A stretch of DNA of 58,371 nucleotides from the sequence record OZ035775.1; one strand, written 5' to 3'. This DNA is from Sashavirus BDX09P1. Shown piece after piece: positions 1 through 58,371 of the stretch (positions within the stretch are counted from its first letter, which is position 1; the number at the start of each line of letters is the position of its first letter). Both the position numbers and the translations under genes were made by a program. The notes beneath the pieces were generated by a model that was given only the letters and a program-made list of their open reading frames with translations, searched no databases and was not told the origin of the DNA.

Positions 1-29
1 CTAATTTAAAATTTATGGGAGACAAATTT

Positions 30-665
30 ATGAAAATTTCAGACCGGGCTAAAAGAGCTGCTCTGGAGTTAACAACCGATCAACTCCGCTTTGCTAACCT
101 GTGGTTAGATCGTGTCAATAACGGCTTCAGCAATGCTCAGTGCGTCTTACACGCTTATCCTGGGCATAAAGACCCTGACGCAGCTAAAGTCACCGCACAT
201 CGCCTCCTGTCGAACAGGAAGGTGTTGAACTATCTGGACGCGATGGGAAGTCATGCGCTTGAATCTGTCGGGGAATCGTTAACGAGTCGTGTCGAGTGGT
301 GGAAACGAGCGGCAAGCACGGCTGAAGAATTACTGGAACCGTATTGTCAGCGTGTCATCGTCCCTGGTGAAGACGATACAGAAGCGAAACACCTGTGGGT
401 GAACAGTACCGACGATATCCCCAGCCATCTGCAACAGTACGTAGTTTGCTACAAACGTTACATGCTGGGCGGATACATTCTGGTGACGCGTGAACTGTTC
501 GACCCGAAAACTCGTGCAAAAGCGTCTGAACAACTGGATAAAATCACCGGGAACAGTATCGACCGTGTGGAACTGTCTGGTGTGGTTGGTAACGTGGTTC
601 AGAGTGTTCCTGAAGGTGCAACTATCGACGACATCGCGCAACTGTATCAGAAGGCGTTGAAATAG
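30..665 (+). CDS. terminase small subunit-like DNA-binding protein
   Basis: N-terminal region (LTTDQLRFANLWL...NAQCVLHAYPG...AAKVTAHRLLSNRKVLNYLDA) fits the helix-turn-helix pattern of phage TerS proteins; GGGAGA RBS before ATG at 30; terminator follows. Confidence 0.5.
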   Translation: MKISDRAKRAALELTTDQLRFANLWLDRVNNGFSNAQCVLHAYPGHKDPDAAKVTAHRLLSNRKVLNYLDAMGSHALESVGESLTSRVEWWKRAASTAEELLEPYCQRVIVPGEDDTEAKHLWVNSTDDIPSHLQQYVVCYKRYMLGGYILVTRELFDPKTRAKASEQLDKITGNSIDRVELSGVVGNVVQSVPEGATIDDIAQLYQKALK

Positions 666-756
666 GCGGTTGTTCCGGCTTAAATCGTGCCGGAAACCGT
701 TTGCGTTTTCGATAAACAGGGTTGAGTTGTGCGATGGTACAGGGTATGGTGTTAAA

Positions 757-806
757 GCCCCTTACGGGGCGTTTTAGAAAGCCCAGTTAGTTCCGGGCGA
801 TATTTT
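757..806 (+). terminator. intrinsic terminator(s) after 30-665
   Basis: GCCCC-ttac-GGGGC + GTTTT, then a second hairpin GCCCAG-ttagtt-CCGGGC + T-rich. Confidence 0.55.
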
Positions 807-865
807 ACACAACCACTTCAAAAACTGTTTCACCGTTACCCATCGTGTAGCAGCCATCGTCAGTT

Positions 866-988
866 TTACGAACATTCCAGACCCTTGTGATAAACAACCA
901 TGTCGTCAGTATCCAGATCGACAATTGTTCCGATTTTAAAAACACCTAGTGTCAGGTCTTTAGCGCGTTTGATTACTTTCAGTTCCAT
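866..988 (-). CDS. small hypothetical protein (40 aa)
   Basis: Below track threshold; ATG preceded by GTGAGGAACTGAAAA RBS, nearly identical to the RBS of the 1221-1382 gene. Confidence 0.25.
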   Translation of the reverse strand: MELKVIKRAKDLTLGVFKIGTIVDLDTDDMVVYHKGLECS

Positions 989-1220
989 TTTTCAGTTCCT
1001 CACAGTTCGTTTCAATGAGGTCATTATAGGTTATTTTAAATTTAGAACGAATTTGTAAACAGCTTCTGATAACGTTGAACCCGTGGTAGTTCCATAACAA
1101 CCCTGTCTGGCAACCATCCACAGTCGATCGCCTTTTGTCTGTCTGGCAATCATGTCAATCTGAAACTGTTCAATTAAAAACTCAATGTCCGGTGATAAAC
1201 CGGACATGATTATTAGTTGT

Positions 1221-1382
1221 TTAAGCGAGTTCATAAATTGTTTCGGGATATGTCCAGGTTGCTTTACCGATTACACTCTGGTTTTCATTGTAGAAAACGG
1301 AAATTGGAATATCATTAACTGTGTCCATCACATAATTGTCACCAACTGTTTTGAAAAATTCATCTTTGGTTACTTTAGTCAT
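1221..1382 (-). CDS. small hypothetical protein (53 aa)
   Basis: ATG with GTGAGGAACTGGAAA RBS directly downstream of promoter P1; antisense to track ORF 1185-1415. Confidence 0.3.
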   Translation of the reverse strand: MTKVTKDEFFKTVGDNYVMDTVNDIPISVFYNENQSVIGKATWTYPETIYELA

Positions 1383-1417
1383 TTTCCAGTTCCTCACATT
1401 TTGTTGTCTATGTGAGT

Positions 1418-1460
1418 AATTTACAATTCCTTGTGTAAACCGTCAAGAATTATTTTAAAT
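1418..1460 (-). promoter_or_regulatory. sigma70-like promoter P1 (conserved motif copy)
   Basis: Minus strand reads TTTAAAATAATTC-TTGACG-17 bp-TAAATT; AT-rich UP-like element. Confidence 0.6.
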
Positions 1461-1483
1461 AAAAACCCCGGTTAGTTCCGGGG
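1456..1483 (-). terminator. intrinsic terminator after 1493-1828
   Basis: CCCCGG-ttagtt-CCGGGG hairpin followed on minus strand by a T-run; overlaps UP element of P1. Confidence 0.55.
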
Positions 1484-1492
1484 TAATGTTCA

Positions 1493-1828
1493 TTATTCGC
1501 CCAACGCTTCTTTCAGTAACCGATACGTTTCAGGACATTTATCGGATCCGCGTTCACGTTCATAAGCTGCGCTAATAACATCCCAGTTTTCAATCACGCC
1601 TTTAAACGCCGGACACTTTTCAGCAATCAATGGAAAACTGTTTCTGATTTCCGGTACAGCTTCAACCAGGAACCAGCAACGGCGAAAATCGGAAACGTCA
1701 AGGGGTGCTCTAAACTCCCAGTCGTAACCCATTTCATTACCCGTGTGAATACAGACCATCGTTTTAGAACTTAGTCCGGTTTCACCAGAACATAACCACT
1801 GAATAATACGTTCCTGTTCTGTTTTCAT
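1493..1828 (-). CDS. hypothetical protein
   Basis: Track ORF, 111 aa, sits between terminator and next gene. Confidence 0.45.
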   Translation of the reverse strand: MKTEQERIIQWLCSGETGLSSKTMVCIHTGNEMGYDWEFRAPLDVSDFRRCWFLVEAVPEIRNSFPLIAEKCPAFKGVIENWDVISAAYERERGSDKCPETYRLLKEALGE

Positions 1829-1988
1829 TTCGTATCACCTATCATGAGCAAACAATCTGGTGTGTTAATCCAGAAACGATCACCAACATCCGGGGAAGCA
1901 TCCCAGGGCATCTTTTCAGTTACTTCCAGTTCAAGATCACCACGGGTATTTTCAGCGATAATTTTTACAGGTACACCGTCATAGGTAC

Positions 1989-2903
1989 TCATCGTTTTGC
2001 CTCCCCGCCGAGTGCCACCACAAGTTGTTTAATCAGCGCCTGAAGTTCACCTGTCATTAGTACAAAATCAGCGTCAAATCGTGCCAGAACATCTTCAAGG
2101 TCAATATCGTCATTCTGTCCGATCAGTCCATCACAGAACTTCACACGGTTTAATGTCATGCTGTCAGTTAGCGTAAACGTTACCCGCTGCTGCCAGTCCA
2201 GAGCCAGCTTTGTAACGACTTTCCCGGCTTCAATATGCGTGGCTATTTCGTCACTGGTTAAATCCTGTTTTTTAACGCGTGCAACACCGCCATCAGTCAG
2301 GATTGCTTTCAGTTCAGCAGAATCACCCATTGTGAAACCTGTTGGCGCGTTTCCTGAACGTACCCACTCCGTTGTTGTCAGTTCAACAGGGTTTTCAGTT
2401 GTCAGTGGGACTACAGGCAGACTACCCAGACTTTTACGCAGCAGTGCTAATGCATCTTCAGCCCGTTTAGCACTGGACGCATCAACCACGATTAACCCGT
2501 TAGTGATATCAATCCACAACTGTGTACGACTGTTTTTAACGAATGCTCGTGGTAACAGACTGTGCAATACTTCATCTTTCAGGCTGTCTTTCTCTGTTTT
2601 CTTCAGTTTACGCGCCTGTTCAGCTTCCAGTTTGGCGATTCGCGCGTTCAAATGCTGTTTAATGACCGGACCCGGAATAATCTTTTCCTGTTTCTGGATG
2701 GTCAGCAGATATTGCCCGTTAGCCTGGTGAACCAGCGTCTGATGTTGTTCAGTTGCCGGAACCCAACCAGTACGCACCATATCCTGTGAACCGCACGGAT
2801 TGAATTGAAACGCACACAGGCTGTCTTCCAGTGTTGGCAACTGGGCCATTAATGCCATAGGATTAGTCAGACGATAAATAATTGCGTTTTTAAAGAAGTT
2901 CAT
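1989..2903 (-). CDS. rdgC: recombination-associated protein RdgC homologue
   Basis: 304 aa; N-terminus [12 protein letters not shown] and overall length match my recollection of enterobacterial RdgC (MLWFKNLMVYRL...); from memory, not searched. Confidence 0.75.
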
Positions 2904-3097
2904 AGTTCAATGTCCTGTGGTTTGATAGTAACTTTTCCGTCAAGAACAACAGTGTTTACACCACTTAGTTTTTGTTCTTCGTATAAATCAAGTTCAACAT
3001 TAATTCCGACGATTGAGGCTTCGTGTATCGCACAGTTTAACTGTTTAATGAGGTCTGAAATTCTACGCTGATAATCTTGTGCTTCTGATAGTTTCAT
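2900..3097 (-). CDS. hypothetical protein
   Basis: Track ORF, 4-bp start/stop overlap with neighbours (operon packing). Confidence 0.4.
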
Positions 3098-3291
3098 ACA
3101 CCACCTTCATTTTTAACATATTCAGCAACTAAATCTTTGACTTCTACAATTTTAACATCACCATTATGATCAACCTCAATATGACAGTGACCATAACGCG
3201 CCGCTGTTAACCTGGCGTCGTTCAGTATTTTTAAATCTTTCAATACTTGTTCAATTGCTTGTTGTTTAATCACAGATTCGTGTACAGTCAT
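3094..3291 (-). CDS. hypothetical protein
   Basis: Track ORF in tightly packed minus operon. Confidence 0.4.
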   Translation of the reverse strand: MTVHESVIKQQAIEQVLKDLKILNDARLTAARYGHCHIEVDHNGDVKIVEVKDLVAEYVKNEGGV

Positions 3292-3521
3292 TTCCGTCTC
3301 CTTCTTTTCTTCGCCTCGCGTCGGGCTTTTGCAACACCTGTTTTACGATGTGGTTGTTTACGATCAGTAATAATTCCTTGTGGTGGAACACCCCATAAAG
3401 TATTGTTCAGACCATAATCATCTACCGAATAATACAAACCGTTAGCGGTGATAATTACATTTGGGTCGTACCCAGTAATTTTCCGAAAACAGTTGATAAT
3501 TGTTGTTTTTGTACTAATCAT
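3288..3521 (-). CDS. hypothetical protein with poly-basic C-terminus
   Basis: Track ORF; C-terminal KARREAKKRRRRK. Confidence 0.4.
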   Translation of the reverse strand: MISTKTTIINCFRKITGYDPNVIITANGLYYSVDDYGLNNTLWGVPPQGIITDRKQPHRKTGVAKARREAKKRRRRK

Positions 3522-3783
3522 ACGTTCACCACTTTTAAATCAGGTGTCAGGCTACGATGGTCATGATGACCGTTCATAGTAAATGAGAAAGTGTAATCGC
3601 ATTGCTCACCGTCGAACGTGAAGGGGATTTGAAACCCTGTATCGTCAGTGATGCGAACTTTAACCGGGTATTCAGCTTGCGGATCGACTGCTACAACAGT
3701 GCCGAACGGTTGAGATTTGCGACGTGCGAGAATTTCTAACAGTCGTGGACTGGTGATTTCCACGTGTTGACCAGTTTTAAACA
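3518..3783 (-). CDS. hypothetical protein
   Basis: Start moved to ATG (MFKTGQ...) with GGAG RBS, downstream of P2. Confidence 0.4.
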
Positions 3784-3816
3784 TGGTGATAACTCCAGTT
3801 GTTTTACACAAACTGA

Positions 3817-3858
3817 AGTCTATCTGATAATGTGTAAACCGTCAAGAATTATTTTAAA
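3817..3858 (-). promoter_or_regulatory. sigma70-like promoter P2 (conserved motif copy)
   Basis: Minus strand TTTAAAATAATTC-TTGACG-17-TAGACT. Confidence 0.6.
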
Positions 3859-4026
3859 CTGTCCGTCACTATCTGCGGCGTAACAAATACCGTGACTGTA
3901 GATTGTCGCAGTTCGTGTAATGCGTTGATAGTCTGAACATTGGTTACGAATACGCAGGTCGTAACCGGACTGTATGATCAGCAAGGTTGCAATGATGGCG
4001 AGTAACTTTAAAACGTATCTGAACAT
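3820..4026 (-). CDS. hypothetical membrane/secreted protein
   Basis: Hydrophobic N-terminus MFRYVLKLLAIIATLLII. Confidence 0.35.
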   Translation of the reverse strand: MFRYVLKLLAIIATLLIIQSGYDLRIRNQCSDYQRITRTATIYSHGICYAADSDGQFKIILDGLHIIR

Positions 4027-4087
4027 GTTCCACACTCCTGTTTGATAGTTTCAGGGTAGTGTGGAACTGGTGAAGATGGTATAGGAT

Positions 4088-4486
4088 TTACGATAATTTA
4101 ACAGTTAATCCGGCGTTGGTCAGGACGTTACACACGTCGCGAACACCAGCATTATATCCGTCTATAAGTGTTGCAGGTGAGTTAATACAGATACCAACAT
4201 GTTTCGGTAATTCAATTACCAACTGTTCCCGGCTGGCTTTCCACATGTCCCACGCGCGATTCAAACGATCGCCTTCTTCCACGGTGTACTCGTCATCTTT
4301 CCTTAATTTTTCTAAGACGTTTTTTGGTGTTCCGTATTTGTCTGAATAACACGCTTCAAACTGTTCACGACTCTTATCCACTTTTTCAACCCTCCAGCCG
4401 TATTTAGCATGACTCATAGCGGTCCGTTCATCATTCGTGGTGAACATTACGCGTCCGGATTTATGACAAATATTCCAAGTCGTCAT
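4088..4486 (-). CDS. hypothetical protein
   Basis: Track ORF, 132 aa. Confidence 0.45.
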   Translation of the reverse strand: MTTWNICHKSGRVMFTTNDERTAMSHAKYGWRVEKVDKSREQFEACYSDKYGTPKNVLEKLRKDDEYTVEEGDRLNRAWDMWKASREQLVIELPKHVGICINSPATLIDGYNAGVRDVCNVLTNAGLTVKLS

Positions 4487-4538
4487 TTCGTTAATACACC
4501 AATAATGAAAATTAGCATGTAGAATAAAACATTACGGG

Positions 4539-4697
4539 TCATAATTCATAAACCTTAAAACTACCGCCTGAATAGCGATGTTTACCACACAACTTACAAC
4601 GGTGTTCCTGATTGGCATAATTACGTTCATCCCCGTGGATAGTACGATATAAATACCATTCGTGTTTGCAGAATAATCGTTTGAGAAACATCTTCAT
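4539..4697 (-). CDS. small Cys/His-containing protein (52 aa)
   Basis: Below threshold ORF MKMFLKRLFCKHEW...HRCKLCGKH; C-x-H...C-x2-C spacing resembles a zinc ribbon. Confidence 0.3.
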   Translation of the reverse strand: MKMFLKRLFCKHEWYLYRTIHGDERNYANQEHRCKLCGKHRYSGGSFKVYEL

Positions 4698-4704
4698 AGT
4701 TCTA

Positions 4705-5022
4705 TCACCTTTTTAACGCATCACGACAATCACACAATAGACGAACATATGTTAATTTACGTTCATCTAACAACGCCGCCATGTTGTTGGCCTCATTTGC
4801 GAGGAATTCTAGCGCGTCTTTTTCAGAACAAAAACAGTGATAAGAGTTTTTGAGTAATACACGACCTTTATCGCTGTAACGACATTTAACACGCCAACCT
4901 TTTGGTGTTTTATTTATAATCTCATAGTGTTCAATATAATGATGGACATCAAGAGCTTTATATTTATCACTACAAGTAGGTTTGCGGATAAACCACATGT
5001 TTTGATTATCAGATACATTCAT
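4705..5022 (-). CDS. hypothetical Cys-rich protein
   Basis: Track ORF with start moved to MNVSDNQ...; several Cys/His. Confidence 0.4.
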   Translation of the reverse strand: MNVSDNQNMWFIRKPTCSDKYKALDVHHYIEHYEIINKTPKGWRVKCRYSDKGRVLLKNSYHCFCSEKDALEFLANEANNMAALLDERKLTYVRLLCDCRDALKR

Positions 5023-5225
5023 TATTTGACTCCATGACCTGGTGCAAAACAAACTGTATTGTTTTCTTTGAAAACCCAACCAGCTTTTTTAGCCTGTTTC
5101 AGACAATCACGAAAGTTTTTACCACCGAACGAAGTAACATCAGTTGCGAAAAATGGACCTTTAGGTTTTTTACATACGGCGCAATCACAGTAAAGGTCCA
5201 TTGAATAACCACTAACAACCATCAA
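5022..5225 (-). CDS. hypothetical Cys-rich protein
   Basis: Track ORF, CDCAVC...C pattern. Confidence 0.4.
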   Translation of the reverse strand: MMVVSGYSMDLYCDCAVCKKPKGPFFATDVTSFGGKNFRDCLKQAKKAGWVFKENNTVCFAPGHGVK

Positions 5226-5611
5226 TAACCCCTTTTAATCTTCCCCAATGCTTGTTGCACAATCTGCCAGGACGATAACATGAATAATTGCGCGTATTGC
5301 CCCGTGGTCTGGTGATGAAATACTCACATGATTTTCAACCCACCCTTCATCTTTGAACCACGGTAATTGTGAACATTTCATACTCATGATCCTCTTGTTT
5401 TTTGTTTAGTGACAAGATATCTCTTCAACCCGTCGCAACTAATTTCACAATCCCCGCAGGAACCACCATCCAACCAGATGATGCATAGTGTGTGATTTCG
5501 TGGGGTGAGTTACGCTTTACACTCACCGTAGCGCCTGACAATCAGCGGTATTTTCGGCCGGACAATTCCGGGTTACTACATACTTGGTCAGGTATCTTGT
5601 CTATGACAACA

Positions 5612-5653
5612 ACTATACAGATACATAAGCAATCTGTCAAGAATTATTTTAAA
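5612..5653 (-). promoter_or_regulatory. sigma70-like promoter P3 (conserved motif copy)
   Basis: Minus strand TTTAAAATAATTC-TTGACA-17-TATAGT; lies inside the track's 5' extension of the terminase ORF. Confidence 0.65.
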
Positions 5654-5716
5654 CATCTGTCACAACCAATCACCCGTGGTAAACTGTACAGAACAGTTAC
5701 AAACGGGCCGATAACC

Positions 5717-7480
5717 ATGAATAAGTTTACTGGAAATATTCATAATTACCCGCGCTGGCGTGATGCCTACGCAAATGACGAACGTATCTGGCGAAAAGGT
5801 CAGCCACGACCGGATTACAAACAGTGTTACATTGACCGTATTAACCTGTTAAACCGTATGCGCACGGATCGGGCAATTGTCCCGGTACTGAAAAAATATT
5901 ACGAAACAAACCCGGTAGCATTCATTCTCGACTGGGCGTTTACTTATGATCCGCGTAACGTCGGTACTGAATACCCACCAAATATGCCTTTCTGCCTTTT
6001 CGAACGTCAGATCGACATGGTTCAGTTTGTTTATGAAGCGCTTGAAGACAAAGAAAAAGGGCTTTGGGAAAAATCGCGAGATTATGGTGCGACCTGGGTA
6101 GCCTGTGGTTTGTCCGTGTGGGCGTGGCTGTATCGTCCTGGTTCGTCAGTTGGCTGGGGATCACGTAAAGAGCAGCTTGTTGATAAATTGGGCGACCCGG
6201 ATAGTATTTTTGAAAAGATTCGCCAGATTATCCGCGCATTACCGCCGGAATTACGTCCTGTTGGCCTGCGTGAAAAAGACCATCTGGTTTACATGAAATG
6301 CATCAACCCAGAAAACGGTGCAACAATTACTGGTGAAGCTGGCAATAACATCGGTCGTGGTGGTCGTAAATCTGTCTATTTTCTCGACGAGGCAGCACAC
6401 GTAGATCGTCCTGAACTGATCGAAGCGTCGTTGTCAGCTAACACCAACGTTCGTATCGACATCAGTTCAGTTAACGGTGTTGGTAACGTTTTTTATCGTA
6501 ATCGTAAAGCTGGTCTGGAATGGGAACCGGGTAAGAAATTACCTCGTGGTAAATTGCGTGTCATGGTTCTGGACTGGCGTGATCACCCGGCTAAAGACGA
6601 CGAATGGTATAAACGAGAAAAACAATCGTTTGCTGAAAAAGGTTTACAGCATATTTTCGCACAGGAAGTTGACCGCGATTATGCCGCTGCTGTTCAGGGC
6701 GTGTTGATTAAAGCTGAATGGGTACGCGCTGCTTTTGACGCTTTCCGTGACACAGAATGGCGCAAAGCTAACGGACTACTTACACCAACAGGTCAACGTA
6801 TCGCCGGACAGGATGCCGCAGACGGTGGTGAAGACGCAAGCGCACTGGTAATTGCTCACGGTGTATTCCTGACACATTTGCAGCTTGACCACAGAGGCGC
6901 TGAACTGGCTGCACCAGGGATGTTGACGATGGCTAATATGCTGGGTGTTGATGAATACTGGTACGAAGTTAACGGTGTTGGTACAGGTGTTAAAGTAGCG
7001 GCAAATGACCGGAAAGATACTCTACGCTTCCGTGTGCGCCCGTGGTTACCGAATGGAAAAGTTGTGGATCCGGGCGGTGATATTATCGGTGGTACGAAAC
7101 CTGGTGACAAAGACCGTAAATCAAACAAAGATTATTTCTCAAATTATAAAGCACAGGCATCGTGGGCGTTACGCCTGCGTTGTCAGCGAATTTATAAATG
7201 GTATGTGGAAGGTCAACCACAGGATCCAGACGAAATCATTCTGATTGATCCATCACTGGAAAATGCACAACGGTTAGAAGCTGAGTTAAGCCAGCCAACG
7301 TATACAAGTAACGGTGCCGGGAAGATTGTGATCGACAAGAAACCAAACGGAAGTAAGTCACCAAACTTTTTCGATGCTGCGGTTATTGCACTATCACCAA
7401 AACGTACCGAATTCGTTGAAGAACCGTTTACTGGTGGTGTGAATCCTGTTGGTACGCCTGATTACGGTGACATTTTTTAA
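5717..7480 (+). CDS. terminase large subunit
   Basis: Walker A-like KSRDYGATW, Walker B-like VYFLDEAAHV, C-terminal nuclease-sized domain; start set at ATG 5717 because the upstream in-frame part is occupied by promoter P3. Confidence 0.85.
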   Translation: MNKFTGNIHNYPRWRDAYANDERIWRKGQPRPDYKQCYIDRINLLNRMRTDRAIVPVLKKYYETNPVAFILDWAFTYDPRNVGTEYPPNMPFCLFERQIDMVQFVYEALEDKEKGLWEKSRDYGATWVACGLSVWAWLYRPGSSVGWGSRKEQLVDKLGDPDSIFEKIRQIIRALPPELRPVGLREKDHLVYMKCINPENGATITGEAGNNIGRGGRKSVYFLDEAAHVDRPELIEASLSANTNVRIDISSVNGVGNVFYRNRKAGLEWEPGKKLPRGKLRVMVLDWRDHPAKDDEWYKREKQSFAEKGLQHIFAQEVDRDYAAAVQGVLIKAEWVRAAFDAFRDTEWRKANGLLTPTGQRIAGQDAADGGEDASALVIAHGVFLTHLQLDHRGAELAAPGMLTMANMLGVDEYWYEVNGVGTGVKVAANDRKDTLRFRVRPWLPNGKVVDPGGDIIGGTKPGDKDRKSNKDYFSNYKAQASWALRLRCQRIYKWYVEGQPQDPDEIILIDPSLENAQRLEAELSQPTYTSNGAGKIVIDKKPNGSKSPNFFDAAVIALSPKRTEFVEEPFTGGVNPVGTPDYGDIF

Positions 7481-7521
7481 ACAGTGTGGCGGGATTATTC
7501 CCGTCATTTTCTTTTTAATTC

Positions 7522-7553
7522 TTGACAAATTACATTATAAATGTTTGTAAATT
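7522..7553 (+). promoter_or_regulatory. promoter-like variant of conserved motif
   Basis: TTAATTC-TTGACA-AATTAC resembles motif core without full UP element; -10 uncertain (TAAATT about 20 bp downstream). Confidence 0.35.
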
Positions 7554-7640
7554 ATCTGTTAGATTAATGTAACACGTCTATACTCCTGCAGGTAACCAAT
7601 CGGTTACAGTTAATTAACATTCTCTCACAGGAGTTTCAAC

Positions 7641-8339
7641 ATGTCTGACATGACTTTAGTTCCCACTGGCGGTTTCGGCGGTGAAGCTGGCGCGGCTGCA
7701 CTTGGTGGTGGTATCGGCGGTCTTATCGGTTCCTGGTTCGGTAACGGCTGGGGTGGTGCCGGTGGTTGGGGTGGTCGTGGTATTGGTGCTGCTGAAGGTG
7801 TTGTTGTTCAGAACTCTCTGGATACTAACGCTATTCTTCAGGCTATTAATGCGGCGTCACTGGCTAACATTCAGGGTCAGAATAGTACTAACCTGACTGT
7901 TGAACGCTCAGCAGCTTCTACCTATAACGGTCTAACCCAACAAAACACACAAAACCTGCTGGCAAACGTTCAAGGTTTTGCAGGTCTGAACACTCAGATT
8001 CAACAGGGCACTAACACTGTGACCAATGCGATCTGTGCGTCTGAAACTGCGGCACTGACTCGTTCTTTCCAGGCACAGTTAGCGGCTGAGAAGTGTTGCT
8101 GCGAAACCAACCTGAATATCGAACGTCAGGCAGAAGCAACTCGTGCACTGATCCGTGATCAGTTCGCACAGTCTCAGGCTGTTCTGATTTGTGACCTGAA
8201 ATCTCAGATTCAAACCCGTGACTTCCAGTTGTCTCAATTGTCACAAACGTCTCAGTTGGCGTGCAAAATTAACCAGGTCGATCAGCTTATTAACTTCAAG
8301 CTGCCTACTCCGCAAACTCCACCGACTGGCTGCTGCTAA
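7641..8339 (+). CDS. glycine-zipper / Q-N-T-rich protein of unknown function
   Basis: N-terminal 45 aa almost only G/A/W (GGFGGEAGAAALGGGIGGLIGSWFGNGWGGAGGWGG), then Q/N/T-rich region with Cys pairs and C-terminal GCC; good RBS GGAG. Confidence 0.6.
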   Translation: MSDMTLVPTGGFGGEAGAAALGGGIGGLIGSWFGNGWGGAGGWGGRGIGAAEGVVVQNSLDTNAILQAINAASLANIQGQNSTNLTVERSAASTYNGLTQQNTQNLLANVQGFAGLNTQIQQGTNTVTNAICASETAALTRSFQAQLAAEKCCCETNLNIERQAEATRALIRDQFAQSQAVLICDLKSQIQTRDFQLSQLSQTSQLACKINQVDQLINFKLPTPQTPPTGCC

Positions 8340-8351
8340 TTGGTCAACTAA

Positions 8352-8373
8352 GCGCCTCTGTACGGGGCGCTTT
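8352..8373 (+). terminator. putative hairpin/attenuator
   Basis: GCGCCTC-tgtac-GGGGCGC followed by TTT. Confidence 0.4.
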
Positions 8374-8389
8374 AACAGGAGATAAGAGT

Positions 8390-8749
8390 ATGCATTACAA
8401 ACCGTATTACGTTATCAAAAAAGACGATGATGACGATGAAGAGGAAGATATAGAAATTCATCACCATCATCATTATCACCACGGGCATCACCCGGACACG
8501 ATGGGAGTATTTCATCATGATAGCTATGCTGGCGAACATGGTTCAGTTATGGCCCATGTTAAAGCACGTATGGATAACCCTCCTTCGACTTGGGCGTCGT
8601 ACCACGATAAGCCCGGCGGGATGATGTCCATTGTTGAAATGGAATATCGCGAACTGATGGAAGAAAAAACCGAAGGTTCGACGTCTGGTATTAAAAAAGA
8701 GCTAACGGATCTGGCTGCAGCCTGTATCCATGCACTTAAAAAGATGTAA
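8390..8749 (+). CDS. His-rich acidic protein
   Basis: DDDDDEEED followed by HHHHHYHHGHH; RBS GGAGA. Confidence 0.5.
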   Translation: MHYKPYYVIKKDDDDDEEEDIEIHHHHHYHHGHHPDTMGVFHHDSYAGEHGSVMAHVKARMDNPPSTWASYHDKPGGMMSIVEMEYRELMEEKTEGSTSGIKKELTDLAAACIHALKKM

Positions 8750-8765
8750 CTAACAGGAAACCGAC

Positions 8766-9269
8766 ATGCAGAATATTAACGCAGGTATGGGTGTCACCCA
8801 GTTTAACGGTATGAAACCGCGAAGCACTATTAACATTGGTGGTGTGGAGTGGTCATTACGTCGGGATGCCACTGACTCAACAACAATGTTTCCTCACCCG
8901 AAGGTAAGCTGGCTTAACGCTGGTTGTGAACCGATGGGTGATGGTCGTTTTCATTACTGTTGGATTTTGGGTGTAATTCCCCCGACACCGGGGACAATCG
9001 AACGACCTGTTAATGTGATGTATGTTGGTTTCCATCAATTTAAAATTAATATCGCACCTAATTCAATTAGTCAGGCTGATTTAGACAGGATGCATGTTTA
9101 TGTCAGCGATACTTCTCATTTTGCTGGTGAATTTGTCAGTAAGTTTTTAGGTACAGAACCTGAACCTGTGGAAACCCGTGAAAATATCAGCCCGTGGCCC
9201 CCGATGAATGATCCTCGTGAGCAACCAAAAGTAGCCAAAAATAAGGTAAACGAAGATGACGAAGAATGA
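8766..9269 (+). CDS. hypothetical protein
   Basis: Track ORF 167 aa; acidic C-terminus. Confidence 0.45.
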   Translation: MQNINAGMGVTQFNGMKPRSTINIGGVEWSLRRDATDSTTMFPHPKVSWLNAGCEPMGDGRFHYCWILGVIPPTPGTIERPVNVMYVGFHQFKINIAPNSISQADLDRMHVYVSDTSHFAGEFVSKFLGTEPEPVETRENISPWPPMNDPREQPKVAKNKVNEDDEE

Positions 9270-9510
9270 AGGGGTAGACAAAGTAGTCGAAAGTCTGGGG
9301 TTACGCGCACACGTAATCGTAGACGAAGGTCACAGTCAAGAAGCGATCATGAAGTCGGCATTTAACGATTTTAAAGCGTTGGGTTCAATGAGTGGGATCA
9401 TGGCAGTGATGACTACCGGGAAATTGAGCCAGCAACAGTTAGATCTGGCGCAACGTATCGCTGTGAAAGTAATTGCAGTTTTAGGTCTTAAAGAGTCAGA
9501 AAAAGCGTAA
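9256..9510 (+). CDS. hypothetical protein
   Basis: Track ORF 84 aa, overlaps upstream gene by 14 bp. Confidence 0.4.
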   Translation: MTKNEGVDKVVESLGLRAHVIVDEGHSQEAIMKSAFNDFKALGSMSGIMAVMTTGKLSQQQLDLAQRIAVKVIAVLGLKESEKA

Positions 9511-9523
9511 AAAGGGGGTTACT

Positions 9524-9688
9524 ATGTGTTGTAGAACATCGTGTTGTCTGGGAAGTCCTGCTACGCAATTTGGTCTTCTTCAGTCACAGATTGCACATAC
9601 TCAGGCCGTTTTCAGAGGGTTTACCAGTCCGTTCATAGTACCATTACAGTTTTCCGCGTTCACGTTTAGACCTTTTGTATTTTACTGA
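9524..9688 (+). CDS. small Cys-rich peptide (54 aa)
   Basis: Below threshold; AAGGGGG RBS 6 bp before ATG; N-terminus MCCRTSCC. Confidence 0.3.
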   Translation: MCCRTSCCLGSPATQFGLLQSQIAHTQAVFRGFTSPFIVPLQFSAFTFRPFVFY

Positions 9689-9696
9689 TCGACTTT

Positions 9697-9723
9697 GCCC
9701 CGGACAGTTCCGGGGCTTTTTTT
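9697..9723 (+). terminator. intrinsic terminator ending the 7.6-9.7 kb operon
   Basis: GCCCCGG-acagtt-CCGGGGC + TTTTTTT. Confidence 0.65.
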
Positions 9724-10004
9724 CAACGTCTGAAAGATGAAAGAACAGCGAGGCTAACAGAACCTAAACCGAATATGACGGCGTATGTTAGCTGATGTTG
9801 AAGTTTCACAAAACCGTAATAATCGCTTTGTAATTCTACGATGTCAAAAGCAATTGAAAAACTGGTTACCAGCAACATGATTGAAAGAACACGAATCAGA
9901 GCAACTGCTAATCCTATCACCCCTTGTTCTTTTTTCTCAGTTGTAATAACGACAACAATCATTAACAGAAGTGAGAAAACAATATACATGTATTCCATAA
10001 TCAT
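9723..10004 (-). CDS. hypothetical membrane protein
   Basis: Two or three hydrophobic segments. Confidence 0.4.
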   Translation of the reverse strand: MIMEYMYIVFSLLLMIVVVITTEKKEQGVIGLAVALIRVLSIMLLVTSFSIAFDIVELQSDYYGFVKLQHQLTYAVIFGLGSVSLAVLSSFRR

Positions 10005-10158
10005 TAGTCCCGATAAACTTCAGCACACCCATAAATTTTACCAGGGTTGTAAGCCTGTTCAGCTTGTAAAGCACCCTGACACTGTTCGAACGTCATGATA
10101 CGTTCTGTCACAGGTTCAATAGCCACACCATGCAGAACAAGCACTAGTACATAACCAA

Positions 10159-10494
10159 TTAACATTCTCTTAGAGTCTCCGCCCAGTCCAGACCGTGTAG
10201 GTTTACAGTTGCAAGCCTCACTTTTGGGATACCGTAACGACGATTATCCCAAAATTCATCACAGAGTTCTGGTTCACTAAAATACCCGTAAACAACCCCG
10301 TAACTATTCGTGGCTATATAGTTAATATCTTCAGGAACAGTTAAAGACAAACCAAAATAATTGACCGTTTTATACACGTCTGCACTAGCCAGTGTCATTT
10401 TACAATCTGGCGCTTCTTCGTGGATATCCCACGATTTACCACAGTGTGAACACTGATATTCATCGTTACAGCGAATAGCGTTTACATGATTCAT
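10159..10494 (-). CDS. hypothetical protein
   Basis: Track ORF; CxxC pair near N-terminus. Confidence 0.4.
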   Translation of the reverse strand: MNHVNAIRCNDEYQCSHCGKSWDIHEEAPDCKMTLASADVYKTVNYFGLSLTVPEDINYIATNSYGVVYGYFSEPELCDEFWDNRRYGIPKVRLATVNLHGLDWAETLREC

Positions 10495-10496
10495 GA

Positions 10497-10799
10497 TTAT
10501 TCCTCTTTGAGTGATTCACCTAATAAATGTTTCATGCGTGTCAAACGTTTACATTGATTAATAAACGCCTGATTTGACCACGGTTGACTGAATTTACCAG
10601 TTGATACAGGATTCATTAAACCAGGGATAACCACAGATGCATCTGCTAATACTCTTTCACCATCCATTGTTATTTCAATATTCAAACCGTTATTAACGTT
10701 GAACATGTGACAGCCTGTTTCAACACCCGTACCCACATAACGAGCCATACATGACATACCCTGAACAGTCAGAAATTGTTTGTAATTCTCATATGTCAT
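10497..10799 (-). CDS. hypothetical protein
   Basis: Track ORF. Confidence 0.4.
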   Translation of the reverse strand: MTYENYKQFLTVQGMSCMARYVGTGVETGCHMFNVNNGLNIEITMDGERVLADASVVIPGLMNPVSTGKFSQPWSNQAFINQCKRLTRMKHLLGESLKEE

Positions 10800-11092
10800 T
10801 TAACGGTTCCTTCTACAAACCACATGGACGCAAGATACGCACACCCGGCAATTTTATGTTCGTGTTTAGGTTCGAAACTACCCGGGATCACTTTGATATG
10901 CGCGTGAGCATCTTTAAAGTTCACACCTTCAACAGCAATTAAGCGTTTTTCTACTTGGTCATTATAAGTTTTTAAAAGTTCGTCGCGCATTACTCGACAT
11001 GTTTCACACGGGCATTTCATAACAGGTTCAGTACAAGCATTAGGATCTAATGACGCAATACCAAAACCACTACCGTTGCCGTACATACTCAC
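10796..11092 (-). CDS. hypothetical protein with CPCETC cluster
   Basis: Track ORF; first gene after P4. Confidence 0.4.
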   Translation of the reverse strand: MSMYGNGSGFGIASLDPNACTEPVMKCPCETCRVMRDELLKTYNDQVEKRLIAVEGVNFKDAHAHIKVIPGSFEPKHEHKIAGCAYLASMWFVEGTVK

Positions 11093-11116
11093 TACTCCTG
11101 TTCAGTTGATGGTGAA

Positions 11117-11157
11117 AGCATAACTGCGTATCTGTAATCAGTCAAGAATTATTTTAA
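11117..11157 (-). promoter_or_regulatory. sigma70-like promoter P4 (conserved motif copy)
   Basis: Minus strand TTAAAATAATTC-TTGACT-17-TATGCT. Confidence 0.6.
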
Positions 11158-11227
11158 CACCGTGCAAAAAAACCATCACTGATATAACATACGTTAAGAA
11201 CCGTAAACCGTATGGAGCCTGTAGAAC

Positions 11228-12583
11228 ATGGCTGATCAACAATTCGAACAACTAGCCGTTGCCGGGTACAGTCGAACAGGCAACCAGGTAAACGACGATT
11301 TTCTTCCTAAACTGAATGGTAAACAAGGCCGTCGTATTCTTCGTCAGATGGCTGAGAACGACGAAACGATCGGTGGTGTACTGTTTGCTATGAGTAGCGT
11401 TTATCGTTCTGTACAGTGGATTTTTGACCCGTCTGACAAAGATGATCCAGAAGCTATCCGTTATTCAGAATGGTTACAGGATGCTATTGAAAATAAAATG
11501 GGTGATCCGCGTGGTGCACTCCCGGATGATACCTGGTCCGCGTTCGTTCAGACATGGACAGACGTTGATGTATTCGGCTGGGGTTGGTATGACATCTGGG
11601 TCAAAGATCTTGATGACGGTACAGTGGGTATTGCCCGTCTGGTTCCTGTAGCACCTGAAACGCTTGCTGGCTGGGATATTGAAGAACCGACAGGTTATGT
11701 TCGTGGTATTTATCAATGTTCACCTAATCAGGGTACAACGACGTTAATCACACGTGACCGTTCGCTTCATTTGATTTCAAGTCCGAATAAAGGTAACCCG
11801 GAAGGTTTATCACTGCTGCGCACAGCTTATCGCCCGTGGTACTACAAAAAAGTGAATATGGAAATCGAATCCATACTTGCCGAACGTGGTACAGGGTTCC
11901 CGGTAATTACTGTCAACGCAGATATTAAGAAAGCGGCTAATGATCCTAATGTTCCTGAACAACAGCGTCAGGCAGCACAGGCGATGATTGATGACTATGA
12001 AAACATCGTCGCTAATATCAAACGCAATGAACAATCAGGACTGGTGATTTATTCTAAACCGTATATCACGGGTTATGATAACGAAACAGGTGTTACTACG
12101 TACGGTGGTGAACAACAGGTGAAACTGGAATTCGTTACACCTAACCAGACCAGTTCTGTGGATATTGACCGGACGATTAAACGCCTGGATACCAGTATTG
12201 CCCGTGCGTTACTGGCTGATTTTTTATTTTTTGGCAGTTCGGGTAATACAAGTAATGGTGCTAACCTGGGTAATCGTACTGAACTGTGGATCCGCGCAAT
12301 GCAATCACGTATTGACAGCATTGTAGAATGTGTTAATCGTCAGTTGATACCGCAGTTATGGTCATTAAACGCATTTCCTGATGAATACCGCCCGTCGATT
12401 CGCGCCGGGTCGATCAGTAAAGACAGTATCGAGACGTTGACCACTGCACTTGCACGACTTGCACAAGCTGGTGCGCCTGTATTCCCGGATCCAGACCTTC
12501 AGGAATACGTGTATAAAGAGGCTGGTCTACCTATTACGGGGATTGATAAAGCCGGGGACGGATTACCGTCTATTGACGACTGA
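11228..12583 (+). CDS. portal protein
   Basis: 451 aa, size and placement typical of portal; general portal-like composition; family not determined. Confidence 0.65.
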   Translation: MADQQFEQLAVAGYSRTGNQVNDDFLPKLNGKQGRRILRQMAENDETIGGVLFAMSSVYRSVQWIFDPSDKDDPEAIRYSEWLQDAIENKMGDPRGALPDDTWSAFVQTWTDVDVFGWGWYDIWVKDLDDGTVGIARLVPVAPETLAGWDIEEPTGYVRGIYQCSPNQGTTTLITRDRSLHLISSPNKGNPEGLSLLRTAYRPWYYKKVNMEIESILAERGTGFPVITVNADIKKAANDPNVPEQQRQAAQAMIDDYENIVANIKRNEQSGLVIYSKPYITGYDNETGVTTYGGEQQVKLEFVTPNQTSSVDIDRTIKRLDTSIARALLADFLFFGSSGNTSNGANLGNRTELWIRAMQSRIDSIVECVNRQLIPQLWSLNAFPDEYRPSIRAGSISKDSIETLTTALARLAQAGAPVFPDPDLQEYVYKEAGLPITGIDKAGDGLPSIDD

Positions 12584-12591
12584 ATGAAAAA

Positions 12592-12609
12592 GGGACCGTT
12601 ACTGGTCCC
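12592..12609. terminator. bidirectional hairpin between convergent genes
   Basis: GGGACC-gttact-GGTCCC with T-rich flank on the minus side. Confidence 0.5.
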
Positions 12610-12615
12610 TTAATT

Positions 12616-12948
12616 TTACTTAGTTTCAGGCTGCACGATTGACAGTAACTTACTCGCTTCATCAACCGCAGTCTGAATACGAGTCTGTAACGGATAACTG
12701 TTGTTGATCGCACGTTCCAGCGTTTTATCAAGCAGTTGCAGTTTGACTTCATCATCGCCAGTGAACGCGTACATGTCAGCGACAACTTCCTTAAACTGTG
12801 ATGCTTGCTCAACAATAGTCGTGGTTACAATGTATTTCCAGACTTTGTTAAGTAGTTTAAATTTCACTTCGTTGTCAGCAACTGCATCAACCAGAATTTC
12901 AGCAGCAGTCTTGTCATATTTAACAAGCTCAAGAATTTCAAAACGCAT
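12616..12948 (-). CDS. hypothetical protein
   Basis: Track ORF. Confidence 0.4.
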   Translation of the reverse strand: MRFEILELVKYDKTAAEILVDAVADNEVKFKLLNKVWKYIVTTTIVEQASQFKEVVADMYAFTGDDEVKLQLLDKTLERAINNSYPLQTRIQTAVDEASKLLSIVQPETK

Positions 12949-12963
12949 TTAAGTCTTCTCCTG

Positions 12964-13308
12964 TCAGTTAACATACTTCGCGATCAGTTTATCACAATCC
13001 TCGCGACAGGTAGCATACTTAAACAGGTCACTGGCTGCTTCTGCGCGGTAGTCAGTATCAATGGTGTAATGTTCATTAACATAATTATAGGCTGCAAGGT
13101 AATTGCTGAACATCCCCGTGGTTACCACTTTCGGTTGTTCCCTTACGACCTTACCGTTAAACAGATGTGCGATTAGCAGAATCAGACCACCGATCACAGG
13201 ACTTGTGAGAAATGCGATAAAGAACCATACACCAGGGTTACGACCTGTTTGTTTGGCAACACCCGCGACAACCAGAGAGAAAAGAACCCATAAAATAGCG
13301 AATAACAT
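12964..13308 (-). CDS. hypothetical membrane protein
   Basis: Two N-terminal TM-like segments; AAGGAGG RBS; downstream of P5. Confidence 0.45.
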   Translation of the reverse strand: MLFAILWVLFSLVVAGVAKQTGRNPGVWFFIAFLTSPVIGGLILLIAHLFNGKVVREQPKVVTTGMFSNYLAAYNYVNEHYTIDTDYRAEAASDLFKYATCREDCDKLIAKYVN

Positions 13309-13338
13309 GATTGTGTCCTCCTTTGTTTTGATATTTGT

Positions 13339-13380
13339 AGGTTACACGTCCTTGTGTAATCCGTCTAGAATTATTTTAAA
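13339..13380 (-). promoter_or_regulatory. promoter P5 (variant motif, TAGAC in place of TTGAC)
   Basis: Minus strand TTTAAAATAATTC-TAGACG-17-TAACCT; ~50 bp context shared with P9. Confidence 0.45.
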
Positions 13381-13619
13381 TTGTCATAGACAGGCGGTAA
13401 GCCCATTGCGGCCTGTACAGACCGTTTTTCGTATTCCTCCCGAAGTTTCTGAAGCTGTTCAATACCGATGTCACAACCACGTATGATATCAGCGCACAGG
13501 TCGTTGTAGGTCGCTTCAGATTGCTTGCTGTGTGGGTAATCAACACAGGATGGATCTGCAATAATGACTTTCGGTAGATATGCGACAGTATCGCCCATTG
13601 CGTTTTTAAATATCGTCAT
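13371..13619 (-). CDS. hypothetical protein
   Basis: Track ORF. Confidence 0.35.
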   Translation of the reverse strand: MTIFKNAMGDTVAYLPKVIIADPSCVDYPHSKQSEATYNDLCADIIRGCDIGIEQLQKLREEYEKRSVQAAMGLPPVYDNLK

Positions 13620-13945
13620 AAATACGACCCCACAATTGCTGCACAGTTGACGATCGCTAAACGCGTTGCTTTTTCACGGTCTTCTCCGTGGCTAACTGGT
13701 TGCTTATAATTAACGCCAGTGTCAGGGTTATTAACCGTCACTTCGTTGTCACGAACATCCAGATCCATGTACATGTTAACCATCAGACTGAAAGCATCCT
13801 CATTACGTGTAAGAGGGTTCCACAGGCGACCATTACCTATATCAATACCTTCGTTTATGTAACGTTCGTCGTACGCGACGTAATATTTACCATGGATTTC
13901 AGCAGCCCGTGCTGCGTTGACTAATAAATCACGATTGTTCATCAT
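13616..13945 (-). CDS. hypothetical protein
   Basis: Track ORF, 4-bp overlaps with neighbours. Confidence 0.45.
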   Translation of the reverse strand: MMNNRDLLVNAARAAEIHGKYYVAYDERYINEGIDIGNGRLWNPLTRNEDAFSLMVNMYMDLDVRDNEVTVNNPDTGVNYKQPVSHGEDREKATRLAIVNCAAIVGSYL

Positions 13946-14445
13946 ACCCTTCCTGTTGATCCAAACCCGCCATTACGCTGACTATCAACATCTGGTAATT
14001 CTTCCACTTCAACCAGGTTAACAGGTTCGACACGTTCAACCATGATCTGACAAACACGTTCACCGTCTGCGATAGTCTGTAATTTCTGCCCGTGGTTAGT
14101 CAGCGTAACGTAGTATTCTTCTTTGTAATCACGATCACCAATACCCACACAGTTGATCAGTGACAAACCGTGTTTAAGACTCATGCCGGAACGTGGGTAA
14201 ATTTTAATGCAATATCCGCTATCAACTGACATTTTCAGACCAGTGGGAATCATAGCGCGGTCGCCGGGCCATAATGCGATTGTTCCTGCAACAACCGGAC
14301 GTTCCACTTTAGCGCCCGATTCTGTGAATATAGTTACCGATTCTTCCCACAGGCAAGCACGAACGTCTAACCCGGCGCTGTCTGGTGTTGCACGTGTCGG
14401 AAGTTCAGCGTGGGGTGTTAGTTTTTTGATATACAGGTTAGTCAT
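13942..14445 (-). CDS. dut: dUTP diphosphatase
   Basis: dUTPase motifs: AGLDVRA, PRSG, GVIDxDYxxE-like IGDRDYKEEY, C-terminal GGFGSTG. Confidence 0.85.
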   Translation of the reverse strand: MTNLYIKKLTPHAELPTRATPDSAGLDVRACLWEESVTIFTESGAKVERPVVAGTIALWPGDRAMIPTGLKMSVDSGYCIKIYPRSGMSLKHGLSLINCVGIGDRDYKEEYYVTLTNHGQKLQTIADGERVCQIMVERVEPVNLVEVEELPDVDSQRNGGFGSTGRV

Positions 14446-14479
14446 TGTTTGATTCCTCAGTGTGTTTCGTTCGTGACAA

Positions 14480-14521
14480 ATGTTAGTGTTACTGCTTGCA
14501 ATGTGTCAAGAATTATTTTAA
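14480..14521 (-). promoter_or_regulatory. sigma70-like promoter P6 (conserved motif copy)
   Basis: Minus strand TTTAAAATAATTC-TTGACA-17-CTAACA, GAGGAA RBS then dut ATG. Confidence 0.55.
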
Positions 14522-14552
14522 ACTTCTGTCAACGTTAACCAATGAGGAATAA

Positions 14553-14861
14553 ATGATGTTTGAACATCCGTGGAACATACCTGCATATGATGCTGAAAGT
14601 GAAAAACAATCACTTGACTATCAAATGAAAACACAACAAGTAGACTGGAGTGAAGCGCCAGACTGGGCTACATGTGTTGTTCTTAATAAGACAACAAACA
14701 CTTTTGCATGGTCTGACGGTTCAATGTACGCACCAATTTTAAGAAATCCACCACAAATTATGGAGAATGCTGATGACTTTGAAATCTTTGAAAAAACGCC
14801 CTTGTGGTCCAGCAACACCTGTCAAAACAAAACTGTTAATGACACCGAAAGCCCGTGGTAA
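14553..14861 (+). CDS. hypothetical protein
   Basis: Track ORF; GAGGAA RBS. Confidence 0.4.
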   Translation: MMFEHPWNIPAYDAESEKQSLDYQMKTQQVDWSEAPDWATCVVLNKTTNTFAWSDGSMYAPILRNPPQIMENADDFEIFEKTPLWSSNTCQNKTVNDTESPW

Positions 14862-15312
14862 CACTTATGAAGAATTCATCGCAACCGGGTGGAACGACGA
14901 CCAGTTAGTCGAACATGGTTATGCTATTCGTATTACAGACAAACGTTCCTGGTCACCAATGACCGTCGGAACTGAAACAATTACACCACCTTCAAATTGT
15001 CGGTGTACATTCACCCCTGTTCAACAACCATCAACAGCGTCTGACTTACTGAAACAGGCTGAACAGCTACTGACAGAACGTGGTAAGCAGTATGACACGT
15101 ATGGTCAGGAACGTTCGTCAGCTAAAATCGTTGCTGCGTTTAACACAATTACCGGGCGTGACTTAACACCAGGTGAAGGGTGGTTATTCCTGATGCTGTT
15201 AAAAGCGGTTCGTTTCTATTCCAATACTGAAACACCACATCGTGACAGTCTGGAAGACTTGATCAGCTATGCTGCATTACATGCAGAGGAATATCTTAAC
15301 AATGAACGGTGA
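14767..15312 (+). CDS. hypothetical protein carrying a TYEEFIATGWNDDQLVEHGY motif (start uncertain)
   Basis: Track ORF; true start may be the internal ATG near 14842; motif shared with C-terminus of the DUF2815-like protein. Confidence 0.4.
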   Translation: MLMTLKSLKKRPCGPATPVKTKLLMTPKARGNTYEEFIATGWNDDQLVEHGYAIRITDKRSWSPMTVGTETITPPSNCRCTFTPVQQPSTASDLLKQAEQLLTERGKQYDTYGQERSSAKIVAAFNTITGRDLTPGEGWLFLMLLKAVRFYSNTETPHRDSLEDLISYAALHAEEYLNNER

Positions 15313-15484
15313 ACAAGCATTCGACCTTCTGGTTAAATACGACATTATTGTTATTCACTGTGACCGTGAACAAATCGTTTTCACAGATGATCTTCGTTAT
15401 GAAGAACCTTATGACGGTGATAAACGGTCTGCCATGATTCGGTTAATTGAACGTGTGGCACGTGACAGAGGGGAACTATTATAA
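15302..15484 (+). CDS. hypothetical protein
   Basis: Track ORF trimmed to MNGEQAF start overlapping upstream stop. Confidence 0.3.
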   Translation: MNGEQAFDLLVKYDIIVIHCDREQIVFTDDLRYEEPYDGDKRSAMIRLIERVARDRGELL

Positions 15485-15678
15485 TGGTTCAAACTATTTC
15501 TGAATTACTACCCACCGTTTATGGCAACGTGACAGAACTTGCCAGGCGGATTGGGTGTAACAAAGCGACAGTTTATAAATATATGGATGACACCAACGGT
15601 GAATTTCACGCGGTGGTGAATGGTAAGTTAATGGTCAGACCCGGTTTTAAAGGACGTTATACTCGTGACAAAAGATGA
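15484..15678 (+). CDS. small putative helix-turn-helix protein
   Basis: TELARRIGCNKATVYKYM resembles an HTH. Confidence 0.35.
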   Translation: MVQTISELLPTVYGNVTELARRIGCNKATVYKYMDDTNGEFHAVVNGKLMVRPGFKGRYTRDKR

Positions 15679-15823
15679 AAAATTATTACGTGAACTTGAA
15701 ATAGACTACGAACGAGCGCAAAAAGCGTTACAGTTTCTGGAAGAACAGATCCGCGAAGTTAAGAACCGCATTCAGGGAACTGAAAAACGTAATCTTCCAC
15801 GCCCGTAACACGTGATATAATCG

Positions 15824-15851
15824 GCCTCAGTGTGTTAACTGAGGCTTTTTT
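15824..15851 (+). terminator. intrinsic terminator
   Basis: GCCTCAG-tgtgttaa-CTGAGGC + TTTTTT, directly before ATG 15852. Confidence 0.6.
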
Positions 15852-16811
15852 ATGGCTACTAAAGACCCATACCCGGATATTTCAGACAAGTATGACGCTC
15901 GCATTCGCGAAGCACTTAATGTCGTGTGGGAAAACGTGCGTCGTAGTGAGTCGTTAGCTAACCTGGAATACATCATTGAAACTCAGGGTATTGCCGGGCT
16001 AATCCCCATTCTTGAAACACTCCCTGATGAACTTAGTGCACAGTTGCGCCCGGTTATTGAAGACGCGATCGCCGAATCAGGTCGTGTAGTCATTCAGGTT
16101 TTACCGAAAGCGGCTGTGACAGGTCCGGTTGTGTTCAGTCTGGTCACCCCACAGGTCAGCACATATATCAACAACTATGTCGGACAACTGATCCGTGAAG
16201 TCAGTGATGAAACAGTCAAAGCTGTTCAGATTGCAGTTAACCAGGGTGTGGTAACCGGACGAAATCCGCGTCAGATAGCCCGTGATTTTCGATCATCAAT
16301 AGGGTTAACCACACGGCAGGAAATGACGGTTCAACGTCTGCGATCAGCACTGGAAAAAGGTGAAGCAGGTTATGTGAACAGTCTGACAACAGTTACAGAC
16401 AATGCAAAGAACGCTGTAAGTGCCGGGAAACTATCACAGGCGAAGATTGACCAGATAATCGAACAGACACGCTTGCGTTACGTAAAACAGCGTACAGAGA
16501 CAATAGCGCGTACTGAATCACTTCGTGCTGTATCAGTTGGTCAGGATCAGGCAATACGTCAGGGACAGATTACCGGGGCTATTAGTAATGAATTGCTGAA
16601 GCGCTGGTTATATAGAAAGGATGGTCGGACACGTGATGCGCATATTTCCACGGGTGAAACGAACGGTTGGATACCAATGGACAGACCGTTTTCAACGCCG
16701 TTAGGACCACTTATGTTTCCTCGTGATCCTAACGGTAGTGCCGCGAACGTGATTAATTGCCGTTGCAGGGTACAGTACAGCTTGCCGGAAGATATAGGTT
16801 CATTGGGTTAA
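15852..16811 (+). CDS. head morphogenesis protein (SPP1 gp7 / Mu F-like)
   Basis: C-terminal signature ...RTESLRAV...RTRDAHI...NCRCRV typical of this minor capsid family. Confidence 0.7.
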   Translation: MATKDPYPDISDKYDARIREALNVVWENVRRSESLANLEYIIETQGIAGLIPILETLPDELSAQLRPVIEDAIAESGRVVIQVLPKAAVTGPVVFSLVTPQVSTYINNYVGQLIREVSDETVKAVQIAVNQGVVTGRNPRQIARDFRSSIGLTTRQEMTVQRLRSALEKGEAGYVNSLTTVTDNAKNAVSAGKLSQAKIDQIIEQTRLRYVKQRTETIARTESLRAVSVGQDQAIRQGQITGAISNELLKRWLYRKDGRTRDAHISTGETNGWIPMDRPFSTPLGPLMFPRDPNGSAANVINCRCRVQYSLPEDIGSLG

Positions 16812-16817
16812 AAAATA

Positions 16818-16833
16818 CCCCGGTTTACCGGGG
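16818..16833. terminator. bidirectional hairpin
   Basis: CCCCGG-ttta-CCGGGG flanked by A-run (T-run on minus strand). Confidence 0.5.
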
Positions 16834-16851
16834 TTAACTAGAGGGTCATAA

Positions 16852-17070
16852 TCAACATCCTTGATTTACACGATATTTCATTTTCGACCAATTGTCAGCA
16901 GTATTTTTTAGAACAGCTATTCTTCTGTACTGACCTACACCGTACCACTTAAAGTCATTACCGTGACACGGTTCACATTCATAAGCACAAACATCACCGT
17001 TTTTATTAACTGCTATCCAGTTCGCCCATTGAGGGATGAAAGCAGTCATATTATCTATAATTGCTTTCAT
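16852..17070 (-). CDS. hypothetical Cys-containing protein
   Basis: Start moved to MKAIIDN with AAAGGA RBS. Confidence 0.4.
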   Translation of the reverse strand: MKAIIDNMTAFIPQWANWIAVNKNGDVCAYECEPCHGNDFKWYGVGQYRRIAVLKNTADNWSKMKYRVNQGC

Positions 17071-17369
17071 TGTGTTTATCCTTTTGTGTTTGTTCTCGCT
17101 TTGTTTATAGCGGCTAAAGCGATTGTATACGCACTGTTGACATATCTTTGAGCGTACCACCAGATTGAATCAGTGTTACTTCGTTTCACATTTCTGTAAG
17201 CCATTATTACATCAAGATCGTCAGCAGTGAGTTTGAAACTATCGTCATTTCCCATATGCTGGTTCCTTCTGTTACGGATTGACTAACAGGTATAACCCAC
17301 CGAATAAACAAATATTGACAATTATTGCAGCGATAATTGCGAAAATTAATGTTTTCATACTTAAACTTC

Positions 17370-17681
17370 CTATGCTCTAAAATGACTTATGTCAAACACA
17401 GCAAGAATGTGTTGACATTCTACAAAGCTGAAAGTATCTATCCACAATGCCTGAATGATAAGATTGTCACCATCTATGATGTGAGGGTGTTTCATTAACT
17501 CATTAATTGGGTAATAACAACCCTCTGTGAATTCACCACAATCTGGTGCTGTGAACGTACATCTACAACCGTTCATTATTTTACTCATCATAATCAAATC
17601 CTCGTCAATAACAGGAATTTCAACAGGGTCGTCCCGTTCAGCAATTTCTAATTGTTCGATAATTCGATCGTAGCTAATCAT
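17370..17681 (-). CDS. hypothetical protein
   Basis: Track ORF. Confidence 0.4.
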   Translation of the reverse strand: MISYDRIIEQLEIAERDDPVEIPVIDEDLIMMSKIMNGCRCTFTAPDCGEFTEGCYYPINELMKHPHIIDGDNLIIQALWIDTFSFVECQHILAVFDISHFRA

Positions 17682-17875
17682 GATTGTAACCTCATTTATG
17701 CATGTACAGATCTAATCCTAAAATCACAATAACAACTATCCACGCCATGCAAATGAGTTCTAAAGTGTCCATAACTTAGTCCTCGTTATTAAAATCTTCA
17801 GCGGCTTTATCGTATTCTTTTTTAGCGTCCGGATTGTCTGCCGGGTAACCAACAGTGTGTAATTCGTCTGTCACG

Positions 17876-18076
17876 TTATTCAAATCCCATACCATCTGGT
17901 AGTTCCCCCGTGATGATTGCGAAATTATAACTACATGCAACTATTTGACCGTTAACTGTGCTGATATCAACTTGCACAGGTCCACATTCAACTTCATCGT
18001 TTTTAATGCTGTCATGAAGTTTCCGAAGCATATCTAACACTGTTTCTTTGTTTACAGTTTCAGGTACTTTATTCAT
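17876..18076 (-). CDS. hypothetical protein
   Basis: Start moved to MNKVPETV with AAAGGAAAG RBS. Confidence 0.4.
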   Translation of the reverse strand: MNKVPETVNKETVLDMLRKLHDSIKNDEVECGPVQVDISTVNGQIVACSYNFAIITGELPDGMGFE

Positions 18077-18400
18077 GGACACTTTCCTTTTTAACTGGGA
18101 TAAACGGGTAGTGTGCAAGATCAGCTGGAACGAATCTCTTAACAGTTTTCCAACCACATCCACCGAGTACCTGCACACGTCCTAAGTATTGACGATAAAA
18201 GTTAAGGTTTTCCAGGTTTTGGTAATAACGTATCATTTTGATAACCTCTCTAGCCTCAATCTTAATCTTAAAACCTTTCTCCAGTCGGAATCAGTAAATT
18301 CTTCTAATGGTTTAATTAGCAATTCGTTGATGTGAGTGGGTGTATAAGGTTCCGATGGTTCACTAACGATATGCTGTTTCCGTTTCTTTTTACTCATAGG

Positions 18401-18949
18401 TTATAACCCCAGTAAAAGTTTAAGCGCACGTTTACGAACATCATCCTGTTTACGCAAAGTAGTTAATTCCTTTTGCAGATTTTCTTTCTCTTCCCATAAC
18501 TTTTTCATGTCTATCAACAATAAATCATAGGTCTTACGATTGACTTCAATTTCGTTACGTAGTTCGTCATTCTGTTTATGCAATTCTCCGATTTCACACT
18601 GTAACTGTAGTAACGGTTGATGTTGGTGATTATTCAACTTCTTTAATTTGGCTAGTACAGCTTTGCGAACGGCTTTAGATTCACGCATACCCACAAGAAG
18701 CATTTGGTCCATGTTTAGATCGATCACTTCAAACGGTTTTCTATTGCCACCTCTTCCCTGAAGTTTGGGTGTGAAAAGTTTCGTAACCAAAACTTGACCT
18801 TCTAATTCATCCTTAACTCTGGTTAAGAAATCATTATGACGGACCCAGATTTCCTCACCTTCAGCCACACGTGCTGGGTTGATGACATTCTTCAAGAAAT
18901 CCAGGCTGGACATTGTGAATTTGTTATCAACATTCATAACTTCAAACAT
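18401..18949 (-). CDS. Rha-like regulatory protein with coiled-coil C-terminus
   Basis: N-terminal ...KFTMSSLDFLKNV... resembles Rha-family motif; C-terminal heptad-rich region. Confidence 0.4.
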   Translation of the reverse strand: MFEVMNVDNKFTMSSLDFLKNVINPARVAEGEEIWVRHNDFLTRVKDELEGQVLVTKLFTPKLQGRGGNRKPFEVIDLNMDQMLLVGMRESKAVRKAVLAKLKKLNNHQHQPLLQLQCEIGELHKQNDELRNEIEVNRKTYDLLLIDMKKLWEEKENLQKELTTLRKQDDVRKRALKLLLGL

Positions 18950-18962
18950 AACCGTCAACCTC

Positions 18963-19028
18963 TTACTATTCCTACAATTACAGGTACTGCGAAAATCATG
19001 AAAGCCAGTATGTAGTAAATCATCGCGT
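18963..19028 (-). CDS. 22-aa hydrophobic peptide
   Basis: MIYYILAFMIFAVPVIVGIVRG with AAGGAGA RBS directly downstream of P7. Confidence 0.25.
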
Positions 19029-19056
19029 ATCTCCTTTTTTTCTTCCCGTTAACCAC

Positions 19057-19098
19057 AAGATAGTCGTGTTGGTGTAATCCGTCAAGAATTATTTTAAA
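19057..19098 (-). promoter_or_regulatory. sigma70-like promoter P7 (conserved motif copy)
   Basis: Minus strand TTTAAAATAATTC-TTGACG-17-TATCTT. Confidence 0.6.
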
Positions 19099-19103
19099 GA
19101 TAC

Positions 19104-19190
19104 AGCTAATACAGAATGTGTATTAGCTACACATGGTTTTACATAGGTTTCATGATTTTGAGTTGCAGCTAATACAGAACGTGTATTAAT
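19104..19190. promoter_or_regulatory. two palindromic operator-like sites
   Basis: AGCTAATACA-gaatg-TGTATTAGCT (perfect 10-bp arms) and an imperfect second copy ~60 bp away. Confidence 0.4.
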
Positions 19191-19203
19191 AGATCATAAA
19201 TTC

Positions 19204-19335
19204 ATAGATTTCGTCATGTTTATTTTTCAACCAACCACTCTCTATCTTATTCTTTTTATTATCTTTTTATAGAAAACATAATAAACATAGATAAACAGAA
19301 GAGTAGTATAAGTAGTAAAAGTTGCTGCAAGTAGG
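19204..19335. repeat. AT-rich dispersed element, copy A
   Basis: ~130-150 bp clearly alignable with 58021-58175; first ~60 nt roughly 90% identical by eye. Confidence 0.6.
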
Positions 19336-19382
19336 AGAGGTTTAAAAGGTATAGGGAGTCGCATACTTCCCATGAATCTATA

Positions 19383-19424
19383 CGTAAAATAATTCTTGAC
19401 GGATTACATCGACACAACTACCCT
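19383..19424 (+). promoter_or_regulatory. sigma70-like promoter P8 (conserved motif, plus orientation)
   Basis: TAAAATAATTC-TTGACG-17-TACCCT leading the structural operon. Confidence 0.5.
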
Positions 19425-19454
19425 GTGGTCAAGAAAACAAGAAGGGTTGAATGT

Positions 19455-19823
19455 ATGGATCCGAACATTAGAGTTGCCACAGACGAATTCATTCGTCGCG
19501 CCTGTAAAATTCACGGTGATCGTTACGACTACTCATTCAGCATTGTTGAAGATAGTTCCAGCACAGTGGTTATTATTGACCGTGAAACTAACACAGTGTT
19601 TTTCCAGGTTGTCGCTGAACATCTGGACGGTGTTGAACCAGTAACGACTGCTGTTGAACCAGTAACGACTGCTGTTGAACCAGTAACGACTGCTGTTGAA
19701 CCGATCAAGAATCTTTCTGAGATATTCGGTAACGTTGCAAACAGCGTGTATCACCAGTGCAATTATTCATCTGAAATGTTAGAATTTAGTCATGTTGAAA
19801 CAATACGAGGACAATCCCCGTGA
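19455..19823 (+). CDS. hypothetical protein with EPVTTAV repeats
   Basis: N-terminal DEFIRRACKIHGDRYDYSFS motif shared with triple-repeat protein 28318-28959; three in-frame EPVTTAV repeats. Confidence 0.45.
   Translation: MDPNIRVATDEFIRRACKIHGDRYDYSFSIVEDSSSTVVIIDRETNTVFFQVVAEHLDGVEPVTTAVEPVTTAVEPVTTAVEPIKNLSEIFGNVANSVYHQCNYSSEMLEFSHVETIRGQSP
19632..19703 (+). repeat. 21-bp in-frame tandem repeat (about 3.4 copies)
   Basis: GTTGAACCAGTAACGACTGCT repeated head to tail. Confidence 0.8.
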
Positions 19824-20230
19824 TTAACGTAAAAGTTAATAAGGTTGACAACTCACTACGTATGGTATTCGGTTGGGGTAGCATCTGTAAAAAACGTAAT
19901 CAGGAGACAGGCCAGTTAGAAATTTACACAGATACGGACAACGAGCAATTTCCCGAGGATGTCACTCTGAAAGCATGGTTGGACTTCATGAATTCTGATC
20001 AGCGCATCATGGATAATATGCATAATCAACAACCTGTTGGGAAAGTTGTGTTTGCGTTCCCGATGACCGAAGACATTGCAGCAAGTTTTGGACTGGTTGA
20101 TAAACTGGATCAGACAGGCGTCATTGTTGGTACGTTGATAACTGATGACGAAGTTTTGAAAAAGTTTCAGACTGGTGAATATACGGGATATAGTATCGGT
20201 GGAACTGCATATTATGAGGATGTGGAATAA
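19820..20230 (+). CDS. putative prohead serine protease (XkdF-like)
   Basis: Pattern KVDNSLRMVFGW...MHNQQPVGKVV...TGEYTGYSIGG matches my recollection of the XkdF/S78-type family; sits upstream of scaffold and capsid. Confidence 0.55.
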   Translation: MINVKVNKVDNSLRMVFGWGSICKKRNQETGQLEIYTDTDNEQFPEDVTLKAWLDFMNSDQRIMDNMHNQQPVGKVVFAFPMTEDIAASFGLVDKLDQTGVIVGTLITDDEVLKKFQTGEYTGYSIGGTAYYEDVE

Positions 20231-21489
20231 TGCGTACAGATGGTACTAATCATTTACGCCGCGCTAAATCGATGAAGATCGGTTTTCTGTCCGGCGTGAC
20301 AAAACCTGCTCACGAGGGAGCAAATGCTCTTGTTCTTAAATCACATTCAGAACCGCCTGCTGTTGTTCTTTTAAAGTCAACATTCAGCGCGGCACTGGCT
20401 GAAAAAGAACTTGAACAGAAAGTTCGTGATTTCCTCTCTAATTCGTGGATGTTGAACGATGCGCTTTATGAAGCAGCAGAGGATATTGCAAAAGATGATT
20501 CTGTTACCGATAAACAAGCAGCATTGCGTGACGCGGTAAATGAATATATTATAACGTTGCAACAGGCCGCTGGTATTTCGATGAATAAAGCGAAAGGTGG
20601 TAAAACTGAAGACGGTGAAGTTTTCCCGGCATCTGATTATGCATATGTGCCAGATCCAGAAAAACCTTCAACCTGGAAACTTCGTTTAACAGCTACCCCT
20701 GGCGGTGAACCTGATGCGCGTATTGTAGGCGCTGCACTTGCTGCATTAGGTCCGGGTTATCGCGGTAACAAAGTTGAAATCCCTGAAGCCGATTTAGCAG
20801 GTGTGAAAAACAAAGTCCGATCCGCGTGGAAAAAATTACACCCGGACCAGGAAGTACCTCAAGTTTTAAAAACGGCAGAGGAAATCGAAATGTCCGAACT
20901 GGAAAAATACAAAGCCCTGGCTGAGATGAACGACGTCCATAAGGCGTATCATAATTCTCTGCCTGAATCTGATCAGGAAGCATTCCGTAAAATGGATGCG
21001 ACTGCTCGCGATGCCCTCGTGACGATGGCTAAACAGGCTGATGAATCGTTTACCACGATTGCGGGTCAGGTTGTTCAGAAATCTGTAGCTGGTCCGATGT
21101 ATGACGTTCTGAAATCTCAGGACGAACAACTTCGCAAAGCACAGACCGAAGCGGCACTGGCGAAAGCTAAAGAAACCGTGAACGCTGATTTCGCACACAT
21201 TCCGGGTGAAATGGTACAGAAAACCCAGATGGTCATGACTCTTGAGCGTTTGCCGGAAGCGGATCGTAACTTCCTGGTTGAAAAACTCAAACAGGCCGAC
21301 GAACTCTGGAAAGCACGTAAAGAGCCAGCCGCGCCGAACGGCAGTGGTAAAGGTTCCAGTGCACTGGAAGACATGATCAACGAATGGCTGAAAGCAAATC
21401 CGGGTAAAACACGCACCCAGGCTATGCAGGCCATTTCTGCAACTAAAAAAGGTCAGGAAGCAATCGAAGCGATGCGAGGTGACGAATAA
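20230..21489 (+). CDS. putative scaffolding protein
   Basis: 419 aa, charged and helix-prone, between protease and capsid genes. Confidence 0.45.
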   Translation: MRTDGTNHLRRAKSMKIGFLSGVTKPAHEGANALVLKSHSEPPAVVLLKSTFSAALAEKELEQKVRDFLSNSWMLNDALYEAAEDIAKDDSVTDKQAALRDAVNEYIITLQQAAGISMNKAKGGKTEDGEVFPASDYAYVPDPEKPSTWKLRLTATPGGEPDARIVGAALAALGPGYRGNKVEIPEADLAGVKNKVRSAWKKLHPDQEVPQVLKTAEEIEMSELEKYKALAEMNDVHKAYHNSLPESDQEAFRKMDATARDALVTMAKQADESFTTIAGQVVQKSVAGPMYDVLKSQDEQLRKAQTEAALAKAKETVNADFAHIPGEMVQKTQMVMTLERLPEADRNFLVEKLKQADELWKARKEPAAPNGSGKGSSALEDMINEWLKANPGKTRTQAMQAISATKKGQEAIEAMRGDE

Positions 21490-21899
21490 TGGCTAAGAAC
21501 AGCAAAATCTACTGGAACTATGAGCGCCCGACCCGTGCCGTTGCATCCGTGGCCATTTCGGCAGGTGTTGGTCTTGTTCTGGATACCAGTTTAGGTGACA
21601 CTAACCAATGTGTACCTAAATACAAACTCCCAACGGCTGGCGGTCGTATTGACGGTGTGGCGGTTGATGATGTCGCAGCAGGTGTATTCTTTGATCTGGT
21701 GAATGAAAAAGAAAAATTCGTACCAGTAAAAGCCGCTGCAACGTTCGCCACAGGTGTTGAGCTTGCTGTTGGTGCTGACGGACGATTCCAGACCGCTACT
21801 GCTAATCAACTGGTTGTGGCTATTTCTCAAACTGGTGCCACTGCTGAAAACCAGGTAGCTACCGCATTACTTATTGCACCGTATTCTAAAGGAGCATAA
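21489..21899 (+). CDS. putative head decoration protein
   Basis: 136 aa, Ala/Gly/Val-rich, directly before major capsid as in lambda D-E order. Confidence 0.4.
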   Translation: MAKNSKIYWNYERPTRAVASVAISAGVGLVLDTSLGDTNQCVPKYKLPTAGGRIDGVAVDDVAAGVFFDLVNEKEKFVPVKAAATFATGVELAVGADGRFQTATANQLVVAISQTGATAENQVATALLIAPYSKGA

Positions 21900-21902
21900 C
21901 CG

Positions 21903-22922
21903 ATGAGTTACAAACAGAATTTTCGCGACGTTGGCGCACCAGATACATTCCTGTCTAACTTTTCTGTAAGTTACTGGCAGGATACGTCACTGTTTGTCGG
22001 TACTCGTTATTTCCCGGTAGTTCCTGTTAATCAGGCTGCTGGTAAGTTTCTGACTTACCCGAAAGGTTATTTCGGTCGTCCGGTTAACTCCAAACGTGCC
22101 GAAGATGGTGTTGCTAACACTATTGGTTACAAAACCAAAAACCAGGGTTACACCGTTGATGACGATGCGATCCGTATCTTTATTTCTGACAAAAAACGTG
22201 CAAACGTTCAAAACGGTCAGCAACTGGATATGGAAGCGTCAGCAGTAACCACAGATGCGTTGCTGATCAACAAAGAAGTGGATTTTGCTGAAAAATTCCT
22301 GACCGCTGGTAAATGGGGTCTTGATTTCCAGGGTAAAGACTCGTCTCCGTCCACGGGTGAATTCCTGAAATGGTCTAATGCGAATGCCGATCCGATTGGT
22401 GATATCCTGTCACGTCGTGTTGCGTTCTCTCTGGCATCCGGTGGTCGTCGCTGGAACAAAGCACTGATGACGCTGGACGTGTATGACGCACTGACCCGTA
22501 GCCCGGCTGTTATTGACCGTATTAACGGTGGTTCTACCACTCAGAACCCTGGGATCGTGACTAAACAGGCACTGGCTGCACTGCTGGAAGTTGACGAACT
22601 GGAAATCATGCAGTCTGTGGTCAACATGGCTGCTGATGGCGTTGAAGACGGTGACGGCAATCCACTGTCAGACTTCCAGTTTGCTAAAACTGGTGTGCTG
22701 ATGCTCAACTATGTCGAACCGACTGTTGGCAATATGAAACCTGTTGCGGCTGCGGGCTTCGTGTGGAACGAGTTCATCGGTCTGGGCGTTAACAACGGTC
22801 CGTCTATCCGTACCTATCCGGGCGTCGAAGGCCGTCGTGGTAATTTCGTTGAAGCGGAATTTGCCATTGATGTTCAGATGGTTGCACCTGACCTGGGCGT
22901 TCTGTTCTACGACGCGGTTTAA
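21903..22922 (+). CDS. major capsid protein (lambda gpE-like)
   Basis: 339 aa, size and position; lambda E-like by size and gene order; family not confirmed. Confidence 0.7.
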   Translation: MSYKQNFRDVGAPDTFLSNFSVSYWQDTSLFVGTRYFPVVPVNQAAGKFLTYPKGYFGRPVNSKRAEDGVANTIGYKTKNQGYTVDDDAIRIFISDKKRANVQNGQQLDMEASAVTTDALLINKEVDFAEKFLTAGKWGLDFQGKDSSPSTGEFLKWSNANADPIGDILSRRVAFSLASGGRRWNKALMTLDVYDALTRSPAVIDRINGGSTTQNPGIVTKQALAALLEVDELEIMQSVVNMAADGVEDGDGNPLSDFQFAKTGVLMLNYVEPTVGNMKPVAAAGFVWNEFIGLGVNNGPSIRTYPGVEGRRGNFVEAEFAIDVQMVAPDLGVLFYDAV

Positions 22923-22942
22923 TAACAACTGTGGTATCATTA

Positions 22943-22969
22943 AGGGGTGGCTTATGCTGCCCCTTTTTT
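22943..22969 (+). terminator. weak hairpin + T-run after capsid gene
   Basis: GGGG...CCCC short stem followed by TTTTTT. Confidence 0.35.
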
Positions 22970-22984
22970 CATGAGGTTAAAATC

Positions 22985-23338
22985 ATGCGTAATTCATATG
23001 ATCCGTCACTGAAATATGTTTTCACCCGTCCGATGCTGTGGAATGGTAAACAGATGTCCGCTGGCGATAAAGTATCAACATCAAAAGCTATCCCGGCTGT
23101 TTTAAATGCCCTTGTGCGTATGCGCCACATTGAACCAGCTACTGCGACCGTTGAAGAACCAGTGACTGTAGCAACCGAAGAATCGGTATCAACCACAGCT
23201 GCTGAAATCCGACGTGACGCGCCAAAAACCTATAACGTTTATGTTATGGGTATGCCGATGAATTCAGAATCATTCAGCAGTAAAAGTGCCGCTGCTGAAT
23301 GGTGTGAATCTCAAGGCTTGACATATAACTATTCTTGA
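22985..23338 (+). CDS. hypothetical head-associated protein
   Basis: Start moved to MRNSYDPS with GAGG RBS. Confidence 0.4.
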   Translation: MRNSYDPSLKYVFTRPMLWNGKQMSAGDKVSTSKAIPAVLNALVRMRHIEPATATVEEPVTVATEESVSTTAAEIRRDAPKTYNVYVMGMPMNSESFSSKSAAAEWCESQGLTYNYS

Positions 23339-23346
23339 CCTATTGT
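23318..23346 (+). promoter_or_regulatory. promoter-like element at 3' end of gene
   Basis: TTGACA-17 bp-TATTGT overlapping the stop codon, pointing into the non-coding island. Confidence 0.4.
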
Positions 23347-23352
23347 TAGTTG

Positions 23353-24053
23353 TAGATAGTTTTCGTGGCGACTTTGCGGACTTTTTAGAAACTGACCACA
23401 AAGATAAATGCAAACGAAGAACGTTTTCTGATGGCGGCGTAATAGCCTGTAAGTCAGCAAGGTCTTCCGATTCCTTGTAAATAAATTCGGCGCACTGGCC
23501 CGGTGTGATTAATAATGGGCACCCACGAATGAGAGTATTGTGATTGATCGTCGTTCTTGCGCGCAAAGTCTGCTCGAAGACAGTATTCTCATTCGTGGGT
23601 AACAACGGGCGTGTCGCCTTAGTAAATCCCTCAAGGGTGCAGCGAATAATCCGGTAATGTCGTTGCCGTAAGCCGCACGAAACGTGGCACACAACAGGTA
23701 AGAGCATTTGGTCAATGCGAAGTTATTCGCGCAGACGTAAGGCCTAATTGTCGGCAGTGCTCTTATCGTTGTGGTGAATTGCAGTTCTCAGAAACAACCA
23801 GAAGATAAGCGCCTGGCACTGCAACCCAAACACTCGCTGATAAGGAGGTGATCCTTATCTTGCTGGCGGGAAAGCCGCAAATCGTGGGTAAAGCATGTTG
23901 TGAAACATCCTGAACTGCGTGTCGTTTTACATAACTGGTTATTCACGTGTCACGCATAGGGGTATGTTGGGACGTCAGGTGTGGATGACCAGTTATGTAA
24001 AACCCTCATTATCACCCAGAGCCATTTGCCGTCTGTTTAAGACGGCTTTTTTT
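23353..24053 (+). ncRNA. candidate structured non-coding transcript
   Basis: ~700 bp with no credible ORF on either strand, GC-richer than surroundings, long imperfect hairpin (14-bp stem with G-U) at ~23517-23600, ends at strong terminator. Confidence 0.3.
24028..24053 (+). terminator. intrinsic terminator
   Basis: GCCGTCT-gttta-AGACGGC + 7 T. Confidence 0.7.
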
Positions 24054-24092
24054 CGTGCTAATATAACGAAAACATTTCTCACAGGTGATCAC

Positions 24093-24503
24093 ATGGCTAT
24101 TACAGTTGAAGGTATTCGTTATTTGATCAGTGTCCCTGATGTTACTGATGAACAAATTCAGTGGTACATTGACAACGGTTATACAAATCCTCTCAGTATT
24201 TGCGTTGCTCTCTGTGATTATATGGCGTCTATCGCCAGCAACGATACTGATATTAAAGTAGGTCCGATCTCACTCAGCAGTAGTCAGTCAGCAGACGCCT
24301 GGAATAAACTTAAAAAAGATTTTATTTTACGTATTAATACTGGCGCTGATTCAGGTGGTGGTTTGTTAGGTAGTTTTATGGGTGTTGGTGGAGCTACATT
24401 AACTGGCGCTGGTATGCAACCTGCTATTCAACGTGGTCAGTTCGACAACCCACCTGTAACACTTGAAAGCGGTGGTCGTGCACTTAACGAGGGTGAACGG
24501 TGA
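24093..24503 (+). CDS. putative head-tail connector / head completion protein
   Basis: Start at ATG with RBS; position between capsid and tail genes. Confidence 0.4.
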   Translation: MAITVEGIRYLISVPDVTDEQIQWYIDNGYTNPLSICVALCDYMASIASNDTDIKVGPISLSSSQSADAWNKLKKDFILRINTGADSGGGLLGSFMGVGGATLTGAGMQPAIQRGQFDNPPVTLESGGRALNEGER

Positions 24504-24877
24504 TGGCAGACAAACGTCAAAGTGTCCTGAACGGTGTTACTCGTGCACTTGCTGAAGTAGGTGAGGATTTAACAGTTAAACGCACGACAACGGTTCCTAA
24601 TCCGTCTAATCCTACATTACCGGGCACAACCGTTACTGAATCACACACCTGTCGTGGTTATATTTACCCATTAGAAAAATGGGATCCGACTACTATGACC
24701 AGGATAACTACGACGATGGTAATTATGGATAGTCAGAGTTTTGAACCACGATTCGTTCCCGATCGGGGGGATGTTGTGGTTGATGAACGTGGTAAAGAAT
24801 ATCGCCTTCTTGATCGTCAAAACCCACGATTGTTAGGGGATGATATGGCATTTATTCACCCTGTTGGAGCGGCCTGA
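24500..24877 (+). CDS. putative head-tail joining protein
   Basis: Track ORF, 4-bp overlap. Confidence 0.4.
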   Translation: MMADKRQSVLNGVTRALAEVGEDLTVKRTTTVPNPSNPTLPGTTVTESHTCRGYIYPLEKWDPTTMTRITTTMVIMDSQSFEPRFVPDRGDVVVDERGKEYRLLDRQNPRLLGDDMAFIHPVGAA

Positions 24878-24878
24878 T

Positions 24879-25310
24879 ATGGCTAAGGCTAACGTTAATG
24901 ACATAAACCGTATAACAGGTGTCTTTAAAGACATTAAAGCTGACCTGCGAGATTTTACCGATCGTGAAGTCATCCGGTATGTCCTGACGTTACGTAATAT
25001 TCTTGTCAGTGAACCACCTGACGGTACACCTGTGGATACAGGCTGGGCAAGTAACAACTGGTGGTTCGATCAGGGGCAACCCGCTAATAGTCCTGATACA
25101 CCAACAGGTAATGTTGAAGCCAGTAAAGCACGTGTCGAACAGGATACGGTCACTATCAGCAGTATTAAAGTTAATGGTCAGGAACTGCATATTACTAACA
25201 ACGTTCCTTACATTGGGGTTCTCAATGGTGGTAGCAGTACACAGACACCTTCCGGGTTTGTCGAACGTGCTATATTAAAAGCCGGAATAATGGTGAGGTT
25301 TAATCAGTGA
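24879..25310 (+). CDS. putative tail completion protein
   Basis: Start moved to MAKANVN with GGAGCGG RBS. Confidence 0.4.
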   Translation: MAKANVNDINRITGVFKDIKADLRDFTDREVIRYVLTLRNILVSEPPDGTPVDTGWASNNWWFDQGQPANSPDTPTGNVEASKARVEQDTVTISSIKVNGQELHITNNVPYIGVLNGGSSTQTPSGFVERAILKAGIMVRFNQ

Positions 25311-25732
25311 TGACACTCTCAGATGTTTCAGGAATTGTTTATAATCGCGTTCTGGCGAATCTCCCCGTGGAAATTACGCCTGACAGATTTACAATCGCTT
25401 CTGGTCAACTCTCTGATGACACTACAGAAAAACCCGGTCTGATTCTGACACACAATCCCGGTCCGTGGACAATAACCACGTTGGGTGGGGAAGGTGTTTG
25501 TCGTCGTCGTTTAAGAACAGGAAACGTTTTTTTACAGGTACGTACACCTGCTCAGTATGGTATGGACACTTTGAGTATTGATATTGCGGATCGGCTTGCA
25601 AAATTATTTGAAGGTGTCTGGCAGGACCGCCCGTTAATTTACACGAGTGTTGATATTCGTCATCAGGGTCGTGATAACGCGTGGTTTTTAACAAACGTCG
25701 TACTTAGTTACGAATACGAAGAAATATATTAA
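25307..25732 (+). CDS. putative tail terminator protein
   Basis: Track ORF by position. Confidence 0.35.
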   Translation: MMTLSDVSGIVYNRVLANLPVEITPDRFTIASGQLSDDTTEKPGLILTHNPGPWTITTLGGEGVCRRRLRTGNVFLQVRTPAQYGMDTLSIDIADRLAKLFEGVWQDRPLIYTSVDIRHQGRDNAWFLTNVVLSYEYEEIY

Positions 25733-25768
25733 ACTACGAATGATTGCAATCAAACGAGGCTTAGAACA

Positions 25769-27226
25769 ATGGCTGAATCAATTTTTAAATGTTCGCAAAC
25801 ACCTGCGGCTGATGTAAACGCAACACGACTCAGTGTAGCAAAAGTCTGTGAACCTGTTTCTGGTACACCCTGGACGGTTCAACAACCGAATGAAATTAGT
25901 TCTTACAGTGCTGATATTACAAAGACTCAGCGTACACCGATCAGTACGGACCGATCTGCACGTAAAGGCACGGTAACTAACGTTGAAGTTGCACCGGGTT
26001 TTCAGACAGACCTGACACTTGATACATTCCGCTACTGGGGTGACGGATTCCTTTATAGTAAATGGGTCGGTGCTGGTGCAATTGATATTGATGTTACCAG
26101 TGTTGACGCTGACGCTTATAATGTTACTACTCTTGATGCGGCATTACCTGAAGGTGCTCTTGTTTATGCGACAGGTTTTACACTGGCTGCAAACAACGGT
26201 TTGAAAACTGTAGGCGCTGATAGTACCACTACTGCTATCAAAGTGTCAGGGCTTACTGCCGAAGCGTCACCGCCTGCTGAAGCTCGTTTGTATCTCGTGG
26301 GGTATGCTGCAGCGTCTGGTGACATCGCTGTTAACAGTAATGGTCAGTTGACGTCTACCACCCTGGATTTTTCCACACTGGGTTTAGTACCGGGCCAGTA
26401 TATTTATATTGACGGTCTAACACAGTCGGTTACCAGTAAAATGGCCCGTGTGACTATGGTTGGTGATCATGTTCTGACTCTCGCTAACAGTGAATTCACC
26501 ACTGAAGAAGGTACGGGTAAAACTGTACGTTTATTTGTTTCCAGTTTTGTTCGAAACGTTCCTGTTGATTCTGCAGAGTTCGTGAAAACTGAATACACGA
26601 TGGAAGCACGTTACAACACGACACCTGTTATTTATGAATACGCGCGTGCTGTAGCTGCAAACCAGATGACAATCAACGCACCATTGACTGAAAAAATGAC
26701 AATGGATCTGACGTTTGTAGCACAGGATTTATCAGCACCGTCAGAAACAGCGCTACCAGGTTCCGGGTATATTGAATTCGTGGCTAACGAAGCGTACAAC
26801 ACCGTAACGAACCTGAACCGTGTACGACTGACCGGGATTGATGATAGTGGCCTCAGTACGTTCCTGAAAGACGTTACTGTCACCGTGAATAACAATGTGT
26901 CAGGTGAAAACGTGCTGGGCGTGATGGGTGCTGCGTTTACCAATATTGGTAACCTGGAAATCACGATGGAAACTGAAACGGTGATGACGGACGGTGCTGT
27001 ACTGGCTGCGATCCGTAACAACGCAACAGTCAACTTCGAACTTGCCGGGGTAAACGGTGATGGTGCAATTGTGGTTAACATCCCCGCTATGACACTGGGT
27101 GACGGTTCTAAGAACCTTGCAACGGGCGAAAAAGTGAAAGTCACTGTTAGCGGTAACGCCCACGAAGAAGAGTCGATCGGTTTTATGATTGGATTCAGCT
27201 TGTTCCCGTACTTGCCTACAGCATGA
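25769..27226 (+). CDS. putative major tail protein
   Basis: 485 aa, Thr/Val/Ala-rich, directly before chaperone G/GT; terminator follows. Confidence 0.5.
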   Translation: MAESIFKCSQTPAADVNATRLSVAKVCEPVSGTPWTVQQPNEISSYSADITKTQRTPISTDRSARKGTVTNVEVAPGFQTDLTLDTFRYWGDGFLYSKWVGAGAIDIDVTSVDADAYNVTTLDAALPEGALVYATGFTLAANNGLKTVGADSTTTAIKVSGLTAEASPPAEARLYLVGYAAASGDIAVNSNGQLTSTTLDFSTLGLVPGQYIYIDGLTQSVTSKMARVTMVGDHVLTLANSEFTTEEGTGKTVRLFVSSFVRNVPVDSAEFVKTEYTMEARYNTTPVIYEYARAVAANQMTINAPLTEKMTMDLTFVAQDLSAPSETALPGSGYIEFVANEAYNTVTNLNRVRLTGIDDSGLSTFLKDVTVTVNNNVSGENVLGVMGAAFTNIGNLEITMETETVMTDGAVLAAIRNNATVNFELAGVNGDGAIVVNIPAMTLGDGSKNLATGEKVKVTVSGNAHEEESIGFMIGFSLFPYLPTA

Positions 27227-27246
27227 CATGGTAGATGGTAGTGGTT

Positions 27247-27269
27247 GCCCGGTGTTAACCGGGCTTTTT
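27247..27269 (+). terminator. intrinsic terminator
   Basis: GCCCGG-tgttaa-CCGGGC + TTTTT. Confidence 0.6.
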
Positions 27270-27331
27270 GTTGCGTAATTTGTACAGAACTATTACTATC
27301 TAATCGTCTACTACATAAAAGGTAAAAAACC

Positions 27332-27754
27332 ATGTCAAAGTTTGACCATCTGAAAAAAGCACTTTCTCCACTGGTGCTGAAGTCTTCTGCTGAACTGATT
27401 TTAAATGAAAATTTCAGTATCACCGTGTTGAACCTGAACACCGCTAACCAGGTATATAACGTAACAGTTGCGGACTATGTAAAACAGAACGGTGTGTTGT
27501 CTGAAAACTTCTTTGAAAAACTGTGGAATCAGGAATATACACCAGAAGGTGTTAAGTTCGTGGCTAACGTTCTTATGCTGGACTGGAAACTGATTGGTGA
27601 AGATGACAAACCGGAACCATTCAGTGTTGAAGAAGCTATTGAACTGTTAAGTGATGAACGTTTTGGTCAGGTGATCTACAGTCGTGTTATTCAGTTTGCA
27701 ATTAATTCCGCATTTTTCCAGGACGAATGGGAAAAACAGATTGAAAAAAACTGA
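27332..27754 (+). CDS. tail assembly chaperone (G-like)
   Basis: 140 aa acidic protein upstream of tape measure; slippery A_AAA_AAC at its 3' end. Confidence 0.55.
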   Translation: MSKFDHLKKALSPLVLKSSAELILNENFSITVLNLNTANQVYNVTVADYVKQNGVLSENFFEKLWNQEYTPEGVKFVANVLMLDWKLIGEDDKPEPFSVEEAIELLSDERFGQVIYSRVIQFAINSAFFQDEWEKQIEKN

Positions 27755-28050
27755 TCGACTTCCTCTTGTGGAACGATAAGACAGACGGGGACGACCTGGA
27801 CTGGGTTACACAAGGGGCGGCTGCACGTGGTATATCTGTTCCGGTTGTTGTACAGAAACGACCTAGATTGCGACCTGATGCTATATTTTTTTGGAATGCT
27901 TACGTGGATCTGATGGAAGCTGATTGGGTTGCTTGTGAGCGATATGCACGGGTGTATAACGTTGATGTACAATTCCTATGGAAATTATTGGTAGCGTTGC
28001 GGTCTGCACGTGTTGTCGAGATGAAGAAAAATAAACACAAGCCCGGTTAG
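27745..28050 (+). CDS. GT-like C-terminal extension reached by -1 frameshift
   Basis: -1 frame is open from 27745 and spans track ORF 27766-28050; heptamer A_AAA_AAC at 27745-27751 in the G frame. Confidence 0.5.
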   Translation, partial: KKLIDFLLWNDKTDGDDLDWVTQGAAARGISVPVVVQKRPRLRPDAIFFWNAYVDLMEADWVACERYARVYNVDVQFLWKLLVALRSARVVEMKKNKHKPG

Positions 28051-28063
28051 TTCCGGGCTTTTT
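28041..28063. terminator. hairpin terminator
   Basis: GCCCGG-ttagtt-CCGGGC + TTTTT; same hairpin sequence as near 781 and 1466. Confidence 0.55.
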
Positions 28064-28317
28064 CATTTATGTAGTCGAGGATTGCAGGAGAGTATTTAAA
28101 CCACTCTGTAGCACCGTCAAAACCTTTAAGACGCGCGTTAAGTTCGTGATAGACCTTGTGTACCTCTTGTTCCAGTTTATACGCGTCGGCGCCTTGTGGG
28201 AACGGATACGACACGAGTTTAACCACGGGGTGTGGAGTTCGTCGTTGTAGTTGTCGTAGTCGCTGTTTTAAGTCGTTTGTAATACCAACTTTAAGCAGAG
28301 TAGGACACTGTTTATCG

Positions 28318-28959
28318 TCAGAACACGTAGAGCGTTCCGTGTTCTGACGGGTTAAAACCTGTTTCAGCGCACTGGGGGCAACCTTGTTTCATTGAAGTGT
28401 GATTGTTCGGAGTTTGTTCAAACACACCGTGTTCTGAACAAATGATTTTTACAAGGGTGGAATTGTTAACATACTCCACCAACGAATAGTCGTAATGGTC
28501 CCCGTGAACTTCGTGAGCACGAGTAATGAATTCTTCGGCGGATGAACGTCTTTGTTCAGACAATTGTTCCCAAGCACATTGTAGGCAACCTGCTTTTTGC
28601 TGCAAGTGACTATATGGACGTTGTTCAAACACTCCATGTATCGGACAGATGATTTTCACAGGAGTACACCGATTAACATACTCCACCAACGAATAGTCGT
28701 AACGGTCCCCGTGAACTTCACGGGCGCGTGTAATAAACTCTTCTGTGGTTAAACGTTGTTGCTTAACTGCACATTGGGGACAACCTCTCCCGCGAACATG
28801 ATTATTAGGAATCTGTTCAAACACACCATGTTCAGGACAGGTGATCTTCACAGGAGTACACCAATTCACATACACCACTAGCGAGTAATCGTATTTGTGC
28901 CCATGAACTTCACGGGCACGTGTGATAAATTCTTCTGTGGTTAAACGTTTCCTACTCAT
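28318..28959 (-). CDS. triple-repeat Cys-containing protein
   Basis: Three ~68-aa repeats each with EEFITRAREVHGD+YDYSLVEYVN...VKIICPEHGVFEQ...GCPQC; no GIY-YIG, HNH or LAGLIDADG catalytic motif seen. Confidence 0.55.
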   Translation of the reverse strand: MSRKRLTTEEFITRAREVHGHKYDYSLVVYVNWCTPVKITCPEHGVFEQIPNNHVRGRGCPQCAVKQQRLTTEEFITRAREVHGDRYDYSLVEYVNRCTPVKIICPIHGVFEQRPYSHLQQKAGCLQCAWEQLSEQRRSSAEEFITRAHEVHGDHYDYSLVEYVNNSTLVKIICSEHGVFEQTPNNHTSMKQGCPQCAETGFNPSEHGTLYVF

Positions 28960-28960
28960 C

Positions 28961-29140
28961 TTATTTGTCGCTTTTTAACACAGCCCAGATTAACGCACCT
29001 AACCAACCGACGAATGTCCAACCCGCAAAGATGTTAAGTAAAATAATTGCTGTTTGTTGTTTATGTTTAATGTTAATCGCGATGAGTGCTGGGATCAGAT
29101 ATACAGCAGCGATTAAGAAAAGAATGATGAAACTAGCCAT
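28961..29140 (-). CDS. small membrane protein, superinfection-immunity-like (59 aa)
   Basis: MASFIILFLIAAVYLIPALIA...NIFAGWTFVGWLGALIWAV; GGAGGG RBS after P9; preferred over antisense track ORF 28965-29147. Confidence 0.45.
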   Translation of the reverse strand: MASFIILFLIAAVYLIPALIAINIKHKQQTAIILLNIFAGWTFVGWLGALIWAVLKSDK

Positions 29141-29170
29141 TTTGTAACCCTCCGTTGTTTTGTTGATTGT

Positions 29171-29212
29171 AGGTTACACACCATTGTGCAATCCGTCAAG
29201 AATTATTTTAAA
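29171..29212 (-). promoter_or_regulatory. sigma70-like promoter P9 (conserved motif copy)
   Basis: Minus strand TTTAAAATAATTC-TTGACG-17-TAACCT. Confidence 0.6.
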
Positions 29213-29274
29213 CATTTGTCGCTTTTTAGACCCGTGTTAAACTGTGTATATGCTTCGTGAAAAGGTTAACCACA

Positions 29275-31842
29275 ATGGCACAGTATCCGATTGATATAAA
29301 AATAGACACTGGTAATGCTGACAGAAATCTTAACAGTCTTAATAACCAGTTAGACCAAACAGCTAATTCTGCAAAATCTGCTGCACAGGCTGCAAACACT
29401 TTATCAAAAAGTGAACAGCAAGCTGCAAAATCTGCACAAGTAATGGCTTCAAATACTGGTAATGCTACATCATCTTTAAAGACGATGGCATCTGGCGTAA
29501 ATCTTGCAACAAACGCCGTTCGTGGTTTTATGGCAATAGGTGCGGTGTCTTCTGCTATTGAGTTAGGAAAAGCGTTTATTGTTGCGGGTGATGCAGCTAA
29601 TCAACTTGAAGCTCGTATTGCAAGATTGACCGGGAGTACATCATCAGCCGAACAAACATTTCAAACACTCGCGGATATTGCCTCTAAAACAGGTGGTGGT
29701 CTTGCTGATACTGAACGTTTATGGGAAACCTTATCATCATCATTAAAGGATAGCGGCGCAACAAACGACCAGATATTACGATTAACTGAAACACTTCAAA
29801 AAATAGGTCGTGTTGGTGGTTCATCTGCTGAAGAAATGTCTAACGCATTACGTCAGTTTGGTCAGTCAATTTCATCTGGTGTAGTTCGTGCAGAAGAATT
29901 TAACAGCATTGTTGAACAGATGCCAGAACTGGCAAGACAGATGGCTGCTGGTTTAGGTATTTCAATGGGTGAGTTACGTCAGCAAATGCTGAATGGTGAA
30001 CTTACAGCGGAACAAGCATTGAACGCTATCATTCGTCAAACGCAAAATGTTGATGAAGAATTTAGCAAATTGCCACGGTCTTTAGATCAGGCCACAAATT
30101 CGTTATCTGTATCGTTAGCCACGTTTGTTGCAAGCGTGAATGATGTGACTGGAGCATCAAATCTTGCTGTAGACGCTATTGATACACTTACATGTTTCAT
30201 CAATAAATTAGGCGATGATTCAACAACAACTGCTGATAAATTGTGGTCAATAGCTGGCGTAATATCTAAGTTACAACCTGGTGCTATCGGAGCATCCCTT
30301 GCCGATCTGGTCTGGTCAAATGATGATGTAAATAATGCAAAAGCGTACAATGACCAGGTTGACAGATTTGTTAAAGCATCTGCTGCTGGATACGAACAAG
30401 CTAAAAAAAACCGTGATGCTACAAAACCTATTTCTATAAAAGGGACAAATGCATCAGACGCGGAAGCACAAAAACAGATTAAAAACCTGAAAGAGCAGAT
30501 CACCTACACCCAGGCGCTTGCTGACGGTAATTATGAACTGGCAGCAAGTCAGAAACTGGGTAACAAAGCAACAAAGGAACAGATTGCAGACTACGCCGCG
30601 TTGTTGAAGCAACAGGCAGAATATAAAGAAAATCAAAAGAACCAGAAGAAATCAGCGAGTGCTGAAGCATCTGCGGCTAAACGTGCACAGAAAGAACTGG
30701 AACGTAATCAGGCTGCTAACCAGAAATACCTGAAAACGCTTCAGGATAAAATCAATGCTGGTAATTATGATGTTCAGTTAGCACGCGAACAGGTTCAGAT
30801 TGCTTTAACACAGGGGTCGTCTGTTGAACAACTTACAGCAACATATCAGAAAGAATATCAGGTACGTCAACAGTTAACGCTGGCATCACAACAAGCAGAA
30901 GCACAGTCACGATTGAATAAAGACGCGACTGATGCTGAACGTGCCGCTGTTGATGCACATGTGGCTGCATTGCAACGTCAACAGCAGGCGCAACAGTTAG
31001 CTGGTCAGGTTTCACAGGTACAAACCGATGTACAGGGTGAGTTAAACCCGTATCAATCACAGGTTGATCAGGTTAATCAGCAGGAAGCACAACGTCTTAC
31101 TGTCATACAACAAGCCCGTGAACAAGATTTAATCAACGAGCAACAATACCAAGATATGAAAACGCAGATTCAACAGGCTGGGGAACAAGCCCGTACGAAT
31201 CTTGCAAATGCTAACTACAGCTTGTTGCTACAATCCAGTGCTGATTTTTTGGGTCAAATGGCTGCTGGTCTGGCACAATCTAAAGGTGAGCAATCAAACG
31301 CGTATAAAGCGATGTTTGCACTCTCTAAAGCCTTTAGTATTGCACAGGCAAGCATTAACCTGTGGACAGCAGTTAGCCAGGCTATGGCGTTGCCGTTCCC
31401 GGCGAATATTCCGTTCATTGCACAGGCTTTGTCATATGGAACAAGCGTGTTAGGTAACATTCAGTCTGTGGCTGCAACAGGTTTTGCAACGGGTGGTTAT
31501 GTTAAAGGTCCGGGTACAGGTCAGAGTGATAGTATAAACGCACGTTTGAGTAATGGTGAGTTTGTCAGTACCAAACAGGCTACCAGTCGTTATCGTAGCA
31601 CTCTGGAAGCAATGAATCGTGGCACATATACACCAGGATCTGAAGGTGGTTCGTCACCTAATATTCAGGTTCATAACTACGGTGGTGAACGTGTTCAGGT
31701 GAAACAAGGATTAACACGAGATGACGTAGTGCTTATCATAGGTGAAGAATTCCCACGACAATCAGCGGCACAATGGAATGACCCGTACAGTCAGACAAAT
31801 AAAGCGTTCAGGTCTAACTATGATGCGAACAGGAAAATATAA
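29275..31842 (+). CDS. tail tape measure protein
   Basis: ~855 aa, Ala/Gln-rich helical repeats, position after G/GT. Confidence 0.8.
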   Translation: MAQYPIDIKIDTGNADRNLNSLNNQLDQTANSAKSAAQAANTLSKSEQQAAKSAQVMASNTGNATSSLKTMASGVNLATNAVRGFMAIGAVSSAIELGKAFIVAGDAANQLEARIARLTGSTSSAEQTFQTLADIASKTGGGLADTERLWETLSSSLKDSGATNDQILRLTETLQKIGRVGGSSAEEMSNALRQFGQSISSGVVRAEEFNSIVEQMPELARQMAAGLGISMGELRQQMLNGELTAEQALNAIIRQTQNVDEEFSKLPRSLDQATNSLSVSLATFVASVNDVTGASNLAVDAIDTLTCFINKLGDDSTTTADKLWSIAGVISKLQPGAIGASLADLVWSNDDVNNAKAYNDQVDRFVKASAAGYEQAKKNRDATKPISIKGTNASDAEAQKQIKNLKEQITYTQALADGNYELAASQKLGNKATKEQIADYAALLKQQAEYKENQKNQKKSASAEASAAKRAQKELERNQAANQKYLKTLQDKINAGNYDVQLAREQVQIALTQGSSVEQLTATYQKEYQVRQQLTLASQQAEAQSRLNKDATDAERAAVDAHVAALQRQQQAQQLAGQVSQVQTDVQGELNPYQSQVDQVNQQEAQRLTVIQQAREQDLINEQQYQDMKTQIQQAGEQARTNLANANYSLLLQSSADFLGQMAAGLAQSKGEQSNAYKAMFALSKAFSIAQASINLWTAVSQAMALPFPANIPFIAQALSYGTSVLGNIQSVAATGFATGGYVKGPGTGQSDSINARLSNGEFVSTKQATSRYRSTLEAMNRGTYTPGSEGGSSPNIQVHNYGGERVQVKQGLTRDDVVLIIGEEFPRQSAAQWNDPYSQTNKAFRSNYDANRKI

Positions 31843-32345
31843 TGAGCAATACAGATGATTTACCACGGCTTGAGTACGGCGCGAAAATGGTGTTACCTGA
31901 GCGTGATAATTACAGTTACAGTCCGCCGTGGGGTGTAACTAAATCTGATATTTCCGGGACGCTATCACGGTTAGGTCGTAGCGCCTTTGGTGGTCCTGCT
32001 CAGGTATCGTGTACAATTCAGTTATACAGTCCTGCAATGCTTCAGTGGTGGGACGATTTTTATAATCTGGAAATCGCTGAAGGTAGTAAGCGGTTTGTGA
32101 TGCAACTGTTTGTGAACGGTTTGATTCAGGAACACGTTGTTCAGATTGTCAGTAACCCGTCGTCCTCTGTTGTAGGATGGAAAGGATCTGTCGATCTACA
32201 GTTGCAAGCTGTTCCTGTAATCGACCGTTGCGCAATGGCATCACGATTGTTAATCACTAAATGCCAGGGTGATTACGCTGCTTGTTATCTTAAAGAAATT
32301 ATTGATACTGGCCTACTCTTAAATAACGCGTGGACACCAGAATGA
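31842..32345 (+). CDS. minor tail protein (gpM-like position)
   Basis: Gene order after tape measure. Confidence 0.45.
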   Translation: MSNTDDLPRLEYGAKMVLPERDNYSYSPPWGVTKSDISGTLSRLGRSAFGGPAQVSCTIQLYSPAMLQWWDDFYNLEIAEGSKRFVMQLFVNGLIQEHVVQIVSNPSSSVVGWKGSVDLQLQAVPVIDRCAMASRLLITKCQGDYAACYLKEIIDTGLLLNNAWTPE

Positions 32346-32848
32346 AAGACGAACTGCGTGAATTATTAACGGTCGCAACAACTGGTAAAGGTGTTGTTGA
32401 CGGTGTGAAACTGAACCATAGTTCATGGCCCAATCCGCTATACATCACCAGTGTTTATCCGGGATTTATCGCTGTACATGAAGACGGTAAGGAATATGAG
32501 TACGAATACGTCCCTATGTCCGTCAAGAAGGCGAATAAACAAAACGATTTATCACAGGATTATTCATTCACCATTCAGGATCTGAATGAAGTTGTCGGTG
32601 TATATCTGGACTTAATTCCGCTTGACAGTAATGAAAAACCATCTGTTGAGTTACGAACGTTTGTTTATCGTGAAGATGGTTCCATGTCTGATATTCAGGA
32701 TGGGCCATATCTTCTGGAATCTGGTGACATTACTACCGAACCACAGGGTTGTACGTTCACAGCATCACCACCTATTACAAACTTCGCCGGGACAGGTGAA
32801 TTATATACGTTTGAACGTTTTCCCACTCTACTGGCGTATGCAACATGA
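32330..32848 (+). CDS. minor tail protein (gpL-like position)
   Basis: Gene order. Confidence 0.45.
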   Translation: MDTRMKDELRELLTVATTGKGVVDGVKLNHSSWPNPLYITSVYPGFIAVHEDGKEYEYEYVPMSVKKANKQNDLSQDYSFTIQDLNEVVGVYLDLIPLDSNEKPSVELRTFVYREDGSMSDIQDGPYLLESGDITTEPQGCTFTASPPITNFAGTGELYTFERFPTLLAYAT

Positions 32849-33204
32849 TCGGTGACCGCTACGATATTGATAAATGGAATTGTACACACGAGGTTAGTCA
32901 GTGGTATCAGGTCCACAATTACCCACACGTATTGAAAACTGTTTCAGGTGATGAATGGGATATTGCGTTTGTCAGATGGATGCGAAAACGTTTTTCACCA
33001 ATCACCGCACCGGAACAAGGCGCGCTTGTACTGATGAAGAACCGATATTCAGGCGGTTTTCATGTTGGCGTGTGGGATTGTGGAATGGTTCATCATTGTT
33101 ATCAGCCACCGGATGATTCACCAGGACAGACAATCAGATCACCTTTAAGTATAATCAAGACAGCACATAAAGAAATCACGTTCTGGAGAATGAAAAGTGT
33201 CTAA
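32845..33204 (+). CDS. tail protein with NlpC/P60-like Cys-His-His pattern (gpK-like)
   Basis: WNCTHEV ... GGFHVGVW ... HHCY spacing. Confidence 0.45.
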   Translation: MIGDRYDIDKWNCTHEVSQWYQVHNYPHVLKTVSGDEWDIAFVRWMRKRFSPITAPEQGALVLMKNRYSGGFHVGVWDCGMVHHCYQPPDDSPGQTIRSPLSIIKTAHKEITFWRMKSV

Positions 33205-35728
33205 AGTCATCTATCACACTAATCCTGTTGAACACGCGGATAACGTTGACTTTGGTGAATGGATGCTGAAACGCTGGCCCGTGGGCACAGTTCGTCCGCG
33301 TGGGTTACTGATTTATAAAAACGACGAAAACATTACCCAGAAATGGGTCACTGACCCCAGCGTATTAACTGATCCTGATGCTGTTTATCACATTTATGAA
33401 TTACCAAAAGGTGGGGTGATTAGTGCAATAACGAAAGTTATTAGCACAATTCTAAACCCCATTTTAAAATTGTTCATGCCGAATACCAGTGCGTCGGATA
33501 ATCTTAAGAATTCACGTTCAGCGTCATCTAACAACGCGCTTCAGGGGCGTACTAATGCTTCACGACCGGGTGAACGTATTTCTGATATTCGTGGTCGTGT
33601 ACTGGCATATCCTGATTTGTTAATGGACTACCGAATCTTCATTGACCGAACAGAATACGAAGTTCAGTTTCTGTGTCTGGGTGCTGGTGAATACGAAGTC
33701 GAAGACGTTCGTGATGGTATTACACCTGCGGTAAATATCAGTGGTGAAAAATTAGACTTTTATAAAAAAGGTAATGCACCAGGGTATGGTTCTCCATATA
33801 TGAATATCGGTGGTGCAATTGATATTAACACTTTTCCGATCATGGTTGCTAAGTCATCGAACGAAGCAGACGGATCTGAAGTCAAGCCACCAAACTATGC
33901 TGATATCAGTAAAGCAAGTTTTAAAGTTTACAGCACTGGTGAAATTGACACTACGATTACCAGTGATGATAACACTACGATTGACTGGTCGGAACGTGCA
34001 CCAATCAGTAGTAAAATTCGTTTATCACAATTTTACAGTTTTACACCTAATACGTTACCGTTAAACACGTATGTACGTAATGACCTGTCCGGTGAATATG
34101 ATGTTATTTATGCAGGTGAGAATACGTTAATCATTGATACTAATGGTCGTGATGGTTGGGATGCTCTGTCTGAAAGTGGTCAGGCTGCGTATACACAGGC
34201 TTACTTGCGAAACGACGGTTACTGGGAATTTGAACCCACTGAAGGAAGCGGAAATTTTTTATACAAATTTTCACCGTCTCTTGACAGTACCACGCCATAT
34301 GTTGTCGGGCCTTATCTGATTGATAGTGCGGATAAGTTGATGATTAACCTTTATGCACAGAATGGCGTGTATAAAACGGACGGTGATGTTTACCCGTTTA
34401 CCTGTAAATTCCAGGTAGTTTTGTCGGACCCGAACGGTGTGAAAGCAAATGTGACACATTCTATGTCTGTCAGTGGTCGCTATACAGAAGCTGTAGGCAG
34501 TTCGTTAATTGTGGACAACCCTTTTGACGGTCCTGTTAACGTGTCTGTAAGACGACTGTCAAATACAGATAAAGATTTCGAAGGGTCTGTTGTTGATAAC
34601 ATTAAGTGGCGCGATTTATACGCTATCACAAACGTTTCCCCGCGTTCCTATGGTGATGTGACATTGATCCATACAGTGACGAAAGCAACAAATGCGGCAC
34701 TGAAACAAAAAGAACGTAAATTAAACATGATTGCAACCCGTGTATATAACGGTGTTGCAAGTAGTAATTTTGCAGACGTTGTAATGTCAATGCACACAGA
34801 TCCTTTATTTGGTCGTCGCACATTGGACACTATTGATCGCGATGCTTTATATGCTGTTAAGGAACAACTTCTTGAATATTTTGGTGACCAACGAGCAATT
34901 GAAGTTGGTTATACATTTGATAATAACAGTACGACGTACGAAGAAGGATTGGACACTATCTGTAACACGGTGAATGTTAAACCATATCAGATCGGTAGTG
35001 TATTGTATTTCTGGCCTGAATTACCACAGGAGCAGTCCGCAATGCAATTCGGTCACGCGTTTAAGATTCCTGACAGTGATAAGCGCACACGTTCTTTTGC
35101 ACCACCTAAAGAATATACGGGTGTTCAGGTTAAATACTTCGATCACAATGAAAAATCATATTTGTATGTAACTAAAGGTGAAGAAACAAACCTTAATAAG
35201 ATAGATCTTGTTGCATGTCAGTCGCGATATCTTGCAAACATCCGTGCTAATCGTGAGATGAATAAATTACGTTATCAACGTGTTACTCACGAGTGCACAG
35301 CGCTTAGTATCGGGTTACAGGCTACCCCGGGTATGCGTGTGGATATGATTGACAATACCCGTATGAAACAACACGAAGGTATTGTAGTTGACGTTGACGG
35401 TTTAACACTTATTCTTAGTGATCCTGTTACGTTCACCACGGGTAATACATACAGTATAACGTTGACACACCGACTGGGAACACTTGAAAACATTCCTGTA
35501 ACTGCCGGGGATGATGAATTTTCAGTGGTAATGGCTTATCAACCGTCTGAAGAAATTTACACGGGGTGGTTACGTGACCGTACCGCATATGTTATCCGTG
35601 CTGATGACGAACGTAGCAAATTAGCAATGCTTGTTCAGAGTATGGAACCGTCAGGAAGGGATAACAATTATCAGGTAGGTTTAACGTGCATCAATTATGA
35701 TGCACGTTATTATCAGGATGATTTATAA
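33197..35728 (+). CDS. tail tip / central fibre protein (J-like)
   Basis: 843 aa, position after K-like gene. Confidence 0.55.
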   Translation: MSKVIYHTNPVEHADNVDFGEWMLKRWPVGTVRPRGLLIYKNDENITQKWVTDPSVLTDPDAVYHIYELPKGGVISAITKVISTILNPILKLFMPNTSASDNLKNSRSASSNNALQGRTNASRPGERISDIRGRVLAYPDLLMDYRIFIDRTEYEVQFLCLGAGEYEVEDVRDGITPAVNISGEKLDFYKKGNAPGYGSPYMNIGGAIDINTFPIMVAKSSNEADGSEVKPPNYADISKASFKVYSTGEIDTTITSDDNTTIDWSERAPISSKIRLSQFYSFTPNTLPLNTYVRNDLSGEYDVIYAGENTLIIDTNGRDGWDALSESGQAAYTQAYLRNDGYWEFEPTEGSGNFLYKFSPSLDSTTPYVVGPYLIDSADKLMINLYAQNGVYKTDGDVYPFTCKFQVVLSDPNGVKANVTHSMSVSGRYTEAVGSSLIVDNPFDGPVNVSVRRLSNTDKDFEGSVVDNIKWRDLYAITNVSPRSYGDVTLIHTVTKATNAALKQKERKLNMIATRVYNGVASSNFADVVMSMHTDPLFGRRTLDTIDRDALYAVKEQLLEYFGDQRAIEVGYTFDNNSTTYEEGLDTICNTVNVKPYQIGSVLYFWPELPQEQSAMQFGHAFKIPDSDKRTRSFAPPKEYTGVQVKYFDHNEKSYLYVTKGEETNLNKIDLVACQSRYLANIRANREMNKLRYQRVTHECTALSIGLQATPGMRVDMIDNTRMKQHEGIVVDVDGLTLILSDPVTFTTGNTYSITLTHRLGTLENIPVTAGDDEFSVVMAYQPSEEIYTGWLRDRTAYVIRADDERSKLAMLVQSMEPSGRDNNYQVGLTCINYDARYYQDDL

Positions 35729-35749
35729 CAAGTTATCTAAGCCGTTGGC

Positions 35750-36145
35750 TTGTTTTTTGTTACAAAATCTGAGCAGTGGAAAGATAAGCAGACAGGAGAA
35801 AAGAAAGAGCAGACTGAATGGCATCGCGTGGTCATCTTCGGTAAACTTGCTGAAGTTGCAAGAGAATACCTTCGCAAAGGTTCGCAGGTTTATATCGAAG
35901 GCCAGCTACGCACTCGTAAATGGTCTGACAGCAACGGCGTAGACCGATATACCACGGAAATTGTCATTCCACAGATGTGGGGTGTGATGCAGATGCTTGG
36001 CGGCAAGCGTGATGATTCTGGTCAGCAACAACCACGCCAGCAATCAGGCCAACAACCGCAACGACAACAGCAGCCACCAAAACAACAAAGCTAGCAAGGA
36101 GGCAATGAGCCTCCGATGGACTTCGACGATCTAATACCCTTCTGA
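35750..36145 (+). pseudogene. ssb: 5'-truncated, frame-broken ssb remnant
   Basis: Translation ...[48 protein letters not shown]...MQMLGG matches the C-terminal half of enterobacterial SSB; the acidic tail PPMDFDDLIPF is encoded in another frame at ~36103-36145; no N-terminal OB-fold half or start codon. Confidence 0.8.
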
Positions 36146-36157
36146 TGATAAAACTAA

Positions 36158-36177
36158 CCCCGCAGAAGCGGGGTTTT
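36158..36177. terminator. hairpin terminator between convergent units
   Basis: CCCCGC-agaa-GCGGGG + TTTT. Confidence 0.6.
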
Positions 36178-36179
36178 GA

Positions 36180-38285
36180 TTATGCACTATTAGCAGGCCT
36201 GTCTAAGTACCATCCGTAGTTTGTTTTAGTCAATTGTATAAGCTCCCCATTTGTTTTGTACTGAGTAACACCATGCGACGTATTGTACATTATTCTGTCA
36301 TTAACAGAAACGCCGGGTGCCTGTTTTACAAGGGTAACTTCTGTAAGTGATGAAAGTGGCAGTATACGTATTGTTTTACCTATATATCCACCGGTTATAT
36401 TAGTGATTAGTGAGCCAGAAGTCGCTGAGTCGAGATAAAATAAATCCACCACATCGGCATTAATGGTTGAAACAACTGAATTTACGGTAGAAGTTGTTGC
36501 AGCGTTTTCCCTTACGAAAGACGATCCGTTCCAGCGGTACATTAACCCATCTGAAAGCCCAATAACCTTCTCATTAACCCTAATATCATGCGCGTAAGTT
36601 TTAGACGTGTCCACTATTTTAAAAGTACCGCAAAATGGAACGGGAATAATAGTCGAGCTAGTTAAACGGTTAACAGTATAAATGGCGTTGTTCACTGTCC
36701 ACTGCCGCCCGTTCCATACACTCATGAAAGCCCCTGACGACAAAAGAACAGTAGAGCTATATCCGGTTTCAACATGCACAGACTCAGACAATAACCCTTT
36801 ATCTTGTGGGTTACTGAAATCGTTAGTGCAATCAAATAGTCTTAAGTTAGCGCGTCCCTCGAATTGGCCTGTAGGACCAATAGGGGCCACAACGAAAAGA
36901 TAATCCTTATCAAAACCATAATCAGGGCCAACGCGTAAGAACGACGCCATACAGTTAGTGGTAGGGAACTGTCCTTTTACAACCCACTTTCCACTAGAAT
37001 CTTGCATTAATAGCTTTTGAATGGCTATTTTGTACGGCTTAGTGGTCGTATCTACTGCGCGCTCAATGGCGAACGGTGTTCCGTCATAGAAGTTTCCAAA
37101 GCCAATTTCGCCGCCAGATGTGCCGAGAGTATCGGTATCAGTGTCTTTTCTAACATCCTCACCGTAGGCGTAGTTACCGCTATCATCAATTGTGATATAC
37201 CCCTCAACTATTCCGGTAGATAGTTGAGTTAAATAATAATAAGGAATTGCAGGCTTGCCGTTTATGTACCCGACTTGTGTAGGTGCAATTGATGAGAAGT
37301 AAGCACCAGATGGTTTAACCAATGGCGTAATATCAACAGGGGTGCTCCATGTATTGCCACCATCCTTTGATACGACATATTCAATAGTTGATGTTGTGTC
37401 AGGGTTAGTTCCTTGTTGTGCATGCCCCCACCCAGTAATCCCCTTCATTGATGTAAAGAAACAATACAAATATCCATCAAGATTATTTAGAAATAGTACC
37501 GTTTCAGAAGTGGCATATCCTGGCCCTTTGTTAACAACAGTTCCAGTGGTCCAGTTCACACCGTTATCATCAGATATTAGGTAATCAATGTGCATAGGTG
37601 TGCCGTCCTGTCCTGGGTCAATATTGGCACCATCCTTCACTGTATATATACATACCACCCGCCCACTTGGAAGTGACACCGCTTTTGGTGCAAAGTTAAA
37701 TACATTCTCTACATAAGTTTGCAACTGTAAGCGCAAATTATTGTTAAAGCTTCTTGAGTATTTATTCCCAAAAGTGAAATTAAATCTATTTTTTGCAAAT
37801 GATTGCCTTTTGTAAAGCTCAAAATCTTTATCCTTGACTGCTCCGTTAACTAAATCAACTCCGTCATCATCAGCCAAGTCACTTCTTAAACTTGCATCAC
37901 CAACACTAACCCACGCGCCAAGACCAACGCCACCAGCAGTTTCAGGTGTTGAACCAGAAGAAACGGTTTTAGGAAATTCACCGTCCCATCGGTAATATTC
38001 TCCTGTCGACTTATATCGCAACACCTGGTTAGGTAATGTTAATGTCGCACCATCTTCAAAGCTATCCATTGTAATATAACCGACCTGAGATATAGCCAGA
38101 TTATACAGATTTTCTAAACCATCCAGTGTTTTGTTAGTAACTGATTCGCCACGGATTGTATCGGTTGCTTCCAGTGCAGGTTTACCGGTAGCGTCACGAC
38201 TTTTCGCAACGTGTTCAATATGTAAAATCGCTTGTTTGCCTGTTTTCAAATCATCAGCACTGATATAATCGTTACAGTTAGCCAT
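36180..38285 (-). CDS. tail fibre / tailspike with sialidase-like Asp-box (BNR) motifs
   Basis: Two S-x-D-x-G-x-x-W motifs (SDDNGVNWT, SKDGGNTWS); ~700 aa; GGAGA RBS at ATG 38285. Confidence 0.6.
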   Translation of the reverse strand: MANCNDYISADDLKTGKQAILHIEHVAKSRDATGKPALEATDTIRGESVTNKTLDGLENLYNLAISQVGYITMDSFEDGATLTLPNQVLRYKSTGEYYRWDGEFPKTVSSGSTPETAGGVGLGAWVSVGDASLRSDLADDDGVDLVNGAVKDKDFELYKRQSFAKNRFNFTFGNKYSRSFNNNLRLQLQTYVENVFNFAPKAVSLPSGRVVCIYTVKDGANIDPGQDGTPMHIDYLISDDNGVNWTTGTVVNKGPGYATSETVLFLNNLDGYLYCFFTSMKGITGWGHAQQGTNPDTTSTIEYVVSKDGGNTWSTPVDITPLVKPSGAYFSSIAPTQVGYINGKPAIPYYYLTQLSTGIVEGYITIDDSGNYAYGEDVRKDTDTDTLGTSGGEIGFGNFYDGTPFAIERAVDTTTKPYKIAIQKLLMQDSSGKWVVKGQFPTTNCMASFLRVGPDYGFDKDYLFVVAPIGPTGQFEGRANLRLFDCTNDFSNPQDKGLLSESVHVETGYSSTVLLSSGAFMSVWNGRQWTVNNAIYTVNRLTSSTIIPVPFCGTFKIVDTSKTYAHDIRVNEKVIGLSDGLMYRWNGSSFVRENAATTSTVNSVVSTINADVVDLFYLDSATSGSLITNITGGYIGKTIRILPLSSLTEVTLVKQAPGVSVNDRIMYNTSHGVTQYKTNGELIQLTKTNYGWYLDRPANSA

Positions 38286-38311
38286 CTTTAAGTCTCCAGG
38301 AGTGTAGAACA

Positions 38312-38635
38312 ATGTCTGATAACCCAGTGTTGAGGTATTGGCCTATAATAGCATTTGTTGCCACGGGGTTGGTAGGTTACGGGGTAACTCAAAACCAAAT
38401 CAATTCTAATGAAAAAGATATTGCAGATGCAAAAACCTATGCGCACGAGGCGCTCAATCTGGCAAAACGAGTGGAATCCCGTGTGGATGTCCATGATATC
38501 AAAATTGAATATCAGGCAACACAGAACGCTGAAATCCTCACTAGTGTTAAAGAGCTAACACAGTCAACAAATGACCTGAAAGTTGTTATTGAAGGTTTGA
38601 AAGCGGAACAACGTAAAACCGGGAGTAAGCAATGA
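38312..38635 (+). CDS. membrane protein (single N-terminal TM, coiled coil)
   Basis: YWPIIAFVATGLVGYGV hydrophobic segment; first gene of lysis cluster. Confidence 0.4.
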   Translation: MSDNPVLRYWPIIAFVATGLVGYGVTQNQINSNEKDIADAKTYAHEALNLAKRVESRVDVHDIKIEYQATQNAEILTSVKELTQSTNDLKVVIEGLKAEQRKTGSKQ

Positions 38636-39021
38636 GTAACTTTAAATTCAGTCAGAGAAGTGAAAATAATCTGAAAGGGGTTAATTCAGATCTTGTGAAA
38701 ATAGTGCGTCGTGCACTTCAATTATCACCCGTTGATTTTGGTATCACAGAAGGTTTACGAACTGTTGAAAGACAACGACAACTGGTTGCGGCAGGTAAGA
38801 GTCAGACGATGAACAGTCGCCATATCACGGGTCATGCTGTTGATGTGTTTGCCTACCCTACATCAGCCGGGTCATGGGAATGGAAATACTACGAACAGAT
38901 CGCCACTGCTTTTAAACAGGCTGCTAAAGAACTGAACATTCCTGTCGAATGGGGCGGTGACTGGAAAACACTGAAAGATGGTCCACACTTCCAGTTACCA
39001 CATGCGAAATATCCCGCGTGA
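38632..39021 (+). CDS. endolysin, L-alanyl-D-glutamate peptidase (M15-like)
   Basis: SRHITGHAVDV ... DGPHFQL metal-binding pattern typical of VanY/M15 endolysins. Confidence 0.75.
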   Translation: MSNFKFSQRSENNLKGVNSDLVKIVRRALQLSPVDFGITEGLRTVERQRQLVAAGKSQTMNSRHITGHAVDVFAYPTSAGSWEWKYYEQIATAFKQAAKELNIPVEWGGDWKTLKDGPHFQLPHAKYPA

Positions 39022-39031
39022 GATAACAATC

Positions 39032-39262
39032 ATGGATAAATTCAGCATATTACGTAACACAACCGGGGGGATCTCTTTAAGCCGCGCACAAGCGGCTTTA
39101 GGCTTCCTCGTGGTAACAGGTATTCTGATTTACCAGGCCGTGGACCGTACACTTGATGATACAGTGCTGTTAACCTATTTCGGTTTCTGTATCGGTCAGT
39201 ATGTTGGTGCTAAAAAAATCGCTGTAGATAAACAACGAGGTACGCCAAATGACAACCCGTAG
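39032..39262 (+). CDS. putative holin
   Basis: Two TM-like segments (AALGFLVVTGILIYQAV, LLTYFGFCIGQYVGA), charged C-terminus. Confidence 0.45.
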   Translation: MDKFSILRNTTGGISLSRAQAALGFLVVTGILIYQAVDRTLDDTVLLTYFGFCIGQYVGAKKIAVDKQRGTPNDNP

Positions 39263-39647
39263 TGTGTTAATCACCGTTGTTGCAACTGTTCTGGTATTAG
39301 GCGCTGGTGCGTATACGTGTTACCACGCGGGATATAAAGCACGGGTAAATGAAGAACGTCAGGAACGTTTAGACGATGCACAACGGGAACAACAACGGTT
39401 AAAGGCACAACAGGAACTGGCAGATGATGTACTTCGTGGTTTAGCTGACTGGTCGCAGAATACTAAAATCGTGGAAATACGACATGAAAAGACTAATACT
39501 GTTTTTCGTAACGAGTGTCTTACTTCTGAATATCAACGCTTGTACAACGAACGAGTTACCGAAGCAGAAGCCCGTTTATCAGGCCGCATTAGTTCAGAAG
39601 TGTCAGACCGAAAACCTTCCACGGCTGAACGGTCTGACAGGAAGTGA
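39249..39647 (+). CDS. i-spanin (Rz-like)
   Basis: N-terminal TM then charged coiled-coil region. Confidence 0.55.
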   Translation: MTTRSVLITVVATVLVLGAGAYTCYHAGYKARVNEERQERLDDAQREQQRLKAQQELADDVLRGLADWSQNTKIVEIRHEKTNTVFRNECLTSEYQRLYNERVTEAEARLSGRISSEVSDRKPSTAERSDRK

Positions 39648-39732
39648 TTCAACAGATGTTAATGATCAGTGGTTAGATATTTATTTCAAATGTGCAACTA
39701 TTCACAACGCATTAGTAGACAGTCTTCAGTAA
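39484..39732 (+). CDS. o-spanin (Rz1-like lipoprotein), embedded in i-spanin gene
   Basis: Signal peptide with lipobox-like LNINAC, starts inside 39249-39647 in another frame and extends past its stop. Confidence 0.55.
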   Translation: MKRLILFFVTSVLLLNINACTTNELPKQKPVYQAALVQKCQTENLPRLNGLTGSDSTDVNDQWLDIYFKCATIHNALVDSLQ

Positions 39733-39945
39733 ATCTTCAACCGACACCTCAATCCACGATGCGGGAACCGGATATTCAGTCCGGTACATGAACAAGGATG
39801 TTCCTATCAACCCGTGTGGATCTGTTTTAATCCCTCGCATGTTCAACAATGGAAAAAACTGTTCGCGTGTTTGTGGCAATCTTGCAAAGCGTCCTGTCGG
39901 GCGTTTAGCAGGATCCATAGGGTTGAATTCAACGATTGTGGACAT
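39712..39945 (-). CDS. hypothetical protein
   Basis: Track ORF. Confidence 0.4.
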   Translation of the reverse strand: MSTIVEFNPMDPAKRPTGRFARLPQTREQFFPLLNMRGIKTDPHGLIGTSLFMYRTEYPVPASWIEVSVEDLLKTVY

Positions 39946-39951
39946 AGTGAG

Positions 39952-40392
39952 TTACTCCAGTGAATAGATTGTAATTTCGCAATCAATGTTGTTCAATTTT
40001 TCATAAATCAAAGGTCTGACTACTGACCATGATAAACCACCATTTGAACAACCTAATCGTGGTAATGAAACTGAACGTATTTTAAAGTGTCTGATGACTT
40101 TTATAAGATCGTCCAAACCATATTCAATCCATTGTAATTGTGAAGGATTACACCAATGTTCTTTAGTTGGAAAATTAATAATTATCTGATTGTTTTCAGA
40201 TGTGACAAACATTTTTCCAACTTTTACACGGTGTTGTTCACAGGCTTTTCGGTACTGTTTAAAATTGTCAGGAAAGGTTCTTTTAAACGCTAATGCAATA
40301 CCTTTACCCATTACACCAACGCAATTCACGGTGTTTACTAGAGCATGTGAATTGCTTTTAAGAAGGTCCCCCGTGACTTCTATTACTGACAT
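39952..40392 (-). CDS. macro domain protein
   Basis: VNTVNCVGVMGKGIALAFK ... LPRLGCSNGGL matches macrodomain ADP-ribose-binding signature; AGGAG RBS. Confidence 0.65.
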   Translation of the reverse strand: MSVIEVTGDLLKSNSHALVNTVNCVGVMGKGIALAFKRTFPDNFKQYRKACEQHRVKVGKMFVTSENNQIIINFPTKEHWCNPSQLQWIEYGLDDLIKVIRHFKIRSVSLPRLGCSNGGLSWSVVRPLIYEKLNNIDCEITIYSLE

Positions 40393-40897
40393 AACAATAA
40401 CTCCTGTACGCTTGTCTTTTTATTTTCTGATAGTCGGAAACTTTTACAGATCTTGTTTTACATTCACCAATACGATGTGGGTCGAAAATAAACATCACCT
40501 GTGAACGGTCATTTCCTCCTGCTGGTAACCCGGTGTCAGGGTCTACAAATGCTATACGGCCTTTAAACACCCATAGTTCCGAACAATGTGTCAGTGCTTT
40601 GTGAAACCAGTCTGCAGACGTCATAGCGTTCACAAGTAATAACGAACCAGTTCCCTGATAAACAGTGGTTATTATTTTATTAACCCAGGGGGACGGATCG
40701 CTGTATGGTGGGTTACACCAGACGAATCCACCACCATTACTTTGAACAATCGAATGCCAGTCTTTATTCAGACTATCAGTGATGAACAACGAACATTTAG
40801 CGTTAGAACCATCGGTACACACATCAAGAACAAGTGGGAATTCACGAGAAACGTTATCAATAAAATCCCACGGTGTTTCCCAGTTGTCTTTAGCCAT
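40358..40897 (-). CDS. DNA N6-adenine methyltransferase (phage Dam family)
   Basis: WETPWDF ... DVCTD ... WCNPPYS motif; start at MAKDNWETP with GGAGAG RBS. Confidence 0.8.
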   Translation of the reverse strand: MAKDNWETPWDFIDNVSREFPLVLDVCTDGSNAKCSLFITDSLNKDWHSIVQSNGGGFVWCNPPYSDPSPWVNKIITTVYQGTGSLLLVNAMTSADWFHKALTHCSELWVFKGRIAFVDPDTGLPAGGNDRSQVMFIFDPHRIGECKTRSVKVSDYQKIKRQAYRSYCYVSNRSHGGPS

Positions 40898-41243
40898 GTT
40901 CCGGTACACTCTCCACGCTGTAATAAACAGGAATACCCAGACGTTCAGCTTCTGCAATTTCTGCCAGCGTACCAGACGAACGACGATAATCAGGAAGCAC
41001 CAGAACAGCGTCACAGCGGCGCATAATTTCTAACGTACCTGATAGGTAGTATTCAGGTTGTATATTGCGTAAACCGCCGTCAAAGTCCCACAATTCGGTG
41101 TTCTTGTGAGGGATAACCGGGAACCACCCCGGACGTTGTAAAGCAAGTCGTTTACCTGTCTGTTCAGCGCGCGACACGTTACGGGATGTTTTAAGCGCAC
41201 AATCAGCACGATAAGGCCCGGCAATGTAACAGAGTTTAATCAT
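40890..41243 (-). CDS. nucleoside 2-deoxyribosyltransferase-like protein
   Basis: MIKLCYIAGPY...AVLVLPDY...SSGTLAEIAEAERLGIPV pattern; 8-bp overlap with Dam. Confidence 0.45.
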   Translation of the reverse strand: MIKLCYIAGPYRADCALKTSRNVSRAEQTGKRLALQRPGWFPVIPHKNTELWDFDGGLRNIQPEYYLSGTLEIMRRCDAVLVLPDYRRSSGTLAEIAEAERLGIPVYYSVESVPEHG

Positions 41244-41583
41244 GGTTGTTTTCCTGCATCTGTAAGAACACAATCATTGCGGCACGGAGTGGGTTAGCGT
41301 GAATAACACATGAGTCATCCGCATAAATCATTTCTGTCGCATCACCAGTAATTCCATCAATATCAGCATTTTCAGGTAAAGCGATCCACGATGAATCTGT
41401 TGAAACAATACTAATTTTATTTTCAATAATAATCGGCATTGCATCAGTCGGATTAGTGGTATATTTGAAACCACCCCGTGACCAACAACCTTGGATATCT
41501 TTATCGTCAGTATGAACACCGTAAATAACTTTCAAAACAAGGCGGTCAATATCTCTATCATTCATCTTATTGTAATCAGTCAT
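41236..41583 (-). CDS. hypothetical protein
   Basis: Track ORF. Confidence 0.4.
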   Translation of the reverse strand: MTDYNKMNDRDIDRLVLKVIYGVHTDDKDIQGCWSRGGFKYTTNPTDAMPIIIENKISIVSTDSSWIALPENADIDGITGDATEMIYADDSCVIHANPLRAAMIVFLQMQENNHD

Positions 41584-42112
41584 GACGATTCATCCCTTCT
41601 AACATGTCCCAGATAAGCGCAACACGACGCGGGTCAGTGCTGATAGTGTGTAAAGTTTCACATCCGTAATGCCATCCCCAACGAACGGATAATTCTGACA
41701 ATAGATAACCACGGGAATTAGCCAGTTCAGCCAGTTCACCGGGTTTAAACGTCGTTGTATTAGGTTCTGTAAGAACACGAGTACCACAGATAGCGTCACT
41801 GATGCGCCACGGTTTCATCAGGTCATCAACTTTGTACCAGTTACTGATACTGATTTCAGACGTTCCCCAGCGTGCAGCCAGTTTAAGACGTTCCTGACGG
41901 GCCGGGAACATTGGCATCTGTGGTAAACGCAGTTGGATCTGTTCTGCAGGTTCAAACATGTCATCGTCTGTTAAACGAAATTCACCACGGTCATCAATAT
42001 AAAAACCACGGGAACGACCATCACGGGTGAACCCGTCAACACGGTTATAAATTTTACCGGGAGTAAAGACACCAATCGGTGAACCAGTTACGAATTTGTG
42101 TGAAGTATGCAT
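41576..42112 (-). CDS. hypothetical protein
   Basis: Track ORF. Confidence 0.4.
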   Translation of the reverse strand: MHTSHKFVTGSPIGVFTPGKIYNRVDGFTRDGRSRGFYIDDRGEFRLTDDDMFEPAEQIQLRLPQMPMFPARQERLKLAARWGTSEISISNWYKVDDLMKPWRISDAICGTRVLTEPNTTTFKPGELAELANSRGYLLSELSVRWGWHYGCETLHTISTDPRRVALIWDMLEGMNRHD

Positions 42113-42151
42113 TGTTATCGCCTCAATAAGTTTTAAATAATTCTATACGGT

Positions 42152-44008
42152 TTACCGAAGTGGTGCAACGAGTTTTTCAGCTTCTTTGATGTAAAAATCA
42201 TAATTGAGTGTTGCCCGGTTAAAACGTTTCATGTCGTTGCACTCAGTGGTCAACCAACCTTTACACACTGACATACGGCGTTCAGGCGCATCAGGGTTCA
42301 GTTTCAGTGATTTTGCCAGCGGTGGCATGACTTTTGTTAATGGTGCACCATCTGTGCTGACATAATAACGGGTAATGTTCTGAACCTGTTTGTCACCCCA
42401 TAACAACTTGCTGTTACGCGGCACTTTCGTCACCAACATAAAATCGTGAATATCGTCGTGTGATGTTATAAAATCACGAATATCTTTATTATGTACCAGT
42501 GCTGCTTCAGCCGCTTTTGCGACAACCTGCATACTGTGGTTTTGATGCCAACCAAGGTCAACGCTGTGACAATAAGCGCCTTTACGTTTAACTTTCTTAC
42601 CACCTTCGTAAACAGCGATGTAGTTGTTTACGTCGCGAATAAACATCACGTCATAAATCGCTTCTTCAAGCTGGAGTCTGGTTAATTTTTCCCACGCGTG
42701 ACGAACCTGTTCTACTTGTCCGGTAAACACTCGTGGTACGTAAACCGTAAGACCATCTGTGTTAGCCTGGATCATGGACAAACCAGGGATTTTCAGAAGT
42801 TCTTCAGCCAACATGCACAAAAGTAACTGTCCATTAATCGTAATAGCCATTGTATAAGCAGGATCGTAGAATGGACTGTATACGTTATTACTGTCACCAT
42901 ACACACCGTTTAACGCCAGTTTTAACATTGCATTTTCTGGTGTACCTTTCGGGTAACTGGAACGCATGTCGTAAACATTTTTATAAATGGTGCAAAATTG
43001 TTTTCCCAGATGTGCCGGATAAAGTTCATTACTGATCGCAAGGTTCGGGTAAAAACTGGCAACGTCCAGATCGATGATCACATAATTTTCACTGGACCTG
43101 ATAGTTTGAGACTCAATAGACCCGTGGATACCACCCGTACCAAAATCAAACGAGAACCCGTTAATGTCTGCACTTAAATCTGTAAATACACCTTTTGTTT
43201 CAGTGATGACCTGTTGACGTAACCAGTTAAGAACACGATTAAATTCAGGCTGTTCAAAACGGACATAAGGGAAAATCACGCTGTTTAATGCGATTGATAG
43301 TCTGTGCGTCTGTCGTGGTTTTCTACTACCCGGTTCGAAACATTGAATACCTGATTTTTCAAGTTCCATGATGAAATAGTCTTTACCGATTTTCGTGTCG
43401 TTATGGTTCATGAAATTACGACCGTATTTAGCAGAAAGTTCACGACGAAAATCTATCAGCTTTTTACTGTGTTTATAAAACATCAAAGTCGCTTTCAAAT
43501 CGTGCATCAGATATTGACGAAGCGTATCAATTTGAGAATCGGTTAAATAAGTCCCTGGTGTAAACGGAAGGTCTTCAATGTTTTCCATTCTCATATTGAA
43601 TTCAAGTGTTTTCAGACTTGTTCGTTTTGCCTGATTGTCGAAATGATGAATTTTGTACAAATCAAGCTGGGGAACTATCCAGTCTTTTTCCCACACCATA
43701 TGAGCAAAACGATTTTCATCACCGGCGTTAATTATCGAATCGCCTTTTTTGTAAATGTCTGCGTTGGTGATATACATGATGTTGTTCAAAATAGAATGCT
43801 GAACAGGATAGTCGTAACCCAGATTGTTATAACCAACTTCTTCAGCACGATGTTCACGCAAATATTCCGTGAAGAAGTAAAAAGCCTGACGATCATCGCG
43901 ACGATTTGAAATCTCAAAAATATAAGGCGTTTCAGTTAACGCGTGAATAGCACCGAACAGGAAAACATTAGGATAGTTTTCAATATCGTGAACGTAAGTA
44001 TCTGACAT
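42152..44008 (-). CDS. DNA polymerase, compact exonuclease-less type
   Basis: Motif-like strings DLDVASFYPNL, KLALNGVYGDSNN, QANTDGLTV in polymerase A/B/C order; family A versus B not resolved. Confidence 0.6.
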   Translation of the reverse strand: MSDTYVHDIENYPNVFLFGAIHALTETPYIFEISNRRDDRQAFYFFTEYLREHRAEEVGYNNLGYDYPVQHSILNNIMYITNADIYKKGDSIINAGDENRFAHMVWEKDWIVPQLDLYKIHHFDNQAKRTSLKTLEFNMRMENIEDLPFTPGTYLTDSQIDTLRQYLMHDLKATLMFYKHSKKLIDFRRELSAKYGRNFMNHNDTKIGKDYFIMELEKSGIQCFEPGSRKPRQTHRLSIALNSVIFPYVRFEQPEFNRVLNWLRQQVITETKGVFTDLSADINGFSFDFGTGGIHGSIESQTIRSSENYVIIDLDVASFYPNLAISNELYPAHLGKQFCTIYKNVYDMRSSYPKGTPENAMLKLALNGVYGDSNNVYSPFYDPAYTMAITINGQLLLCMLAEELLKIPGLSMIQANTDGLTVYVPRVFTGQVEQVRHAWEKLTRLQLEEAIYDVMFIRDVNNYIAVYEGGKKVKRKGAYCHSVDLGWHQNHSMQVVAKAAEAALVHNKDIRDFITSHDDIHDFMLVTKVPRNSKLLWGDKQVQNITRYYVSTDGAPLTKVMPPLAKSLKLNPDAPERRMSVCKGWLTTECNDMKRFNRATLNYDFYIKEAEKLVAPLR

Positions 44009-44088
44009 AATAAAACCCTGATAAGTAAATGGGGCACCATGGCCCCATGTCTGTTTAAAGCGGTATGTCGTCCCAGTTCCAGTAACTA

Positions 44089-44898
44089 TCAGTAACCGTT
44101 ACCGTTGAGAAAATTCGGGGCCGGGGTGGTCATTACCATATAACCGTTAGCGATCAGTTGTTCATCGTTCCAACCTTGCGCAATAAACTGTTCGTAAGTT
44201 GCACCACCTGCTTTTTCAGTCATCACCTTCACAGGTGCTGCCGCTGGTGTAGGCGCTGCTACAGGTGCTGCCGCTGGTGTAGGCGCTGCTACAGGTGTTA
44301 CGCCGATCGGACGTGCACCTTCAGGCATTGCAGGAGCAGCACCGAACACTGAGGCAGGAGCCGGACCAGAAATGATTTCTTCACCTGCATAAAGCAATTG
44401 CGCCATTTCCATGTTGATATACACACCAGCCTGATTACCTGTACGACCGTTTGCAACAGATGATCCGCTGATACGGTAGTAATAACCTTTTTTCGCCAGA
44501 TTTTTATCAATAACTGGTTGGTACGCTGCGTTATAAACAGGACACGCGTCAATAGCCACGTTGCGTGAGAAACCAATTACCCAGTGACCAGCATAACCAG
44601 TTTTACTCGCATGTTTCGGATCGTCACCGTTAATAATTTTCCATGCGAAAGTGGGTTGTTGTGGTTCGCCGTTCACATAGTGTGAGTTAGCTGCTCGCAT
44701 GATGGCCTGGAACACCGCACCAAGTTCACCTTGTTCTTCCCACCAGTTCGCAGCTGTTTTAGGAAATGCCAGACCAACCCACCAGTTATGTTTTTCAGGT
44801 GCTAACGGTTTATTTTCGTGGTCATGAGTGTTGATATCGAAAAAAGAACCGCCAACCAGACGACCAACCGGAGTTACAAAAGATTCTTTCTGTGCCAT
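44089..44898 (-). CDS. DUF2815-like phage protein (SSB-like partner of DUF2800)
   Basis: N-terminus MAQKESFVTPVGRLVGGSFF...; Pro/Ala repeat linker and conserved C-terminal peptide. Confidence 0.55.
   Translation of the reverse strand: MAQKESFVTPVGRLVGGSFFDINTHDHENKPLAPEKHNWWVGLAFPKTAANWWEEQGELGAVFQAIMRAANSHYVNGEPQQPTFAWKIINGDDPKHASKTGYAGHWVIGFSRNVAIDACPVYNAAYQPVIDKNLAKKGYYYRISGSSVANGRTGNQAGVYINMEMAQLLYAGEEIISGPAPASVFGAAPAMPEGARPIGVTPVAAPTPAAAPVAAPTPAAAPVKVMTEKAGGATYEQFIAQGWNDEQLIANGYMVMTTPAPNFLNGNGY
44231..44298 (-). repeat. 30-bp in-frame tandem repeat (about 2.3 copies)
   Basis: ACAGGTGCTGCCGCTGGTGTAGGCGCTGCT x2 encoding APTPAAAPVA. Confidence 0.8.
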
Positions 44899-44913
44899 GT
44901 TATTAACCTTCTT

Positions 44914-46059
44914 TTAAAGTGGACGTGCGCCAGTCGGCATCGTCACGGGTTTATTGAAAACAGATTCTGCCAGTGTGCTGTGACCTTTACGCGGGTCACT
45001 GTCAGGTACTAAAACTGGCCGACCTTCTGGTTTTGTTGTACACATGTCAACAAGTGCCGGAGGCAGTGATTTTTCCAGTGTTGACAACGGTTTTAATTTA
45101 CGTTCGTACAATGTTTCAGGGTTTACACCAAACATGGATGCAGCACCGATCAGTTTTCCTTCGTCCGTAAGCTGACGTCGGGTTTGCTTTGTTGCAAGTT
45201 TAAAACCCGGTAAAATCTTACCCATGCGAACAAAATGTAACCCCTGAGTATGTAACGCTGTTTTTGCTTCAGAAGAACGCGTATACAGTTCTTCAAGAAG
45301 TGCCAGACGACGCGCCACTTCTTCTGGCGTAAGTGATGGTGGTGCATCAAGAACAGTAGCCAATTCTAAAACCCTCTCATACATTGCCGGACACATACCA
45401 CGCGCCGGACAGTAATGACAATGACTACCAACATTTAACGGTGCGTCTGGTTTATGTGCTTCGTTAAACCCGTGTTTAAATCGTTCAGCCCATTCCATCA
45501 ATGTTACCCGGTTAAACTCCCACCGTCTTACAGGTCCGAGTGGGTGATAAGCCCGTGGCTGAACAATTGTGAACACAACGCGCTTAACTGTGTCGATGCA
45601 ACGTTGGTCCAGTGCATAATAGACCCCCTGTGAGTTATCAACTGCGTCAACTGCAACATGACCGTATTTATAATCCCATACATAAAGCGTATCAGTATTA
45701 AAGTCATACCAGCGATAATCACAGGTTCCGTACTGACCGGGTAACAACCAGTCAATGTGAATGCGAACTTCTGAAAACAGCGGATCAAGTTTCGCACCAA
45801 CTGAAAGAACATCTGCTATAAAGTCATCCGCGTAAATGTGCATGTCTTCAGTAACCTGAACACCGTTAGGAGCAAGACACGGCATTAATGGCGGTTTACC
45901 TTTAATCTTCTGTTCTAATACCCAGTGCCCGGCTGTACCTTCTTCAGCACTGGGTGACGATGGTTCTACATAGTCAATCCGCTGTGACAGTTGAACGCTA
46001 CCCGGACAAGCTAACCAACGTTTTGATCCACTGGCACTAAAGGTAGCGTGACTGGTCAT
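44914..46059 (-). CDS. DUF2800-like PD-(D/E)xK nuclease with C-terminal Cys cluster
   Basis: N-terminus MTSHATFSASGSKRWLACPGS; CHYCPARGMCP cluster (Cas4-like arrangement). Confidence 0.6.
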   Translation of the reverse strand: MTSHATFSASGSKRWLACPGSVQLSQRIDYVEPSSPSAEEGTAGHWVLEQKIKGKPPLMPCLAPNGVQVTEDMHIYADDFIADVLSVGAKLDPLFSEVRIHIDWLLPGQYGTCDYRWYDFNTDTLYVWDYKYGHVAVDAVDNSQGVYYALDQRCIDTVKRVVFTIVQPRAYHPLGPVRRWEFNRVTLMEWAERFKHGFNEAHKPDAPLNVGSHCHYCPARGMCPAMYERVLELATVLDAPPSLTPEEVARRLALLEELYTRSSEAKTALHTQGLHFVRMGKILPGFKLATKQTRRQLTDEGKLIGAASMFGVNPETLYERKLKPLSTLEKSLPPALVDMCTTKPEGRPVLVPDSDPRKGHSTLAESVFNKPVTMPTGARPL

Positions 46060-46820
46060 CAGAATGCCCCACCCATTTGTTTAACAGATTCAGCCTGACC
46101 AACAATGTTTTCAGCATCAGCAGGGGCAGCGTTAATACGTTCAATCAGTTCGATGATAGATTTCAGTTTTACTGGGTCGTCAATCTGCATCACGTTTTGA
46201 GTTTCATACAGTCCCATGATTCGCTGACTTAATGGCGCAGCACGGTCACCCATAATTTGTCCAAACATCTGCATCAGTGCTGACTGAAGAACCTGGGTGT
46301 TATAAACTTTAGCCGGATCCGTGGTTACAGGTTGCTCGACTGGTGCAGCCGGTACTGCTGGTACAACTGGAGCTACCGGAGCGGCAGGAACCGCTGGAGC
46401 AGGATCAACAGGTGCTACATAACCAGGTGCGAGTTCTGCAGGTCCGGTATAACGCCCTGCTTCAACTGCTTCAGCGATAAGTTCACGTTTAACACCGTCA
46501 ACAAACGCTTCATCCAGTTTTTTCTTTTGACGCCACAGACCATCACCTTTGTTCAGGGATTTACTGTCGGTGTGGATACGCGGATCATGACGCAAACCCC
46601 ATTTGTCGAACTCTTCAGTGCTGGTTTCGTTATCGTCAACATCTTCAGTTGGTGCAGATACAACAGGCAGTGATTCAGCAACGACAGTCACAGTTTCTTT
46701 AGTGATACCATCACCAGGAGCAGTCATAAGCGGTGCAGCACCAGTCGCAATCGCTGCTGCCAGATTGTTGATCGCAGTTTCCAGACCCGGAGCAGTTACA
46801 AGTAATTTAACTTCGAACAT
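46059..46820 (-). CDS. hypothetical protein with Pro/Ala/Val-rich linker
   Basis: PAPAVPAAPVAPVVPAVPAAPV low-complexity segment; first gene after P10/P11. Confidence 0.45.
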   Translation of the reverse strand: MFEVKLLVTAPGLETAINNLAAAIATGAAPLMTAPGDGITKETVTVVAESLPVVSAPTEDVDDNETSTEEFDKWGLRHDPRIHTDSKSLNKGDGLWRQKKKLDEAFVDGVKRELIAEAVEAGRYTGPAELAPGYVAPVDPAPAVPAAPVAPVVPAVPAAPVEQPVTTDPAKVYNTQVLQSALMQMFGQIMGDRAAPLSQRIMGLYETQNVMQIDDPVKLKSIIELIERINAAPADAENIVGQAESVKQMGGAF

Positions 46821-46852
46821 TACGTTTTCCTCTTGTTGTTTGGTTGTCGCTA

Positions 46853-46893
46853 ACTTTAAAAGGTGTTGTGTAATCTGTCAAGAATTATTTTAC
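46853..46893 (-). promoter_or_regulatory. sigma70-like promoter P10 (conserved motif copy)
   Basis: Minus strand TGTAAAATAATTC-TTGACA-17-TAAAGT. Confidence 0.6.
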
Positions 46894-46915
46894 ACTCGCC
46901 TTTCGTTGATGCAGA

Positions 46916-46956
46916 TGTTAGAGGAATAAGTTGCAATGCGTCAAGAACTATTTTAA
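46916..46956 (-). promoter_or_regulatory. sigma70-like promoter P11 (tandem second copy)
   Basis: Minus strand TTTAAAATAGTTC-TTGACG-17-CTAACA. Confidence 0.5.
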
Positions 46957-46990
46957 ACTTTTTTCACGATTCGATATTACAGGGTAGAAA

Positions 46991-48652
46991 ATGAAAGCTC
47001 GTTATTATCAGACTGAAGCTATCAATAACGTATGTCAGGCATGGTCAAGCGGTGCTGACGACGTAATTCTTGTGCTTCCCACGGGGGCAGGAAAAACGTT
47101 CTGTATGTCTGAACTGGTAAAAACAAGAGACGGTGTAAAAGTCATTCAGGCACACCGTAAAGAACTGGTTAGTCAAATCGCAATGGCTGTTGCTCGCCAG
47201 GGATTACCACACAGATTTATAGCGCAAAAAGATACTGTTAAGTTTGCAACTAATCAGCAGATGAAAACGCTTGGTTACAGTACCTATTCCCCCGGTGCTG
47301 ACATCGTTATTACCAGTTCACAAACGTTAAGAACAAAACAGTACGAACGATGGTACAACGACGTGTCTCTTGTATTCAGCGACGAAGCGCATCACCTGGT
47401 GCGTGGCACACAGTGGGGAGACTGCCGGGAAAAATTCCCTAACGCTAAAGGTCTGGGTGTTACAGCTACACCGATCCGTGCTGACGGTAAAGGTCTGGGT
47501 CGTCATGCGTCAGGTTACGCAGATCAGATGATCATTGGTCCGTCAATGCGTGAGTTAATCAGTCAACAACATCTGGCTGATTATCGTCTGATTATGGCTG
47601 AAACAGACCTGGAATTAACCGCAGAAATGATTTCCCATACCACGGGTGATTACAAACCTTCCGCATTAAAAAAAGCGATGGAAGATTCAAACATCGTTGG
47701 TGATACCGTCAGTACGTGGAAAACGTACGCAGACGGTTTGCTCACTGTTGTGTTTACGTGTGATGTGGATTCTGCTGAAGCACTTGCAAAAGAATTTCGC
47801 GATGCTGGCATTCCTGCAGAGGCGATCAGTTCACGAAACAGCAATCAGGAACGAGCGGACATTCTAGAACGTTTTGAACGACGTAAGACGCTTGTACTGT
47901 GTAACAACGATTTATTCGGTGAAGGATACGACTGTCCGGCAATGGAATGTGCAGTAATGGATCGTCCCACAGAATCTTACTCTTTGTTTGTACAACAGAT
48001 GGGTCGTCCGTTGCGTTTCAAACCGGGTAAAAAAGCACTGATTATTGATAAAGTCGGTAATGTTCGTCGATTTCTGGCCCGTGGTTTTCCACTTCCCGAT
48101 CAGCATTACAACTGGTCTTTAGATGACCGCGACCGTCGTTCGTCAAACAGCAGTGGGAACAGTAATACAACATGTACAAATAAGGGTGACCCTGATAACG
48201 GTATTCCACCGTGTCTGAAGCCTTATCCGTCTGGTCTGCCGTGCTGCCCATATTGTGGTCATATTCCTGAAAAAGCCGAACGCTCAGGCCCGGATCGTGT
48301 AGAAGGTAATTTACGTGAACTGACACCTGAAGAACTAGAAGAATTACGCCGGGCAGTTGTGATAATCGACCGTGACCCTGTTGCAGTAAAAGAACAAATG
48401 TTAAACGCTGGTGCACCCCCTGTTGCAGCTTACAGTGCAATGAAAAACATTCAGGCAATGAACGATGCACAGCGTAAGTTACGCGGCATGATTACCACAT
48501 GGGCAGGTATTCAACGTGATAAAGGTATACCCGTTGATGACGCTTACAAGATGTTTTACAGGGTGTTTGGTGTTGATGTACTTAGCGCTCAGGGGTTGCG
48601 TACTCGTGAAGCTAATGAACTCGCCGCAAGGGTTGCAAGTTCATTAATCTGA
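46991..48652 (+). CDS. superfamily 2 DEAD/DEAH-box helicase
   Basis: Walker A LPTGAGKT, motif II SDEAHH. Confidence 0.8.
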   Translation: MKARYYQTEAINNVCQAWSSGADDVILVLPTGAGKTFCMSELVKTRDGVKVIQAHRKELVSQIAMAVARQGLPHRFIAQKDTVKFATNQQMKTLGYSTYSPGADIVITSSQTLRTKQYERWYNDVSLVFSDEAHHLVRGTQWGDCREKFPNAKGLGVTATPIRADGKGLGRHASGYADQMIIGPSMRELISQQHLADYRLIMAETDLELTAEMISHTTGDYKPSALKKAMEDSNIVGDTVSTWKTYADGLLTVVFTCDVDSAEALAKEFRDAGIPAEAISSRNSNQERADILERFERRKTLVLCNNDLFGEGYDCPAMECAVMDRPTESYSLFVQQMGRPLRFKPGKKALIIDKVGNVRRFLARGFPLPDQHYNWSLDDRDRRSSNSSGNSNTTCTNKGDPDNGIPPCLKPYPSGLPCCPYCGHIPEKAERSGPDRVEGNLRELTPEELEELRRAVVIIDRDPVAVKEQMLNAGAPPVAAYSAMKNIQAMNDAQRKLRGMITTWAGIQRDKGIPVDDAYKMFYRVFGVDVLSAQGLRTREANELAARVASSLI

Positions 48653-48693
48653 TGGTAATCTGCATAGAAATATTTTAAACGTAAGGAACTGTA

Positions 48694-49185
48694 ATGACAA
48701 CGCTTGAACAATGGGCGATTCGTCACGGTATTAGTCAGATGGCGTTGTACGAGTTATACGCTCTTTATCAGCCTGACGGAACACCACACGAAGACGGTGT
48801 AAGTGAAAGCGCTACCAGTAAAGAGTGTGAACTGATTGCGGCACGTGCAGGGCAACGTATCTGGCGTAATAACTCAGGTGCTCTGAAAAACGAAAAAGGA
48901 ATGATGGTTCGTTATGGTCTTGGTAACACCAGTGCGAAAATCAACGCTGTTATGAAGTCAAGCGACTATATCGGAATTAAAACCAAAATCATTACACCGG
49001 ATATGATCGGTTCAAAAGTGGGTGTCTTTATTGCTGCCGAAATGAAACGCCCTGACTGGCACATGATCCCCAGTGATAAACGTGCACAAGCACAGGCCAC
49101 TTTCGGTGCGATTGTTGAGAACGCAGGTGGTGAATTTCGTTTCATCACTCATCCTTCACAATTTGAAAAATGGATTAAACAATGA
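48694..49185 (+). CDS. VRR-NUC-like nuclease
   Basis: RNNSGA ... SDYIGI ... AAEMK spacing consistent with PD-(D/E)xK VRR-NUC. Confidence 0.5.
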   Translation: MTTLEQWAIRHGISQMALYELYALYQPDGTPHEDGVSESATSKECELIAARAGQRIWRNNSGALKNEKGMMVRYGLGNTSAKINAVMKSSDYIGIKTKIITPDMIGSKVGVFIAAEMKRPDWHMIPSDKRAQAQATFGAIVENAGGEFRFITHPSQFEKWIKQ

Positions 49186-49355
49186 ATACTGAACGCATTG
49201 AACGTCTGCAAAAACTGATTGAAAACCACGGTATTGAGGCTGTTGCTAAACGTCTGAACGTTACTGAAATTCATGTTAAACGTAATCTGCTTACCGGGCG
49301 ATCTGCTATCAACCTGGTCAAACTGATGGCTGCTGAACGTCAGTTCGGAGCGTAA
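49182..49355 (+). CDS. small putative DNA-binding protein (57 aa)
   Basis: Below threshold; start overlaps upstream stop (ATGA); VAKRLNVTEIHVKRNL HTH-like. Confidence 0.3.
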   Translation: MNTERIERLQKLIENHGIEAVAKRLNVTEIHVKRNLLTGRSAINLVKLMAAERQFGA

Positions 49356-49358
49356 ATT

Positions 49359-51713
49359 ATGAAAGGGTTACTGAACCGTAAACAGTGGGTCATGTGGCGG
49401 CTTGAGACAGTCGCCGATCGTCCAAAACCAACGAAAGTACCATACAGCCCGGTACACGGTTATAAAGCCAGTACCACTAACCCTAACGACTGGTCTGACT
49501 ATCACACCGCGTTGGGTATGGCGCAAATGTACGGTATGTCTGGTGTTGGTTTCGTATTCACAGAAAATGATCCTTATTTCTTTATTGATGTTGATAACTG
49601 TCTGGTAGATCAGGCAACAGCTACGTGGTCACCACTAGCGCATGAATTCGTAAACCGTTTTCCAAATGCTTACACTGAAGTCAGTCAGTCAGGAACAGGT
49701 TTGCATATTATCTGTGCTTATACCAGCATACCGGAAGGTTTTAACAGTCTGAACGACCAGAAAACCGGGCTGGAAATGTACTGGCGTGATCGTTTCGTCG
49801 CGATGACGCTCACGGGTAATGGTGATGTTGATATTGATTATACCCAGGGCATTCATGATTCTATTGCCCGGTATGGTCGCATCCGTTCAGACCGTTCCGC
49901 ACGCTGGACAACAGCACCCTGTGATGACTGGTCAGGCCCGGCAGACGATGATGAACTGATTAAAATGGCGTTAAATTCGTCCAGTGCTGCTTCAGTATTT
50001 GGTAATAAAGCGTCATTTGCAGATCTGTGGAATGCAAACGTTGAACGCCTGTCTGTGTCATATCCCAGCGACCAGGGAAAAGACTACAATGCATCTGCCG
50101 CTGATGCTGCCCTGTGCTCACACCTTGCGTTCTGGACCGGGAAAGATTGCGAACGTATTGAACGTCTATTTAACCGTTCCGGACTGGTTCGTGGTAAATG
50201 GACAGATCGTCAGGATTACCGTGAAAACACGATTCTGGGCGCTGTGGAACGTTGTGATACGGTTTATCGTAGTCAACCGACGCTGACACCAGAACTGATG
50301 AAAGCAGTCACACCAGCGCCTACCGTCGTTCCTAATGGTGGAACACCTGCGTACATGAGTGTGAAACCCGGTGAAGGTGCATATGGTTCAAACCACACGG
50401 TTAACGCATCCACGTTCGTTAATAACTATTATCCGAACAACACTTTGATTTTCGTCCAGCAACAGCCGTACCGGTTCAACGGTCGCGTGTGGGAACGTGT
50501 GAGTGAAGATGAACTGAAACATCAGATATCTATGGCAATGCTCGCCAGCGAACCAAAAGCTGACGTGATCAATGGTACGTACAAGGTTTTGTCGTATTTA
50601 TTCACACGCGCTGATCGTGAGCTTGGAACATGGCCCGGCGTTGATGTATCACACTATATTGTTTGTCAGAATGGGATACTGGATGTACATACGGGTAAAT
50701 GTGATGCACATAACCCGGACTTCTTTACGACCAGTATTTTACCGTATAGCTACGATCCGTTTGCCCGTGCGCCAGCATTTGAACAGTTTCTTAATACAAC
50801 TCTGGAAGGTGATCAGGAACGTATTGCACTGTTGCAGGAATGGCTGGGTTACATGCTTGTCAACTCGTATGACTATCAGAAAGCGATGCTGTTGATTGGT
50901 GCGCCACGTTCCGGTAAAGGTACGATTGGTCGAATCATTCAGGCACTAGTAGGTGATGAAGCGTATGCAGGGATCACACTGGAGGGTTTAGCCAGTGATG
51001 CGGTACTTGAAACTGTGCTGGATAAATCTGTACTGTTTATTGGTGATGCTCACAGTGTGTCCGGGCCTGATCGCAACCGAATTCTGGACCGTTTCAAATC
51101 TATTACAGGTTGTGATGCGATTCCGGTTAATCGTAAGTATAAAGGTGCATGGAACGGTCGTTTACCGGGACGTATGACACTGGCTGCTAACAACATCCCG
51201 GCATTTGCTGATGATTCAGGTGCAATGGCTAACCGTTTGCTGATCCTACCATTCAACATTTCGTTCCTGGGTCGTGAAGATACCACTCTGGAAGCACGAC
51301 TGATGAAAGAACTACCGGGGATCTGTAACTGGGCGATTGAAGGTTTGCAACGGTTACGTGCAAACGGACGGTTTACTGAACCAAAAGCAAGTCTGGAAGA
51401 ACGTCAGGAAATTATGGATCAACAATCACCACTTAGAAGTTTTATCAGAGATTGTTGCGAATTGGTATCTGATGGTGAGGTGCATACTGAAGAACTCTAT
51501 GGTCGTTATCGTCTCTGGAAAACACAGGAAGGTGGTCCAGCAATGACTAAAACTGCATTTAGTCGGGCATTTAAATCCACCCTTCGTGGTAAAGTGAAAA
51601 AAGACGTTGTTAATATAAATAACGTACGATTAAACGGTTTCAGGGGTATTCGTCTTCTCCCTTTTCAGTCAACAGCTAATGTAGTGCCTTTCCCACCTGC
51701 GAGTAACGGTTAG
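49359..51713 (+). CDS. primase / D5-like replicative NTPase
   Basis: 784 aa; Walker A GAPRSGKGT in C-terminal half, N-terminal primase-polymerase-sized domain. Confidence 0.75.
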   Translation: MKGLLNRKQWVMWRLETVADRPKPTKVPYSPVHGYKASTTNPNDWSDYHTALGMAQMYGMSGVGFVFTENDPYFFIDVDNCLVDQATATWSPLAHEFVNRFPNAYTEVSQSGTGLHIICAYTSIPEGFNSLNDQKTGLEMYWRDRFVAMTLTGNGDVDIDYTQGIHDSIARYGRIRSDRSARWTTAPCDDWSGPADDDELIKMALNSSSAASVFGNKASFADLWNANVERLSVSYPSDQGKDYNASAADAALCSHLAFWTGKDCERIERLFNRSGLVRGKWTDRQDYRENTILGAVERCDTVYRSQPTLTPELMKAVTPAPTVVPNGGTPAYMSVKPGEGAYGSNHTVNASTFVNNYYPNNTLIFVQQQPYRFNGRVWERVSEDELKHQISMAMLASEPKADVINGTYKVLSYLFTRADRELGTWPGVDVSHYIVCQNGILDVHTGKCDAHNPDFFTTSILPYSYDPFARAPAFEQFLNTTLEGDQERIALLQEWLGYMLVNSYDYQKAMLLIGAPRSGKGTIGRIIQALVGDEAYAGITLEGLASDAVLETVLDKSVLFIGDAHSVSGPDRNRILDRFKSITGCDAIPVNRKYKGAWNGRLPGRMTLAANNIPAFADDSGAMANRLLILPFNISFLGREDTTLEARLMKELPGICNWAIEGLQRLRANGRFTEPKASLEERQEIMDQQSPLRSFIRDCCELVSDGEVHTEELYGRYRLWKTQEGGPAMTKTAFSRAFKSTLRGKVKKDVVNINNVRLNGFRGIRLLPFQSTANVVPFPPASNG

Positions 51714-51730
51714 TCATTGCACAAGGATGT

Positions 51731-51772
51731 GTAAAATAATTCTTGACGAATTACAGATGTGTGCGCTATAGT
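51731..51772 (+). promoter_or_regulatory. sigma70-like promoter P12 (conserved motif, plus orientation)
   Basis: TAAAATAATTC-TTGACG-18-TATAGT. Confidence 0.65.
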
Positions 51773-51803
51773 CTGTACATCAAGTGAACAAGGAGTGATT
51801 GTT

Positions 51804-52016
51804 ATGAAACCACGCTACCGGTTAATGAGACTTTCACAGTGTCCTAACGGAACACGGTTTTATTTTTATCGTCTGAAGCAACTATTACCTTTCACGTTAA
51901 TTGCTAACAGCTTCAAGAAACACGAAAGTATTTATCATGAAGGTCACGATTTTAACATAACCGCGCGAAAATACAGAACGTCTATTCATAAATTTGTATG
52001 GGCTAAGGTGAACTAA
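51804..52016 (+). CDS. hypothetical protein
   Basis: AGGAG RBS 8 bp before ATG. Confidence 0.4.
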   Translation: MKPRYRLMRLSQCPNGTRFYFYRLKQLLPFTLIANSFKKHESIYHEGHDFNITARKYRTSIHKFVWAKVN

Positions 52017-52017
52017 A

Positions 52018-52293
52018 ATGAAAATTGTCGATGCAGAATTTAGTTACATTGGTGATTTTAAAAATGGTTGTGAAATTAAGTCACCGTGTGAAGTTGTGTA
52101 TTATAACCGTAATCATTATAAATGGTGTGGTGATTTCCCAAAAATAGTCCCTGCTGGTTCAAGTCCTATTGTAACTGGTGGTATTGGTAAAAACGGATGG
52201 GTACCAATTACAACAAACAACGATGTGCGTAACGTCTGGTTACCACAGGTTATTTTAATTGGTATTTGTTTGCTTGTTTTATTTTTATGGTGA
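52018..52293 (+). CDS. hypothetical protein with C-terminal TM
   Basis: Track ORF; C-terminal VILIGICLLVLFLW. Confidence 0.4.
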   Translation: MKIVDAEFSYIGDFKNGCEIKSPCEVVYYNRNHYKWCGDFPKIVPAGSSPIVTGGIGKNGWVPITTNNDVRNVWLPQVILIGICLLVLFLW

Positions 52294-52354
52294 ACTAATT
52301 CTGGGTATGGTCTATGTCAAAATTCTATCCTGAATACAGGAAAGGTAAAAAACC

Positions 52355-52552
52355 ATGAAAAACATATTTGACCGTTTAATTACTGTTATTGTTTTCCTTG
52401 TATCAGTAACGCTCGCGTCTTGCATTGTCGGACTAATGACCCGTGGTAATCATGCGGAAACACCGTGGTGGTTTCTGGCTGGTCTTGGATTATTAGCGGC
52501 TGCTGCATCAATTGGCGCTTGCATGTGGGGAGTGAAAAATGATCATGACTGA
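52355..52552 (+). CDS. small membrane protein
   Basis: Two hydrophobic segments. Confidence 0.4.
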   Translation: MKNIFDRLITVIVFLVSVTLASCIVGLMTRGNHAETPWWFLAGLGLLAAAASIGACMWGVKNDHD

Positions 52553-52760
52553 GTTCGGTGCTGTAATCAAAAAAGAAGACCGTTATGCACATATTAATAC
52601 CCGGATTACCTGGGTTGATATCAGTGAAGCTACTCTGTTCAGTTCAACTTACATGGCTGGTGTTGCACTTAAAGCACTTCGTGATCAAGGTTTCAATTGC
52701 AGAAAAGTAACAATTGCGCCTGTTAAAATCACGCGGATCGTCGAGGAGACAGAAGGATGA
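52539..52760 (+). CDS. hypothetical protein
   Basis: Track ORF. Confidence 0.35.
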   Translation: MIMTEFGAVIKKEDRYAHINTRITWVDISEATLFSSTYMAGVALKALRDQGFNCRKVTIAPVKITRIVEETEG

Positions 52761-53437
52761 AAATTGTCTGGTCATTATTCGACGGTTCCGGGATTATGGG
52801 CTTACCGTGGGCGATACATGGATATCAGGTTTATTGTTTTAATGCTGATTCTGCTAATCACGGGGAATACTTTATTAAAGCTGATCACCCCAATCTTCAT
52901 TACGTTAATCAATGGATTGATCCACAGTTTGCAATTAAGCAGGAAATACTGGGAACACCTTTACCGTCAATTATTTTCGGCTTCCCGGATTGCACCCTGT
53001 TTGCTCAAAGCGGTTCGCAACATGACCGGGATGACGCTGAACTACAGTATGCACTGGCAAACGCAAAACTGATCCGTGAACTCGGAGAACGTTATAACGT
53101 ACCCTGGATGATCGAAAACCCTGTCGGTGCTTTATCACGTCCTGAAATGATGGGGACACCTGACGCTTATTTTCATCCGTGGGAATATGGCGGTTATATG
53201 ACAACAGATGATAAACCTTTTCACCCTAAAATGCCGATGTTTGACGGATACACGAAGAAAACATGTCTGTGGTTCGGTAACGGTTTCAGAATGCCTGAAA
53301 AACGTCCCGGACCGATTAATATTGGTTTCTTCTGGGGCTGGAAATATCTGGGTGGTAAATCTGAAACAACTAAACAGTTACGTTCATTAACCCCGCGTGG
53401 CTTTGCTCGCGCTGTATTTGAGGCTAATAAACAATGA
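52757..53437 (+). CDS. compact C5-cytosine methyltransferase-like protein
   Basis: Motif I-like LFDGSGIMG, motif IV-like GFPDCTLFAQSG (Cys retained, PCQ replaced by DCT), motif VI-like IENPVG, motif IX-like RSLTPRGFARAV; only 226 aa so little or no target-recognition domain. Confidence 0.5.
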   Translation: MKIVWSLFDGSGIMGLPWAIHGYQVYCFNADSANHGEYFIKADHPNLHYVNQWIDPQFAIKQEILGTPLPSIIFGFPDCTLFAQSGSQHDRDDAELQYALANAKLIRELGERYNVPWMIENPVGALSRPEMMGTPDAYFHPWEYGGYMTTDDKPFHPKMPMFDGYTKKTCLWFGNGFRMPEKRPGPINIGFFWGWKYLGGKSETTKQLRSLTPRGFARAVFEANKQ

Positions 53438-53829
53438 TAATAGTCGTTACAGGCGGTCGTGACTTCAACGACAGAACAGCGGTATTTTCAGCATTAGGGT
53501 TACTTCACAAACAATTCCCGGTTACCGAACTGATTGAAGGCGGTGCATCAGGTGTTGATAACCTGTGTAAGCAATGGGCGCAATTACACGGTATTCCTGT
53601 CCGCAGTTGTCCAGCAGCGTGGAACGATCTGACAGTGCCGGGTGCAGTAGTCAAACAAGGTAAGAACGGGCCTTATAACGCTGTTGCAGGTCATCAACGT
53701 AATCAGGCGATGTTAGAGGGTGAGCCACGTCCTACATATGGTGTTGTGTTCCCCGGTGGTCGTGGTACTGCTGATATGCACCGTCGCATGTTGAAAGCTG
53801 GTTTAACTGTGTGGGTTCCATATGGTTGA
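53434..53829 (+). CDS. SLOG/DUF2493-like protein
   Basis: N-terminal IIVVTGGRDF and GGASGVD pattern. Confidence 0.45.
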   Translation: MIIVVTGGRDFNDRTAVFSALGLLHKQFPVTELIEGGASGVDNLCKQWAQLHGIPVRSCPAAWNDLTVPGAVVKQGKNGPYNAVAGHQRNQAMLEGEPRPTYGVVFPGGRGTADMHRRMLKAGLTVWVPYG

Positions 53830-54184
53830 TGCGTATCATATTACTAAAGTGGAAAACCGTGAAAGTATCCTGATGAAAGGTATCGTACCGGGGATAAAAC
53901 TTCTTCGTGGTGATCTTGATTTTCAACGTGGGTTAGGTGTTCCCATCCGTTCCTGTGGTTATGATAAGTTATACGGTTTTCACCCCGTGTTCATTACCTT
54001 TAATCCTGTTGAGGCTATATCAATAATGGGTTATCGTGGTTCTGCTGATGAATGGTGTGTTGCTGTTATAAACGCTACTAATTTACAACATAAACCCGGT
54101 CGTTTTTCGTGGGAGTCAATCACTGATTATGTACCTGCTGATTGTATAAAACGTTTCGAACCGCTGACCAACTTCTTAAAATAA
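53822..54184 (+). CDS. hypothetical protein
   Basis: Track ORF. Confidence 0.4.
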   Translation: MVDAYHITKVENRESILMKGIVPGIKLLRGDLDFQRGLGVPIRSCGYDKLYGFHPVFITFNPVEAISIMGYRGSADEWCVAVINATNLQHKPGRFSWESITDYVPADCIKRFEPLTNFLK

Positions 54185-54217
54185 TTCTTGACAGATTACC
54201 AACCTTCTCCGATAATT
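54176..54217 (+). promoter_or_regulatory. sigma70-like promoter P13 (conserved motif, plus orientation)
   Basis: TAAAATAATTC-TTGACA-17/18-GATAAT. Confidence 0.6.
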
Positions 54218-54250
54218 AGCCTCAGTTAACACACATGGGGCTAAACACAA

Positions 54251-55018
54251 ATGGCTAACATTAACTCCCTTCGCAAGCTATCTGATACCGATAAAACCAA
54301 CGTAAAACGTGGTAACGCGTATCGTATTGATCCGCGTATCATCAAGATTCGCCCAGGACATAACCCACGCGGTGTATTTACCGACAACTACTGGGAAACC
54401 GAAGCAGCACTGGCACACATTGAAAACTTTCGTCAGGCTTATACTAACGGTGATTTCGTTCCACCGATCGTGGTACAGGTTGTTGACGGTGTTCCGTATG
54501 TCCAGGATGGTGAGCATCGTTTACGTGGCGTGTTAGCAGCTATTGAAGCCGGGACGCCGATTCTGACAGTAGACGTTGTTGAATCGTCCGGTGACGAACT
54601 ACAACAGACCCTGACACTATTAAAAGGTAATGAGGGTAAACCGTGGTCACCCGTTGAACGTGCTGTTATTTACGGTCGTTTCCGTTCATACGGCATGAGT
54701 GTTGAGCAGATCGCTACACAGGTCGGTAAAACCGTCCAACACGTTTACGAACAACTGAATATTCTTGATATGCCACTGGAACTTAAACGTCGTATTCAGA
54801 ACGGTGAAATCAGCGCATCAGCAGCCATTCGCCAGTTTAAAGCAGGTGATAAAGAACCAGTAGTAACGCGTCGTCCGCCTGCTAAACTGGTACGGTCCGC
54901 AGTGGAAGCAATCCGTGGTGAATGGTCTGTAACCCGTTCGGAAGGTGGTAAAGTCCTGGTTGAACTTACCGCTGAACAGTTTGAAGCGTTAAAAGCACTG
55001 AAGGAGCACCAGTTATGA
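54251..55018 (+). CDS. ParB-like nuclease-domain protein
   Basis: ParB N-terminal signature VQDGEHRLRGVLAA (GERRxRA-like). Confidence 0.65.
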   Translation: MANINSLRKLSDTDKTNVKRGNAYRIDPRIIKIRPGHNPRGVFTDNYWETEAALAHIENFRQAYTNGDFVPPIVVQVVDGVPYVQDGEHRLRGVLAAIEAGTPILTVDVVESSGDELQQTLTLLKGNEGKPWSPVERAVIYGRFRSYGMSVEQIATQVGKTVQHVYEQLNILDMPLELKRRIQNGEISASAAIRQFKAGDKEPVVTRRPPAKLVRSAVEAIRGEWSVTRSEGGKVLVELTAEQFEALKALKEHQL

Positions 55019-55203
55019 AAAACCGTAAAGCAAAGATTCTGTTAGTTCGTAGAAACGGTCCCGGCGTCTGGCAGTGGGTGAGACTCAGCAATCGACGAAT
55101 GGGGTTAATGAAATATTACGGGATGATGGTTGGTGGTTTTTGCAAAAAGCCCAGCGCGGCGCAAAACCGCTGGAAAAACCACCTGCGTACTAAAGGAGAC
55201 TAG
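55015..55203 (+). CDS. hypothetical basic protein
   Basis: Track ORF. Confidence 0.35.
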   Translation: MKNRKAKILLVRRNGPGVWQWVRLSNRRMGLMKYYGMMVGGFCKKPSAAQNRWKNHLRTKGD

Positions 55204-55364
55204 TTTATGTCAGACAACTTAACATCAATTTACGGTACGTTGACCTGTCGTTCTAAATTTAAACCGTTGACAAAAGAAGAAGAACGTCAGTGTAAGTTCA
55301 ATAACAGTTTTCCCAGCGTTAATGAAAATCGTTGGATTGCCAAACTAACCGGGAGTAAGAAGAA

Positions 55365-55589
55365 ATGACTATCCGACTGATGAATCCAACCGTTGCCCGT
55401 GATATTAAACCAGGTGACAAGATTGAAGTATTTAACGAATGGTACTGGGTACGCTATATCAATTACCACGGGTCACAGATTACGCTTCGTTTACAACCGG
55501 AAGACGAACCGCTATCACCATTTTGCGAAAACGACCGCGTTGTGGTTACAGTACCAGAAGATCTAATGATTGATGTCGAATGTAACTAA
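55365..55589 (+). CDS. hypothetical protein
   Basis: Track ORF. Confidence 0.4.
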   Translation: MTIRLMNPTVARDIKPGDKIEVFNEWYWVRYINYHGSQITLRLQPEDEPLSPFCENDRVVVTVPEDLMIDVECN

Positions 55590-55833
55590 CAGGTTCCCTC
55601 GTAACGGTTTAAAATGGTCCGCACGAGATCTGGCGTTATTAAAAATTAATGCAGGAAAGATCAGTGCGGATGAAATAGCGTATTACCTTCGCCGGGACGT
55701 TGAAGCGGTGCACATTAAAGCGTCACGTCTCGGTATATCACTGGTAACCAATAAATGTAAACGTGGTCATGCGCGAGTTTACCAAAAAGGTAGATGGCGC
55801 TGTCCTGAGTGTAGAAAATTAAAAGGGTATTGA
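55570..55833 (+). CDS. hypothetical protein with C-terminal CxxC pair
   Basis: Track ORF; RWRCPECRK. Confidence 0.4.
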   Translation: MMSNVTNRFPRNGLKWSARDLALLKINAGKISADEIAYYLRRDVEAVHIKASRLGISLVTNKCKRGHARVYQKGRWRCPECRKLKGY

Positions 55834-55835
55834 AT

Positions 55836-56407
55836 ATGACACCTGAACAATTCGCAACAGCAGCACACGGTGATCAACTTCGTAAGTACACCAATGACCC
55901 ATATGTTAACCACTGCCGGAACGTTGCTGAACTGGTTAAACGCTATGGTGGTACGCCGGATATGGTTACCGCTGCCTGGCTGTGCATGACGTCGTTGAAG
56001 ATACTCCCGTGACTGTGGGTGATGTGTGTTCGCAATTCGGTGAAACTGTGGCACGTTATGTTGATCAGCTTACTGATGTGAGTCGTCCACACCACGGCAA
56101 CCGCGTTAAGCGTAAAGCACGGGACATCGACCATTTATCACGGGCTGAACCTGTGGTAAAAACCATAAAACTGTGTGATCTGCTGGATAACACCTCTTCA
56201 ATTGTCCGACACGATCCGAAGTTTGCTGTAACATACCTGGCTGAAAAACAAATCATGCTTGTTCACCTGTCAGACGCCAGTAATCAGGAGTTATACGCGC
56301 TTGTTGAGCGTGAATTGTTTAAAGCCAAATACAAACTAACGAACGTCCAGTTAACCGCGTTTGACAAACACTACGACGCACTGGTTAAAGCGATGGGGGA
56401 GTTGTGA
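55836..56407 (+). pseudogene. HD-domain (p)ppGpp-hydrolase-like gene interrupted by a frameshift
   Basis: Frame 1 gives ...AAHGDQ...PDMVTAAWL then stops; HD signature HDVVEDT continues in another frame from ~55985; two extra nt (TG) at ~55983-55984 split the conserved AAWL-HDVVEDT. Confidence 0.6.
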
Positions 56408-56664
56408 TCATGAATAAAGCATCACCTGTAGAAATACGTAAATGTCTTGAAATGGCAAATAGTCTTGCACATGCCGGGATTAGATTTGTTCCTGTACCAG
56501 AAACCAGTGATGATGAATTTAATTCGCTGGTTTCTCATTCTTACGGGATACTGGACAAAATAGCAGACGATTGTGATACGACTAACCGCCAGTTCGAAAG
56601 CCTCAGCAACCACAAACATCACTTCATCAACGGCACTTGCGTAGAGTGCCTGAAAAGTGAATAA
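56404..56664 (+). CDS. hypothetical protein
   Basis: Track ORF. Confidence 0.4.
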   Translation: MIMNKASPVEIRKCLEMANSLAHAGIRFVPVPETSDDEFNSLVSHSYGILDKIADDCDTTNRQFESLSNHKHHFINGTCVECLKSE

Positions 56665-56727
56665 CTACCTGTTCATACTATTCATCAGTGCGCTCTATGT
56701 GGCGCACGTTTTCTATGAGGTGTACCG

Positions 56728-57066
56728 ATGAGTTTGTTTCAATGTGAAAACTGTGGGTGTGTTGAAAATACAGCTCTGTCTTCTCAGGGGTTTAACGGTT
56801 TCTTTGAAAAATTATACGACTGGTCATATGCACCTGAAAGGAAAGGTAAACGATTATGTTCAGCGTGTGGACCTGTTAAATACAGTGATGGTAATAATAC
56901 TGAATATGGTAAGTGGCATAACGTTTTTCCGCGTCAGTATTTACCATTGGGTAAGTTTAAAACGAATCGTCAGGGTAATCTGGAACATGTTGAAACGGGT
57001 GAAACAGATTATCAACCTTACATACTTAAACAGGATGGTGACTGGAAAAACGAACCCTTCTGTTAA
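56728..57066 (+). CDS. hypothetical zinc-ribbon-like protein
   Basis: CENCGC ... CSACG Cys pairs. Confidence 0.4.
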   Translation: MSLFQCENCGCVENTALSSQGFNGFFEKLYDWSYAPERKGKRLCSACGPVKYSDGNNTEYGKWHNVFPRQYLPLGKFKTNRQGNLEHVETGETDYQPYILKQDGDWKNEPFC

Positions 57067-57073
57067 CAAAAAA

Positions 57074-57092
57074 GCGGGGCTAACTACCCCGC
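57074..57092. terminator. bidirectional hairpin terminator
   Basis: GCGGGG-ctaacta-CCCCGC flanked by A-run and T-rich sequence. Confidence 0.55.
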
Positions 57093-57097
57093 TATCT

Positions 57098-57823
57098 TTA
57101 TTGACCCATCATATCTTTATACATCATCAAAACAACATCATCCGGCATATTATCTACATCGCAATGCGGGTTGTGTGACAACGCATACAGTCTGATTTTC
57201 TCCTTCAAATCGCTGACATCGACTACAGGTGGTTCCACTCGTGCTACAGGTGGTTCCACTCGTGCTACAGGTGGTTCACAAACCATCACGTTAAACGGTG
57301 TCCCGGTGCCTTCGTATTTTTCAAGCAAATCAACCATTACATTTACACATTCTGGGGTCCATCCCCGGCGCAAACCATTCTGAATCCAACTATCAGTAAT
57401 TGTGTGTTCGTTTAAATTCCTGCGTAGCACATATCTTGCACATTCAAAATTACCGCACATCGCCTCAAACCGTATCCACACGTCGTGACCGTGAACAGCT
57501 TCCAGGATCTGTGAATCAACGTATCTGACACGTTGCCAGTAGTTATTAGCAAAACGCCTGTGTGGTAATTTCTGACGCAGTTCGGTAACCGGTATTGTGC
57601 GTTTAAGAACAACTTCACCAACATCAATCACCGGATCCAGATTCGGCAACCCAAGTTTTTTCATGATGATGTTAAGCGTGGTAGCCAGTGGGTACTGCTT
57701 ACCCGCCATCCATTCGTTATAACGACCAACTGAAATTTTAACGTCGTGTTCAGCAAGATAATCAACAGCCTCGCGTAAACCACCCATCGCATCAGCAAAT
57801 TCTTTAAAAATATTCTTTTTCAT
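57098..57823 (-). CDS. putative HTH regulatory protein with EPPVARV repeats
   Basis: N-terminal region resembles a small HTH (CII/Cro-like pattern); in-frame EPPVARV x2.5; next to iteron-rich AT region. Confidence 0.4.
   Translation of the reverse strand: MKKNIFKEFADAMGGLREAVDYLAEHDVKISVGRYNEWMAGKQYPLATTLNIIMKKLGLPNLDPVIDVGEVVLKRTIPVTELRQKLPHRRFANNYWQRVRYVDSQILEAVHGHDVWIRFEAMCGNFECARYVLRRNLNEHTITDSWIQNGLRRGWTPECVNVMVDLLEKYEGTGTPFNVMVCEPPVARVEPPVARVEPPVVDVSDLKEKIRLYALSHNPHCDVDNMPDDVVLMMYKDMMGQ
57223..57280 (-). repeat. 21-bp in-frame tandem repeat (about 2.7 copies)
   Basis: CTACAGGTGGTTCCACTCGTG repeated. Confidence 0.8.
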
Positions 57824-57872
57824 ATCACCCTCCTTTTTCTTTTATTTTACCACGGGGTGAGAATTATGCAAG

Positions 57873-58001
57873 TAATCCTGTCATAGTGTTACAGCTAATC
57901 CTATGGTAGAACGACTGACTATCATAGGATTGATCGCAAACTGTTAATACTAAGATAGAACACTATGATAGTATTAGTGTTACGGTTAATCCTGTCATAG
58001 T
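57873..58001. promoter_or_regulatory. iteron / operator-like cluster
   Basis: TAATCCTGTCATAGT direct repeat at ~57873 and ~57987; palindrome AATCCTATG...CATAGGATT between; multiple CATAG/CTATG units. Confidence 0.4.
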
Positions 58002-58020
58002 ATCAAAATCATAGATTGGT

Positions 58021-58175
58021 ATAGATTTCGTCATGTTTATTTTTTAACCAACCCCTCTTTATTTTATTCTTTTTATTATTTTTTTCATAGATAACATAGA
58101 AAACATAGATATAAAGAAGAAGTAGTATAGAAAGATAGAGATAATACTAGAGTAGTGTAAGCTGCAAATAAAGGT
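58021..58175. repeat. AT-rich dispersed element, copy B
   Basis: Alignable with 19204-19335 (ATAGATTTCGTCATGTTTATTTTT-AACCAAC...ATTCTTTTTATTAT...AGTAGTATA...GCTGCAA). Confidence 0.6.
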
Positions 58176-58371
58176 AAAATAAAAGTCTGGGAGATACCTA
58201 TTGTAATCTATGTTTTCATGCAAGTATTTGAAATTGTTGTGGTTATGGGTTACGTATTTATGTATGTGATCGAAAATTAGTGCACGTTGTGTATTATCTG
58301 TAAACTTAATACTAACATTGTATTAGCTGTAAAACAGGGCGTGTGGACAACCCGTGGGTATCTGTGGGAAA

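What the first reader, a model, noticed from the sequence alone, without database searches (positions are those of the whole stretch)
19632..19703. In-frame 21-bp and 30-bp tandem repeats in three genes
Perfect short tandem repeats encode EPVTTAV x3 (19632-19703), APTPAAAPVA x2 (44231-44298) and EPPVARV x2.5 (57223-57280). All are Pro-rich linker-like units kept in frame. Such repeats can expand or contract by slippage, giving length-variable linkers.
Basis: seen in the sequence. Interest (0 to 1): 0.4.

Follow-up and report, generated by a model that had tools for sequence, protein, structure and literature searches.

The report
Length-variable repeat linkers in phage proteins
Three short in-frame DNA repeats in this E. 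coli phage encode spacer segments inside three proteins (between predicted folded domains in the two that were modelled), and their copy number changes quickly between otherwise nearly identical phages; this is a familiar kind of variation, documented here unusually cleanly.

Summary
All three repeats are real, perfect and in frame. TRF finds 21 bp x3.4 at 19631-19702, 30 bp x2.2 at 44231-44297 and 21 bp x2.6 at 57223-57277. Random sequences of the same composition give about 0.01 such arrays. The window is a 9NA/Sasha-like E. coli siphophage genome.

The host genes:
- **g1:** a small accessory protein of unknown function.
- **g2:** the gp2.5/Enc34-type single-stranded-DNA-binding protein.
- **g3:** a protein with a Cro/XRE-type helix-turn-helix domain.

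Across relatives, g1 has 1-10 units, the g2 linker spans 16-98 residues and g3 has 0-13 units, always in frame. Phages Sasha, Solent and Sergei have no substitutions in the flanking coding sequence, yet their linkers differ (58/28/38 and 96/19/68 residues). Each genome's array is internally homogenised.

AlphaFold places the g2 and g3 repeats in low-confidence segments between confident domains. g1 was not modelled, and its unit is not Pro-rich.

This is a known kind of feature, a coding minisatellite that encodes an interdomain linker. GenBank records of Sasha and Sergei already annotate the g2 and g3 arrays as tandem repeat regions. Interest is modest.

The parts
19631..19702 (+). g1 array: 21-bp unit GTTGAACCAGTAACGACTGCT x3.4, encoding VEPVTTA x3 + VE (aa 60-82 of g1)
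   Evidence: TRF; sequence; unit table
19455..19823 (+). g1 gene, 122 aa from the ATG that relatives use (GAAGGG 8 nt upstream). It is a small accessory protein of unknown function. It is present only in the E. coli-infecting clade and lies immediately upstream of, and overlaps the start of, the XkdF-like head protease gene.
   Evidence: annotation; no Pfam hit; weak phrog_4605; flank dN/dS 0.40
44230..44301 (-). g2 linker: aa 200-223, VTPVAAPTPAAAPVAAPTPAAAPV. It contains the 30-bp array (TRF 44231-44297).
   Evidence: pLDDT<50 at aa 201-218
44329..44898 (-). g2 OB-fold core (aa 1-190) of the gp2.5/Enc34/DUF2815-type ssDNA-binding and annealing protein
   Evidence: phrog_7011 E=2.6e-92; Foldseek hits 4jg2, 4klk, 1je5, 5odj/5odl at E 5e-9 to 4e-6; profile hits 4jg2/4klk; pLDDT mostly above 90
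44089..44229 (-). g2 C-terminal part: a small predicted strand-helix-helix-strand domain (aa 223-258, pLDDT 84-92), a floppy 8-residue tail ending in Tyr, and the stop codon. The tail is not acidic.
   Evidence: composition; family consensus AGGATYEQ..GWTD; no PDB sequence match
57221..57277 (-). g3 linker: aa 183-201, EPPVARV EPPVARV EPPVV (21-bp array, TRF 57223-57277)
   Evidence: pLDDT<50 at aa 185-203
57656..57823 (-). g3 N-terminal four-helix Cro/XRE-type helix-turn-helix domain (aa 1-56). This is a different allele from the one in most relatives.
57284..57598 (-). g3 conserved helical middle domain (aa 76-180), function unknown
   Evidence: AF2 pLDDT 80-93; invariant LPHRRF, YVLRR and other columns; flank dN/dS 0.10
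57098..57220 (-). g3 C-terminal two-helix segment (aa 202-241) plus the stop codon
   Evidence: AF2 (pLDDT 57-70); conserved in 9NA-type homologues that lack the repeat

Best explanation
The three arrays are coding minisatellites, that is, in-frame variable-number tandem repeats. In g2 and g3 each one encodes a low-complexity spacer between predicted folded parts of the protein; for g1 this is inferred from position only.

- **g2:** the spacer is an Ala/Pro-rich tether between the OB-fold ssDNA-binding core and a small C-terminal domain. It is the counterpart of the disordered linker of bacterial SSB.
- **g3:** the spacer joins a helix-turn-helix plus helical-domain body to a C-terminal helix pair.
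- **g1:** the spacer sits between two conserved segments of a small accessory protein.

The units are perfect 21- and 30-bp direct repeats, so replication slippage or unequal recombination adds and removes whole units. Unit lengths are multiples of three, so the reading frame survives. The result is fast and probably reversible change in linker length, with arrays repeatedly rebuilt from one unit variant.

Length within a wide range appears to be tolerated and close to neutral. The likely physical effect is a change in the reach, or effective local concentration, of the tethered domain.

**Shown:** the repeats, the frame, copy-number polymorphism, its speed relative to substitution, homogenisation within arrays, and the position between predicted domains for g2 and g3.

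**Inferred:** the mutational mechanism, physical disorder, the functional consequence, near-neutrality, and linker status for g1.
For: **The repeats are real.** They are perfect and not due to chance.

**Copy-number ladders.**
- g1: 1-10 units.
- g2: linker 16-98 aa.
- g3: 0-13 units.
- All variants are in frame.

**Speed.** Flanks are identical (0/738 nt and 0/414 nt) in Sasha, Solent and Sergei, while their arrays differ several-fold.

**Homogenisation.** Each genome has its own unit variant in g3: ARV, ARA, SRV, TRV, or EAPVARV with GAG.

**Position in the protein.**
- AF2 gives pLDDT<50 at g2 aa 201-218, between an OB core (pLDDT above 90) and a C-terminal domain (84-92).
- AF2 gives pLDDT<50 at g3 aa 185-203, between two folded parts.
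- 9NA-type g3 homologues join the same two conserved segments with no repeat at all.

**Selection.** Folded parts are under purifying selection (dN/dS 0.06 and 0.10), whereas unit variants are mostly amino-acid changes.

**Generality within the SSB family.** The same position is Ala/Pro-rich family-wide. Unrelated repeat units of period 5, 7, 8, 10 and 17 aa have arisen there independently.

**Precedent.** Bacterial SSB linkers range from 16 to 126 aa and are poorly conserved (PMC7145534).
Against: - No read-level or experimental data show ongoing slippage in one population.
- AlphaFold low confidence is not proof of disorder. Ala-Pro stretches can be extended and fairly stiff (own knowledge).
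- g1 was not modelled, and its Val/Thr-rich unit could form structure.
- Copy numbers in public short-read assemblies may be collapsed for long arrays. Many assemblies break inside the g2 array.
- Near-neutrality is only inferred from the breadth of the length distributions.
Confidence: 0.85

Rival explanations
1. Adaptive tuning knobs. Rapid linker-length change in the replication SSB and the Cro-like protein is itself selected, for example to re-match tether reach to partner proteins or hosts, or to escape host defences that sense phage SSB. In that case the arrays would behave like contingency loci.
For: - Very fast turnover on a zero-substitution background.
- Arrays persist at the same three sites across the clade.
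- Repeats have arisen independently at the same SSB position in other lineages.
- E. coli SSB linker length and composition affect cooperativity and binding thermodynamics (PMC7145534).
Against: - Length distributions are broad with no sign of a preferred value. The g2 linker spans 16-98 aa, and g3 works with 0 units in 9NA and in P0249.
- No association with host or phenotype was tested.
- High turnover is expected from perfect repeats without any selection.
Confidence: 0.12
2. DNA-level elements. The repeats would be protein-binding sites, such as origin iterons like those inside the lambda O gene, operators, or packaging signals, that merely happen to lie in coding sequence.
For: - Two arrays lie in or near replication and regulatory genes.
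- Lambda's ori iterons lie in frame in the O gene (own knowledge).
- The g2 and g3 units share the 11-mer CACCTGTAGCA, found nowhere else in the window.
Against: - Copy number ranges from 0 to 13, and the g3 array is absent from 9NA.
- The 9NA/BU9 g2 unit matches the window-type unit at only 19 of 30 bases yet encodes the same Ala/Pro-rich composition.
- The shared 11-mer is broken in the AVIO78A and 536P12 g3 units.
- Units have no internal dyad longer than 5 nt and no AT-rich flank. Flanks are 0.36-0.51 GC against 0.44 for the window.
- Arrays coincide exactly with predicted domain junctions.
Confidence: 0.03
3. Assembly or sequencing artefact. The repeats or their copy numbers would reflect mis-assembly rather than biology.
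For: Short-read assemblies do break at the g2 array. Examples are partial proteins ending at ...PIGV or starting at MTEKAGG, and phage SP069's record is split there.
Against: - The window's arrays are only 55-72 bp, well inside a read.
- The same loci carry arrays in independently sequenced phages from several countries, with clean unit ladders and genome-specific unit variants.
Confidence: 0.03

Closest known systems
Intrinsically disordered linker (IDL) of bacterial SSB (E. coli SSB: 56-residue IDL plus 9-residue acidic tip)
   Same: It is a low-complexity, Pro/Gly/Ala-rich tether between an OB-fold DNA-binding core and a C-terminal interaction element. It is poorly conserved and varies widely in length between species (16-126 aa; PMC7145534). 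The g2 linker ranges from 16 to 98 aa.
   Different: - The OB core here is the T7 gp2.5/Enc34 type, not the bacterial SSB type.
- The tethered element is a small predicted folded domain rather than an acidic peptide.
- Length varies between near-identical genomes through perfect DNA repeats, not only between species.
T7 gp2.5 / Enterobacter phage Enc34 ORF6 / DUF2815 (PF10991) ssDNA-binding proteins
   Same: Same OB-fold variant by fold search, by profile and by PHROG assignment. The gene sits in a replication module next to the DNA polymerase and an exonuclease.
   Different: Those proteins end in a long, acidic, unstructured tail; in Enc34 ORF6, 16 of the last 29 residues are Asp or Glu (PMC5686142). 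Here only 2 of the last 29 are acidic. An Ala/Pro repeat linker plus a mini-domain takes the tail's place.
'Direct tandem repeat region' features in the GenBank records of Salmonella phages Sasha (KX987158) and Sergei (KY002061)
   Same: These are orthologous arrays in the orthologous genes: CPTSasha_63 and CPTSergei_73 correspond to g2, and CPTSasha_81 and CPTSergei_91 to g3. The g2 and g3 arrays were therefore already recorded by annotators.
   Different: Those records only mark the repeats. The g1 array is not annotated in any record seen, because the gene is absent from the Salmonella phages. I found no accessible text that compares copy numbers; the 2019 J Virol paper on 9NA-like phages is not held.
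Ala/Pro-rich interdomain linkers of 2-oxo-acid dehydrogenase E2 chains, and the Pro-rich spacer of TonB (own knowledge, not tested here)
   Same: Similar composition (Ala-Pro-rich, or Glu-Pro/X-Pro periodic) and the same presumed role as an extended spacer between domains.
   Different: There is no homology. Those linkers are not known to me as perfect DNA repeats that vary between close isolates.
Coding variable-number tandem repeats and contingency loci of bacteria (own knowledge)
   Same: Perfect head-to-tail repeats inside genes, fast gain and loss of units, and within-array homogenisation.
   Different: Classic contingency loci switch genes on and off through frame shifts. Here every unit is a multiple of three, so only length changes.

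Membership tests
Coding minisatellite / in-frame VNTR | Head-to-tail near-identical copies beyond chance | tested here: met
   TRF gives 100% matches at all three loci. The window has 3 such arrays against a mean of 0.01 in 100 random sequences.
Coding minisatellite / in-frame VNTR | Unit length a multiple of 3, inside an ORF, with the frame kept in all variants | tested here: met
   Units are 21, 30 and 21 bp. ORFs are intact in all 6-13 genomes compared and in the database proteins.
Coding minisatellite / in-frame VNTR | Copy-number polymorphism among close relatives | tested here: met
   g1 has 1-10 units, the g2 linker is 16-98 aa and g3 has 0-13 units. The arrays differ even where flanks have 0 substitutions.
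Coding minisatellite / in-frame VNTR | Length heterogeneity within one population (ongoing instability) | not testable with these tools
   No sequencing reads are available.
Disordered interdomain linker | Lies between independently folded domains and is itself predicted to be unstructured | tested here: met
   g2 has pLDDT<50 at aa 201-218 between core and C-domain. g3 has pLDDT<50 at aa 185-203.
Disordered interdomain linker | Physical disorder or flexibility | not testable with these tools
   This needs NMR, SAXS or proteolysis.
T7 gp2.5 / Enc34 / DUF2815-type SSB (g2) | OB-fold core of the gp2.5 type | tested here: met
   Foldseek hits 4jg2, 4klk, 1je5 and 5odj/5odl at E 5e-9 to 4e-6. phrog_7011 at E=2.6e-92. 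The family profile hits 4jg2 at 2e-11.
T7 gp2.5 / Enc34 / DUF2815-type SSB (g2) | Pfam PF10991 match above the curated threshold | tested here: not met
   hmmscan of the window protein finds no Pfam family at E<=1. Some homologues carry precomputed PF10991 hits.
T7 gp2.5 / Enc34 / DUF2815-type SSB (g2) | Long, acidic, unstructured C-terminal tail | tested here: not met
   Only 2 of the last 29 residues are acidic, against 16 of 29 in Enc34 ORF6 (PMC5686142). A folded mini-domain is predicted instead.
T7 gp2.5 / Enc34 / DUF2815-type SSB (g2) | Binds ssDNA and promotes annealing | not testable with these tools
   This needs a biochemical assay.
Cro/CI/XRE helix-turn-helix regulators (g3) | Four- to five-helix HTH fold | tested here: met
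Cro/CI/XRE helix-turn-helix regulators (g3) | Sequence-family match (Pfam HTH models) | tested here: not met
   No Pfam hit. The only family match is phrog_25538, of unknown function.
Cro/CI/XRE helix-turn-helix regulators (g3) | Cognate operator sites near the gene | tested here: inconclusive
   The AT-rich region upstream (57824-58371) holds several palindromes and repeated 15-26 nt motifs. Relatives with the other HTH allele carry a different palindrome, ATGCAC-GTT-GTGCAT. Binding is untested.
DUF723 (PF05265) (g1) | Pfam model match | tested here: not met
   hmmscan finds no PF05265 hit for the window protein (E<=1) or for four homologues (E<=10). The label comes from the PDP46 and MAG annotations and from precomputed hits.
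Replication-origin iterons or other DNA-level repeats (rival) | Unit DNA sequence and copy number conserved among relatives, internal dyad symmetry, adjacent AT-rich region | tested here: not met
   - Copy number ranges from 0 to 13.
- The 9NA g2 unit matches at 19 of 30 bases.
- The longest internal dyad is 5 nt or less.
- Flanks are 0.36-0.51 GC against a window mean of 0.44.

The most novel reading that the evidence does not exclude
The arrays could be evolvability devices rather than neutral stutter. Under this reading, fast and reversible length change is selected at three sites: the tether of the replication SSB, the tether of a Cro-like DNA-binding protein, and a spacer in a head-module accessory protein. 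It would let the phage retune domain reach to new hosts or partners, or escape host defences that recognise phage SSB. The phage's own annealing protein (g2) might also promote the repeat recombination that reshapes its own gene.
Probability: 0.1. Interest if true: 0.6.

Novelty: new member of a known kind. Interest (0 to 1): 0.3.

Why it matters
**A natural experiment.** These phages supply a ready-made linker-length series in a replication SSB (16-98 residues) and in a helix-turn-helix protein (0-13 units), on almost isogenic backgrounds. That could be used to ask how tether length affects SSB function and regulator reach.

**Practical points.**
- The three loci are good high-resolution typing markers for 9NA/Sasha-like phages.
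- They are a known weak point for short-read assembly, where contigs break inside the g2 array.
- They should be checked when such phages are used for biocontrol or therapy and genome stability has to be shown.

None of this overturns current understanding.

Tried and rejected
- **Literature.** The key paper on 9NA-like phage genomics (J Virol 2019, PMC6819911) is not held. I therefore could not check whether it discusses these repeats. The 'tandem repeat' mentions in PMC8273493 concern other phages.
- **Pfam.** No hit for any of the three proteins. The DUF723 label for g1 could not be reproduced.
- **g2 C-terminal mini-domain.** A sequence search against the PDB gave only noise. Profile hits to IcmE/DotG had no stretch passing on its own; I attribute them, without testing, to the low-complexity Pro/Ala part of the profile.
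- **g3 fold searches.** The viral structure library returned only the SP069 homologue and weak HTH hits. The middle domain of g3 remains unassigned.
- **Iteron or operator reading.** Considered and rejected.
- **Shared 11-mer.** The 11-mer common to the g2 and g3 units might point to common origin, but it also spells Pro-Val-Ala with the same codons and is not conserved in relatives. I left it as a curiosity.
- **Technical failures.** One script error and one script timeout. Both were re-run successfully.

Full report
**Observation.** Tandem Repeats Finder reports three arrays that stand far above everything else in the window, each with 100% matches and no indels:
- 19631-19702, period 21, 3.4 copies.
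- 44231-44297, period 30, 2.2 copies.
- 57223-57277, period 21, 2.6 copies.

VEPVTTA x3 lies in a + strand ORF. AAPTPAAAPV x2 and EPPVARV x2.6 lie in two - strand ORFs. An independent count of perfect tandem arrays (period 12-60, at least two copies) finds exactly these three. In 100 first-order Markov random sequences the mean was 0.01.

**Context.** The window is a whole genome of a 9NA/Sasha-like siphophage of E. coli. A 5-kb segment is 97% identical to Escherichia phages PJ16, KarinMuster (Bas82), PDP46, AVIO78A and Sashavirus 536P12. It is about 94% identical to Salmonella phages Sasha, Sergei and Solent, and more distantly related to 9NA and a group of Klebsiella phages.

**The three host genes.**
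- **g1 (19455-19823, 122 aa).** A small protein found only in the E. coli-infecting clade. It abuts the XkdF-like head protease gene. It has no Pfam hit, so the DUF723 label used in some annotations could not be reproduced.
- **g2 (44089-44898, 269 aa).** The gp2.5-like ssDNA-binding and annealing protein (phrog_7011, E=2.6e-92). It lies between an exonuclease and the DNA polymerase.
- **g3 (57098-57823, 241 aa).** The last gene of the map, in a PHROG of unknown function.

**Copy number across relatives.** I extracted the three genes from up to 13 phage genomes and split the arrays into codon-phased units.
- **g1:** 3 units in the window, PDP46 and 536P12; 2 in PJ16, Bas82 and AVIO78A.
- **g2**, length of the Ala/Pro stretch between fixed anchors:

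| Phage | Linker (aa) |
|---|---|
| 536P12 | 22 |
| window | 24 |
| Solent | 28 |
| Sergei | 38 |
| PJ16 | 42 |
| BU9 | 50 |
| Sasha | 58 |
| KPN_H2 | 60 |
| Carvaje | 66 |
| 9NA | 70 |
| PDP46 | 86 |
| Bas82 | 98 |
| AVIO78A | 98 |

- **g3**, number of units:

| Phage | Units |
|---|---|
| 9NA | 0 |
| window | 2 |
| Solent | 2 |
| Bas82 | 3 |
| 536P12 | 3 |
| AVIO78A | 4 |
| PJ16 | 5 |
| PDP46 | 5 |
| Sergei | 9 |
| Sasha | 13 |

The large protein collection widens this picture.
- The 98 g1 clusters form a length ladder of 108+7n residues. One cluster has 1 unit, about 40 have 2, about 36 have 3, 11 have 4, 6 have 5, 3 have 6, one has 8 and one has 10.
- g3 members have 0, 1, 2, 3, 4, 5 or 7 units.
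- Further g2 members have linkers of 16 to 88 residues.

Every variant is in frame. In the relatives scanned over about 40 kb, the same three loci are the only strong arrays.

**Tempo and mode.** Sasha, Solent and Sergei have no nucleotide differences in 738 bp of g2 outside the array, or in 414 bp of g3 outside the array. Even so, their linkers are 58/28/38 and 96/19/68 residues. Unit gain and loss is therefore much faster than point substitution.

Arrays are homogenised within genomes but differ between them. For g3 the units are EPPVARV (window), EPPVARA (Sasha, Sergei, Solent), EPPVSRV (AVIO78A), EPPVTRV (536P12) and EAPVARV with a GAG codon (PDP46). That is the signature of arrays repeatedly collapsing and re-expanding from one unit.

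The folded parts are under purifying selection, with pooled dN/dS of 0.06 for g2, 0.10 for g3 and 0.40 for g1. Differences between unit variants are mostly amino-acid changes. The exact sequence of the spacer therefore seems to matter little.

**Position in the proteins.**
- **g2.** With a 119-sequence alignment, AlphaFold models g2 at mean pLDDT 87.
  - An OB-fold core covers aa 1-190, mostly above 90.
  - A segment below 50 at aa 201-218 coincides with the repeat (linker aa 200-223).
  - A small strand-helix-helix-strand domain follows at aa 223-258 (84-92), then a floppy tail.
  - Foldseek matches the core to DUF2815 proteins 4jg2 and 4klk, T7 gp2.5 (1je5) and the Enc34 SSB (5odj/5odl) at E 5e-9 to 4e-6. 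The family profile hits 4jg2 and 4klk by sequence.
- **g3.** With 10 sequences and mean pLDDT 78, g3 has these parts:
  - a four-helix N-terminal domain at aa 1-56;
  - a helical middle domain at aa 76-180;
  - a segment below 50 at aa 185-203, which is the repeat;
  - two C-terminal helices.
  - In 9NA-type homologues the same two conserved flanks...GTGTPF... and ...IREQVRQF..., are joined directly with no repeat. The array therefore sits at a junction that tolerates zero spacer.
- **g1.** Its repeat lies between two conserved segments, but calling it a linker is inference. Its unit is Val/Thr-rich, not Pro-rich.

**The SSB family more widely.** Among 120 homologues, the region after the core is Ala/Pro-rich almost everywhere. 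Different perfect repeats have arisen there independently:
- a 17-residue unit x4;
- QQQAPVT x5;
- AAPPPPVT x4;
- AAPVA x7;
- two different 10-residue units in the 9NA-like phages.

This parallels the disordered linker of bacterial SSB, which is poorly conserved and ranges from 16 to 126 residues, and whose length and composition influence cooperativity and binding thermodynamics (PMC7145534).

There is one real difference from the structurally characterised T7-type SSBs. Those end in a long acidic unstructured tail; in Enc34 ORF6, 16 of the last 29 residues are acidic (PMC5686142). Here only 2 of the last 29 are acidic, and a small folded domain is predicted instead. That domain has no recognisable relative by sequence in the PDB.

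**Mechanism.** What is shown:
- perfect direct repeats;
- unit sizes that preserve the frame;
- fast copy-number change;
- within-array homogenisation;
- location at predicted disordered junctions in g2 and g3.

What is inferred:
- Units are gained and lost by slipped-strand mispairing or unequal recombination. These are the established routes for short tandem repeats (own knowledge).
- The segments act as spacers whose length sets the reach of the tethered domain.
- Length is close to neutral over a wide range.

**Rivals.**
- **DNA-level role (iterons, operators, packaging signals).** The evidence is against it.
  - Copy number runs from 0 to 13.
  - The 9NA-type g2 unit matches the window-type unit at only 19 of 30 bases while encoding the same composition.
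  - Units lack dyad symmetry and AT-rich flanks.
  - The only shared motif, the 11-mer CACCTGTAGCA in the g2 and g3 units, is broken in some relatives.
- **Assembly artefact.** It is excluded for the window's 55-72 bp arrays. It remains a fair caveat for long arrays, because many short-read assemblies break inside the g2 array.
- **Adaptive 'tuning knob' reading.** It cannot be excluded and nothing here supports it directly.

**Novelty and verdict.**
- The refinements are the identity of the genes, the actual ranges and tempo of variation, and the weaker case for g1.
- In-frame minisatellites encoding interdomain linkers are a well-known kind of feature.
- The g2 and g3 arrays are already marked as 'direct tandem repeat region' in the GenBank records of Sasha and Sergei.
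- I found no accessible comparison of copy numbers; the main genomics paper is not held.
- I rate this a new member of a known kind, of modest interest. Its value is mainly as a clean natural linker-length series and as a typing and assembly caveat.

Noticed in passing
window 57613-57823 (g3 aa 1-70): The first 211 nt of g3, which encode the helix-turn-helix domain, match none of the phage records that match the rest of the gene. The window carries a different N-terminal allele (MKKNIFKEFADA...) from most relatives (MKKNLLDELIDL...). Both alleles occur in public data. This looks like a swap of DNA-binding specificity.
   Followed up: partly
window 57824-58371: The AT-rich region upstream of g3 holds several palindromes and repeated 15-26 nt motifs. 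Examples are TAATACTAAGATAG/CTATGATAGTATTA, AATCCTATGGTAG/CTATCATAGGATT, and TAATCCTGTCATAGT twice. Relatives with the other g3 allele carry repeats of a different palindrome, ATGCAC-GTT-GTGCAT (L001 40563-40622, L003 39440-39564). These may be allele-specific operators; binding is untested.
   Followed up: partly
window 44257-44297 and 57242-57273: The g2 and g3 repeat units share the 11-mer CACCTGTAGCA (Pro-Val-Ala codons). It occurs 4 times in the window, only inside these two arrays, against 0.05 expected. It could be coincidence of codon choice or a trace of common origin. It is not conserved in all relatives.
   Followed up: partly
window 44089-44229 (g2 C-terminus): This gp2.5-type SSB lacks the acidic C-terminal tail typical of the family. 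It has a predicted ~36-residue strand-helix-helix-strand mini-domain with the family-conserved motif AGGATYEQ..GWTD, and it ends in ...NGNGY. No relative was found in the PDB by sequence.
   Followed up: partly
g2 homologues in public assemblies (P0262, P0264, P0265, P0273-P0282; phage SP069 records KC139649/KC139650): Many Salmonella and E. coli short-read assemblies, and the SP069 phage record, break exactly at the g2 array. This leaves partial proteins that end at ...PIGV or start at MTEKAGG. Copy numbers of long arrays in such assemblies are unreliable.
   Followed up: partly
window 19425-19823 versus relatives: g1 is absent from the Salmonella and Klebsiella relatives. Their similarity to the window begins exactly at the start of the next gene, at 19820. 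g1 therefore appears to be an accessory gene specific to the E. coli clade, sitting between a leftward gene block and the head genes.
   Followed up: partly
L002 32126-32177 (Sasha) and L007 26904-26955 (PDP46): A weak 27-bp x1.9 repeat (76% matches) lies in the gene two upstream of the SSB gene in Sasha and PDP46. TRF does not report it at the corresponding place in the window.
   Followed up: no
alignment A2, profile positions 255-295: The SSB family profile gives whole-sequence E=3e-7 to Legionella IcmE/DotG residues 285-325, but no stretch passes on its own. The likely cause is the low-complexity Pro/Ala-rich part of the profile.
   Followed up: no

Follow-up and report, generated by a model that had tools for sequence, protein, structure and literature searches.

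The gap between two head genes of Sashavirus BDX09P1 (OZ035775.1; the whole stretch analysed, here called the window, is 58,371 nt long) contains one member of an RNA family that has a tmRNA-like fold and tag coding signature, lacks a tRNA-like domain and is complementary to the host tmRNA. We tentatively propose, at what we consider roughly even chances, that this phage RNA clamps the host tmRNA and supplies it with a replacement tag template, so that the two would together make up a hybrid two-piece tmRNA.

The island is a self-contained RNA operon with its own promoter, an RNA of ~700 nt and a terminator, laid out as follows.

ORF 22985-23338: upstream flanking gene, phrog_19242
23318-23346, + strand: sigma-70 type promoter, TTGACA-17-TATTGT, agreeing with 10/12 consensus positions
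23352-23531, + strand: conserved tag unit (anti-tmRNA arm, template, H5 hairpin and two pseudoknots)
23521-23600, + strand: hairpin with a perfect 21-bp stem, 23521-23541 with 23580-23600 (z = -5.96)
23601-23689, + strand: module of four small hairpins, common to ~10-13 loci; its fold (z +0.66) is not above chance
23690-23773, + strand: canonical member of a hairpin family, stem ~19 bp (z -4.1)
23774-24027, + strand: 3' domain specific to 9NA-like phages
23839-23859, + strand: 8-bp hairpin holding UAAGGAGGUGAUCC
23924-24003, + strand: long hairpin (z -4.4)
24028-24053, + strand: intrinsic terminator, GCCGTCT-GTTTA-AGACGGC followed by T7, with a 7-bp GC-rich stem
ORF 24093-24503: downstream flanking gene, phrog_21889

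As the original prediction had stated, the 754 nt between the flanking genes (23339-24092) hold no credible gene, but they are not free of coding signals, for a conserved 10-codon tag frame is present at 23410-23442. The claim that the island is GC-richer than its surroundings is only marginally borne out (0.44-0.50, against 0.46-0.53 upstream and 0.38-0.41 downstream). Both the predicted promoter, whose spacer covers the upstream stop codon (TGA, 23336-23338), and the strong terminator before the next gene, with its stem-loop and seven T, were recovered. The promoter pattern is not above chance (2 sites found, 2.3 expected) and is supported by its position, because homology with unrelated phages starts just downstream (~23354) and because the T1-like and Felix-O1-like copies carry a promoter of their own at the equivalent spot. 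It is also present in Sasha and AVIO78A, and the terminator is kept in all 9NA-like relatives. Transcription should start at ~23352-23355, and the fold of the whole 716-nt RNA has a z of -6.15. The earlier reading of the island as an antisense RNA or riboregulator was right in spirit, in that it is a structured non-coding RNA, but the target indicated here is the host tmRNA and not a phage gene. The central feature of the island, a tmRNA-like tag template followed by two pseudoknots, was absent from that reading.

The segment of the island common to essentially all loci is 23360-23520 only, which is found in up to 127 of the ~130 loci compared. The tag unit scores 187.3 bits (E 8e-42) against the family covariance model R1 and is present as a single copy in the window. 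Downstream of its 5' arm it is composed of the following elements.

23388-23409, + strand: linker, single-stranded and nearly invariant in the alignment of copies, ending in AUAAAU
23410-23442, + strand: tag frame GCA AAC GAA GAA CGT TTT CTG ATG GCG GCG TAA, encoding ANEERFLMAA*
23428-23457, + strand: H5-like hairpin enclosing the stop codon, with outer stem CUGA/UCAG and inner stem GGC/GCC
23458-23490, + strand: pseudoknot A (PK2-like), supported by covariation
23491-23520, + strand: pseudoknot B (PK3-like), supported by covariation, with the conserved loop AUUAAUAAU

With this linker, the resume codon has a U at -5 (23405) and an A at -4 (23406), which correspond to U85 and A86 of E. coli tmRNA, the nucleotides that set the resume frame (PMC2481249). 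The string AUAAAU-GCA is invariant in 57/57 non-redundant copies, and the P1 copy reads GUAAAU-GCA. The outer stem of the H5-like hairpin is CUGG/CCAG in 65 distinct sequences and CUGA/UCAG in 28, and is broken in none. In pseudoknot A, stem 1 is formed by CAAGG (23458-62) with CCUUG (23473-77) and occurs as UGAGG/CCUCA (52) or CAAGG/CCUUG (40), and stem 2 is formed by CCGA (23467-70) with UCGG (23487-90), with the variants CCGA/UCGG (66), CCAA/UUGG (24) and CCAG/CUGG (3). Stem 1 of pseudoknot B pairs CGCACU (23491-96) with GGUGUG (23502-07) and has three compensated variants; stem 2 pairs GCCC (23498-501) with GGGC (23517-20), ranges from 4 to 8 bp in length and is complementary in nearly all distinct sequences, and the P1 copy of this pseudoknot is fully compensated. 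In a covariation test of the unit, 94.4% of cells pair, compared with 26-45% in slid controls, and double-change cells number 119 in its stems against <=19 in the controls, a value that 0/500 shuffles attain. The two downstream H-type pseudoknots are thus strongly supported; pseudoknot 1 and a fourth pseudoknot were not found, and the 5' region of the unit has no conserved fold.

An Rfam scan returned tmRNA_permuted at 27.8 (gathering threshold 47) and beta_tmRNA at 23.5 (threshold 84). These partial matches are limited to the tag and pseudoknot part (model positions 206-304 only), and the best of the Rfam matches is the beta-proteobacterial coding piece of a two-piece tmRNA. Plain alignment of the tag unit with E. 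coli tmRNA is weak (score 38, against 25.9 +/- 4.2), and the family covariance model gave no match to the sense strand of E. coli ssrA. With ARAGORN, neither the window nor the stretches from -400 to +700 nt around 127 copies gave a tRNA or tmRNA, the Rfam search of the window gave no tRNA-clan match even at E <= 5, and a pattern search for the T-loop motif gave none above chance. As read from its sequence, the phage RNA is without acceptor stem, T-arm and CCA, and cannot be charged.

The case for translation of the tag rests on 129 copies with 31 distinct tag sequences. The tag is 10 codons long in all 129, the stop is always codon 11 and varies between UAA, UGA and UAG, and the codon for the last alanine occurs in all four GCN forms. 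Entropy per codon position is 1.08 at third, 0.56 at first and 0.51 at second positions, and the P1 tag keeps frame and length despite rearrangement at the codon level. Because third positions are about twice as variable, the length is fixed and the stop varies, these patterns argue that the frame is selected for coding and is translated. The tags of relatives end in ...LAVA or ...LMAA, that in the window being LMAA, and here a second stop, TAG, directly follows the TAA. Ordinary translation of the tag was ruled out, the frame having neither a Shine-Dalgarno sequence nor an in-frame start, as was translation of an overlapping AUG frame, whose peptide is unconserved and varies in length.

Perhaps the most revealing part of the unit is its 5' arm, which is complementary to the host tmRNA itself.

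23357-23387, + strand: antisense arm in four blocks, complementary to E. coli tmRNA nt 68-106
23357-23366, + strand: arm block UAGUUUUCGU, pairing with tmRNA A97-A106
23368-23373, + strand: arm block GCGACU, pairing with tmRNA A86-C91
23374-23379, + strand: arm block UUGCGG, pairing with tmRNA C75-A80
23381-23387, + strand: arm block CUUUUUA, pairing with tmRNA U68-G74

The targeted region, tmRNA nt 68-106, takes in the 3' strand of pseudoknot 1, the nucleotide A86 and the resume codon, as well as tag codons 3-6. The duplex of the arm with E. coli tmRNA is put at -32.9 kcal/mol by RNAduplex, compared with -13.4 +/- 3.1 for shuffled arms, with its optimum over the whole of the tmRNA at nt 67-107, and the arm's alignment score of 34 compares with a maximum of 21 among 644 natural 363-nt control chunks. 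Within the E. coli ssrA locus, the best match of the family model lies on the antisense strand. All 58 distinct arms map antisense inside nt 60-112 of E. coli tmRNA, always covering A86-C91, with a median of 29 complementary nt and a median z of 7.3; the Felix-O1-like arms score lower (z ~3). The arms of Felix-O1-like phages, Vi01-like phages and P1 barely align with one another, yet they share the target site on tmRNA. The conserved blocks of the 5' region are exactly the tmRNA-complementary ones, and the variants of GCGAC (GCGGC, GUGGC or GCGAU) keep the pairing through wobble and are compatible with a fixed target. In Salmonella tmRNA, one position presumably differs within the longest arm-complementary block.

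The arm lies at the 5' end and is almost unstructured (self-fold -2.6 kcal/mol). It pairs more weakly with the phage's own template (-22.2 kcal/mol), which differs from that of the host in its -1 triplet, AAU, and in codons 3-6. The complementarity is broken, consisting of four blocks of 6-10 bp with loops between them, and pairing needs stem 2 of tmRNA pseudoknot 1 to be opened; full-length RNAduplex of the unit against tmRNA is no better than shuffles, the arm being informative when run alone. By these comparisons the arm is a predicted accessible, conserved antisense region to tmRNA with complementarity beyond chance, and we infer that the arm-tmRNA duplex would form in vivo.

The tag unit is followed by hairpins that may define its 3' end. 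A long hairpin with a 14-bp stem had been described at ~23517-23600; the hairpin is real, but its stem is larger, at 21 bp, and its apex contains TTGCGCGCAA (23557-23566). It is common to Skatevirus Bas77-81 and ~12 loci. It is a variant of a family of conserved hairpins found at the borders of RNA modules in unrelated phages and is not peculiar to this phage. The canonical member at 23690-23773 has the form CACAAC-A-GG-U-AAGAGCAUU ... CAGUGCUCUU-AUC-GUUGUG with a variable apex and is also found in Sasha, AVIO78A and P1, and the family shows compensatory changes in many loci. The island has three hairpins of 19-21 bp. The 21-bp and ~19-bp stems are kept as helices, as in RNase III-type hairpins; the 21-bp hairpin is likely to be an RNase III-type processing site that makes the 3' end of the tag unit, and the flanking hairpins would be cleaved by RNase III, or by RNase P or E. 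A long-range closure, in which upstream AGUGCUCUU would pair with downstream AAGAGCAUU as an acceptor/P2 helix, was considered and rejected. Each 5' strand pairs with the next 3' strand, the lower stems differ between hairpins and stay complementary (CUAUC/GAUAG versus CACAAC/GUUGUG), the L012 variant agrees with this, and the window has no upstream copy.

9NA, SP069, Sasha and AVIO78A all conserve the core of the 3' domain (23830-23920) but differ in its flanks. The Shine-Dalgarno-like string that had been noted inside a hairpin, TAAGGAGGTGATCC (23841-23854), does lie within the 8-bp hairpin and is complementary to the 16S rRNA 3' end (nt 1529-1542) over all of its 14 nt. When the other island modules were compared with 16S, 23S and 5S rRNA, tRNA-Ile, tRNA-Ala and tmRNA, only this 16S 3'-end match exceeded the null.

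The ~170-nt unit is found in 760 phage records (T1-like, 9NA-like, N4-like, Felix-O1-like, Vi01-like and P1), in 437 plasmid records, mostly ~95-100 kb, non-mobilizable and P1-like in size, and in 146/5,426 complete E. coli genomes. Among these >1,300 matching records it is unannotated in nearly all of the database rows examined, and in several genomes spurious ORF calls cover it. Its settings are diverse. Here its neighbours are head genes, and in Bas79 it runs antisense to tail genes. The P1 copy occupies the leader of the ban operon and has a dicF-like region just upstream, and lambdoid prophages, including those of Shiga-toxin-producing E. coli O26:H11 strains, carry the unit between tR' and the holin gene. 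No conserved protein partner was found beside the unit among the carriers; since only the tag unit is common to all of them, it must act with host factors.

We propose that the arm would clamp the host tmRNA over the 3' strand of its pseudoknot 1, U85/A86, the resume codon and tag codons 3-6, masking the host template. Immediately 3' of the clamp, the phage RNA would offer its own U-5/A-4, GCA, 10-codon tag and stop within an H5-like hairpin, together with two pseudoknots placed as they are after the tag in a tmRNA. Stalled ribosomes would receive the alanine-charged tRNA-like domain from the host tmRNA with SmpB, and translation would then resume on the phage template. Rescued proteins would thus end in (A)ANEERFLMAA (in relatives, ...LAVA or ...LMAA) instead of the host degron ...YALAA. 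The altered tag would affect proteolysis of the rescued proteins, and its AVA/MAA C terminus may remain a ClpXP degron. The 19-21 bp hairpins 3' of the unit probably serve to free it from a long primary transcript. In its general form, that a mobile ~170-nt phage RNA turns the one-piece tmRNA of its host into a host-virus hybrid two-piece tmRNA, the arm silencing the host template and tethering the viral one so that rescue goes on with a viral C-terminal tag on every rescued protein, we regard the proposal as plausible, at somewhat less than even chances; its carriers would be P1, Felix-O1-like, Vi01-like, T1-like and 9NA-like phages and the lambdoid prophages of E. coli O26:H11. In 9NA-like phages, whose transcript also carries the 16S 3'-end complement, the island could represent a small RNA battery against the host translation apparatus.

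The same antisense evidence would fit an RNA that is purely an inhibitor, in which the arm binds tmRNA and tagging or trans-translation simply stops, the mimic part perhaps sequestering SmpB or S1 and the phage tag never being read. With A86 and the resume codon covered, frame selection should be blocked (PMC2481249), and an RNA of mycobacteriophage DS6A consisting of a tRNA-like domain only, reported to inhibit tmRNA, provides a precedent (PMC4131195). However, pure inhibition leaves unexplained the exact 10 codons, the changing yet persistent stop, the twofold variability of third positions, the four synonymous codons for the terminal alanine, the frame kept through rearrangement in P1, and the retention of the H5 hairpin and both pseudoknots, and we hold it to be an unlikely, if serious, contender. 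Considerably less probable is a decoy that does not pair at all, a tmRNA mimic that soaks up SmpB, S1, RNase R or a defence nuclease and whose complementarity is a relic of a captured ssrA fragment that was duplicated in inverted form. Pseudo-ToxI is one example of the phage RNAs known to mimic host or defence RNAs, and such mimics, like the tmRNA-like architecture of the unit, speak for this reading. A relic would decay, whereas 58/58 distinct arms keep their tmRNA target with wobble-compatible changes and it is precisely the complementary 5' blocks that are conserved; nor would a decoy explain the coding signature of the tag.

A complete tmRNA in disguise, charged by itself, would draw its acceptor either from the flanking hairpin AAGAGCAUUG/CAGUGCUCUU after excision of the apex or from a 3' pseudoknot modelled on plant-virus tRNA-like structures. 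The hairpin has a G.U at its third pair in the right orientation, UCC(A) follows its 3' strand in some loci, and both a D-like hairpin and a GGUUCGAAUCC T-loop are present in a few apexes (P1, L009, L019). Nonetheless, the G.U is replaced by G:C or A:U in several loci, which also ruled out an alanine identity derived from it, the T-arm apex occurs in 6/127 loci plus P1 only, apexes are unconserved (for example between the window and Sasha), CCA is inconsistent, the 4-8 bp of pseudoknot B stem 2 are unlike a fixed acceptor geometry, and no downstream hairpin was detected in Pollock, so that we consider a disguised tmRNA very improbable. Candidate tRNA-like elements 3' of the unit were likewise rejected in Ackermannviridae, where the acceptor stems are mismatched, and in wV8, whose Felix-O1-like relatives hold an ordinary tRNA-Arg there. 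The location in a head gene cluster and the dense hairpins could suggest that the island regulates adjacent phage genes as an antisense RNA or acts as a cis DNA site (pac/ori), a role also raised in the original prediction. Such roles have a very slight probability, considering that elsewhere the unit sits at unrelated genome positions in either orientation to its neighbours, that its compensatory changes are of the RNA type and include G.U pairs, and that the window has neither a second copy nor an opposite-strand target beyond the arm's own complement. The least credible reading is a protein gene, intact or decayed. The longest ORF of the gap, 145 aa on the minus strand (23270-23707), is annotated in PJ16 as the hypothetical CDS PJ16_048, and Bas79 has annotated ORFs like it. 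However, a search for a PHROG family match to this ORF gave none, it overlaps the upstream gene by 69 nt, and it spans RNA conserved on the opposite strand, where conservation and covariation fit a plus-strand RNA; Sasha, 9NA and AVIO78A carry other RNA modules here and no gene, which speaks against the decayed gene that had been envisaged as an alternative.

In the literature searched, including tmRNA database papers and the BASEL collection paper, no comparable RNA is described. If the hybrid two-piece tmRNA is correct, this would be the first virus to reprogram trans-translation via RNA-RNA pairing rather than with a tmRNA of its own, and the first tag template to function without being linked, covalently or genetically, to a tRNA-like domain. 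Resumption on a merely base-paired template, and the role of the degron during infection, would become directly testable, and an RNA of ~170 nt that re-targets the rescue tag would be a tool for programmable C-terminal tagging. The unit sits in phages used as models or in therapy (P1, Felix O1 relatives, Vi01-like and T1-like phages).

Among known RNAs, a close parallel is tmRNA itself (SsrA; RF00023), with which the phage RNA shares U-5/A-4, the GCA resume codon, a 10-codon tag of the form AN(D/E)(D/E/N)xx...A, a stop inside H5 and H-type pseudoknots right after it, the second with an A/U-rich loop. It differs in having an unstructured arm where tmRNA has pseudoknot 1, only two downstream pseudoknots, a tag ending in LAVA/LMAA rather than the host ALAA, scores below the Rfam thresholds and no tRNA-like domain. 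The proposed form resembles the two-piece tmRNAs of alpha- and beta-proteobacteria and cyanobacteria (RF01849-51, RF04321) in consisting of two base-paired RNAs, one tRNA-like and one template. However, in the known cases a single gene of a single organism yields both pieces, which are held together through acceptor and P2 helices, whereas here host and virus pieces would be joined by an antisense clamp over the host template. Phage genes acting on trans-translation have precedents in the tmRNAs of the mycobacteriophage Bxz1 group and Bacillus phage G, but those are complete, while here a template half is combined with an antisense arm. The DS6A RNA, a partial tmRNA interfering with the host system (PMC4131195), is the tRNA-like half; here the complementary half occurs, with an arm, in Enterobacterales phages. 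Finally, phage and prophage trans-acting sRNAs such as DicF also use a short unstructured seed complementary to a host RNA and are cassettes in polycistronic phage transcripts with processing hairpins. The proposed target here is a stable non-coding RNA of the translation apparatus, in contrast to the mRNA targets of DicF-type sRNAs, and the phage antisense RNA would also bear a translatable replacement template.

The phage is a 9NA-like siphovirus, with 99.5% identity to Escherichia phage vB_EcoS_PJ16 over the 1-kb region tested. As the original prediction held, its head gene cluster contains a gap, here 754 nt long, without a credible gene, bounded by the following.

22985-23338: small upstream gene, following the major capsid gene (phrog_19242)
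24093-24503: downstream gene of the structural cluster (phrog_21889)

A 145-aa minus-strand ORF matches no PHROG family and runs across RNA that is conserved on the plus strand. The ORF at 23270-23707 (minus strand) is annotated in PJ16 as PJ16_048, "hypothetical protein", and Bas79_0054 and Bas79_0055 (carrier locus L007, 1456-1982, minus strand) are likewise called across the tag RNA; all three look like spurious ORF calls. The predicted promoter, TTGACA-17-TATTGT, was found at 23318-23346 and the terminator at 24028-24053, while in the long hairpin 23521-23541 proved to pair perfectly with 23580-23600 over 21 bp (z -5.96). Two further long hairpins occupy 23690-23773 and 23924-24003, and the RNA fold of the whole island is far better than that of shuffles (z -6.15). 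The reported GC excess exists, although it is marginal only. The covariation check suggested for relatives revealed conserved structure with compensatory stem changes in the tag unit. The observation of a structured island is confirmed, and its interpretation as a regulatory or antisense RNA, riboregulator or cis DNA site is supported in part only. The island holds a genuine feature that occurs widely and has gone without annotation.

At curated thresholds the proposed Rfam scan returned nothing for the tag unit, an RNA of about 170 nt at 23352-23531, or for the rest of the island; permissive scanning recovers tmRNA models only, over the tag and pseudoknot part alone (23348-23491). The core sequence, AUAAAU GCA AAC GAA GAA CGU UUU CUG AUG GCG GCG UAA UAG, provides a tmRNA-style resume codon and the 10-codon tag ANEERFLMAA. 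Codon 11 is a stop (UAA, UGA or UAG) in every tag among 129 copies with 31 distinct sequences, and the remaining two reading frames across the tag are not constant in length. In the same copies entropy is 1.08 at third codon positions, versus 0.56 at first and 0.51 at second, and the last Ala codon may be GCG, GCU, GCC or GCA. The P1 tag, ANDDLMMVAA, still has 10 codons despite a shift of helix H5 by two codons. Phage U-5 and A-4 correspond to U85 and A86 of E. coli tmRNA, the latter being its main frame-setting nucleotide (PMC2481249); neither an SD nor an in-frame start codon is present for the tag. The codon-position variation and constant length point to coding selection on the tag, which would be read as codons.

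Stem sequences among 93 distinct copies of the tag unit
H5: CUGG/CCAG in 65 copies, CUGA/UCAG in 28
Pseudoknot A, stem 1: UGAGG/CCUCA in 52, CAAGG/CCUUG in 40
Pseudoknot A, stem 2: CCGA/UCGG in 66, CCAA/UUGG in 24, CCAG/CUGG in 3
Pseudoknot B, stem 1: CGCACU/GGUGUG and three compensated variants
Pseudoknot B, stem 2: 4 to 8 bp long, complementary in nearly all copies

Across a 57-sequence alignment, 94.4% of the pairing cells are paired, versus 26-45% with slid partners, and 119 double-change cells were observed versus at most 19 in the slid-partner controls; the observed pairing values were equalled by 0/500 shuffles. The P1 copy differs in its stem sequences and is identical in architecture.

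With filters off, the top match of the family model in the E. coli ssrA locus lies on the antisense strand and is made through the model's 5' region. The reverse complement of the window's 5' arm (23356-23388) aligns to tmRNA nt 68-106 in four blocks.

Arm block UAGUUUUCGU: pairs with A97-A106, tmRNA tag codons GAC GAA AAC UA
Arm block GCGACU: pairs with A86-C91, a stretch that takes in A86, the -1 triplet and resume-codon nucleotides 1 and 2
Arm block UUGCGG: pairs with C75-A80, the 3' strand of tmRNA pseudoknot 1, stem 2
Arm block CUUUUUA: pairs with U68-G74

This alignment scores 34, and none of 644 natural 363-nt chunks taken from the window exceeds 21. RNAduplex gives -32.9 kcal/mol for arm and tmRNA versus -13.4 +/- 3.1 for 500 shuffled arms, with the optimum across the whole tmRNA at nt 67-107; by itself the arm hardly folds (-2.6 kcal/mol), and its pairing to its own downstream template is weaker (-22.2 kcal/mol). 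All 58 distinct arms (129 copies) map antisense inside tmRNA nt 60-112, covering A86-C91, with medians of 29 complementary nt and z 7.3. Felix-O1-like, Vi01-like and P1 arms share this target though they can scarcely be aligned to each other. The conserved 5' blocks AGUUUUCG, GCGACUUUGCGG and UUUUUA are exactly those complementary to tmRNA, the variable linkers sit opposite tmRNA loops, and arm variants are for the most part wobble-compatible.

The core matches 760 phage records, being unannotated in almost all of the matches listed, and its phage carriers include Drexlerviridae, Skatevirus, Nonanavirus, one N4-like phage, Felixounavirus, Ackermannviridae and P1. It also matches 437 plasmid records, mostly of ~95-100 kb, non-mobilizable and P1-like in size, and 146/5,426 complete E. 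coli genomes; the strict pattern matches 1/185,579 species-representative genomes. A covariance model built without P1 scores the single window copy at 187 bits and recovers the diverged P1 copy (88.7 bits, E 4e-19), which lies in the C1-controlled ban-operon leader, past the 'dicF-like region' and ahead of tRNA-Asn and tRNA-Thr. In one O26:H11 E. coli genome examined, a lambdoid prophage (L137, 3190-4215) has the cassette ahead of its holin gene and directly behind PR', the 6S-like leader and tR'. Stx phages have their tRNA genes and stx in this slot, from which expression would depend on Q and come late. Only 23360-23520 of the island is common to essentially all carriers compared, the remainder being shared by a dozen loci or by 9NA-like phages only. 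Since Sasha keeps the promoter and 3' domain of the window with a different 5' module, the island is modular and the tag unit a mobile cassette.

Hairpins 23521-23600 and 23690-23773 belong to one family (…AAGAGCAUU…/…AGUGCUCUU…), whose members delimit RNA modules across many unrelated phages and show compensatory changes. Its layout is a lower stem, A bulge, GG/CC, U.U, AAGAGCAUU/AGUGCUCUU and variable apex; P1 and 6/127 loci have an apex with a D-like hairpin and a GGUUCGAAUCC T-loop. Family members may be either a processing signal or a recombination joint, and the two island hairpins would be of suitable size for RNase III. In P1 (L132, NC_005856; 973-1542, record 69472-70041), the minus-strand CDSs plp and upl overlie conserved plus-strand RNA modules of the ban-operon leader, among them a family hairpin with tRNA-like apex and the motif GUGGUGAAUGCRCAGGCUGAUGYGC, and may be mis-annotations.

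The island's 3' domain is restricted to 9NA-like phages. The predicted SD-like string is real and lies in the conserved core of this domain; UAAGGAGGUGAUCC (23839-23859) is a perfect 14-nt complement of the extreme 3' end of E. coli 16S rRNA (nt 1529-1542), half-buried within an 8-bp hairpin and kept in 9NA, SP069, Sasha and AVIO78A though adjacent modules differ. No conserved ORF follows its core, the 17-codon ORF there showing 3 non-synonymous to 1 synonymous changes. Instead of serving as a ribosome-binding site, the 16S complement may act as an anti-SD sponge or tether ribosomes.

ARAGORN calls neither tRNA nor tmRNA in the window, no tRNA-like domain was found there at E <= 5, and none was found beside any copy of the tag unit. 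The analysis also considered, and rejected, several acceptor ends assembled from adjacent hairpins or from the 3' pseudoknot. Separately, four Ackermannviridae loci (L004, L006, L047, L096) carry, +120 to +370 past the tag, a series of tRNA-like elements called by neither ARAGORN nor Rfam; their T-arms are good and their ends are NCCA, but the acceptor stems are mismatched or interrupted and there are long insertions. Phage wV8 (L005, 1665-1743) has a tRNA-Arg(UCU)-like gene that ARAGORN misses and that reaches 31.7 bits against the Rfam tRNA model; its D region is aberrant and its third acceptor pair is G.U. Elsewhere in the window, weak sub-threshold Rfam matches are STnc480 (9658-9727, minus strand; 37.7 bits) and Trp_leader (27983-28066, plus strand; 30.7 bits).

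We propose that the phage RNA would clamp host tmRNA across the host's own template and, immediately 3' of the clamp, would offer replacement frame-setting nucleotides, resume codon, tag, H5 and two pseudoknots. The duplex, the use of the phage template and the cutting of the transcript at its 19-21 bp hairpins are predictions. Such a clamp would explain how a coding-selected template can do without a tRNA-like domain or phage protein partner, and why it departs from the host's exactly at the arm-paired sites (-1 triplet, codons 3-6). In the host tag, the AAND..(F/Y) part binds the adaptor SspB and the ALAA end binds ClpX (PMC8512704); phage tags retain the former and replace ALAA by LAVA or LMAA.

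Phage tmRNAs described in the tmRNA database papers are limited to mycobacteriophages, Bacillus phage G and similar, and a tRNA-like-domain-only form, and among the open-access papers and preprints searched we found none that describes an anti-tmRNA RNA or a template lacking a tRNA-like domain. Because it both lacks the defining tRNA-like domain of tmRNA and falls below the Rfam thresholds, the phage RNA is not classed as a tmRNA. It would act in the manner of a two-piece tmRNA's coding piece, and it probably represents a novel means by which viruses take over ribosome rescue.

What the first reader, a model, noticed from the sequence alone, without database searches (positions are those of the whole stretch)
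27741..27766. Candidate programmed -1 frameshift joining G and GT tail chaperones
The canonical slippery heptamer A_AAA_AAC sits in the zero frame just before the G stop codon. The -1 frame is open from exactly this point for ~100 codons, to 28050. This mirrors the conserved G/GT recoding of long-tailed phages.
Basis: partly seen in the sequence, partly recalled or inferred. Interest (0 to 1): 0.4.

Follow-up and report, generated by a model that had tools for sequence, protein, structure and literature searches.

The report
Phage tail chaperone G/GT frameshift site

Summary
ORF G (27332-27754, 140 aa) ends GA[A AAA AAC] TGA. The heptamer A_AAA_AAC (27745-27751) is in the zero frame. The -1 frame is closed by a TGA at 27742-27744 and then open to the TAG at 28048-28050, 99 codons. 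A -1 shift can therefore only happen on the heptamer. The window is a Sashavirus/9NA-like siphophage (98% identical to E. coli phage PJ16, 95% to Salmonella phage Sasha). The gene pair lies between the tail tube gene and the tape measure gene. GenBank already annotates the same site as a frameshift product in Sasha (gp44/gp45) and 9NA (gp48/gp49). In 11 diverged relatives (Salmonella, Klebsiella, Morganella, Proteus, Vibrio; G identity down to about 27%) AAAAAACT is the longest invariant stretch of the junction alignment. The preceding codon changes amino acid (GAA/ACA/GTA/ATA) but always ends in A. The TTG at 27766 has no ribosome binding site and is CTG or CAG in relatives; 9NA has no start codon in the first 45 T codons. 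No conserved downstream RNA structure exists. No experiment on this lineage was found. Verdict: real, canonical lambda-type G/GT recoding, already known, low interest.

The parts
25769..27226 (+). Major tail tube protein gene (485 aa), the upstream neighbour that defines the synteny.
   Evidence: Pfam PF18906 Phage_tube_2, E 7e-18. Annotated 'major tail tube protein' in PJ16 and Sasha.
27247..27272 (+). Intrinsic-terminator-like hairpin plus T run, between the tail tube gene and G.
   Evidence: Pattern scan: 7-pair stem with 6 G-C pairs, then TTTTTGTT. A terminator is annotated at the same place in Sasha. Function is inferred.
27319..27323 (+). Weak Shine-Dalgarno sequence (AAGGT) of gene G, 8 nt before the ATG.
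   Evidence: Sequence. Anti-SD duplex energy -3.9 kcal/mol.
27332..27754 (+). Gene G: tail assembly chaperone, 140 aa, 16.2 kDa. This is the product of normal decoding.
   Evidence: ORF. phrog_8233 'tail assembly chaperone' E 3e-48 and phrog_313 E 1e-17. 93 phage records hold homologues. The AF2 model (pLDDT 80.6) hits phage tail assembly chaperones in BFVD.
27729..27732 (+). SD-like GGGA about 12 nt 5' of the heptamer (GGGAG or GGGAGG in relatives). It is a possible weak 5' stimulator, but this is only a hint.
   Evidence: -4.2 kcal/mol here, and 24% of background coding windows are as good. It is -7.3 to -10.2 kcal/mol in 9NA, Klebsiella and Morganella phages at spacing 9-11 nt. It overlaps the conserved Trp-Glu codons, so it may reflect protein constraint only.
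27742..27744 (+). TGA in the -1 frame, which closes that frame immediately 5' of the heptamer.
   Evidence: the -1 frame is open from 27745.
27745..27751 (+). Slippery heptamer A_AAA_AAC, the -1 shift site (Lys-139 and Asn-140 codons).
   Evidence: Sequence. Invariant in 11 diverged loci together with the following T.
27752..27754 (+). G stop codon TGA, directly 3' of the heptamer.
   Evidence: The stop is directly adjacent in Sasha, 9NA and the Klebsiella phages, and one codon further on in the Morganella, Proteus and Vibrio phages.
27751..28050 (+). T segment: 99 codons in the -1 frame (LIDFLLWNDKTDGDDLDW...) plus the TAG stop. It is translated only as the C-terminal part of GT. GT = join(27332..27751, 27751..28050), 239 aa, 27.7 kDa.
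   Evidence: tblastn finds the T segment in 94 phage records, and in the listed records that one search also lists the match begins at the very base where the G match ends. phrog_8233 positions 141-250, E 1.5e-28. Weak PF23812 Phage_TAC_18 hit, E 0.0015, below the Pfam cut-off.
28039..28070 (.). Terminator-like hairpin scored on both strands. The T stop codon lies in its loop.
   Evidence: 8-pair stem with 6 G-C pairs on both strands. A terminator is annotated at the same place in Sasha.
29275..31842 (+). Tape measure protein gene, the presumed binding partner of G. The ORF opens at GTG 29257; the likely start is ATG 29275, giving 855 aa.
   Evidence: PF20155 TMP_3, E 7e-53. Alignment to the Sasha TMP starts at MAQYPIDIKID.

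Best explanation
Gene G (27332-27754) encodes a 140-aa tail assembly chaperone. Most ribosomes stop at TGA 27752. A minority slip back one base on A_AAA_AAC (27745-27751): the P-site tRNA-Lys moves from AAA to AAA and the A-site tRNA-Asn from AAC to AAA. These ribosomes then read CTG ATC GAC... in the -1 frame to TAG 28048. The result is a 239-aa GT fusion (...QIEKN-LIDFLLWNDK...). By analogy with lambda, G and the G part of GT coat the tape measure protein, and the T part recruits the tail tube protein. The low shift rate fixes a high G:GT ratio, and neither protein ends up in the virion. The frame geometry, synteny, homology and conservation of the site are shown here. That slippage occurs, its rate and the protein interactions are inferred. 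The site seems to work without a downstream RNA structure. The adjacent stop codon and a weak upstream SD-like GGGA are possible but unproven modulators.
Confidence: 0.93

Rival explanations
1. T is made as a separate protein, either by initiation at TTG 27766 or by termination-reinitiation after the G stop. There would be no frameshift and no fusion.
For: A TTG lies 12 nt after the G stop. Several records annotate T as a separate ORF (Proteus Isfahan and the Vibrio phages). In the Vibrio clade an ATG at T codon 9 has a good SD, GAGGTG at -7.1 kcal/mol.
Against: TTG 27766 has no SD (+0.4 kcal/mol). The aligned codon is CTG in 9NA and CAG in the Klebsiella phages. 9NA has no start codon in the first 45 T codons, and the Klebsiella and Morganella phages have none before codon 39-40, although the conserved motif is at codon 14. 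This reading does not explain why the heptamer is invariant at synonymous sites, nor why the G and T frames meet with the same one-base overlap in the records checked.
Confidence: 0.03
2. The fusion arises by transcriptional slippage. RNA polymerase adds one A in the A7 run (27744-27750), and normal translation of that mRNA gives ...IEKK-LIDF...
For: The window has 7 consecutive A. Inserting one base in the mRNA puts the T frame in phase. Productive transcriptional slippage is known in bacteria (PMC5009743).
Against: The review cites runs of 9 A or T as the known slippage-prone tracts in bacteria (PMC5009743). The Klebsiella, Morganella, Proteus and Vibrio relatives have only A6, which is exactly the heptamer and nothing more. 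The conserved feature is the phased X_XXY_YYZ with C at position 7, which matters to tRNA re-pairing and not to the polymerase.
Confidence: 0.03
3. The feature is an artefact or a chance ORF: either a homopolymer sequencing error splits one continuous gene, or the -1 ORF is non-coding.
For: Homopolymer runs are prone to indel errors.
Against: The same stop and the same frame offset occur in all 12 sequences read base by base (the window and 11 loci fetched from records of different laboratories and hosts), and the G and T match coordinates abut in the same way in the listed tblastn records. The T frame is conserved as protein down to 33% identity.
Confidence: 0.01

Closest known systems
Salmonella phage vB_SenS_Sasha gp44/gp45 and Salmonella phage 9NA gp48/gp49 (annotated tail assembly chaperone and its -1 frameshift product)
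   Same: These are orthologous genes. G is 98.6% (Sasha) and 87.8% (9NA) identical, and T is 90.9% and 80.5% identical. The heptamer A_AAA_AAC is the same, as is the position between the tail tube and tape measure genes. The stop codon follows the heptamer directly in both.
   Different: In the window a 1.16-kb reverse-strand insert (a superinfection immunity gene and a split endonuclease gene) separates T from the tape measure gene. The tape measure protein is 855 aa here and 971 aa there. The T tail is 99 codons, as in Sasha, against 90 in 9NA.
Phage lambda G/GT (Levin, Hendrix and Casjens 1993; Xu, Hendrix and Duda 2004, 2013, 2014, as cited in PMC5009743)
   Same: A low-level -1 frameshift near the 3' end of G yields GT. 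The genes lie between the major tail gene and the tape measure gene. The product sizes are similar. No strong RNA structure is evident (and own knowledge).
   Different: The lambda shift site is G_GGA_AAG (own knowledge) and here it is A_AAA_AAC. No sequence similarity was detectable with these tools. Lambda has direct genetic and biochemical proof, and this lineage has none.
E. coli dnaX gamma/tau -1 frameshift
   Same: It is a -1 tandem slip on an A-rich heptamer in an enterobacterial host. A possible SD-like element lies about 10 nt upstream (the spacing rule is own knowledge).
   Different: dnaX uses A_AAA_AAG, which is much more slippery in E. coli than A_AAA_AAC (PMC5009743), plus a strong downstream hairpin. 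It shifts about half of the ribosomes to make a shorter product. Here no hairpin exists, the SD-like element is weak, and the shift makes a longer product.
HK97 tail assembly chaperone (PDB 2ob9)

Membership tests
Lambda-type G/GT tail assembly chaperone recoding (Xu, Hendrix and Duda 2004 criteria) | Two ORFs lie between the major tail (tube) gene and the tape measure gene, on the same strand. | tested here: met
   The order is tube 25769-27226 (PF18906), G 27332-27754, T to 28050, tape measure 29257/29275-31842 (PF20155). A 1.16-kb reverse-strand insert lies between T and the tape measure gene here. In Sasha and 9NA the two are adjacent.
Lambda-type G/GT tail assembly chaperone recoding (Xu, Hendrix and Duda 2004 criteria) | The second ORF is in the -1 frame (or +1 in some phages) and overlaps the 3' end of the first. 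| tested here: met
   The -1 frame is open over 27745-28050. It overlaps G by the heptamer and the stop codon only.
Lambda-type G/GT tail assembly chaperone recoding (Xu, Hendrix and Duda 2004 criteria) | A slippery sequence of the form X_XXY_YYZ lies in the zero-frame phase inside the overlap. | tested here: met
   A_AAA_AAC at 27745-27751. Invariant in 11 diverged relatives.
Lambda-type G/GT tail assembly chaperone recoding (Xu, Hendrix and Duda 2004 criteria) | The downstream ORF has no translation start of its own. | tested here: met
   TTG 27766 has no SD and is not conserved (CTG or CAG in relatives). 9NA has no start codon in 45 codons. Caveat: the Vibrio relatives do have an ATG with an SD at T codon 9.
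Lambda-type G/GT tail assembly chaperone recoding (Xu, Hendrix and Duda 2004 criteria) | A GT fusion protein is actually made, at a few per cent of G. | not testable with these tools
   This needs mass spectrometry, western blotting or a reporter assay. No publication on this lineage was found.
Lambda-type G/GT tail assembly chaperone recoding (Xu, Hendrix and Duda 2004 criteria) | G binds the tape measure protein, T binds the tail tube protein, both are needed for tail assembly, and both are absent from virions. | not testable with these tools
   Inferred from lambda (PMC5009743).
Phage tail assembly chaperone protein family (homology or fold of G) | Sequence or profile similarity to proteins classed as tail assembly chaperones. 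| tested here: met
   phrog_8233 E 3e-48 and phrog_313 E 1e-17, both 'tail assembly chaperone'. These names are annotations and not tested functions. The local Pfam copy gives nothing for G and a sub-threshold PF23812 hit for T. NCBIfam and PDB sequences give nothing. The database relatives carry PF27119.1, which is not in the local Pfam copy.
Phage tail assembly chaperone protein family (homology or fold of G) | Fold similarity to an experimentally solved tail assembly chaperone. | tested here: inconclusive

The most novel reading that the evidence does not exclude
In this lineage the site is tuned by two unconventional elements instead of a downstream RNA structure. One is an internal SD-like GGGA(G)(G) at dnaX-like spacing, 9-12 nt 5' of the heptamer. 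The other, in the enteric clade, is the stop codon directly 3' of the heptamer. The Vibrio branch has additionally acquired an independent start for T (an ATG with GAGGTG), so it could make three products: G, GT and free T. That would be a variation on G/GT stoichiometry control and not a new kind of system.
Probability: 0.15. Interest if true: 0.3.

Novelty: already known. Interest (0 to 1): 0.1.

Why it matters
The value is mainly in annotation. The nearest relative, PJ16 (98% identical), and several Klebsiella, Morganella and Vibrio phage records lack the GT product or call T a separate 'hypothetical protein'. Gene callers leave the 239-aa protein out: the large protein database held only G-length entries. 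Correct annotation matters for phage engineering, because any recoding or codon optimisation of the last three G codons would abolish GT and probably tail assembly. It adds nothing new to the biology of recoding.

Tried and rejected
1. Downstream stimulatory hairpin or pseudoknot. Folding 126 nt and 66 nt after the heptamer gives z -0.54 and -1.31. Seven relatives folded singly give z from -1.32 to +0.84. RNAalifold on 11 sequences gives -1.3 kcal/mol, 5 pairs and no compensatory change. Rejected.

2. Upstream SD-like stimulator. It is present at plausible spacing in 8 of 11 loci. In the window it is weak (24% of background windows are as good), and it is confounded with the conserved Trp-Glu codons. 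Kept only as a hint.

3. Other frameshift candidates in the window. The only other in-frame heptamer with a long -1 extension (GGGAAAG at 50139) lies in a shadow ORF inside the 784-aa gene 49359-51713. Rejected.

4. Sequence matches of G or GT to the local Pfam copy (for G), NCBIfam and PDB sequences: none.

5. The large protein database search with the fused GT returned only 140-aa G proteins. It gave an alignment for structure prediction but no independent record of the fusion.

6. Literature searches for experimental work on the 9NA or Sasha G/GT pair: nothing relevant.

Full report
**Observation.** The + strand ORF 27332-27754 encodes a 140-aa protein ending ...DEWEKQIEKN*.
- Its last codons are ATT GAA AAA AAC TGA. 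The heptamer A_AAA_AAC lies at 27745-27751 in the X_XXY_YYZ phase, and the stop follows directly at 27752-27754.
- In the -1 frame a TGA sits at 27742-27744. From 27745 that frame is open to the TAG at 28048-28050, which is 99 codons counted from CTG 27751.
- The only place where a -1 shift can join the two frames is therefore the heptamer itself.
- XXXYYYZ heptamers occur at about 0.004 per position in this window (237 on the + strand).
- Among 83 ORFs of at least 100 aa, only this one and a shadow ORF inside a 784-aa gene combine an in-frame heptamer with a long -1 extension.

**What the window is.**
- The region is 98% identical to Escherichia phage vB_EcoS_PJ16, about 95% to Sashavirus members (Sasha, Sergei, Solent, Bas82) and 80.6% to Salmonella phage 9NA.
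- Upstream lies the major tail tube gene (25769-27226, PF18906), followed by a terminator-like hairpin. Downstream lies the tape measure gene (ORF from 29257, likely start ATG 29275, PF20155).
- G matches phrog_8233 'tail assembly chaperone' at profile positions 5-140 (E 3e-48). The -1 frame peptide matches positions 141-250 of the same profile (E 1.5e-28). The two halves are thus colinear parts of one protein family.

**Already annotated.** GenBank records annotate the orthologous pair as a chaperone plus its frameshift product. These are Sasha gp44/gp45 ('frameshift product', joined CDS) and 9NA gp48/gp49 ('translated with -1 frameshift'). The 231-aa 9NA GT found in BFVD equals 141 G codons plus the 90 -1 frame codons that follow this heptamer. 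PJ16, the closest relative, annotates only G.

**Comparative test.**
- tblastn with G finds 93 phage records and with T finds 94. The hosts are Salmonella, Escherichia, Klebsiella, Morganella, Proteus and many Vibrio.
- In the listed records that appear in both tables, the T match begins at the very base where the G match ends. The one-base-back geometry is therefore conserved even where G is only about 27% and T about 33-36% identical.
- I read the junction in 11 loci. All have A_AAA_AAC in phase. AAAAAACT is the longest invariant run in the junction alignment.
- The codon before it is GAA, ACA, GTA or ATA, four different amino acids, but it always ends in A. The Lys and Asn codons are never AAG or AAT. 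This is nucleotide-level constraint on a slippery site, not protein constraint.
- The distance from the heptamer to the conserved T motif D-x-L-[DE]-W is 14 codons in every locus.

**Rival: independent initiation.**
- TTG 27766 has no Shine-Dalgarno complementarity (+0.4 kcal/mol). The aligned codon is CTG in 9NA and CAG in the Klebsiella phages.
- 9NA has no ATG, GTG or TTG in the first 45 T codons. The Klebsiella and Morganella phages have none before codon 39-40.
- This rival fails for the enteric clade. It remains possible only as an additional route in the Vibrio clade, where an ATG at T codon 9 is preceded by GAGGTG.

**Rival: transcriptional slippage.**
- The window has an A7 run, but most relatives have only A6.
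- The review of recoding cites runs of 9 A or T as the known slippage-prone tracts in bacteria (PMC5009743).
- The conserved C at heptamer position 7 and the conserved phase point to tRNA re-pairing.
- The two mechanisms predict different junction peptides: NLIDFLLWNDK for ribosomal slippage, and LIDFLLWNDK after Lys-Lys for transcriptional slippage.

**Stimulators.**
- No downstream structure was found. The 126-nt and 66-nt folds are unremarkable (z -0.54 and -1.31).
- Relatives fold no better than shuffled sequences. The alignment fold is -1.3 kcal/mol with no compensatory pairs.
- An SD-like GGGA (27729-27732; GGGAG or GGGAGG in relatives) lies 9-12 nt upstream, the spacing known from dnaX (own knowledge).
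- It is weak here, since 24% of background windows are as good, and it coincides with the conserved Trp-Glu codons. I treat it as a hint only.
- In E. coli A_AAA_AAC is much less shift-prone than A_AAA_AAG (PMC5009743). That fits a low GT:G ratio like the roughly 1:30 of lambda.

**Protein evidence.**
- G has no hit in the local Pfam copy, in NCBIfam or in PDB sequences. Database relatives carry PF27119.1, which is absent from the local copy.
- An AF2 model built on 20 homologues (pLDDT 80.6, pTM 0.76) hits many phage 'tail assembly chaperone' or 'pre-tape measure chaperone' models in BFVD (E about 1e-3, probability 0.97 or more).

**Mechanism.**
- Shown here: the frame geometry, synteny, homology, site conservation and absence of an own start codon.
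- Inferred from lambda (PMC5009743): a few per cent of ribosomes slip -1 on A_AAA_AAC and produce the 239-aa, 27.7-kDa GT alongside the 16.2-kDa G. The G domains coat the tape measure protein, the T domain recruits tube subunits, and both proteins leave the finished tail.

**Verdict.** This is a real, canonical and already annotated G/GT -1 programmed frameshift. Novelty: already known. Interest: low (0.1). Confidence that the site is a functional -1 frameshift site: 0.93. The remainder is mostly the lack of any direct protein evidence in this lineage.

Noticed in passing
window 28070-29233 (- strand genes 28047-28226, 28318-28959, 28961-29140): A 1.16-kb reverse-strand insert separates T from the tape measure gene. 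It is absent from Sasha and 9NA, where the tape measure gene follows T directly. It carries a superinfection immunity gene (PF14373) and a homing-endonuclease-like gene (3x DUF723 plus T5orf172; phrog_681). That gene is split by a frameshift at the start of the T5orf172 domain (...GTLYVF* in one frame...KVGITNDLKQRL... in another), so it is probably a decaying mobile gene. Sasha instead carries a reverse-strand ORF (gp43) between the tube gene and G. Mobile genes thus land on either side of the G/GT cassette but not inside it.
   Followed up: partly
window 29257-31842: The tape measure protein is about 855 aa (likely start ATG 29275, MAQYPIDIKID...) against 971 aa in Sasha and 9NA. It is only 63% identical over the shared part. 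If tail length scales with tape measure length, this phage should have a noticeably shorter tail than Sasha.
   Followed up: partly
L008-L011 (Vibrio phages 13VV501A, K453, 1.033.O, 1.237.A), T-frame codon 9: The Vibrio relatives keep the A_AAA_AAC heptamer but also have an ATG with a good SD (GAGGTG, -7.1 kcal/mol) at T codon 9. T is annotated there as a separate 'tail chaperonin' or 'coil containing protein'. They might make free T as well as GT.
   Followed up: no
window 28039-28060: The T stop codon TAG (28048-28050) lies in the loop of a terminator-like hairpin that scores on both strands. The hairpin sits between the convergent T gene and the reverse-strand endonuclease fragment.
   Followed up: no
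window 50139 (ORF 49984-50286, + strand): A lambda-like heptamer G_GGA_AAG lies in phase in a 100-aa ORF with a long -1 extension. The ORF is a shadow ORF inside the 784-aa gene 49359-51713, so it is not a recoding candidate.
   Followed up: yes

What the first reader, a model, noticed from the sequence alone, without database searches (positions are those of the whole stretch)
28041..29212. Minus-strand moron cassette inserted between GT chaperone and tape measure
The tail operon is interrupted by an oppositely oriented unit: promoter P9, a 59-aa membrane protein resembling superinfection-immunity proteins (GWTFVGWLGALIWA), then a 213-aa protein of three tandem Cys-containing repeats, ending at a terminator. 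The position and autonomous signals suggest a host-interaction or exclusion cassette.
Basis: partly seen in the sequence, partly recalled or inferred. Interest (0 to 1): 0.6.

Follow-up and report, generated by a model that had tools for sequence, protein, structure and literature searches.

The report
Superinfection-immunity gene plus decayed homing endonuclease
A small backwards-facing insert in the tail genes of this 9NA-like phage carries a T4-Imm-type gene, probably for blocking entry of rival phage DNA, next to a broken selfish nuclease gene; both are known kinds of phage gene, so the finding is real but largely ordinary.

Summary
The minus-strand cassette is real. It is an insertion of about 1,165 bp (about 28068-29232) between the tail assembly chaperone terminator and the tape measure gene. 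Six 9NA-like genomes carry it and at least twelve lack it.

Gene 1 (28961-29140) belongs to the T4 Imm family (Pfam Imm_superinfect, 1e-16).

The "213-aa three-repeat protein" is not a complete gene. It is the zinc-finger DNA-binding half (three DUF723/CapR-type repeats) of a 304-aa T5orf172 (GIY-YIG clan) homing endonuclease. A 2-bp deletion at 28321/28322 shifts the frame, and the nuclease half continues to the stop at 28047 inside the terminator hairpin. The gene is intact in Bas82, 536P12 and two IMG/VR contigs, and independently broken in PJ16.

The promoter is one of 13 copies of a phage-wide motif.

The cassette always travels with a replaced tape-measure N-terminus (aa ~55-397), so the mobile unit is about 2.4 kb.

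Most likely, Imm blocks DNA entry of superinfecting phages, by analogy with T4 Imm binding its tape measure protein, and the endonuclease spread the module before decaying.

Verdict: new member of known kinds, of modest interest.

The parts
28039..28060 (.). Bidirectional hairpin terminator shared by the converging chaperone (T frame, stop TAG at 28048-28050) and endonuclease (stop TAA at 28047-28049) genes. It belongs to the backbone, not the insert.
   Evidence: Terminator scan, 8-bp stem with 6 G-C pairs, on both strands. Present in cassette-less Sasha, PDP46 and AVIO78A, and annotated as a terminator in Sasha.
28068..29232 (-). The inserted cassette proper (about 1,165 bp). Cassette-less relatives have about 11-14 bp here instead.
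   Evidence: Alignment of filled and empty sites. BLAST breakpoints at 28070 and 29233.
28047..28321 (-). Out-of-frame 3' half of the homing endonuclease gene: the T5orf172/MUG113 (GIY-YIG clan) nuclease domain, open in the +1 frame through to the stop in the terminator.
   Evidence: Translation. Pfam T5orf172 48.3 bits (cut-off 20) and MUG113 47.8 bits on the repaired protein. phrog_681 'endonuclease' 3e-84 over aa 4-299.
28321..28322 (-). Site of a 2-bp deletion relative to PJ16, Bas82 and 536P12 (GTG TTA ACT GAC becomes GTG TTC TGA). It creates the premature stop at 28318-28320.
   Evidence: DNA alignment. tblastn splits the protein into two frames at aa 213/214. Bas82, 536P12, L013 and L015 read through for 303-304 aa.
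28318..28959 (-). The 213-aa ORF: the N-terminal DNA-binding half of the endonuclease. Its ATG lies 1 nt after the imm stop codon and no Shine-Dalgarno sequence is evident.
   Evidence: ORF list. Pfam DUF723 1.6e-13 in 3 stretches, DUF4379 treble-clef zinc finger 1.8e-6, CapR 3e-4 (below cut-off).
28753..28944 (-). Zinc-finger repeat 1 (aa 6-69; Cys 34, 41, 60, 63).
28546..28752 (-). Zinc-finger repeat 2 (aa 70-138; Cys 98, 105, 125, 128). PJ16 has lost one repeat length (69 aa, in frame) by recombination between repeats 2 and 3.
28366..28545 (-). Zinc-finger repeat 3 (aa 139-198; Cys 174, 194, 197).
28961..29140 (-). imm: a 59-aa two-helix inner-membrane protein of the T4 Imm family.
   Evidence: Pfam PF14373 1e-16, 61 bits, full-length profile match at aa 13-54. 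phrog_1039 'immunity to superinfection' 3e-18. T4 Imm hits the same family. BLASTP against T4 Imm gives 26% identity, E 3e-7, with T4 W50 aligned to W41. Hydropathy peaks at aa 4-22 and 32-55.
29141..29232 (-). Promoter and leader: motif TAAAATAATTCTTGAC (29210-29195), -35 TTGACG (29199-29194), -10 TAACCT (29176-29171), Shine-Dalgarno GGAGGG (29153-29148).
   Evidence: Read from the sequence. The motif occurs 13 times in the window, each upstream of an ORF. This is the only copy between 19386 and 46891, the stretch that holds the plus-strand structural genes.
29214..29228 (-). Upstream copy of a 15-nt direct repeat, TAAAAAGCGACAAAT. The second copy is the 3' end of imm (28963-28977). It looks like the remnant 3' end of another imm copy at the edge of the insert.
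   Evidence: Bas82 carries the same G-to-A change in both copies.
29275..30470 (+). Replaced 5' part of the tape measure gene (aa 1-~398). It holds the only hydrophobic segment (aa 85-103) and the TMP_3 core domain (aa 100-290), and co-occurs with the cassette in all six carrier genomes.
   Evidence: Against cassette-less relatives it is about 75% identical over only the first tenth, while the flanks are 96-97% identical. Protein mosaic. Pfam TMP_3. Hydropathy. 6 of 6 against 0 of at least 12 association.

Best explanation
The region is a mobile two-gene unit in a virulent 9NA-like siphovirus (Nonanavirus/Sashavirus). Its order is: phage-type sigma-70-like promoter, then imm, then a free-standing homing endonuclease gene whose start is 1 nt after the imm stop. 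It reads antisense into the backbone's bidirectional terminator between the tail assembly chaperone and tape measure genes.

(1) imm. It encodes a 59-aa, two-helix inner-membrane protein of the T4 Imm family. Its most likely role (inferred) is that, once made in the infected cell, it blocks DNA delivery by later-arriving phages by engaging the tape measure protein as it tries to form the inner-membrane conduit. This was recently reported for T4 Imm, and HK97 gp15 sits in the identical genomic slot.

(2) The second gene. It is a T5orf172 (GIY-YIG clan) homing endonuclease with three CapR/DUF723-type zinc-finger DNA-binding repeats. Its most likely role (inferred) was to cut cassette-less relatives near the chaperone/tape-measure junction during co-infection. 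Repair from the carrier genome would then copy in the endonuclease gene, imm, and a co-converted 1.2-kb 5' stretch of the tape measure gene.

In this window the endonuclease has since been inactivated by a 2-bp deletion at the start of its nuclease domain. This is the usual decay phase of a homing endonuclease. It leaves a 213-aa DNA-binding fragment ORF that is probably a relic.

Shown here: gene identities, the insertion polymorphism, the lesion, the chimeric tape measure protein, and the lack of agreement between backbone relatedness and cassette carriage. Inferred: the exclusion phenotype, the tape measure target, and the cleavage site.
For: Family assignments:
- imm: Pfam Imm_superinfect 61 bits against a 27.9 cut-off. 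T4 Imm scores 58 bits in the same family. T4 W50, needed for T4 Imm activity, aligns to W41 here (bioRxiv 10.64898/2026.03.06.709160).
- Repaired endonuclease: T5orf172 48 bits, DUF723 51 bits, phrog_681 3e-84. This architecture is the one described for phage T5orf172 homing endonucleases (PMC10448857).

Lesion:
- The window has a 2-bp deletion relative to three relatives.
- The ORF is intact (303-304 aa) in Bas82, 536P12, L013 and L015.
- PJ16 carries an independent in-frame repeat deletion and a nonsense codon.

Insertion polymorphism:
- Six carriers: the window, PJ16, Bas82, 536P12, L013 and L015.
- Non-carriers: Sasha, Solent, Sergei, PDP46, AVIO78A, 9NA, L014, L016 and L018-L021.
- The junctions are sharp.

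Mobility:
- Flanking backbone distances do not separate carriers from non-carriers. The window's tail tube gene is closest to the empty PDP46 and L014, and Bas82's tape measure C-terminal part is closest to the empty Sasha. Yet imm and the tape measure N-terminus are 97-99% identical among all carriers.
- The endonuclease sits at the left edge of the 2.4-kb divergent block, as described for such genes in PMC10448857.

Past selection on the endonuclease: dN/dS 0.15-0.3 at dS 0.4-1.6.

Promoter: one of 13 copies of a 16-nt motif.

Precedent for the slot and the function: the HK97 gp15 moron lies between the chaperone and tape measure genes and is an inner-membrane exclusion protein whose effect depends on the tail (PMC3594210).
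Against: - No experiment exists on this protein or on any siphovirus Imm homologue that I could find. Identity to T4 Imm is only 26%, and T4 R33 is not conserved (it aligns to I24).
- The cassette's G+C content (43.2%) equals that of the genome (43.5%), so there is no compositional sign of foreign origin.
- The endonuclease's target site is unknown, and its nuclease activity is untested in any allele.
- The perfect linkage with the tape measure N-terminus could equally come from one ordinary recombination event followed by recombinational shuffling of flanks, without any homing.
- The 2-bp deletion could be an assembly error, in which case the endonuclease is intact here.
Confidence: 0.75

Rival explanations
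1. One reading: a two-protein exclusion or host-interaction cassette in which the 213-aa Cys-repeat protein is a complete functional partner of the membrane protein.
For: The two ORFs are co-transcribed and separated by 1 nt. Both are present in all six carrier genomes.
Against: The 213-aa ORF ends at a stop created by a 2-bp deletion. In four relatives the same gene continues into a T5orf172 nuclease domain. The repeats are the standard DNA-binding module of T5orf172 homing endonucleases. Imm homologues in Skatevirus-group phages, in YMC11/02/R656 and in IMG/VR contigs have no such neighbour.
Confidence: 0.05
2. The truncated 213-aa protein is a domesticated, nuclease-free DNA-binding protein, like PLE CapR. 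It would repress or protect a specific site in the phage or in competitors.
For: PLE CapR is a precedent for a domesticated T5orf172-type DNA-binding domain (PMC8096241; PMC10448857). The window and PJ16 share an identical DNA-binding region (0 nonsynonymous and 2 synonymous differences). Each carries a different lesion confined to the nuclease half or consisting of an in-frame repeat loss.
Against: Two recent lesions in two very close genomes are what neutral decay predicts. The downstream nuclease frame is still fully open, so the mutation is young. There is no independent evidence of selection on the truncated form. Four other carriers keep the full-length gene.
Confidence: 0.1
3. The frameshift is a sequencing or assembly error, or a programmed +1 frameshift, and the phage makes the full 304-aa endonuclease.
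For: The downstream frame is intact for 91 codons with all conserved T5orf172 residues. The stop context, TTC TGA C, loosely resembles the prfB +1 frameshift site (my own recollection, not tested).
Against: The deletion is not in a homopolymer run. Relatives encode the same residues in a single frame (GTG TTA ACT GAC), so no frameshift is conserved. tRNA-Phe cannot re-pair after a +1 slip from UUC to UCU (inference). PJ16 shows that real inactivating lesions occur in this gene.
Confidence: 0.12
4. The 59-aa membrane protein has a role other than exclusion, for example in lysis timing or membrane remodelling. The family name would then be misleading for siphoviruses.
For: Only T4 Imm has been studied in this family. 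The match is a 42-residue hydrophobic domain. Nearly identical Imm proteins occur with unrelated tape measure N-termini in Bas77 and SeSz-2.
Against: Imm-family genes recur next to tape measure genes in several unrelated siphovirus lineages. The invariant residues (Y14, P17, W41, G45, W46, W52) are shared with T4 Imm. The window's promoter is of the phage-wide type, not one tied to lysis genes.
Confidence: 0.1

Closest known systems
Phage T4 Imm (immunity to superinfection; Pfam PF14373)
   Same: Same Pfam family, at comparable scores (61 and 58 bits). Both are small inner-membrane proteins made by a virulent phage. They share a conserved Y..P...A / W..GW...W core that includes the Trp matching T4 W50.
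   Different: 59 aa against 83 aa, with two rather than three or four predicted helices. Only 26% identical. It lies inside the tail operon next to the tape measure gene, whereas T4 imm lies among early DNA-metabolism genes between genes 42 and 43. The phage is a siphovirus, not a myovirus. Function is untested.
HK97 gp15, the original 'moron' (PMC3594210)
   Same: The genomic slot is identical (between the tail assembly chaperone and tape measure genes). Both are independent transcription units encoding a small inner-membrane protein. gp15's exclusion acts at DNA entry and depends on the incoming phage's tail region.
   Different: The protein family is unrelated (YebO-like). HK97 is temperate and gp15 is expressed from the prophage. 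gp15 has no attached endonuclease gene.
T5orf172 homing endonucleases with CapR/DUF723/DUF4397 zinc-finger repeats (ICP1 and other phages; PMC10448857) and PLE CapR (PMC8096241)
   Same: Same domain architecture: N-terminal repeated zinc-finger DNA-binding modules followed by a C-terminal T5orf172 nuclease. Free-standing, close to essential structural genes, and at the boundary of a recombination block. In-frame repeat loss and frameshifted alleles occur among isolates.
   Different: Three repeats. Only 27-30% identical to the ICP1 genes. It is co-transcribed behind, and 1 nt downstream of, an imm gene. No cleavage data exist for any member of this Nonanavirus lineage.
Free-standing T4 Seg/Mob endonucleases (intronless homing with co-conversion of flanking markers)
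   Same: An intergenic endonuclease gene, present or absent among close relatives, with a diverged flanking stretch of an essential gene that could be both the target and the co-conversion tract. The comparison rests on general knowledge of T4 SegF and SegG.
   Different: A different nuclease subfamily and different DNA-binding domains. Homing has not been demonstrated here.

Membership tests
Imm_superinfect (T4 Imm family, PF14373) | Profile match above the curated Pfam cut-off across the whole domain. | tested here: met
   61 bits against a 27.9 cut-off; profile positions 1-42 of 42 at aa 13-54. T4 Imm itself scores 58.2 bits.
Imm_superinfect (T4 Imm family, PF14373) | Small integral membrane protein with hydrophobic helices flanking a short basic loop. 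| tested here: met
   Kyte-Doolittle peaks at aa 4-22 (2.96) and 32-55 (1.85), with the KHKQQ loop between them. T4 Imm has the same pattern.
Imm_superinfect (T4 Imm family, PF14373) | Conservation of the residues shown to matter in T4 Imm (W50, R33). | tested here: inconclusive
   W50 aligns to W41, which is invariant across 6 homologues. R33 aligns to I24, with K25 adjacent (T4 mutant data).
Imm_superinfect (T4 Imm family, PF14373) | Blocks DNA entry of superinfecting phage and binds the tape measure protein. | not testable with these tools
   Needs plating, DNA-entry and pull-down assays.
T5orf172 / GIY-YIG-clan homing endonuclease | T5orf172 (or MUG113) nuclease domain above the Pfam cut-off. 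| tested here: met
   T5orf172 48.3 bits (cut-off 20) and MUG113 47.8 bits (cut-off 22.3) on the protein repaired by restoring the 2 deleted bases. In the window as it stands, the domain is out of frame.
T5orf172 / GIY-YIG-clan homing endonuclease | Attached sequence-specific DNA-binding module (CapR/DUF723/DUF4397 zinc fingers). | tested here: met
   DUF723 50.8 bits in 3 stretches and DUF4379 28.5 bits. CapR scores 21.3 bits, just below its 24.2 cut-off. The repeats are defined.
T5orf172 / GIY-YIG-clan homing endonuclease | Presence/absence polymorphism at a fixed site among close relatives. | tested here: met
   6 carriers against at least 12 non-carriers, with identical junctions.
T5orf172 / GIY-YIG-clan homing endonuclease | An intact reading frame, that is, a potentially active enzyme in this genome. 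| tested here: not met
   A 2-bp deletion at 28321/28322 separates the DNA-binding and nuclease halves. The window's copy is therefore filed as a pseudogene of this family.
T5orf172 / GIY-YIG-clan homing endonuclease | Cleaves the endonuclease-less allele and is over-transmitted in crosses. | not testable with these tools
   Needs in vitro cleavage assays and co-infection crosses.
Moron (sensu Juhala/Hendrix; PMC3594210) | Inserted between genes that are adjacent in related phages. | tested here: met
Moron (sensu Juhala/Hendrix; PMC3594210) | Own promoter and own terminator. | tested here: inconclusive
   The promoter motif is inside the insert. The terminator is the backbone's, shared with the chaperone gene. 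Neither has been verified by transcript data.
Moron (sensu Juhala/Hendrix; PMC3594210) | Nucleotide composition different from the surrounding genes. | tested here: not met
   Cassette G+C is 43.2% against 43.5% for the genome, at the 39th percentile of windows of equal size.

The most novel reading that the evidence does not exclude
The roughly 2.4-kb block is a selfish "entry-specificity" module. In this reading a homing endonuclease drives the joint spread of an Imm exclusion gene and the tape measure domain that Imm acts on, namely the hydrophobic segment plus the TMP_3 core. A phage that acquires the module would switch both its DNA-injection machinery and its exclusion specificity in one step, and its tail would become about 116 residues (roughly 17 nm) shorter.

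In favour:
- Linkage is 6 of 6 in Nonanavirus-group genomes.
- The Imm protein and the tape measure core both have their nearest outside relatives in the same Skatevirus-group phages.
- Imm genes recur beside tape measure genes in other lineages.
- T4 Imm is reported to bind its tape measure protein.

Against:
- Bas77 and SeSz-2 have near-identical Imm proteins but unrelated tape measure N-termini.
- 64 of 67 IMG/VR loci with this TMP_3 type have no Imm gene within 5 kb.
Probability: 0.2. Interest if true: 0.6.

Novelty: new member of a known kind. Interest (0 to 1): 0.3.

Why it matters
Practical value. It corrects the annotation. The "repeat protein" is a broken homing endonuclease. PJ16_055, annotated as "hypothetical protein", is a second decayed allele of the same gene. 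The cassette should not be read as a two-protein exclusion system.

Biological value. It provides a compact natural series (intact, repeat-deleted, nonsense, frameshifted and absent) of one T5orf172 endonuclease at one site in cultured coliphages, including the BASEL phage Bas82. That makes homing and decay of this poorly studied nuclease family directly testable.

It also places a T4-Imm-family gene beside the tape measure gene of a siphovirus, together with a swapped tape measure domain. Given the recent report that T4 Imm binds its tape measure protein, these phages offer a simple genetic system for asking which tape measure region sets Imm specificity: carriers against non-carriers at 96-98% backbone identity.

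For phage cocktails, carriers may exclude close relatives.

Tried and rejected
- Tandem Repeats Finder found nothing in 28000-29300. The repeats are too diverged at DNA level. The repeat finder recovered them.
- The generic sigma-70 scan gave only chance-level hits and missed the cassette promoter.
- Rfam at E ≤ 1 gave only a sub-threshold Trp_leader hit, which is the terminator hairpin, and a meaningless frameshift-element hit. There is no intron or riboswitch.
- PADLOC had no model for Imm, and only a weak PDC-S57 hit to the nuclease domain. NCBIfam had nothing.
- PDB sequence search found nothing for Imm, and only an E = 0.47 DUF4379 zinc-ribbon hit for the endonuclease.
- Foreign-origin test by G+C: negative.
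- The hypothesis that Imm and the tape measure core co-vary as a matched pair was tested and weakened. It is kept only as the novel case.
- Programmed +1 frameshifting was rejected because relatives are in frame.
- A search for paralogues in the window found only one degenerate DUF723-like segment, at 19449-19631. The 304-aa minus-strand ORF at 1989-2903 is RdgC, not a paralogue.
- PJ16 nuclease-domain dN/dS values are artefacts of its internal stop codon and were ignored.
- Zeng et al. 2019, the 9NA-like genomics paper, is not held in the library.
- No paper discussing this cassette was found.
- Structure prediction and the large protein-database searches were not used, because the family assignments were already unambiguous.
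Full report
**What the window is.** Megablast of 27300-29900 identifies a 9NA-like siphovirus of the Nonanavirus/Sashavirus group. The nearest records are Escherichia phages vB_EcoS_PJ16 (95.8%), KarinMuster_Bas82 (92.2%) and Sashavirus 536P12 (91.7%). 9NA is described as virulent (PMC4153490, abstract listed), so any exclusion function would have to act during lytic infection. That is an inference.

**Checking the observation.** On the minus strand there is a 59-aa ORF (28961-29140) and, 1 nt downstream, a 213-aa ORF (28318-28959).
- The 213-aa ORF contains three repeats of 60-69 aa. At DNA level these are three 151-nt copies at 77-82% identity, spaced 207 and 192 nt.
- A hairpin terminator lies at 28039-28060.
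- The ORF stops at 28318, however, and the roughly 257 nt before the hairpin are not empty. In the +1 frame they read ...SDDKQCPTLLKVGITNDLKQRLRQL...GATEWFKYS...EKARN*, without any stop.
- Joining the two frames gives a 304-aa protein. It matches Pfam DUF723 (three stretches), T5orf172, MUG113 and DUF4379, and PHROG 681 "endonuclease" at 3e-84 over aa 4-299.

**The lesion.** Alignment with the three closest phages shows that the window lacks two bases between 28321 and 28322. The relatives read GTG TTA ACT GAC and the window reads GTG TTC TGA C.
- Bas82 (annotated "endonuclease", 915 bp), 536P12 and two IMG/VR contigs (L013, L015) have uninterrupted ORFs of 303-304 aa.
- PJ16 has lost one repeat in frame (69 aa) and carries a GAA-to-TAA nonsense codon near window 28143-28148.

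**The insertion.** Sasha, PDP46, AVIO78A and 9NA go directly from the chaperone gene, through the same terminator hairpin and about 70 bp, to the tape measure gene.
- Filled and empty sites share sequence up to about 28067-28070 and again from about 29233.
- The insert is about 1,165 bp.
- The endonuclease's last five codons and its stop (EKARN*) lie in backbone sequence inside the hairpin. The terminator is therefore not the cassette's own.

**The promoter.** The cassette's TTGACG, 17-nt spacer and TAACCT sit in a 16-nt motif, TAAAATAATTCTTGAC, found 13 times in the window. Each copy lies 60-90 nt upstream of an ORF. This copy is the only one between 19386 and 46891, the stretch that holds the plus-strand structural genes. 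The generic scan missed it because the -10 is weak. A good Shine-Dalgarno sequence (GGAGGG) precedes imm. None precedes the endonuclease, whose ATG follows the imm stop by 1 nt, which suggests translational coupling at low level (an inference from the sequence).

**Gene 1.** The 59-aa protein matches Pfam Imm_superinfect over the whole profile (61 bits). T4 Imm itself scores 58 bits in that family. The two align without gaps at 26% identity (E 3e-7), with T4 W50 opposite W41. Eight columns, including this Trp, are invariant across six homologues from five phage groups. A 2026 preprint reports three things about T4 Imm: it co-purifies with a tape measure fragment holding the transmembrane helix and helical-bundle domain, its helix 2-3 loop faces that bundle, and W50A weakens exclusion. 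The exact slot used here, between the chaperone and tape measure genes, is where the prototype moron, HK97 gene 15, sits. That gene encodes an unrelated inner-membrane exclusion protein whose effect depends on the incoming tail (PMC3594210).

**Gene 2 in context.** T5orf172 endonucleases with repeated CapR/DUF723/DUF4397 zinc fingers have been described in ICP1 and many other phages. Their reported features include clustering near essential genes, location at recombination boundaries, in-frame repeat deletions and frameshifted alleles (PMC10448857). tblastn finds about 1,000 phage records with relatives, at most 45% identity outside this phage group. Among the six alleles here:
- dS is 0.4-0.9 overall, and up to 1.6 in the DNA-binding part, with dN/dS of 0.15-0.3. 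The gene has therefore been under purifying selection.
- The flanks are nearly identical by comparison (imm dS = 0; tape measure N-terminus dS 0.02-0.09).
- The DNA-binding and nuclease parts have different histories. Bas82 and L013 share the nuclease part but not the fingers.

**The unit is larger than the cassette.** Cassette-less relatives are 96-97% identical to the window up to 28070 and again from about 30471. Across 29233-30470 only the first 206 bp align, at about 77%.
- The window's tape measure protein (855 aa from the ATG at 29275) is a chimera. Residues 1-50 are Nonanavirus-like (78% to Sasha).
- Residues ~85-300 are 65% identical to Skatevirus-group proteins (SeSz-2, swi2) but about 32% to Sasha.
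- Residues from ~400 on are essentially identical to Sasha.
- The replaced part holds the only strongly hydrophobic segment (aa 85-103) and the TMP_3 core domain.
- The protein is 116 aa shorter than the 971-aa version in non-carriers.
- All six carriers have imm, the endonuclease and this N-terminus. None of at least twelve non-carriers has any of the three.
- Backbone distances on both flanks do not separate carriers from non-carriers. The block has therefore moved between backbones.

**Testing the matched-pair idea.** The nearest outside relatives of the Imm protein (46-58% identity) and of the tape measure core (56-65%) are the same Skatevirus-group phages. There, imm sits in an antisense gene cluster between the major tail and chaperone genes, about 1-1.3 kb from the tape measure start. 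Imm genes also sit in the chaperone/tape-measure interval, on the sense strand, in Pseudomonas phage YMC11/02/R656 and three IMG/VR contigs. Two results count against the idea. Bas77 and SeSz-2 have almost identical Imm proteins but unrelated tape measure N-termini. And 64 of 67 IMG/VR loci with this TMP_3 type have no Imm gene nearby. A strict Imm/tape-measure specificity module is therefore possible but not supported. I keep it as the novel case at probability 0.2.

**Conclusion.** The cassette is real and is an insertion. Its first gene is very probably a superinfection-exclusion gene of the T4 Imm family. Its second is a decayed homing endonuclease that most plausibly delivered the block. 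Both gene kinds, the slot and the decay pattern are known, and GenBank already labels the Bas82 copies "endonuclease" and "superinfection immunity protein". I found no paper that discusses the cassette. Novelty: new member of known kinds. Interest: 0.3.

Noticed in passing
window minus strand: 1456, 3855, 5650, 11155, 13377, 14519, 19095, 29209, 46891, 46954; plus strand: 19386, 51733, 54178: Thirteen copies (at most 2 mismatches) of TAAAATAATTCTTGAC, usually followed by NNATTRCA and a weak -10 element 17 nt on. Each lies upstream of an ORF. This looks like the phage's own set of host-RNA-polymerase promoters with an A/T-rich upstream element.
   Followed up: partly
window 28963-28977 and 29214-29228: A 15-nt direct repeat, TAAAAAGCGACAAAT, brackets the imm gene plus its promoter. 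It extends to about 22 nt with a 5-nt indel in other carriers. The upstream copy reads ...LKSDK, like the Imm C-terminus, as if a second imm copy had been truncated at the edge of the insert. Bas82 has the same G-to-A change in both copies. Unexplained.
   Followed up: partly
window 19095 (-) / 19386 (+) promoters; ORF 19425-19823 (+): A divergent promoter pair. The plus-strand ORF starts with a single degenerate, Cys-less DUF723-like segment (about 40% identical to the endonuclease repeats, E 5e-6), followed by three VTTAVEP heptads. It has no Pfam hit and may be a relic of another endonuclease at the head of the structural genes.
   Followed up: partly
window 12964-13308 (-), promoter at 13377: A 114-aa predicted membrane protein whose promoter and leader are 86% identical over 64 nt to those of the imm cassette. 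No Pfam hit.
   Followed up: no
window 27270 (between the tail tube gene end at 27226 and the chaperone gene start at 27332): A second variable antisense slot. Bas82 (Bas82_0044), PDP46, AVIO78A and Sasha (gp43, 624 bp) carry different small minus-strand genes here, while the window and PJ16 carry none. The upstream region of Bas82_0044 is 77% identical to the imm cassette's promoter and leader.
   Followed up: partly
L006/L017 (9NA gp46, locus L017 3223-4062) and L013 2644-3528 / L015 1935-2819: Other T5orf172/DUF723-type endonuclease genes (27-38% identical to this one) occupy different antisense slots upstream of the major tail gene in relatives. The window has none there.
   Followed up: no
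window 30480-31390 (tape measure C-terminal part): 536P12 is 15-17% diverged from all other relatives here, although its N-terminal part is 98.7% identical to the window's. This is a further mosaic boundary inside the tape measure gene.
   Followed up: no
window 27741-27766: The G-frame ORF ends and the T-frame ORF begins at an A-rich run (GAAAAAAACTGA). Relatives annotate a -1 programmed frameshift here (Sasha gp44/45, 9NA gp48/49, AVIO78A).
   Followed up: no
L004 (PDP46, PQ783785): The cassette-less close relative PDP46 (96-98% identical in the tail region) is published as a plasmid-dependent phage of E. coli carrying a conjugative plasmid (PMC12137930). Host-range biology in this phage group may be more varied than the O-antigen dependence reported for Bas82.
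   Followed up: no
window 27983-28066 (+): A sub-threshold Rfam Trp_leader match (30.7 bits against a gathering score of 41). It reflects the terminator hairpin and is not a real leader.
   Followed up: yes
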